A stretch of DNA of 64,000 nucleotides. Origin: Eledone cirrhosa (lineage: Eukaryota). The DNA lies in NCBI GenBank assembly GCA_964016885.1, contig OZ024743.1:47182001-47246000 (forward strand), read 5' to 3'. Within the stretch, counting starts at the first letter, position 1. Each line of letters begins with the position of its first letter. Below are positions 1-64,000 of this stretch, piece after piece. The notes under the pieces were generated by a model. It saw only the letters and a program-made list of their open reading frames with translations, was not told the DNA's origin and searched no databases. A program made the translations under genes and the position numbers.

Positions 1-490
1 CTAAGTCCAAGCCATACGCAAGGGGAAATCCGTCGTGTGGACTATGTATTGATTAACGAATAAATATTCTAAAGAGATTATGCAATAGTGATTGCCTAAA
101 CACGAGAAATGAATTCTTCACACGTTGTCCACACGTCTCGAAACACCTCTTGCATAACTACAAAGCTCCGGATTGAATTACAACGACATCATAATTTTCT
201 TATCAACTAGATACTTTTCGGACTTTCGCAGTTATCTCCCTTACACCTCTCGCACGCATTTTAGTATTGCCTGTGTGAAGTGACCGGTTTCTGCGCATGC
301 GCGTTCCAATGGTTGTCCTTCCTGTTCCGTATAACCGTGTTCATTGCGAGCTGAGGATCCGGTAAGGTGAAACAATTGTTCTCAGTATGGTGAACTAACT
401 GTTGTGTAACCACTTCTACCTAACTCGTCCATTGAACTGAGTGCTCTACCATTACGGATATTACCTTCCAGTGTTCTATCACTATAAATA
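1..490 (+). mobile_element. 3' fragment of a Naiad-type Penelope-like element (GIY-YIG C-terminus plus pLTR), ending in (TA)n
   Basis: Frame from 3 to 176 reads KSKPYARGNPSCGLCID*RINILKRLCNSDCLNTRNEFFTRCPHVSKHLLHNYKAPD*, matching the CxLC...LN...E...CxH tail of the elements at 10277-10477 and 60699-60960; followed by a hammerhead and (TA)n. Confidence 0.8.
348..383 (+). ncRNA. Minimal type I hammerhead ribozyme
   Basis: GAG-CTGAGGA-tCC ggtaa GGt-GAAA-CAATTG (palindromic stem III)-TT-CTC; predicted GUU cleavage. Confidence 0.8.
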
Positions 491-602
491 TATATATATA
501 AATTCTCCCCCCCCCTCTCTCCCTGTATATATGCGTGTGTGTGTGTGCAAATATATATGTATATATATATATGTATATATATATATACATATATATATAT
601 AC

Positions 603-688
<86 letters not shown>

Positions 689-785
689 TAATATATATAT
701 GTATATATATATGTATATATACATATATATATTTGCACACACAAACACACACACACATATATATATATATACATATACATATATA

Positions 786-818
<33 letters not shown>

Positions 819-1140
819 GGAGGGAAGGAGAGAGAGAGTGTATATATATATATATATATATATAACGGTTGGTCTTTTCTGACGACCTCCTCATTGTAAA
901 TATATAAGTGTTCTTTTCCTTTTCAGATTTATCACATGTCATTTATACTGGTCATCATCATCATCATCATCATCATCATCGTCATTATTATCATCATCAA
1001 CGTCATCATCACCATCATCATCATCACCATCATCATTATCATTATCATTATCGTCATCATCACCATCACCATCATCATCATCATCATCATCGTCATCGTC
1101 ATCATCATCATCATCACAATAGAAAAGTCATCATCATTAT
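487..1140. repeat. Compound microsatellites (TA)n/(CA)n/(GA)n and (CAT)n
   Basis: Directly visible; source of the YIYI/HHHH pseudo-ORFs. Confidence 0.95.
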
Positions 1141-1269
1141 TGCCGTTTTTTGTTTATTTTCATGGTAATTAAGTATAAGCTATATATAGCAGTAGTTTAT
1201 GACATGAATCTTTCCTTAGACATGTCTTCTCCATTCTGCTGGACCTTGAGGTCCCAGCAGACAGAATGG

Positions 1270-2095
1270 AGAAGACATTTCCCCAGAGGATGGCAAGGGA
1301 GACATGCTGGAACAGTCACTCCAACCCGTGGGAATCGCTCTTGCGATTAGCCAACTCCGCCACGATAGCAGTGAGTAGGGATATTGTTTGGGAGTCAAGA
1401 ACGTCTGAAGTCTCACTGTCACAGGCTCGACCACAAACATAGGGGAGAGCCACTGATACTCCCATAGTTTGTCTTCTTCGACCTGACTAACAGCGAAGCT
1501 TAGGCTAGTCGACTAATGTACCTGTTGTTGTCGGAGAAGGTATCGCAATATGTAGCATCCCAGAGGACCCTACCACCACAGAACGGGAAGGTTGCCAAGT
1601 CGGTGCACTAGCCTGTCCGAGGTCATGTTGCACTGGATAGAGTCCTATTTGTTTTGGATATCTACACAGAGGAGTGGGGAATGTGGACGTCCGTAAAGTG
1701 GAGGCTGAGCTGGTTCCAAGTCACGTAGGACGCCGCGTTCGCTGATCACAGTAGGTTCCGTTGTGTTGTGGAGAACCCTGTTGATAAGGACACGGAAAAA
1801 TGACGAAAAATGACGAAAAATGACGAAAGAAATGCCACCATTGCCAGTATGAGAACACAGCCACTGGAGAACGGAGGCCAAAGCCACAGTATTTGACGGG
1901 TAAAAAGGCCTGTGTCATCAAACCGGACGTTGCATCTCTCCGCAGCAGCCGGTGTCAAGATCTGTGAACAGAGACGCCTGGTTGTAACGGGGAGCACTGC
2001 AGAAGATTTGTAGAAGCATCAGGATAGCGAAGCAGTTCTTTAACAAGAAGAGTGTCGGATGGACGTAAATGAGGTTCAGTCTGCTCCTTAATAGA
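1270..2095 (-). mobile_element. Degenerate CRE-like non-LTR retrotransposon remnant
   Basis: Several blocks align by eye with 48216-49380 (e.g. catttccccagaggatggcaagggagacatgctgg; gtaaaaaggcctgtgtcatcaaaccggacgttgca). Confidence 0.7.
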
Positions 2096-2119
2096 TTTTT
2101 CGTCTGTCATGGTGGTCAA

Positions 2120-2400
2120 TAATTGTTTCTACTTTTGGCACAAGGCCAGCAAATTACCAGTACATTACTGGTACTTTATTTTATCGACCCCGTAAGGATG
2201 AAAAGCAAAGTTAACCTCGGTGGGATTTGAACTCAGATCGTAAAGGGACGTAACTATGCTGGAAAGCATGTTCGACCCTCTACCAATACTGCCAATTCAC
2301 CGCCCTTAATTGTTTCTACCTTTAGCACAAGGCCAACAATTACCCAGTACGTTACTGGTACTTTATTTTAGCGACCCCGTAAGGATGAAAGGCAAAGTTA
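2120..2400 (-). mobile_element. tRNA-derived SINE family 1 (one full and one partial copy)
   Basis: Same ~190 bp repeat as 5779-5968: B-box gagttcaaatccc, central ctttcatccttacggggtcgataaaataaagtacc, tail gtagaaacaatt. Confidence 0.85.
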
Positions 2401-2590
2401 GTCAATAATATCGATAGCTATGGGCTGTGGATCTTCGGTCAGAGATACAAGTTTTGGTTTTTGTAAATATTTCAATTATTTGATTATTTGATTTCATTTT
2501 CGTGTTGTTGCTGACTTTAGCAGTTCTATAAAAACCACGTCTACTCAGTCCAGTTTCAATGTATGTATATTATAAGTTGACATGGAAATA

Positions 2591-2762
2591 CAGTGAAATT
2601 CCGTTATAACGAAATTCCCGGGGCATAAAAAAATTCGTTGTAACGAAAAATTCTTTATAACGAGATCGACCTACACATCGAACGTGGGGCGGGGATTGAA
2701 AAGAATTTCGTTATACTGAAAAATTCGTTTTAATGGTATTCGTCATAACGGAATTTTACCTG
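2591..2762. mobile_element. pogo/Tigger-like MITE
   Basis: TA|CAGTGAAATTCCGTTATAACG ... CGTCATAACGGAATTTTACCTG|TA inverted ends, internal ttataacg repeats. Confidence 0.75.
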
Positions 2763-2859
2763 TAATAGCAAAAGCAAAACATAATTCTTAACTATACCCG
2801 GTTTTTTAATAAGACGTGGAGGGTTGAAGGTGAAAGATGCGGACCCACTGTACACTTAC

Positions 2860-3063
2860 CTGCGGTTTCTCCATCTTTTACTTTGACGTAGTCATAGTCA
2901 CAATTCTCCGACTCTTCTAGAGCAAACTTATGAAAAGTAAGAGTGACAGTTTCTTCGAATGGCGATCGTATGATGTAAACGCATCTAGCATTGGCCGGAT
3001 AAGGATTTGGGAAACGTGGGGATTGTATTTTCACACCTTTTATATCAATGATTTGAGTACAAC
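2860..3063 (-). CDS. CUB-domain protein, exon (N-terminal half of second CUB domain)
   Basis: tttcag|...|gtaagt, 204 bp, phase 1-1; GCTQIIDIKGVKIQSPRFPNPYPANARCVYIIRSPFEETVTLTFHKFALEESENCDYDYVKVKDGETA. Confidence 0.9.
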
Positions 3064-3102
3064 CTGAAATAGAGACGATAGTATATATATATATACACAT
3101 AT

Positions 3103-4620
<1,518 letters not shown>

Positions 4621-4633
4621 CACTTCAAATAAA

Positions 4634-4708
4634 ATTTCATTCTGACGAAAGATTTCAACCGTCTGTATCGAGCTCGTCTGTCTTCGTGAAACCTTTGGTA
4701 AATGGAAT
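4634..4708 (+). ncRNA. Type I hammerhead in a pLTR fragment (4619-4735) related to the 7398-12497 element
   Basis: atttcatt-CTGACGA-long stem II-GAAA-CCtttGG-TA-aatggaat; same tail ttatgttgtttattacata as 12470-12487. Confidence 0.7.
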
Positions 4709-4914
4709 AATTGTCTTATGTTGTTTATTACATAACTCTATCTATCTATCTATCTCTCTCTCTCTCTATATATATATATATAAATATGAATGTATGTACA
4801 GTATATTTGGCAATATGCCGTATGTTTAATTCAAAACATTTAGAAGACCATACGCTATCAGTTTTAAAGTAGTGACTATGTCACTTACTTCTTTTCGGCG
4901 AAAGAAGGGGGAGA

Positions 4915-4956
4915 AGCTGACAGTCTGTTTCACGCTGGTTGGCGTTCATCAGAGCC
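4915..4956 (-). ncRNA. 42-nt minimal type I hammerhead ribozyme in element 4783-5042
   Basis: GGCT-CTGATGA-ACGC caacca GCGT-GAAA-CAG a CTG-TC-AGCT; all core positions canonical, GUC cleavage. Mutated copy at 14905-14946. Confidence 0.85.
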
Positions 4957-5074
4957 ACGTAGTCACCTGCCTTCGCCGAAAATTACAGAAGTTGGATTCT
5001 TATAGAATTCCAGTAATAATCAGGAGCTGATTATACAGAGCGATTGCCGGTCCTTCTATATATTTCTCATTCTT

Positions 5075-5110
5075 TCTTCTGATGAAGGACTAGCGTCCGA
5101 AACGTTAAGA
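5075..5110 (+). ncRNA. Minimal hammerhead of a (CA)n-associated Penelope-like tail family (copies 6839-6874, 18139-18174; partial minus copy 57096-57187)
   Basis: TCTT-CTGATGAa-GGAC tagc GTCC-GAAA-CG-TT-AAGA; downstream tail ends ttacctttta(CA)n in two copies. Confidence 0.75.
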
Positions 5111-5749
5111 CCCTCTTCCTTCTATTTCAAGCGTTAACCTAATATACACCTTCCATATACTGTACCGATTGTGTGTGTAGCCTTTTCTTCTTTTCTTACT
5201 GGTCTAGTCTAATCCCTAGCTGCTGGTACTCATTTCATTTCTGTTGAGTGGACTCAACAAATGTGAAATGTGGTGTTTTGCTCCAGAACGCAACCCACCG
5301 CTTGGTCAGAGAATTGAATCCACGACCGAACATCCATGAAAGGCCAAGGTTAACTTTGTCTTTCATCCTTACGGGATCGATAAAATAAAGTACCAGTAAT
5401 GCACTGAGGTAATTGCTGGCCTTGTGCCAAAAGTAGAAACAATTAATTAACATTCTCTCTACATTCTGAGAAAATGTGGGAAACAACTATGTTCTCTCAC
5501 TACTGAATGAAAATAGAAAACGAGTGGCATGACGAAGGAATATAATTAATACCCAACGTCTTACAAAGGGTGTAAACCACAATTATAATAAAGTATTCTA
5601 TACTTGATGTTTGTAACGGGTTCTTTCCACTGTCTAGACGTGTGGCAACATGTATGGCTCATCAGCACAGCTCATGGAAAATTGTACGATTAATTTATGT
5701 CACTAGTGAATTTAAATTTAAGTCAAGTTCTTCAAAGTTATATGTTCAT

Positions 5750-6132
5750 GGTCACTCTGATATAAAACTCTGACATAAATAATTGTTTCTACTTTAGGCA
5801 CAAGGCCAGCAATTACCCAGTGCATTACTGGTACTTTATTTTATCGACCCCGTAAGGATGAAAGGCAAAGTCAACCTTGGCGGGATTTGAACTCAGATCG
5901 TAAAGGGACGTAACTATGCTGGAAAGCATGGCGTCCGACCCTCTACTGATACTGGCAATCCACCGCCCTGACATAAATAATGCTTTCTTTATTTATATCA
6001 GAGTTTTATATCAGAGTGACCTTCTCCTAGACATCTCTCTAGGAGAAGGTCACTCTGATATAAAACTCTGATATAAATAAAGAAAGCACTATTTATATCA
6101 GTTTTACATCAGAGTGACCTTCTCCTAGAGAG
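5750..6132. repeat. Scrambled inverted RTE 5'UTR-like motif cluster
   Basis: Hairpin 5981-6088 built from ctaggagaaggtcactctgatataaaac, the motif also seen in the RTE-derived elements (minus strand of 40905-40930). Confidence 0.6.
5779..5968 (-). mobile_element. tRNA-derived SINE family 1, full length with TSD (other copies ~5338, 13677, 14288, 17455, 22248, 24268, 24489, 25866, 26015, 26333, 46510, 54386, 54441, 63840)
   Basis: A/B-box-like head, conserved central domain, TSD ctgacataaataat at 5770 and 5968. Confidence 0.9.
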
Positions 6133-6371
6133 AGGTCTTAAGGAAGACTAGGAGTCTCTCGCTCCACAAAAAGAACCCCCAAAAATTTGGATGGTTGTTG
6201 ACTCTCCTGAGTTCCTCCGCCCTTTGACGGGTTTTGTTTTTCATCTCGCAGAGTGTCCCAAATCCCCCTCCTCACCAAGCAGGCTTGGTGGGGTTGCCGG
6301 TTTAGTCGCCGACGACCCGACCATGCACATGTTGTACTGGGTTACATGTTGCCAGTAGCGCTGAAGATCGA

Positions 6372-6692
<321 letters not shown>

Positions 6693-6955
6693 AAATATGT
6701 TGTGTCAGTGGTGTGAAGACGGGGAAGATCACTAATCGGGTCACAACTTAATAACTTCTTTCCGGAGACATTGATCCCTATAAGACGACTCTGTCAGTTA
6801 GCAGAAGCGCCCCTATATCTATCTTATTTCTCATTCTTTTTTCTGATGAAGGACTAGCGTCCGAAACGTTAAGACCCTCTGCCTGCTATATCAAGCGTTA
6901 ACCTAATATATCCCTTCCATATACTGTACCGATTGTGTTGTTATTTCTGTTTACC

Positions 6956-7043
<88 letters not shown>

Positions 7044-7046
<3 letters not shown>

Positions 7047-7147
7047 ATGTCCTCCCAAAAATGTATACACACTTTGATTACCTGTACAGGCAATATTTAT
7101 TAGAATGCTGTTGAAGTATGTATGTATACATTTTGGGGGACACTCTA
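7044..7147. mobile_element. Small Tc1/mariner-like MITE
   Basis: tgtcctcccaaaaatgtataca / tgtatacatttttgggggaca inverted ends. Confidence 0.55.
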
Positions 7148-7149
7148 TA

Positions 7150-7230
<81 letters not shown>

Positions 7231-7233
<3 letters not shown>

Positions 7234-7381
7234 AAAATGTATGACCCCGACGGCAGAGCTCAAAGCTTTTGAGCTCTGCCGTCGGGGTCATACATTTTCC
7301 TATTACCCACTCTACTACCCTAAGTATTGAGTACTCTGGAGCGTTATGATCCATCTGGTTCCTTACCACAACTCCTTCGTT
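7231..7381. mobile_element. Asymmetric fold-back mini-element (family also at 35349-35548 and 52780-52960)
   Basis: ~35 bp perfect hairpin plus ~78 nt extension between (TA)n tracts; longer copies retain the hammerhead 3' half GAAA-CGGC..GCCG-TC. Confidence 0.8.
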
Positions 7382-7690
7382 TTATATATATATATGTGAA
7401 GTAATTCCGTCGGAAAAGTCCAGGAAAAAAGAGTGCTCTATGTAAGCAACAGAGCTTAATTATTATTATTATGTAATAAACAACATAAGGCAATTATTCC
7501 ATTTACCAGTGGTTTCTTAAAAGCAAAAGGTTTTGCTTTCAATCCTCAGAACGAAAAAATCCTGGTTTGTTTATTGAATTTGGATCTTAAAAACAAAAAA
7601 AGCAAGCTATATGAAAGTGAGGCTGGAGAAGGAAGAAGGAAAGGAAAAAATAAAAACAAAATAAGACTACCCATACAAACACACATACAC

Positions 7691-7757
<67 letters not shown>

Positions 7758-8127
7758 TGTGTATGCGCGCACGCACGCGTACACAAATATAAATATATTT
7801 CCCCCATACACATGTGTGTGCGTGCATGCGCGCAGGGTATGTTCTGTTGAAAGTGTCTCGTGAATTTATGGCTACAGTTGTATAGATTATACTTAGAAAT
7901 TGTCCACAGAATTCCCTAAACCTTGGTCAATATACTAGAACCTTTAAGAATTTACCTTTTAAGGAATCTCCCCTTCCTCCAAATCTATCTACCATGACTG
8001 ACCCCATACTGATCTTACAGACACCTGTAAGCTAAAGAGAAAGCCAATGATAAGGATTGGCTCCAATCTGAATACAGAAATCTGTCTGCCTTTGTTCCTC
8101 TAAGAACAAACATATACAAACACTCAT

Positions 8128-8214
<87 letters not shown>

Positions 8215-8237
8215 TATCTACACACACACACGCATAC

Positions 8238-8272
<35 letters not shown>

Positions 8273-8707
8273 TACACACACATATGCATATATACACACA
8301 CATACACACACACAAAAGCACATATACATACGCACGAAATAGTCAACGCATTCATACACTGTCACACATAAAAAAATTTTTCAAATACAAATACATAACC
8401 GCATACATACGCATACATGCATAACCACGCACAAGTGTACAATCTATACACACACACATGTGTATACAACTATATGCACACACACACATATATGCATACA
8501 TAAGCACACATATAATTACATAAATACAAACGTACACACACACATATATATACACACGTACACATACACACACATATACATACATAGCTAAACAATTATA
8601 CACATACAAATACGTATATATCATAAACACGCACATAATAATAATTTAGCTCTGTTGCTTACATAGAGCACTCTTTTTTCCTGGACTTTTCCGACGGAAT
8701 TACTTCT

Positions 8708-10477
8708 TTGAAGTTAATAGTACTTTGTATAACCAACTTTTAACTAATAGTATTACCAATACATATCAATTAACTAATAATAATACCTACAATACTATCA
8801 ATAAAGAAGCTAAAGAACTAGCTAGTTCTTTACAAATAGATAACCGGATTGAAAGCTTAGCTAAGCGTAAAGAATATATTACCCTTAAAGACCATACATT
8901 GGACTTTACTAATCGACCTAGTTGTAGATTGATTAACCCGGCTAAATCCGAGGTTGGCCTTGTAAGTAAGAATATCTTAAGAAAAATAATTCTCCAAATC
9001 AGAACTAACAGTGACCCATCACAGTGGCTAAATACTTCCTCTGTTATTTCTTGGTTCAATAATATACAGGGTAAAAATAAGTGTAGATTTACCCAGTTTG
9101 ATATTGTCGATTTTTACCCTTCTATTACTGTTTCCTTATTAACTAAGGCCTTAGATTTTGCAAGACCGTCCATTAATATTTCTAAATTAGAAGAAGACAT
9201 TATCCTCCATGCTAGAAAAACTTTACTTTTTACTAATGATAATATTTGGGTTAAAAAGTCAAACCCTGAAAACTCTTTTGATGTCGCAATGGGTTCATAT
9301 GACAGTGCGGATGTGTGTGACTTAGTTGGATTGTTCCTTCTCCACACCCTCAAAGAGAAATTTCCGTCCCATAATATCGGTTTATACCGTGATGACGGAT
9401 TAGCAGTTTCTCATACCACCAACGGCCATGACCTTGATAAATTCCGTAAAGATGTAATCAATACTTTTGCTAATCTTAACCTTAAAATTACTATAGATAC
9501 GAACCTTACTAATGCTAACTTTCTTGATATTAATCTTGATTTACTTACTGCCTCTTTTAAACCCTACCATAAACCTAACGAAAATCTTAGGTATATACAC
9601 AAAGAGTCTTGCCATCCCCCTATAGTTTTTAATAATCTTATTCCTAACATTAGCCGTAGGATTTCTACCTTATCTTCGTCTATAGACATTTTTAATAAAG
9701 CCGCCCCTTATTATAATAAAGCCCTTAAGAACAGCGGTTTTACAGAAAAAATTTCTTATTTACCTACTCCCCCCCCCCCCCTAAAACTAACCACAATAAC
9801 AGGAAAAGGAAGATTATTTGGTTCACACCCCCCTTCTCTCTAACTGTCAAAACTAATGTAGGAAGGAAATTCCTTGAACTATTAGACAAACATTTTCCTC
9901 CTAATAATAGATACTATAAGATATTTAATAGGAACGTAGTCAAGATCTGCTACTCTTGTTGCCCATCTATGAAGTCCAAAATCACCAGCTCAAACCGGAC
10001 GAGAATAAATCCAGGATGCAGTTGCAGGAAGCCGGACGAATGCCCATTGCAGGGTAGATGTAACACTAAATCTGTCGTTTATGAGGCTACGATAACACCA
10101 GTAATCAACAACCAGCCAGCCAGGAGTGAGCGATATGTCGGTATGACCCAGGACAGGTTTAAAACCAGATTTTACTCACATGTCGCTTCTTTTAAGCACT
10201 CCGGTAAACGAACATCAACGGCCCTCGCAAGTAAGGTGTGGGAATTCAAGGATAGTAACATCCCGTACTCTATTGATTGGTCTATATTAGACCATTCGAG
10301 GGAGTACCAAATAGTTGTTCTTTGTGTACCACAGAAAAGTATAGGATTTTGCTAAACTTGAGAGACACTTCCGCTTGCCTTAATTCAAAGACTGAGATCT
10401 TCAGATGCTGTCCTCATCTGAGACCGCACCTGATCTGTAACTGGATTGACACTCCTATGAGAAATCAACCGCCTTGA
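8708..10477 (+). pseudogene. Penelope-like RT plus Cys-rich linker plus GIY-YIG endonuclease (two frameshifts)
   Basis: CRLINPAKSE, FDIVDFYPSI, AMGSYDSA, YRDDG, WFTPPF, CSCRKPDECPLQGRC, VVY...YVGMT...RFYSH, CSLC; frameshifts at the poly-C 9769-9781 and near 10310. Confidence 0.92.
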
Positions 10478-10688
10478 ACTCCTTCTCCCGCTCTTTACTT
10501 CTGCTACGGTTTTTATTTTACTGTTTCTACGTTCTGTACTCTTGTATACCTACATTTATTATATATTTTTTCTCCCTTACCTCCCCTTATATTTTACCTT
10601 CTCCTATGCGGCCCCCACATATATTCTTTTTGCCTTGCCCTCCACATACCTATGTGTATGTGTGTGTATATTTGTGTGTATATATGTG

Positions 10689-10790
<102 letters not shown>

Positions 10791-11150
10791 GATATGTGTG
10801 TGTATGTGTGTATGTATATATGTTTATACGTATGTGTGTGTGTGCCTGTGTGTATGTATTTATATATGTATGTATTTGTGTGTGTGTGTATATATGTGTA
10901 TGTGTGGATAAGCCAGGTTTCTCTCATCCTGAAGATTGTATGAAACATTTTTTTGCTTTTAAGAAACCCTTGGTAAATGGAATAATTGCCTTATGTTGCT
11001 TTAATACTTTACTACTATATATACGTATATGTAAGGTCCTTATGGTTTATCTAAGATTGAGTTTTACATACACACACGCATATACGTGTGTGTATGCGTA
11101 TGCATGTGTGTGGGCGTGGCTGTGTATGTGTGTATATGTGTATATGCATG

Positions 11151-11253
<103 letters not shown>

Positions 11254-11339
11254 ATGTGTGTGTGTGTATATATGTGTGTGTGTACATATGTGCGTGTGTA
11301 TATATTGATAATTGTATATGTGTGTGTGTGTGTGTGTGT

Positions 11340-11381
<42 letters not shown>

Positions 11382-11752
11382 TGTTCTGTTGTGCGTGTTT
11401 ATGATATATACGTATTTGTATGTGTATAATTGTTTAGCTATGTATGTATATGTGTGTGTATGTGTACGTGTGTATATATATGTGTGTGTGTACGTTTGTA
11501 TTTATGTAATTATATGTGTGCTTATGTATGCATATATGTGTGTGTGTGCATATAGTTGTATACACATGTGTGTGTGTAGATTGTACACTTGTGCGTGGTT
11601 ATGCATGTATGCGTATGTATGCGGTTATGTATTTGTATTTGAAAATTTTTTTTATGTGTGAGAGTGTATGAATGCGTTGACTATTTCGTGCGTATGTATA
11701 TGTGCTTTTGTGTGTGTGTATGTGTGTGTATATATGCATATGTGTGTGTGTA

Positions 11753-11787
<35 letters not shown>

Positions 11788-12192
11788 GTATGCGTGTGTG
11801 TGTGTAGATATGTTTGTGTGTGTGTGTATGTATGAATGTTTGTATATGTTTGTTCTTAGAGGAACAAAGGCAGACAGATTTCTGTATTCAGATTGGAGCC
11901 AATCCTTATCATTGGCTTTCTCTTTAGCTTACAGGTGTCTGTAAGATCAGTATGGGGTCAGTCATGGTAGATAGATTTGGAGGAAGGGGAGATTCCTTAA
12001 AAGGTAAATTCTTAAAGGTTCTAGTATATTGACCAAGGTTTAAGGAATTCTGTGGACAATTTCTAAGTATAATCTATACAACGAGACACTTTCAACAGAA
12101 CATACCCTGCGCGTATGCGCGCATGCACGCACACACATGTGTATGGGGGAAATATATTTATATTTGTGTACGCGTGCGTGCGCGCATACACA

Positions 12193-12241
<49 letters not shown>

Positions 12242-12401
12242 GTGTGTGTGTGTGTGTTTTTTTTTTCGTGTATGTGTGGTTGTATGGGTAGTCTTATTTT
12301 GTTTTTATTTTTTCCTTTCCTTCTTCCTTCTCCAGCCTCACTTTCATATAGCTTGCTTTTTTTGTTTTTAAGATCCAAATTCAATAAACAAACCAGGATT
12401 T

Positions 12402-12461
12402 TTTCGTTCTGAGGATTGAAAGCAAAACCTTTTGCTTTTAAGAAACCACTGGTAAATGGAA
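12402..12461 (+). ncRNA. Type I hammerhead ribozyme (mirror copy 7497-7556 on minus)
   Basis: tttcgtt-CTGAGGA-ttgaaagcaaaa cc ttttgcttttaa-GAAA-CCA c TGG-TA-aatggaa. Confidence 0.8.
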
Positions 12462-12493
12462 TAATTGCCTTATGTTGTTTATTACATAATAAT

Positions 12494-12580
<87 letters not shown>

Positions 12581-12583
<3 letters not shown>

Positions 12584-13140
12584 TAATCCCCTGTTTATTG
12601 CGGGGGATACGTTCCAGAACCAACCGCGATAAATGAAAATACGCGATATAGAGAGACCATAAAGACAACCGTTGTTTTCATAGTTTAAGCATTAAAATAG
12701 CTCTCCTACACTCTTTCAGTACATATAAACTCATTAAAATACACTTTTGTATTTAAACATCAAAACAGACAGTAACGATCGTATAGAAACTACCACCAAC
12801 CACCGTACCACTAGTTACCAATGAGGACCATTGCCAGACACGATAGCCGCTGCACATCTCCCGTCAATCTATGAAGGGTTTGTAGTAGATTTGAGAAAAA
12901 CACAATCAGTAAAACAGTAATGAAAAATAAAGTCATTTTTTTATCGTTAAAGCCTTAAGATGCCCCTTCCTTACTCTATAAACTTCAATCACATCGAAAC
13001 TTATTTGATATGTGTAGATTAAAAAAAAACTTTTTTATTCTGATGTACGTACCGCGATAAGAAAATAGATATGTTCTAACGAAAAATCTGCGATGTAACG
13101 GAACCGTGAAAGGTGAACCGCGATATAGCGGGGATTACTG
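12581..13140. mobile_element. pogo/Tigger-like MITE
   Basis: TA|CAGTAATCCCC ... GGGGATTACTG terminal inverted repeats, internal ccgcgata subrepeats. Confidence 0.8.
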
Positions 13141-14005
13141 TGTATCTAAACTATAATAAAGTCAGGAGTGCGGGACTGCGTCCAGAATATATATATTTTT
13201 TTATCCCGTTTGTAAAATAGGTTGGATCATTTGAATAAATAATTAACGAATATTACATAATTTATCTACTAAATTTCGTTATTCTTGATTAAATATAAAT
13301 AATTTTGTTGCTTATTTTAAGATTCACTTCTTTAAAATTTTCAAATGTCAATACTTCCGGTTAGCGATCGCTTAAATAAACATTCATATATTTCCGTCAC
13401 TAATTTTCTCCTAATGCAGTTTATATATAATATCGTCTTTTTTAATGTATCAGGGATTACGTTACTGATTACATAAGACAGTGTAACGCAGGCTTCGTTC
13501 AATTTCTGTGTATATTGTCAATTACGATTTTATTTGATGTATCATATCTACATGTATATATACTTGATACTATAATATCAATATACACACTACACATACT
13601 AGCAGAAAACCACCCGAAAGGTGGGGGAGGAGGGGTCACTATTCAGGGATAACTACTTCAACGTGAAGGGTTTTAATATTTGTTTCTACTTTTGGCACAA
13701 GGCCAGCAATTACCCAGTGCATTACTGGTACTTTATTTTATCGACCCCGTAAGGATGAAAGGCAAAGTTAACCTCGGCGGGATTTGAACTCAGAATGGCA
13801 AGGGCCGTAACTCTATGCATCAAAGCATGGCATCCAACCCTCTACCGATACTGCCAATCCACCTAATAATGAGAGAAACATAGACTGACAGACACATAGA
13901 TAGACAGAGAGACAGACAAACAAATTGACAGACAGATAGATAGACAAATAAACAACTTCAGGTGATTTTTCCCTAGCTGTTCTATGGATTTGTATAAAGA
14001 CTTAC

Positions 14006-14215
14006 CAGAGTCATTTTCTAAGTGATCATCTGATCCCGATTGGTTGCTGTGGTCGGTGGTGAATGAACTGTGGAAACTGAATTGCGCTAGAAATCCTGCA
14101 CTCTCGTAAATTATGCTTAATGATGTGAACTTAAGGATCATATCGGAGCCGGTGGAGTAAAAGAAGGAAAGGACTTGTTTACCACAGTACCTTCCAATAG
14201 AAGGATATATAGAAT
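14006..14215 (-). CDS. CUB-domain protein, exon (C-terminal part of first CUB plus linker)
   Basis: ttttcaccag|...|gtaagt, 210 bp, phase 1-1; SIYPSIGRYCGKQVLSFFYSTGSDMILKFTS...AGFLAQF. Confidence 0.88.
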
Positions 14216-14718
14216 CTGGTGAAAAAAGAATATTTTATACAGAAATAAATACATCAATGTGCACTTTTCAGTTACATCAGTATATTAAATAATTGTTTCT
14301 ACTTTTGGCACAAGGCCAGCAATTATTCCAGTGTATTACTGGTACTTTATTTTATCGACCCCGTAAGGATGAAAGGCAAAGTTAACCTCGGCGGGATTTG
14401 AACTCAGAATGGCAAGGGCCGTAACTCTATGCGTCAAAGCAAGGCCTCCGACCCTCTACCGATTAATGATATCAGGACGCAAGAAAACAAAGAAAACATA
14501 ATGGGATAGTGGACCTGAAGCTGTGGTATCTGTCCTAAATACAAATCTAATCATAGCTATGAGGAAGTTAAATGAAAAAACAATGTTATCTCTGATCGAG
14601 CCGAAGCGGAAGTGTATTTGAATACATATAAAAATAAGAAAACTCATCGCTAGAACACGTTTTATATGTTTTTATATATTGCTGCGTGCGTGCGAGAATG
14701 CATGATTATACATTGTAC

Positions 14719-14757
<39 letters not shown>

Positions 14758-14760
<3 letters not shown>

Positions 14761-15083
14761 TAGGATTTGTGCTCTGAAATAGCGATGCATACATGAATGT
14801 TTGTATAATATTTTTGGCAATATCCCGTGTGTTTAATTAAAAACATTTAGAAGGCCATACACCATCAGTGTCACTTACTTATTTTCAGCGAAAGAAGGGA
14901 GAGAAGCTGACAGTCTGTTTCACGCTGGTTGGCATTCATTAGAGCCACGTATTCCGCTGCTTTCGTCGAAAATTATAGAAGCTGAATTCTTATAGAATTC
15001 CAGTAATAATCAGGAGCTAATTATACATAGCGTATGGTCTTCTAAGTGTTTTTAATTAAACATACGGTATATTGCCAAATATA

Positions 15084-15085
<2 letters not shown>
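14758..15085. mobile_element. Asymmetric fold-back element with minus-strand hammerhead (family of 4783-5042)
   Basis: ~55 bp inverted arms (14808-14860 / 15032-15085); left arm has an extension to (TA)n, right arm ends in (CA)n. Confidence 0.75.
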
Positions 15086-15136
<51 letters not shown>

Positions 15137-15137
<1 letters not shown>

Positions 15138-15391
15138 TATAGATAACGAGGAATCAGTAATGTATCAAACCACAATTTACTAACATATTACATATGTTTC
15201 TCCGTCGATCAGCTCGACTCAAGATCTGTTACAGATCGATGGAGAAACATATGTGATATGTTAATAAATTGTGTTTTGATGCATTATTGATTCCTCGTTA
15301 TCTATAATGTATATACTCTGCTCTGCGCGAGCATTGAATGCTCAACCGACATACCGCCTACGAACGCATTTACCTGCAACCCTACAACAGC

Positions 15392-15393
<2 letters not shown>
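15137..15393. mobile_element. Asymmetric fold-back mini-element
   Basis: Arms 15137-15210 / 15234-15308 with GAAA-CATATG-TA hammerhead 3' half; ~85 nt extension; (TA)n flanks. Confidence 0.75.
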
Positions 15394-15480
<87 letters not shown>

Positions 15481-15507
15481 ACACACAGACACACACACAG
15501 AAACACG

Positions 15508-15556
<49 letters not shown>

Positions 15557-27674: not shown

Positions 27675-30600
27675 AGACATATGTAGGTAAGACATATGTA
27701 GGTAAGTCATGTGTAGGTAAGACATATGTAGGTAAGATATGTGTAGGTAAGACATGTGTAGGTAAGACATATGTAGTAAGACATGTGTAGGTAAGACATA
27801 TGTAGGTAAGACATATGTAGTAAGACACGTATAGGTAAGACATACGTAGGTAAGACATGTGTAGGTAAGACATATGTAGGTAAGATATGTGTAGGTAAGA
27901 CATGTGTAGGTAAGACATATGTAGTAAGACATGTGTAGGTAAGACATATGTAGGTAAGACATATGTAGGTAAGACATATGTAGGTAAGACATATGTAGGT
28001 AAGACATGTAGGTAAGGCATATGAAGGTAAGACATGTGTAGGTAAGACATGTGTCTTTTAGATCGGTTAATTTAATTTATTCGGTCCTCAATGTTGCCAT
28101 TGACTGACCAACGGTCAAAAATACAGATACAATATTGACACAAACACATATATAGTCTAACATGTGTAGGTAAGACATGTGTAGGTAAGACATGTGTAGG
28201 TAAAACATATGTAGGTAAGACATGTGTAGGTAAAACATATGTAGGTAAGACATGTGTAGGTAAGACATATGTAGGTAAGACATATGTAGGTAAGACATGT
28301 AGGTAAGGCATATGAAGGTAAGACATGTGTAGGTAAGACATGTGTCTTTTAGATCGGTTAATTTAATTTATTCGGTCCTCAATGTTGCCATTGACTGAAC
28401 AACGGTCAAAAATACAGATACAATATTGACACAAACACATATATAGTCTAACATGTGTAGGTAAGACATATGTAGGTAAGACATATGTAGGTAAGACATG
28501 TAAGTAAGACATGTGTAGGTAAGACATATGTAGGTAAGACATATGTAGGTAAGACATGTGTAGGTAAGACATATGTAGGTAAGACATATGTAAGTAAGAC
28601 ATATGTAGGTAAGACATATGTAGGTAAGACATATGTAGGTAAGGCATATGAAGGTAAAACATGTGTAGATAAGATATGTGTAGGTAAGACATGTGTAGGT
28701 AAGACATATGTAGTAAGACATGTGTAGGTAAGACATGTGTAGGTAAGACATATGTAAGTAAGACATGTGTAGGTAAGATATATGTAGGTAAGACATATGT
28801 AGGTAAGACATGTGTAGGTAAGACATGTGTAGGTAAGATATATGAACGTAAGACATATGTAGGTAAGACATATCTTTGTAAGACATGTGTAGGTAAGACA
28901 TATGTAGGTAAGACATATGTAGGTAAGACATACGTTTGTAAGACATGTGTAGGTAAGATATATGAAGGTAAGACATGTGTAGGTAAGACATATGTAGGTA
29001 AGGCATGTATAGGTAAGACATGTGTAGGTAAGACATATGTAAGTAAGACATGTGTAGGTAAGACATATGTAGGTAAGACATATGTAGGTAAGACATATGT
29101 AAGTAAGACATGTGTAGGTAAGACATATGAAGGTAAGACATATGTAGGTAAGACATGTAAGTAAGACATGTGTAGGGAAGACATATGTAGGTAAGACATA
29201 TGTAGGTAAGACATGTGTAGGTAAGACATATGTAGGTAAGACATATGTAAGTAAGACATATGTAGGTAAGACATATGTAGGTAAGACATATGTAGGTAAG
29301 GCATATGAAGGTAAGACATGCGTAGATAAGATATGTGTAGGTAAGACATGTGTAGGTAAGACATATGTAGGTAAGGCATGTGTAGGTAAGACATGTGTAG
29401 GTAAGACATATGTAGGTAAGACATGTGTAGGTAAGACAAATGTAGGTAAGATATGTGTAGGTAAGACATATGTAGGTAAGACATATGTAGGTAAGACATA
29501 TGTAGATAAGGCATATGTAGGTAAGGCATGTGTAGGTAAGACATATGTAGGTAAGACATATGAGACATATGTAGGTAAGACATATGTAGGTAAGACATGT
29601 GTAGGTAAGACATGTGTAGGTAAGACATATGATACATATGTAGGTAAGACATATGTAGGTAAGACATATGTACGTGAGACATGTGTAGGTAAGACATGTG
29701 TAGGTAAGACATATTTAGGTAAGACATATGTAGGTAATACATATGTAGGTAAGACATGTGTAGGTAAGACATATGTAGGTAAGACATGTGTAGGTAAGAC
29801 ATATGTAAGTAAGACATGTGTAGGTAAGACATGTGTAGGTAAGACATACGTAGGTAAGACATATGAGACATATGTAGGTAAGACATATGTAGGTAAGACA
29901 TATGTAAGTAAGACATAAGTAGGTAAGACATGTGTAGGTAAGACATGTGTAGGTAAGACATATGTAGGTAAGACATATGTAGGTAAGACATGTGTAGGTA
30001 AGACATGTGTAGGTAAGACATGTGTAGGTAAGACATATGTAGGTAAGACATCTGTAGGTAAGACATGTGTAGGTAAGACATGTGTAGGTAAGACATATGT
30101 AGGTAAGACTTGTGTAGGTAAGACATGTGTAGGTAAGACATATGTAGGTAAGACATGTGTAGGTAAGACATATGTAGGTAAGACATATGTAGGTAAGACA
30201 CGTATAGGTAAGACATACGTAGGTAAGACATGTGTACGTAAGACATGTGTAGGTAAGACATATGTAGGTAAGACATGTGTAGGTAAGACATGTGTAGGTA
30301 AGACATGTGTAGGTAAGACATATATAGGTAAGACATGTGTACGAAAGACATATGTAGGTAAGACATATGTAGGTAAGACATATGTAGGTAAGACATATGT
30401 AGGTAAGTCCTGTGTAGGTAAGACATATGTAGGTAAGACATATGTAGGTAAGTCATGTGTAGGTAAGACAATTGTAGGTAAGACATATGTAGGTAAGGCA
30501 TATGAAGGTAAGACATGTGTAGGTAAGATATGTGTAGGTAAGACATGTGTAGGTAAGACATATGTAGGTAAGACATGTGTAGGTAAGACATATGAAGGTA

Positions 30601-33600
30601 AGACATGTGTAGGTAAGACATGTGTAGGTAAGACATGTGTAGGTAAGACATGTGTAAGTAAGACATGTGTAGGTAATAGATATGTAGGTAAGACATATGT
30701 AGGTACGACACGTGTTGGTAAGACATGTGTAGGTAAGATATATGAAGGTAAGACATGTGTAGGTAAGACATGTGTAGGTAAGACATATGTAGGTAAGACA
30801 TGTGTAGGTAAGACATATGTAGGTAAGATATGTGTAGGTAAGACATATGTAGGTAAGACATGTGTAGGTAAGACATATGTAGGTAAGGCATGTGTAGGTA
30901 AGGCATGTGTAGGTAAGACATATGTAGGTAAGACATATGTAGGTAAGACATGTGTAGGTAAGACATATGAGACATATGTAGGTAAGACATATGTAGGTAA
31001 GACATATGTAGGTAAGACATATGTAGGTAAGACATGTGTAGGTTAGACATGTGTAGGTAAGACATATGTAGGTAAGTCATATGTAGGTAATACATATATA
31101 GGTAACATATGTGTAGGTAAGACATATGTAGGTAAGACATATGTAAGTAAGACACGTGTAGATAAGACATGTGTAGGTAAGACATATGTAGGTAAGACAT
31201 ATGAGACATATGTAGGTAAGACATATGTAGGTAAGACATGTGTAGGTAAGACATGTGTAGGTAAGACATATGTAGGTAAGATATGTGTAGGTAAGACATA
31301 TATAGGTAAGACATATGTAGGTAAGACACATGTAGGTAAAGCATGTGTAGGTAAGACATGTGTAGGTAAGATATGTGTAGGTAAGACATATGTAGGTAAG
31401 ACATGTGTAGGTAAGGCATGTGTAGGTAAGACATATGTAGGTAAGACATATGTAGGTAAGTCATGTGTAGGTAAGACATATGTAGGTAAGACATATGTAG
31501 GTAACACATATGTAAGTAAGACATGTGTAGTTAAGACATGTGTAGGTAAGACATATGTAGGTAAGACATATGTAGGTAACGCATATGTCGGTAAGACATG
31601 TGTATGTAAGACATGTGTAGGTAAGACATATGTAGGTAAGACATGCGTAGGTAAGACATATGTAGGTAAGACATATGTAGGTAAGACATATGTAGGTAAG
31701 ATAGATGAAGGTAAGACATATGTAGGTAAGACATATGTAGGTAAGACATATGTAGGTAAGACATGTGTAGGTAATACATATGTAGGTAAGACATATGTAG
31801 GTAAGACATGTGTTGGTAAGACATGTGTAGGTAAGATATATGAAGGTAAGACATATGTAGGTAAGACATATGTTTGTAAGACATGTGTAGGTAAGATATA
31901 TGAAGGTAAGACATGTCTAGGAAAGACATGTGTAGGTAAGACATATGTAGGTAAGATATGTGTAGGTAAGACATATGTAGGTAAGACATATGTAGGTAAG
32001 ATATATGTAGGTAAGGCATGTGTAGGTAAGGCATGTGTAGGTAAGACATATGTAGGTAAGACATATGAGACATATGTAGGTAAGACATATGTAGGTAAGA
32101 CATGTGTAGGTAAGACATGTGTAGGTAAGACATATGAGACATATGTAGGTAAGACATATGTAGGTAAGACATATGTAGGTAAGACATGTGTAGGTTAGAC
32201 ATGTGTAGGTAAGACATATGTATGTAAGACATATGTAGGTAATACATATATAGGTAAGACATGTGTAGGTAAGACATATGTAGGTAAGACATATGTAAGT
32301 AAGACACGTGTAGATAAGACATGTGTAGGTAAGACATATGTAGGTAAGACATTTGAGACATATGTAGGTAAGACATATGTAGGTAAGACATGTGTAGGTA
32401 AGACATGTGTAGGTAAGACATATGAGACATATGTAGGTAAGACATGTGTAGGTAAGACATATGTAGGTAAGACACATGTAGGTAAAGCATGTGTAGGTAA
32501 GACATGTGTAGGTAAGACATATGTAGGTAAGACATATGTAGGTAAGACATGTGTAGGTTAGACATGTGTAGGTAAGACATATGTAGGTAAGACATATGTA
32601 GGTAATACATATATAGGTAAGACATGTGTAGGTAAGACATATGTAGGTAAGACATATGTAGGTAAGACATGTGTAGGTAAGGCATGTGTAGGTAAGACAT
32701 ATGTAGGTAAGACATATGTAGGTAAGACACATGTAGGTAAAGCATGTGTAGGTAAGACATGTGTAGGTAAGACATATGTAGGTAAGACATATGTAGGTAA
32801 GACATGTGTAGGTTAGACATGTGTAGGTAAGACATATGTAGGTAAGACATATGTAGGTAATACATATATAGGTAAGACATGTGTAGGTAAGACATATGTA
32901 GGTAAGACATATGTAGGTAAGACATGTGTAGGTAAGGCATGTGTAGGTAAGACATATGTAGGTAAGACATATGAGACATATGTAGGTAAGACATATGTAG
33001 GTAAGTCATGTGTAGGTAAGACATATGTAGGTAAGACATATGTAGGTACGACATATGTAAGTAAGACATGTGTAGTTAAGACATGTGTAGGTAAGACATA
33101 TGTAGGTAAGACATATGTAGGTAAGGCATATGTAGGTAAGACATGTGTAGGTAAGACATATGAGACATATGTAGGTAAGACATGTGTAGGTAAGACATAT
33201 GTAGGTAAGACACATGTAGGTAAAGCATGTGTAGGTAAGACATGTGTAGGTAAGACATATGTAGGTAAGACATATGTAGGTAAGACATGTGTAGGTTAGA
33301 CATGTGTAGGTAAGACATATGTAGGTAAGACATATGTAGGTAATACATATATAGGTAAGACATGTGTAGGTAAGACATATGTAGGTAAGACATATGTAGG
33401 TAAGACATGTGTAGGTAAGGCATGTGTAGGTAAGACATATGTAGGTAAGACATATGTAGGTAAGACACATGTAGGTAAAGCATGTGTAGGTAAGACATGT
33501 GTAGGTAAGACATATGTAGGTAAGACATATGTAGGTAAGACATGTGTAGGTTAGACATGTGTAGGTAAGACATATGTAGGTAAGACATATGTAGGTAATA

Positions 33601-34525
33601 CATATATAGGTAAGACATGTGTAGGTAAGACATATGTAGGTAAGACATATGTAGGTAAGACATGTGTAGGTAAGGCATGTGTAGGTAAGACATATGTAGG
33701 TAAGACATATGAGACATATGTAGGTAAGACATATGTAGGTAAGTCATGTGTAGGTAAGACATATGTAGGTAAGACATATGTAGGTACGACATATGTAAGT
33801 AAGACATGTGTAGTTAAGACATGTGTAGGTAAGACATATGTAGGTAAGACATATGTAGGTAAGGCATATGTAGGTAAGACATGTGTATGTAAGACATGTG
33901 TAGGTAAGACATATGTAGGTAAGACATGCGTAGGTAAGACATATGTAGGTAAGACATATGTAGGTAAGACATATGTAGGTAAGATATATGAAGGTAAGAC
34001 ATATGTAGGTAAGACATATGTAGGTAAGACATATGTAGGTAAGACGTATGTAGGTAAGACATATGTAGGTAAGACATATGTTTGTAAGACATATGTAGGT
34101 GAGACATATGTAAGTAAGACATATGAAGGTAAGACATATGTAGGTAAGACATATATAGGTAAGGCATGTGTAGGTAAAACATGTGTAGGTAAGACATATG
34201 TAGGTAAGACATATGTAGGTGAGACATCTGTAGGTAAGAGATGTGTAGGTAAGACTTGTGTAGGTAAGACTTGTCTAGGTAAGACATATGTAGGTAAGAC
34301 ATATGTAGGTAAGACATATGTAGGTAAGACATGTGTAGGTAAGGCATGTGTAGGTAAGCCATGTGTATGTAAGACATATGTAGGTAAGTCATGTGTAGGT
34401 AAGACATATGTAGGTAAGTCATGTGTAGGTAAGACATATGTAGGTAAGACTTGTGTAGGTAAGACATGTTTAGGTAAGACATATGTAGGTAAGACATCTG
34501 TAGGTAAGACATGTGTAGGTAAGAC
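27675..34525 (+). repeat. 15-bp satellite ACAT(A/G)TGTAGGTAAG, roughly 440 units
   Basis: Directly visible; interrupted at 28051-28156 and 28342-28447 by inverted copies of 27509-27616. Confidence 0.98.
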
Positions 34526-35155
34526 GTAGCGTAGGAGAAAGGCTGAAAGAACACTGGAGAGAACTCCAAGATGAGAACAACTCATCAGTACTCCACCAAC
34601 ATACCAGAATGGAACGTGGAGGCTCCCTGGAGAACATCGAGATAAAAATGATATCTACACACAGAGCAGACGCTAGGCTCCGACAGATTACTGAAGTTTC
34701 AAACATAAATGAACTTCACCAAATTTAAATAGAAAGCATGAATGGAATAATAACAACTTCATAACATTATGACGAGTAGGAAAGAGAGAAGACTGAGAAA
34801 AATACCCCCCTCCCACCACAGACGTAACACATGCGCAGCTCAGGTACAAGGCTCACAAAGACAAGATGGGATAAATCAGAACAAAGATGAGACACAAAGT
34901 ATCAAAAGTAGTGACTGAAGAGGTCACAGAATGTGAGACAAAAGAGCTCTGACTATCAACAACTATACAACCACCCGCTTATTGAACTAACCGACAGGAA
35001 ATTATAATAATAAATTGAAGCGAAAACCAACTGGTGTGTGTGTGGTGTGTGTGCTTTTATGGGCAGCATTACCCTCCCAAAGTATAACAGTATCTGTTTC
35101 AACACACGTTTTCACATAAAACATCTTGCAAAACAAATACAAAAGCGAAGTATAT
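34525..35155 (+). mobile_element. 3' fragment of a Penelope-like element: GIY-YIG C-terminal half, 3'UTR, tail and extension
   Basis: RSVGERLKEHWRELQDENNSSVLHQH...RQITEVSNINEL, then frameshift, PNLNRKHEW...* (stop 34770-34772); ends in a TA-rich tract. Confidence 0.8.
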
Positions 35156-35157
35156 AG

Positions 35158-35188
<31 letters not shown>

Positions 35189-35869
35189 AGATATAGATAT
35201 GTACATATGTATACATACATACATACATATACATACATATACATATATATACCTACATACATATACATAATGTATATAAATATGCACATACATATATATA
35301 TATATACACACACTTACATATATATATAAATATATATATATGATATATAGGAGAAAGTATGACCCCGACGGCAGAGCTCAAGCCGTTTCTGGCTATTTCT
35401 GGACCAAATAGTCTAGAAATAGCCGTCGAAACGGCTTGAGCTCTGCCGTCGGGGTCATACTTTCTCCTATTACCCACTCTACTACCCTAAGTATTGAGTA
35501 CTCTGGTGCGTTATGGTCCATCTGGTTCCTTACCACAACTCCTTCGTTATATATGATATATGTATAAATGTATATATGTATATATATATATGTATGTATG
35601 TGTGTATGTATGTATATATGTATGTACATATGTATGTATTTTTATACACATATATCTGTATCCGTTTATACACTCACACATACATTGACATATAATGTAC
35701 GTGTGTACGTGTGTACGTGTTTTAAATACTCCCAATATTCCTGAGCCATCAAAGTCCTTTTTTCTCGAAAGTAGAACAGGAAATGATAATTACCATAACA
35801 TAGTTTAATACTGAACACTTATTCCATCAATTAATTCTATATAACAATATATATTCTCCTCTGAAATAA

Positions 35870-36378
<509 letters not shown>

Positions 36379-36473
36379 CACTTCTAGCATAGGTACTAGG
36401 CTAGAAATTTTAAGGGAGAGGAACAATCGGTTATATCACACCAGTACTATATATATATATATACATACATACA

Positions 36474-36565
<92 letters not shown>

Positions 36566-36570
<5 letters not shown>

Positions 36571-37022
36571 ATGCTTTGAGAGGGTCATGTTGCCAATAAG
36601 AAACACACGCACCAGTTGCTTTCACTACAATTTATTATATATTAAATTTATAAAGTTAAGAATTTATAAATTTCCGGTTGGTTGGTTGGTTCCACAACCG
36701 GATCGTTGTTCATATATTGTCAAAGTTCTTTCGTCACACATTCCGTAACCTCTTCAGTGACTGGGGATTCTTTTCTTTGTTTTTGTGCCTCTCTTTTGTT
36801 CTGTCCTACACCATCAATATATGAACAACCGTCCGGTTGTGGAACCAACCAATCAACCGGAAATTTATAAATTCTTAAATTTATAAAATTAATTTATAAT
36901 AAATTGGAGTGAAAGCACTAGTGCGTGTGTTTCTTATTGGCAACATGACCCTCCCAAAGTATAACAATATCGGTTTCAACACACGTTTTCAGATAAAGAA
37001 TCTTGCTAAACAAATTCAGAAA

Positions 37023-37024
<2 letters not shown>
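36566..37024. mobile_element. Asymmetric fold-back element (tail family shared with 27291 and 35071)
   Basis: Arms 36566-36719 / 36814-36968, ~55 nt extension similar to 35090-35150; (TA)n flanks. Confidence 0.8.
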
Positions 37025-37106
<82 letters not shown>

Positions 37107-37358
37107 ATCAAAGAAATAACAATAGAAATAAAGTGTAGCACATATATTTAGACGAAAATAAAACCTCCATTATACATGCATACTGGAGAGTGATGGGCTC
37201 TGCCAGGGGTCAAATATCTTAGAAATGCAGAATGTTAATTCAGCACTCCCATAACACCTTCGGGAGTTACGAGACCATACATACATACATACATACATAC
37301 ATACATACATACATACATACATACATACATACATACATACATACATACATACATACAT

Positions 37359-38761
37359 CGTTCATATATCATAAGTGTATGTATCGTTCAGATATGATGG
37401 ACCCATAAATAAGGAGAGAACCAGAACTGATTACCTCAGAAGAGTAAAGAAAATATGGTCATCAGAACTGTCAGCATACAACAAATACATTGCCCACAAT
37501 ACTTATGCTGTGCCAATTCTAACGCCAACATTTGGCCTACTGAACTGGTCATTGCAAGAACTAAGTGAGATGGATGTTAGAACTCGAAAACTTCTCAGTG
37601 TTACTGGGAACTTTAACATCAATGGTGATGTGGATAGGCTATACTTCTCACGCAAGGAAGGTGGCCGGGGTCTAAAATCAATATTAACAACATATGAGAC
37701 CCGGATAGTGACACTGAAGCAACACCTTCAACAGAGGAAAAAGGTTGGCAACCATCTTGCCCAGGTTTATGACCATGAAAAAAGAAATATCATTAGAATA
37801 GCGACTGATCTGGAGGAGAGATATGGAATAAAGCCCGATATAAATCTCTCACCCAGAGAAATCGGAAGATCCTATTCAATGTTCAAACAAGAAAAAAAAA
37901 TTGACCAATTTACAGAAAAAGTTGTGCATGGATACTTGAGGCGTAAAACACAGACCATAGAGGGGATAAACCACTCAAAAAGCCTGGCATGGAATTCCGA
38001 CAAGTTTATGACATCACACCTTGAGGGATATCTCTATGCAATACAGGAACAAGAACTCCCTACCAAATATCTGCTGCACAAAAGAGGAGGGCCAGCAGCT
38101 GACAATAAATGTAGGCTATGTAAAACAAAGATCGAGGATGTAAGCCACATTGTTGCCAGCTGCGAAAGAATGTCATCTCGCTACTACCTCCCCATGAGAC
38201 ACGATGGGATAGCTAGAACCATCTGGAACGCACTTCGGAAAACAAAATCAACAACAAACGAGGAAGAATATATTGAGACAGATGGCACTAAGGAATACTG
38301 GTGGAACCTGAAAATAAAAACTGCCACCAAATTAAAGCACAACCGGCCTGATATTGTAGTTTGGGACCACACATTGAAAACGTGTCCTGTCGTGGAGATC
38401 AGCTGCCCACTTGATGTAAACGTTGTCAGAAAAATAGAGGAGAAGGAGGACATCTACGGACCATTGATGAGGAGTTTACAAATCCAGTATCCAAGATACA
38501 CCTTTAGCTTCATACCCATCATTATTGGTGCTACGGGTTATATACCAACCCGCTTGGACCAAAGTATGACTGAACTTGGATTTGCGGACAAAAAGCGCAG
38601 CTCCCTAATTCATAGTCTACAAATGGCTGCGATAGCTGGCACCTTCAAAATTTGCAAAACATTCTTGCGATTCAAGGGATGACAATTTCTTTTCTTTTAC
38701 AACCTTGCCACCAGGAAGGTGGCCGGTCAAAAAATATACTCAAAATTAAGAGAAAGAGAAA
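37359..38761 (+). mobile_element. R4/Dong-like RLE non-LTR retrotransposon, family A, 5'-truncated
   Basis: Open ORF 37375-38682: RLYFSRKEGGRGL, AIQEQ, CRLC..HIVASC knuckle, RHD, NRPDIVVWD, VEISCP; (CATA)n on both sides. Confidence 0.88.
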
Positions 38762-38791
38762 CATACATACATACATACATACATACATACA

Positions 38792-38825
<34 letters not shown>

Positions 38826-38840
38826 CGTACATACATACAT

Positions 38841-40187
38841 GGATGATAGAGGCCCTCCAACTTGCTAAAGTCCCAGACATTATTATCAGAACCATAGAGA
38901 GGCTGTCTTCTTGGTATACTATCCTAAGGTTAAAGACAGAGAGGAAGGACTCTATTCTCACTGATAAAATAAAATATTGCAGGGGTATATTTCAGGGGAC
39001 AGTCTGTCTGTGATATTATTCATCTTGTCATTAAACCCCTTATCCTTTCTGCTCAAGAAATGTGAGGGATACATCATTGGCTTACAGGAGGACAGAAATA
39101 CGAACCTAACCCATAATTTCTTTGTGGACGATCTGAAACTCTATGCCAAGAACATGGATGCGATGAAGAAAAATCTTGACCTGGTTACAACGTTCTCAAA
39201 GGATATAGGAATGGAGTTTGGCCAAGATAAATGCTCATATATGACTGTAAAGCGGGAAAAATAACAACCCAATCTAGCAACATTGTCATCAATGGCCTAA
39301 CTGTTTCACCGATATCTGATGAGGACTGCTACAGATACCTGGGGATAGATGAGAACATATCCTATAATGGTATCTGTAATAAAGAACGCGTAACCAGGGA
39401 ATACTACACCCGATTAAGAAAGATCTGGTCATCGGAACTCTCTGCGCAAAACAAAACAGTGGCTCACAATGTGTTTGCTGTGCCTGTCCTAACACCAACG
39501 TTTGGAATACTCAATTGGACGATAGACGAAATCCGAGCAGTTGATGTTGGAACTCGAAAAATACTAAACAACACCGGAAACTTCCACATCAACAGTGACA
39601 TAGACCGTTTTTATTAGATATTTACCAGATATTATGATATTGGACAGGGATAAGAAAGCATGCACAGTAGTGGAAATTAGCTGCCCAGCAGATGCCAATA
39701 TAATATCAAAGATTAGTGAAAAGGAGAATATTTATGCAGAACTGATTAGAAATCTGCAGTTACTCCACCCTGATTACACCTTCAGATTTATGCCTGTGAT
39801 TATTGGGGCACTGGGGTATGTTTGTAACTGCCTCAATACAAATCTTGTGAAGCTAGGCTTCACAGGAACAGAAAGAACACAACTAGTTAGGAAATTACAA
39901 GTACAATCCATTAATGGAACAGTAAAAATATGTAAAACATTCCAGAAATTTTGCATCTAATAACTGCATATACACATGTACAGATGCAAAGCATATACAC
40001 ATGCACACATACAAGTCAAAACATACACATCCACACATACAATAACATCCATATCTACACATGCATGCATACATACATATCTACCTATTGATGTTGTTTA
40101 AATTCCAATGAGAGAGTCTTGTATCTATGTTAGAAACCGACTCTCTCTCTATTGGCAAAACTTTGTGAACTTATAAAGCCAGAAGAA
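38841..40187 (+). mobile_element. R4/Dong-like element, family B, RT fragment with internal deletion
   Basis: GDSLSVILF, FFVDDLKLY, YRYLGI; jumps near 39612 to PDIMILD..VEISCP; (CATA)n flanks. Confidence 0.85.
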
Positions 40188-40558
40188 CATACATACATAT
40201 ACACACACATACATACATACACACACACATACATACATACATACATACATACATACATACGTACATACATACATACATACATATACACACACATACATAC
40301 ATACACACATACATACATACATACATACATACATACGTACATACATACATACATAGATACATAAACACATACATACATACATACATACACACATACATAC
40401 ACACATACATACATACATACAAACATACATGCATACATACATTCACACATTCACACATACATACATATATTCACACATTCACACTTACATACATACATTC
40501 ACGCATTCACGCATACATACATACATGCACACATACATACATACGTACATACACACAT

Positions 40559-40968
40559 GGTGGCTGCCAACTCGTTTTCGAGTACGGCCACTACTTTATA
40601 TCCATATAGGAGAACCCCTACCGATGCGCTAAATAAGTGTGACTTTTAGTCCAGCCAGCGACTTGAAAACTCTGGTACAAACACTACACCTGTGACAATT
40701 ATTGACACATAGTGTTGGGCCCTTGGTACCATGTGACGACAAGTGTAGAGAGATCTCCAGATACAAAGCAATGCCTGTGCCGTGAAGCTTTTATAGTGAG
40801 CAAAGGCACTGCACAAAGCCAGTCCCACTCTCTTAACCCAAGATGATATTTACCAAAAAGAAGAATAAGTCAACATCATTGGATACCATCAGGGTTGCAG
40901 GTGTTATATCAGAGTTTTCCTTCTCCTAGAATTCTGCCTTGACAAAGGCTAAGGGGTCATCTCTCCCG
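40559..40968 (-). mobile_element. Non-autonomous RTE-derived element with (ATGT)n tail (copies 42621-43018, 43145-43487; related 43551-43855, 43881-44035, 63747-63835)
   Basis: Minus strand: RTE 5'UTR-like ctaggagaaggaaaactctgatat, C2H2 finger CSVCTRVFKSLAELKSHTRSAH (42674 copy), terminal stem-loop gtggccgtactcg..cgagttggcagccac then atgt repeats. Confidence 0.72.
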
Positions 40969-41097
40969 AACATACACACATACATGCATACATACATACA
41001 TACATACATACATACATACATACATACATACACGCATACATCCATACATGCACACATACATACATTCACACATACATACATACACACATACATACAT

Positions 41098-42425
41098 CAC
41101 ATAAACAGTGACACAGACCACCTTTACTTGAAACGTAATCAGGGAGGCAGAGGCCTAACATCAGTCCAGACAGCATTTGAATGTCGCATCATATCCCCCC
41201 GACAACATCTACGAACCTCGAAGCGTAGGAGCCCATCTCTCGAGCAAGTCTATCTGCATGAAACAGATAAGATCATGAGAGTTGGGAAGGAACTCCTCGA
41301 GAGATATTCCCTGTGTCATAATCAAAAACTCACACCCAGGGAAATCGCTCAGCAGTATCGCAGTGAATCAATGGATGAAAAACTTCTTGCTTATCAGCAA
41401 AAAATCATGCATGGATATGTTGCCAGGAAGCTCCAGAGTAAGAGTAATATAGATAAGGAAAGTAGTCTATCTTGGACCAACAACCGCTATATTGGCTCCA
41501 CTTTGAAGGATACGCTTTGGCAATCCAAGAACAGGAGATTAACACGAAATACCTCATTCACAAAAGAGATAGGGATGCAGGCAAAACACCTAGATGTGAT
41601 AACAAGTGCAGACTCTGCAGAACTAACATCGAGGATATCACCCATGTCATCAGCAGCTGTCCAAAGATGACATCGCGGTACTATCTACCTATGAGGCATG
41701 ATCTAGTGGCCAAAACAGTGTACAATGCAGTCCGTAAAAAAGATAGCCCCGATAATAAACACATTAAAAGCTACAGCAATGTGGAAGACATCCACGTACA
41801 TAATATGAAAGAGTACTGGTGGAATGTTCCAGTAAAAACCCCAATAAAATGCAGACATAACAGACCAGATATTATGATATGGGACAGGGAGAAGAAAGCA
41901 TGAAGAGTAGTGGAAGTTAGCTGCCCAGCAGATGCCAATATAATATCAAAGATTAGCGAAAAGGAGAATATTTATGCAGAACTGATGAGAAATCGGCAGA
42001 CATTCCACCTTGATTACACCTTCAGATTTATGCCTGTGATTATTGGGGCACTGGGATATGTTAGTAACTGCCTCAATACAAATCTTGTGAAGCTAGGCTT
42101 CACAGGAACAGAAAGAACACAACTAGTTAGGAAATTACAAGTACAATCCATTAATGGAACAGTAAAAATATGTAAAACGTTCCAAAAATTTTGCATCTAT
42201 TAACTGCATATACACATGTACAGATGCAAAGCATATACACATGCACACATACAACTCAAAACATACACATCCACACATACAATATCATCCATATCTACAC
42301 ATGCATACATGCATAATCTACCTAGTTGATGTTGTGTAAATTCCAATGAGAGAGTCTTGTGTCTATGATAGAAACCGACTCTCTCTCTATTGGTAAAACT
42401 TTGTGAAATTATAAAACCAGAAGAA
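41098..42425 (+). mobile_element. R4/Dong-like element, family B, 3' half, frameshifted
   Basis: HLYLKRNQGGRGL, AIQEQ, CRLC..HVISSC, RHD, NRPDIMIWD; 3' ~560 bp nearly identical to 39625-40187. Confidence 0.88.
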
Positions 42426-56261: not shown

Positions 56262-56532
56262 GTGGCCTCCCCACAGCCCTGGCGGACAGAATAGAGAAGG
56301 CATTTCCCCGGAGGACGGCAGGGGAGAAGAGGGGTTTGCCACCACGGAACGGGAAGATGGTCATACCATCTGGCCTTTTGCCGTCCCCTCGGTCCAGCTC
56401 CACCGGCTCGAGCTGGGAAGGGAAGCCTGCAGCGTCCAAGCATGCTTTATGACCTCCTTGAGGGCAGCATGGCGTGGAAGGCGGCCGGCACTGTGGCGAC
56501 AGGAAAGCGGGTGGAGGTTAAAAGAGTCCACA
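56262..56532 (-). mobile_element. Internally deleted 3' fragment of the CRE-like element
   Basis: DAAGFPSQLEPVELDRGDGKRPDG..PFRGGKPL / AVLRGNAFSIL, matches 48190-48720. Confidence 0.85.
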
Positions 56533-57350
56533 ACTCTAGATATGTTTCAGCAAAGCATAGACATCTCTCAACCCGATGTACAATAACCTACGCCAGCACG
56601 GTTTGAAAATTACCATTATTGGGAAGGGATTGACCGGAGCTAGCGAGGCCATATTTTAGAAATGTCAACCTCACTTGGATCGCTTCCAGGAAATTGCATT
56701 TCAAAATATTTTTTTACAAATTATTTTATTTAAATCTTTGTTACAATTCATTCAAATTAAATCTTTGTTAAAAAGGTTAGAGCAATAACAACAACTACAA
56801 CAATAATAATTGGAGCAAAAATAGCAACAGCAATAATAGCAAAAACAACGACAACAAATCTATCACTGAACTGATTTCATATCCTTTAACAAGTAAATGA
56901 TGACCTTTAACAAGTAAAGCTCGAAATTAATAAGGATACGTCCAGCATCTAAGATGAGTTCATTCAAAACAAAAATGTGCACGCATCACCTCTCTCATAC
57001 ACATGCATATATATATATATATATATATAAAGAAGAAATTAAAAGATGGTTAAAAAAGTTCCATATATATATATATATATATGTGTGTGTGTAATAGGTA
57101 AACAGAAATAACAACACAATCGGTACAGTATATAGAAGGGATACATTAGGTTAACGCTTGATATAGCAGGAAGAGGGTCTTAACGTTAGGATATGCTGTT
57201 GATGAGGACGAAGGGATAGTTATACATAGCCAGCAGCATATCCCAATGATTTCAAATGAAAAATCATGAAGTCACATGAATAACCATGTCACAGAAATAT
57301 ATATCATGTAATAAACAATAATGGTGAAATAATCCCGTCTTAACTACACT

Positions 57351-57416
<66 letters not shown>

Positions 57417-57615
57417 TACTCCTGAGTAGGAGGATTCAGCCTTGACTTTAATAAAGAATGTATCAATCTCTGCTACGGTATTTTGTATTCAACCTCGCGA
57501 CCATCATATCACCGTAAGTACTAAAATTATGCAAATTAGTAGGACCAGTTCTCTAGTTCAACCAAGTCTGATGCGAAAATGAAACATTTGGCTCTGTGTT
57601 TCTTCGTGGGTTGTG

Positions 57616-57867
57616 AAAGATAGACAATTTTTGATGATCTCAACAAAGATCGAAATTTGAGTCAAGTTTATCTTTGACAATCTACAAAGAAATACTTAAG
57701 ACATATTTCCACGCTTAAATATTTAAAATATATATTTCAAAATATGTGTCTATGTACACATTTCTCGCAGCTTCGGTTTAAAACCTGCACATATAGGAAT
57801 TTATGACACACACATGTGCACACACACACACACACACACACACACGCCCCCCCCCCCCACACACACA

Positions 57868-57918
<51 letters not shown>

Positions 57919-58262
57919 GCGAGACAAACCACACCAGAAACACAAACCATCTCAATTTTACTTTTGAAAATCATAAGAACTGTGAAACTGGTAAAGTAAG
58001 TAAATAAATATTCTTAAAAGACTCCAGTTGCATTACCAATTTTTTTCCTAATATATATATGTATGTATACACACACACGCACACACACACACACGCATAC
58101 ACACACACACACACACGCATACACACACACACATATATACACACACACATTTTATTTATTTACTTTACCTTACCAGTTTCACAGTTCTTATGATTTTCAA
58201 AAGTCAAATTGAGATGGAGGGTTTATGTTTCTGTTGTGGATTGTCTCGTATATATATATATA

Positions 58263-58352
<90 letters not shown>

Positions 58353-58523
58353 ATAAATTCCTATCTGTGCACGTTTTAAACCGAAGCTGCGAGAAATGTG
58401 TTGAAATATGTTTTAAATATTTAAGCGTGGAAATATGTCTTAAGTATTTCTTTGTAGATTGTCAAAGATAAACTTGACTCAAATTTCGATCTTTGTTGAG
58501 ATCATCAAAACTTGTCTATCTTT
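57616..58523. repeat. ~390 bp inverted repeat pair (57616-58010 / 58151-58523)
   Basis: Reverse-complement match by eye, including an internal CA/TA microsatellite. Confidence 0.85.
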
Positions 58524-58597
58524 ATTAAAAGAGTCTTCACATTTATTATTATTAATGTTTTTTCTCACAAAAAAATTTCAGTTTAAATAAATGGGGT

Positions 58598-58674
<77 letters not shown>

Positions 58675-58675
<1 letters not shown>

Positions 58676-58795
58676 CGATGAGCCACTCTGATTTTTTAAA
58701 TATGTTAATTATTTTCAACTGAACCAGATCAATTATGATACATAGTCATCTGATCCAGAAATATTATACTGAGTAGCGAAACAATTGTAAACGGG
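58675..58795 (+). ncRNA. Hammerhead-like motif with long stem II insert in element 58673-58920
   Basis: CCGATGA-GCcACTC...GAGTaGC-GAAA-CAATTG-TA; stem I 5' strand truncated at (TA)n. Confidence 0.6.
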
Positions 58796-58917
58796 CATTA
58801 TTATTATTAATATTTATTATTATTATTCTCTACATTCCTTACATCAAACTAAATATGTTGACAATCTTTTAATAATGTCTTCCTTGTGAAATTTGTGGTC
58901 TTGTTTTGCTTAACTAA

Positions 58918-61753
<2,836 letters not shown>

Positions 61754-61828
61754 TCGGGAGTTACACAGGCGCAAATTGTATTGATAGTAACACTTTTGAA
61801 AACAACATGGGGTATACATACATATATA

Positions 61829-61860
61829 TCTGTATATATATAAAGCTAAAGTTTTCTGTA

Positions 61861-61901
<41 letters not shown>

Positions 61902-62443
61902 ACAATTTTTAATGAGGGCTCATATATTCTAAACCATTCATGCGATTTCTTTGAAATTTTTTACGGAACTTCTCCTTGCACAAAACCTGTACATGATCTA
62001 CAAAGGCTTCCAAAAATCGATATTGGGGCCTTTGGAGACATTAAAAAAGTCTCGGTTATTTGTGTCAATTTTCGTGATTAAGTAAGACAAGAGTTATCTT
62101 TCCACAATACAATAGGAACTCATTTTTGATGTTGTCAAACATTTTGTTTTGGGATTTTGATTATTACAATTCGGCTCATTCGGATTTTACTTTACTCTTT
62201 GTACTTGAAGCAAAAGGTTTTACTGTTGTCAAAAAAATGTATACCTAGATTGGATTTCTGTTGTTACATGGGATAACGGATGACACCGAGCTCACATATT
62301 AATTATTTCGCTGGAATAGTGCCTAAGGTTTTCATGTTTACATAAAGTACGTTTTCTTCTATGTATTCAAATTTACTTTGTTTAGTTTAGTGAGCTACAT
62401 CGAAAGCTACTTGAACCATCCAAAGGACGGGTAGTTTAGCTAG
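61829..62443 (+). mobile_element. Possible non-autonomous Helitron
   Basis: 5' TCtgtatatatataaag and 3' acgggtagtttagCTAG|T ends. Confidence 0.45.
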
Positions 62444-62469
62444 TATATATATATATATATATATATATA

Positions 62470-63037
62470 GGATAACAATAAATTGTTAAAGGTAATTGGA
62501 TAAGAGTCTGCGAAAACAACGTCTCATGGACAGTTTAAGCACACGGTAATGTGTGACTCGGCAAGATGTTTACGTTGGTGACAATTGTGCTTGTATTCCT
62601 ATGTAAATATAGCTTAGAGTAATAAAAAAGTTAAGAATAACATGGTTGACAAAACAAACAAGGGTATTTATTTATAGTCTTACAATTGTTTCCATGGTAG
62701 AGTTGTCTATAAATTGCTAAATACTGGAGAAGTACAATTCAACTTACAATACATTTAAAACCAACCATTTCATCAGAAACCATTAAGAAATATAAAATAT
62801 TTATTTATTTAACATTAACAATAGTATTGATGTAGTAGTTTGAATTTTTAAGTTTACTGTTACGCATATATTTTATATTTCTTAATGGTTTCTGATGAAA
62901 TGGTTGAATTTAAATGCATTGTAAGTTGAATTGTACTTCTCCAGTATTTAGCAATTTATAGACAATTCTACCATGGAAACAATTGTAAGACTATAAATAA
63001 ATATTCTTCTTTGTTTTATCAACCATGTTATTCTTAA

Positions 63038-63042
<5 letters not shown>
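62470..63042. mobile_element. Asymmetric fold-back with hammerheads on both strands
   Basis: Arms 62624-62800 / 62867-63042; ATGGTTT-CTGATGA-aATGGT..ACCATg-GAAA-CAATTG-TA-AGACTAT at 62885-62994; ~150 nt extension on the left. Confidence 0.85.
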
Positions 63043-63123
<81 letters not shown>

Positions 63124-63673
63124 CCATGTTGTAGTGCACATGCTTTATTTAAACTGAATTTTTTTTCCGCACTAATTAAGTTTCGCGCCACTGCGATCTT
63201 CAGATCTCGTTTCAAGACCGCAGATGTGTGCAACTGGAATAACGAAAATGTAAATTAATTTTAAATTACATACACACACGCACATATATCTATATGCATG
63301 TGTGCGTGCGCGCGCGCGTGTCTGTGTGTGTGCTTGTGTGAAACAATACCTTCCTAGCTAGTAAATACAATCTCTTAAACAAGAGGTAGGGGAAAACATT
63401 TGAAAACATCCGATACAACGTTTTATTTCTTTAAGATTGTTATGAAAAAACAGAAGAAATGTCTCGGGAGTTACACAGGAGCAAATTGTATTGATAGTAA
63501 CACTTTTGAAAACAAACATGCAGAGAATTTTTACATAATATTATATTTTCTTGTAGTTGATCTTAGTATACTTGTGAGAATGGACACGGAAACAGTCTTA
63601 AAACTTCCAAACATACATACATACATACATACACACACACATACATACATACATACATACATACATACATACA

Positions 63674-63707
<34 letters not shown>

Positions 63708-64000
63708 CATACATATATACATATATACATACATATATACATATATGATGGCTGCCCCCTCGTTATCGAGTATGGCCATTGCACGATATACCATTATTAA
63801 TAACTATTAATAATTATTAATTAATTCTATCGTGTAATGCACTGTGATAATTGCTGGCCTTGTGCCAAATGTAGAAACAATTATTTTCTAATTTACTAAT
63901 CCCAGCTCTGTGAGATAACTTTATTACTACCACTACCACACTTACTGCATCCACACATATACCAACCACTAACAACAACACCACCATCAGTCCTCACACC

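Follow-up and report, generated by a model that had tools for sequence, protein, structure and literature searches.

A 15-bp minisatellite derived from the YIG-motif codons of a Penelope-like endonuclease in Eledone cirrhosa, probably formed after insertion

Introduction

Minisatellites derived from transposable elements have been described from Alu, B1 and LTR sequences, with models of their formation by Jurka and Gentles and by Haber and Louis, as cited in the accessible text of PMC3389668 and PMC6947457. Telomerase and the bacterial DRT10 system synthesize uniform repeats of a template and need a boundary stem-loop, according to the available portion of PMC12632851. Among Penelope-like elements, the Neptune type is characterized in the accessible part of PMC8557442 by a reverse transcriptase (RT) followed by a C-terminal GIY-YIG endonuclease, with a CX4CxxC linker, a CCHH motif and R/H/E/N catalytic residues, as well as by inverted pLTR arms, an optional tail, TA targets and heavy 5' truncation. 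Satellites from Penelope elements already appear in a review (PMC12692304, available sections), and an in vitro Penelope-like system has been reported (PMC11167929, in whose available sections repeat addition is not described), the read-level data of which could bear on RT slippage. No paper joining Penelope-like elements, tandem repeats and template switching or slippage was found in a literature search covering openly accessible articles.

Here, a 15-bp array is described from a 64,000-nucleotide stretch of the Eledone cirrhosa genome (contig OZ024743.1, positions 47,182,001 to 47,246,000; the window), for which telomerase-like repeat synthesis by the RT during insertion had been proposed. 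The array is very probably a transposon-derived minisatellite that formed after the insertion of its source element.

Results and Discussion

The array and its unit

The minisatellite lies at positions 27675..34525 of the window on the forward strand, where TRF reports a period of 15, 463.3 copies and 86% matches, corresponding to about 460 units in 6.9 kb; parsing into units gave totals of 435, or of 427 with at most three substitutions in each. The unit translates as T-Y-V-G-K, and this part of the original prediction is borne out. All 154 occurrences of the unit dimer in the 3.0-Gb genome are inside the array, which rules out a widespread 15-mer satellite, and a search for the native-type dimer with up to three mismatches returned L091 as the sole other locus. 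The window also holds an unrelated single-locus array of 18 copies of 38 bp.

The 435-unit parse contains 68 distinct unit types, and two main variants at unit position 5 (243 versus 180 units) are interspersed through the array. The two commonest types account for 271 of the 427 units, compared with the 60-116 units that would remain unchanged had all of them been ageing from the time of insertion, and pairwise unit divergence is 9.2%, about half of the 17-25% expected under such ageing; the units are thus younger than the element copy that hosts them. The longest exact repeat within the array spans 48 units; in 20 shuffled versions it reaches only 6-8. A 757-bp exact duplication with an offset of 738 bp (32393..33887, +) represents either very recent expansion or assembly error, and a 272-bp exact repeat is also present. 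These two exact repeats would be expected of collapsed or duplicated blocks, and independent reads over the locus were not found, the one public run examined sharing 0.04 of words; however, the array, with its 68 unit types, is for the most part free of such redundancy, so that a length owed in part to misassembly is unlikely, and such an artefact would bear on the size of the array and not on its origin.

The source element

The array adjoins the C-terminal half of a GIY-YIG endonuclease from a copy of an old subfamily, A (34525..34772, +), which has a 5-nt deletion at its start and a frameshift near 34717. This remnant is followed by the 3' untranslated region or pLTR of the same copy (34773..35150, +) and by a decayed (TA)n tract at its 3' end (35151..35349, by TRF). 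The array had been thought to read directly into RSVGERLKEH...PNLNRKHEW; the adjoining RSVGERLKEH...RQITE was confirmed as 67 open codons at 34525-34725, but PNLNRKHEW is in a different frame beyond a 1-nt loss near 34717, and the array and the remnant are not one frame because the array frame ends in a stop at the junction. The predicted loss of about 5 nt at this junction agrees with the relatives, which have five extra bases there. With RT, thumb and endonuclease pieces as queries, tblastn against the window matched only 34528-34766; the window therefore lacks coding sequence upstream of the remnant, as had been stated. The terminal branch of the subfamily A copy is 0.083, with 29 of 235 sites differing from the family majority, and its codon changes comprise 10 nonsynonymous and 8 synonymous ones plus the frameshift; none of the relatives scored exceeds approximately 85% identity to it over the full stretch.

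Judging from motifs and not from an RT tree, the source element is probably a Penelope-like element of the Neptune type. One relative (L175) encodes, within a single ORF, an RT with YVDD, then the thumb and the endonuclease, an arrangement missing from the truncated window copy. Its RT matches Pfam RVT_1 at E 4.7e-05, under the curated cut-off, and RVT_1/DUF8422 in an atlas search at 0.95, and the endonuclease matches GIY-YIG in the atlas at 0.97, with the family on 13% of members. Pfam returned no match for the endonuclease or thumb pieces, and a PDB search gave weak bacterial RT matches only (E 0.02 and 0.05). Three other relatives (L205, L167 and L189) have a CX2-5CxxC linker, the CCHH motif and the R/H/E/N catalytic residues; the window copy retains R, H, H and E, the N being located beyond the frameshift. 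Direct or inverted pLTRs, the optional tail and (TA)n targets are likewise present.

The native site and the founder bases

The 15-bp unit matches the T-Y-I-G-E codons at the YIG motif of the endonuclease, and its predicted derivation from these codons is upheld. Relatives read TYIGET at this site. Of 142 family copies, 139 have A at unit position 7 (33/33 close copies) and 138 have G at position 13 (32/33 close copies); the array has G at position 7 in 410 of 427 units and A at position 13 in 418 of 427. The two array bases do not occur together in any of the 142 family copies, and the two native bases do not occur together in any of the 427 units, array edges included; a difference of relatives at the motif had been named beforehand as an outcome that would speak against synthesis by the RT. 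A native TYVGKT, as originally proposed, was tried as the parent and rejected: among 59 pattern matches the V codon was found in none and the K codon in two. YVGE occurs in two copies of the family (L213 and L246), and a parent with both array bases may exist outside the scored candidates, which were 40 of 1799 and 150 of 21,599. Nearly all units carry the two family-rare bases, so ageing of the founder unit, within a copy 8-12% diverged, probably came first. One of these founder substitutions gives the unit an 8-bp palindrome; support for a hairpin is weak, as shuffled units fold equally well in 6% and 3% of cases.

The short terminal redundancy that had been expected at the native site is real: an A-B-A' terminal repeat of at least 3 nt is present in 64 of 142 copies, against a background of about 3% of positions in a one-direction count. 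In a rival reading, the RT slipped on this repeat at insertion and left a small number of units where the element was truncated at its 5' end; one mutated unit took over much later and expanded at the DNA level. This reading is improbable, even if several observations agree with it. The terminal repeat is 3-4 nt in 62 of the 142 copies, upstream coding sequence is missing as described above, and the RTs of Penelope-like elements fall together with TERT and DRT10 (PMC12632851, available portion). Against it stands the loss, up to the very edges of the array, of every unit that has both native bases. Folding 5' of the site gave z values of -1.2 to +1.7, and a boundary stem-loop was seen in none of the seven correctly oriented copies, a weak test given their decay.

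Tandem repeats in other copies

Other copies of the family were surveyed for tandem arrays. The survey set consisted of 213 non-self loci, 183 of them with an endonuclease hit, which after removal of 19 duplicates left 164 non-redundant loci; being the top matches of the endonuclease piece, these loci are a biased sample and amount to a small part of the 21,599 candidates. The direct-arm 5' end fell within the fetched DNA in 148 cases. These ends are spread along the whole element, some of them 2-40 nt from the YIG codon, which counts in favour of an RT-made seed. Arrays of at least three units were found at 1 of 148 5' ends versus 1 of 280 interior points, and element-derived ones at 0 of 148, the unit at L144 not being found in the element; the last of these counts speaks against an RT-made seed. 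Two-unit tandems were found near 10 of 148 5' ends versus 5 of 280 interior points, a nominal excess at 5' ends, although on inspection by eye the units are in flanking or simple DNA. These counts supersede an earlier version with a narrower search window and without a positive control (3/148 versus 12/730).

At L239, a 30-bp element-derived array of 5.8 units is located at an inversion junction, a geometry that fits RT slippage. The corresponding inverted-arm test for arrays (0/27, then 0/21) is uninformative because it missed this known case. At L091, in contrast, the same 15-mer is present in duplicate mid-ORF, flanked left and right by the element, which argues against an RT-made seed; intact ORF on either side had been named beforehand as favouring slippage after insertion. 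Of 13 duplications checked by hand, 10 are likewise enclosed by element sequence, several of them adjoining a small upstream deletion, and at L245, L065 and L168 both units have common changes absent from most other copies.

The left flank and the inverted inserts

The array begins next to a much younger element of subfamily B, which was not part of the original prediction, nor were the inverted inserts derived from it. It comprises a (TA)n target tract (27239..27291), an inverted arm representing the 3' end of the pLTR (27292..27426, -), 95-96% identical to the best other copies, and the direct arm of the pLTR (27427..27672, +), 97-98% identical to its relatives. The last approximately 35 nt of the direct arm and the TA tract are missing; in all 29 relatives examined the sequence extends beyond the base corresponding to 27672, as far as the terminus, and closes with a TA run. 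The B element is 2-3% diverged, compared with 8-12% for the A copy. Its two arms are only 91% alike, so two insertion events are possible. A hammerhead-like core was noted by eye near 27468-27505; Rfam, searched to an E of 5, yielded nothing beyond simple-repeat noise, and monomer folds were not significant. At the left junction (27673..27676, +), four nucleotides repeat 27662-27665, including one base private to the B copy; the last two are common to the unit, leaving two informative bases, and a templated join is possible. The array had been placed exactly at the 5' truncation point of its source; as read from the sequence, its left end is instead a later junction with the younger, 3'-truncated B element, the original 5' junction having been lost.

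Within the array, positions 28050..28154 (-) are a 105-bp inverted copy of flank 27513-27617 with 100% identity, the best of 29 other B copies reaching 98.1%. A second inverted 105-bp insert (28341..28445, -; 99%) was duplicated along with adjoining units at a spacing of 291 bp. The inserts and the flank have in common the private bases at 27531 and 27606 (each in 0/29 relatives), and the base at 27606 is missing from the inverted arm of B. By these private bases, the inserts are copies of the B flank made after the flank had mutated, and they postdate the B insertion if both arms represent one event. Array and inserts might instead have been made together during the B insertion, by the RT of B or through a repair switch to adjacent DNA, as the inserts and the left junction are B-derived and at most 780 bp from B, and a unit divergence of 3-5% per lineage approximates the age of B; an insert base found in the direct arm and neither in the inverted arm nor in 29 relatives makes this very improbable, again assuming one event. 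That telomerase-like addition at insertion produced the whole array or most of it is scarcely credible, although the unit comes from within the element, is confined to one locus and adjoins the 5' limit of what is left of the element: one template would give one sequence, yet the position-5 variants are interspersed and blocks of up to 757 bp are duplicated, unit divergence is roughly half the expected value, and the inserts and left junction are later than the much younger B element.

Proposed history of the locus

A transposon-derived minisatellite formed after insertion remains the preferred reading. The unit is a single-copy segment of the element, arranged head-to-tail at one locus, and the array has shared derived bases, interspersed variants and block duplication, which are signs of expansion after insertion. 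An ancient insertion would have brought a Neptune-type element of subfamily A into a TA tract, where it decayed. The 15 bp at the YIG codons, between direct repeats of 2-4 nt, would have gained two substitutions and been duplicated at the DNA level, by slippage or microhomology-mediated repair, in which hairpins may have had a role. Growth to about 460 units would have followed by repeated slippage or unequal exchange, and the younger B element would have inserted upstream. A rearrangement would then have removed the 3' end of B, its TA tract and the intervening DNA, probably including former upstream A sequence, joining B to the array, which would also have received a 105-bp stretch of the B flank in inverted orientation through template switches. 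The sequence shows the ancestry of the unit, how old the two flanks are, that the inserts came late and that blocks were duplicated; the slippage or repair chemistry, the part played by hairpins and the former presence of A sequence upstream are inferred. The first duplication is not directly datable, since unit turnover could erase an older seed.

On this history, the locus is a well-dated minisatellite birth in which the ancestral single unit, the micro-repeat, the founder substitutions and the repair scars are visible, which is useful and not surprising. An RT-made seed, if true, would be genomic evidence that the sister group of telomerase adds repeats, and would bear on the origin of telomerase. 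It is doubtful, if conceivable, that Penelope-like RTs keep such a latent repeat addition, leaving, when they stall or switch templates, a few tandem copies at A-B-A' junctions (perhaps at L239) as seeds that grow to kilobase minisatellites.

Comparison with known systems

Compared with the Neptune-type elements of PMC8557442, in its accessible part, the window has only a decayed endonuclease half and the pLTRs of two subfamilies. As in telomerase and DRT10, judging from the available text, an A-B-A' arrangement surrounds a short template in a related RT lineage; however, no boundary was seen, and the units are heterogeneous and off the family template. The inserts would resemble microhomology-driven inverted copying of local sequence, differing in their length of 105 bp, in their location within a repeat array and in the animal genome. 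With the transposon-derived minisatellites presented in the accessible literature, the locus shares the growth of a short motif from within an element, lying between micro-repeats, into an array at one locus through local duplication once the element had inserted. The flanking repeat here is 2-4 nt, whereas that of the Haber and Louis model is 5-10 bp, and the array differs further in its endonuclease coding source, its 6.9-kb length and its inverted templated inserts.

The 15-bp Array and Its Source

The 15-bp array at 27675-34525 (+) has a period of 15 and 463.3 copies (Tandem Repeats Finder), and its unit translates as T-Y-V-G-K. Very probably it is a single-locus minisatellite that arose from Penelope-like endonuclease codons and owes its growth and rearrangement to DNA-level processes that followed insertion. 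As first proposed, the short repeat stems from YIG codons, and it is confined to one locus: the unit dimer has 154 occurrences in the animal's own 3.0-Gb genome, 154/154 of them inside the array. Relatives have a single copy of the site, which reads T-Y-I-G-E-T-A-R-S-I-G-E-R. To the right lie the C-terminal endonuclease half (67 open codons, frameshift near 34717), then a pLTR (terminal repeat) and a TA tract. Relatives have 5 extra bases at the array/endonuclease junction, which bears out the gap of ~5 nt noticed there but not the proposed TYVGKT parent, as relatives read TYIGET; two copies among 142 read YVGE. Three other decayed copies (L100, L111 and L022) have small deletions at the same spot, so the missing 5 bases are no sign of truncation. 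Judging from features including inverted pLTR arms and TA targets, the element fits the Neptune-type Penelope-like elements as defined in PMC8557442.

The host copy is an old insertion in decay. Its closest relatives, with 40 of 1799 candidates scored, are ~84% identical over the endonuclease piece; it departs from the family majority at 29/235 sites (median of 38 other copies, 10.8%), its terminal branch measures 0.083, and its codon changes number 10 nonsynonymous versus 8 synonymous. Of the 427 array units, 410 have G at position 7 and 418 have A at position 13, and none has both native bases. Close family copies have A at position 7 in 33/33 and G at position 13 in 32/33, the wider family in 139/142 and 138/142, respectively, and none of the 142 carries both array bases. 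Two changes per 15 bases is about the load expected for a copy of the host's age, so the founder unit would most simply have aged before it multiplied; these figures date the present units and not the first duplication, since unit turnover can mask an older seed. Two unit variants are interspersed (243:180), exact block duplications reach 757 bp, and the longest run to recur spans 48 units, compared with 6-8 when the units were shuffled 20 times.

The Left Junction and Neighboring Features

A separate young subfamily (97-98% to relatives) supplied the flank at 27292-27672, an insertion with two arms. Past the point equivalent to 27672, 29/29 relatives examined extend as far as the terminus and a run of TA, whereas the copy in the window ends there, joined directly to the array. 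The left junction is thus secondary, with the old copy's original 5' end lost, and the suggested position of the array exactly at a 5' truncation point is not supported. The segment 27513-27617 occurs twice inside the array in inverted orientation (100% and 99% identity; best other copy, 98.1%). These inserts match the flank at two bases private to it (27531 and 27606), yet have the majority base at 27508, and their ends, read by eye, show short microhomologies with the unit; they were copied from flank DNA midway through the young element's decay.

Further arrays in the window, indicating that such arrays arise readily here, lie at 45702-46385 (38 bp x 18, units 98% identical, single-locus in the genome, unrelated to the 15-bp array) and 19232-19734 (19 bp x 26.6, indel variants; Tandem Repeats Finder). 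Another TA tract in the window hosts a Penelope-like pLTR insertion with two arms (36567-37025; both 3' ends intact, one arm with a tail, 93% similarity between the arms). The window also contains a near-perfect, MITE-like inverted repeat of ~120 bp (~35349-35470; similar sequence in L233 and L208) and long stop-free frames at 58921-60663 (384 + 195 aa) and 37375-38682 (435 aa).

Duplications in Other Copies and the Origin of the Array

Repeats with ORF on either side would favor slippage of DNA after insertion, and at L091, a locus of another subfamily (1501-1533; G000:C4:177721980), the same YIG 15-mer was independently duplicated within the ORF, adjoining a ~27-bp deletion. The anticipated terminal redundancy is present at the native site, at least 3 nt in 64/142 copies, and serves slippage by DNA polymerase as well as by RT. 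Ten of the 13 duplications examined lie inside the element. In each of L245, L065 and L168, the two units have changes in common that most other copies lack.

That the RT made only the seed is unlikely. Its best candidate is the L239 array (2521-2693; G000:C2:356205100-356209100), 5.8 element-derived 30-bp units that show a 90-bp higher-order repeat and lie where the inverted and direct arms meet, in a copy ~90% like its nearest relatives; two-unit tandems also occur near 10/148 5' ends versus 5/280 interior positions, although visual inspection places them in flanking or simple sequence. Against it stand the mid-ORF L091 duplication and the 5'-end survey, which detected both positive controls: an array of at least three units, with a unit not found in the element, occurred at 1/148 ends (interior control, 1/280), so that 0/148 ends had an element-derived array of that size. 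Telomerase-like synthesis of the whole array during insertion, the strong form of the original proposal, is highly improbable, as it predicts 60-116/427 unchanged units and 17-25% pairwise divergence, whereas 271/427 units belong to two types and pairwise divergence is 9.2%, and the unit bases, block duplications and secondary left junction are all contrary.

For the preferred DNA-level expansion, hairpin-driven growth of the unit may be considered as a lead only. The G at position 7 creates an 8-bp palindrome, enabling adjacent units to form hairpins; eight units fold at -19.7 and -19.8 kcal/mol on the two strands (means of 33 native units, -8.0 and -3.4), but folding is as strong in 6% and 3% of shuffled units, and stronger in one native unit.

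Elsewhere, the paralogous decayed copies L100, L103 and L112 are each followed, from the 3' pLTR region, by a 37-bp array (7 to >31 copies) whose unit has no match to the element, and L175, a young copy, has a head-to-head inverted duplication of >1 kb of RT coding sequence (2119-3420 (-) / 3520-4848 (+)). Judging from their motifs, L166 2938-4632 (+) is presumably a different RT and YIG element adjoining a subfamily-B copy, and L170 799-1980 (-) a mariner-like transposase remnant.

Comparison with Known Systems

According to PMC12632851, DRT10 and telomerase depend on a boundary stem-loop in addition to an A-B-A' pattern; the native Penelope-like site also has the pattern, but no such stem-loop was seen in seven decayed copies. 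Within the literature searched, no paper links Penelope-like elements with junction arrays. In earlier work, transposons commonly give rise to minisatellites (they account for 23% of human mini/satellites), with the start unexplained for most and some possibly triggered during retrotransposition (PMC3389668); a micro-repeat slippage model is described (PMC6947457); Penelope elements are already listed among satellite sources (PMC12692304); template jumps are proposed for Penelope inserts (PMC3846280); and an in vitro Penelope-like system exists (PMC11167929). The inverted inserts of the array resemble the templated inverted insertions at breaks described in PMC11724301.
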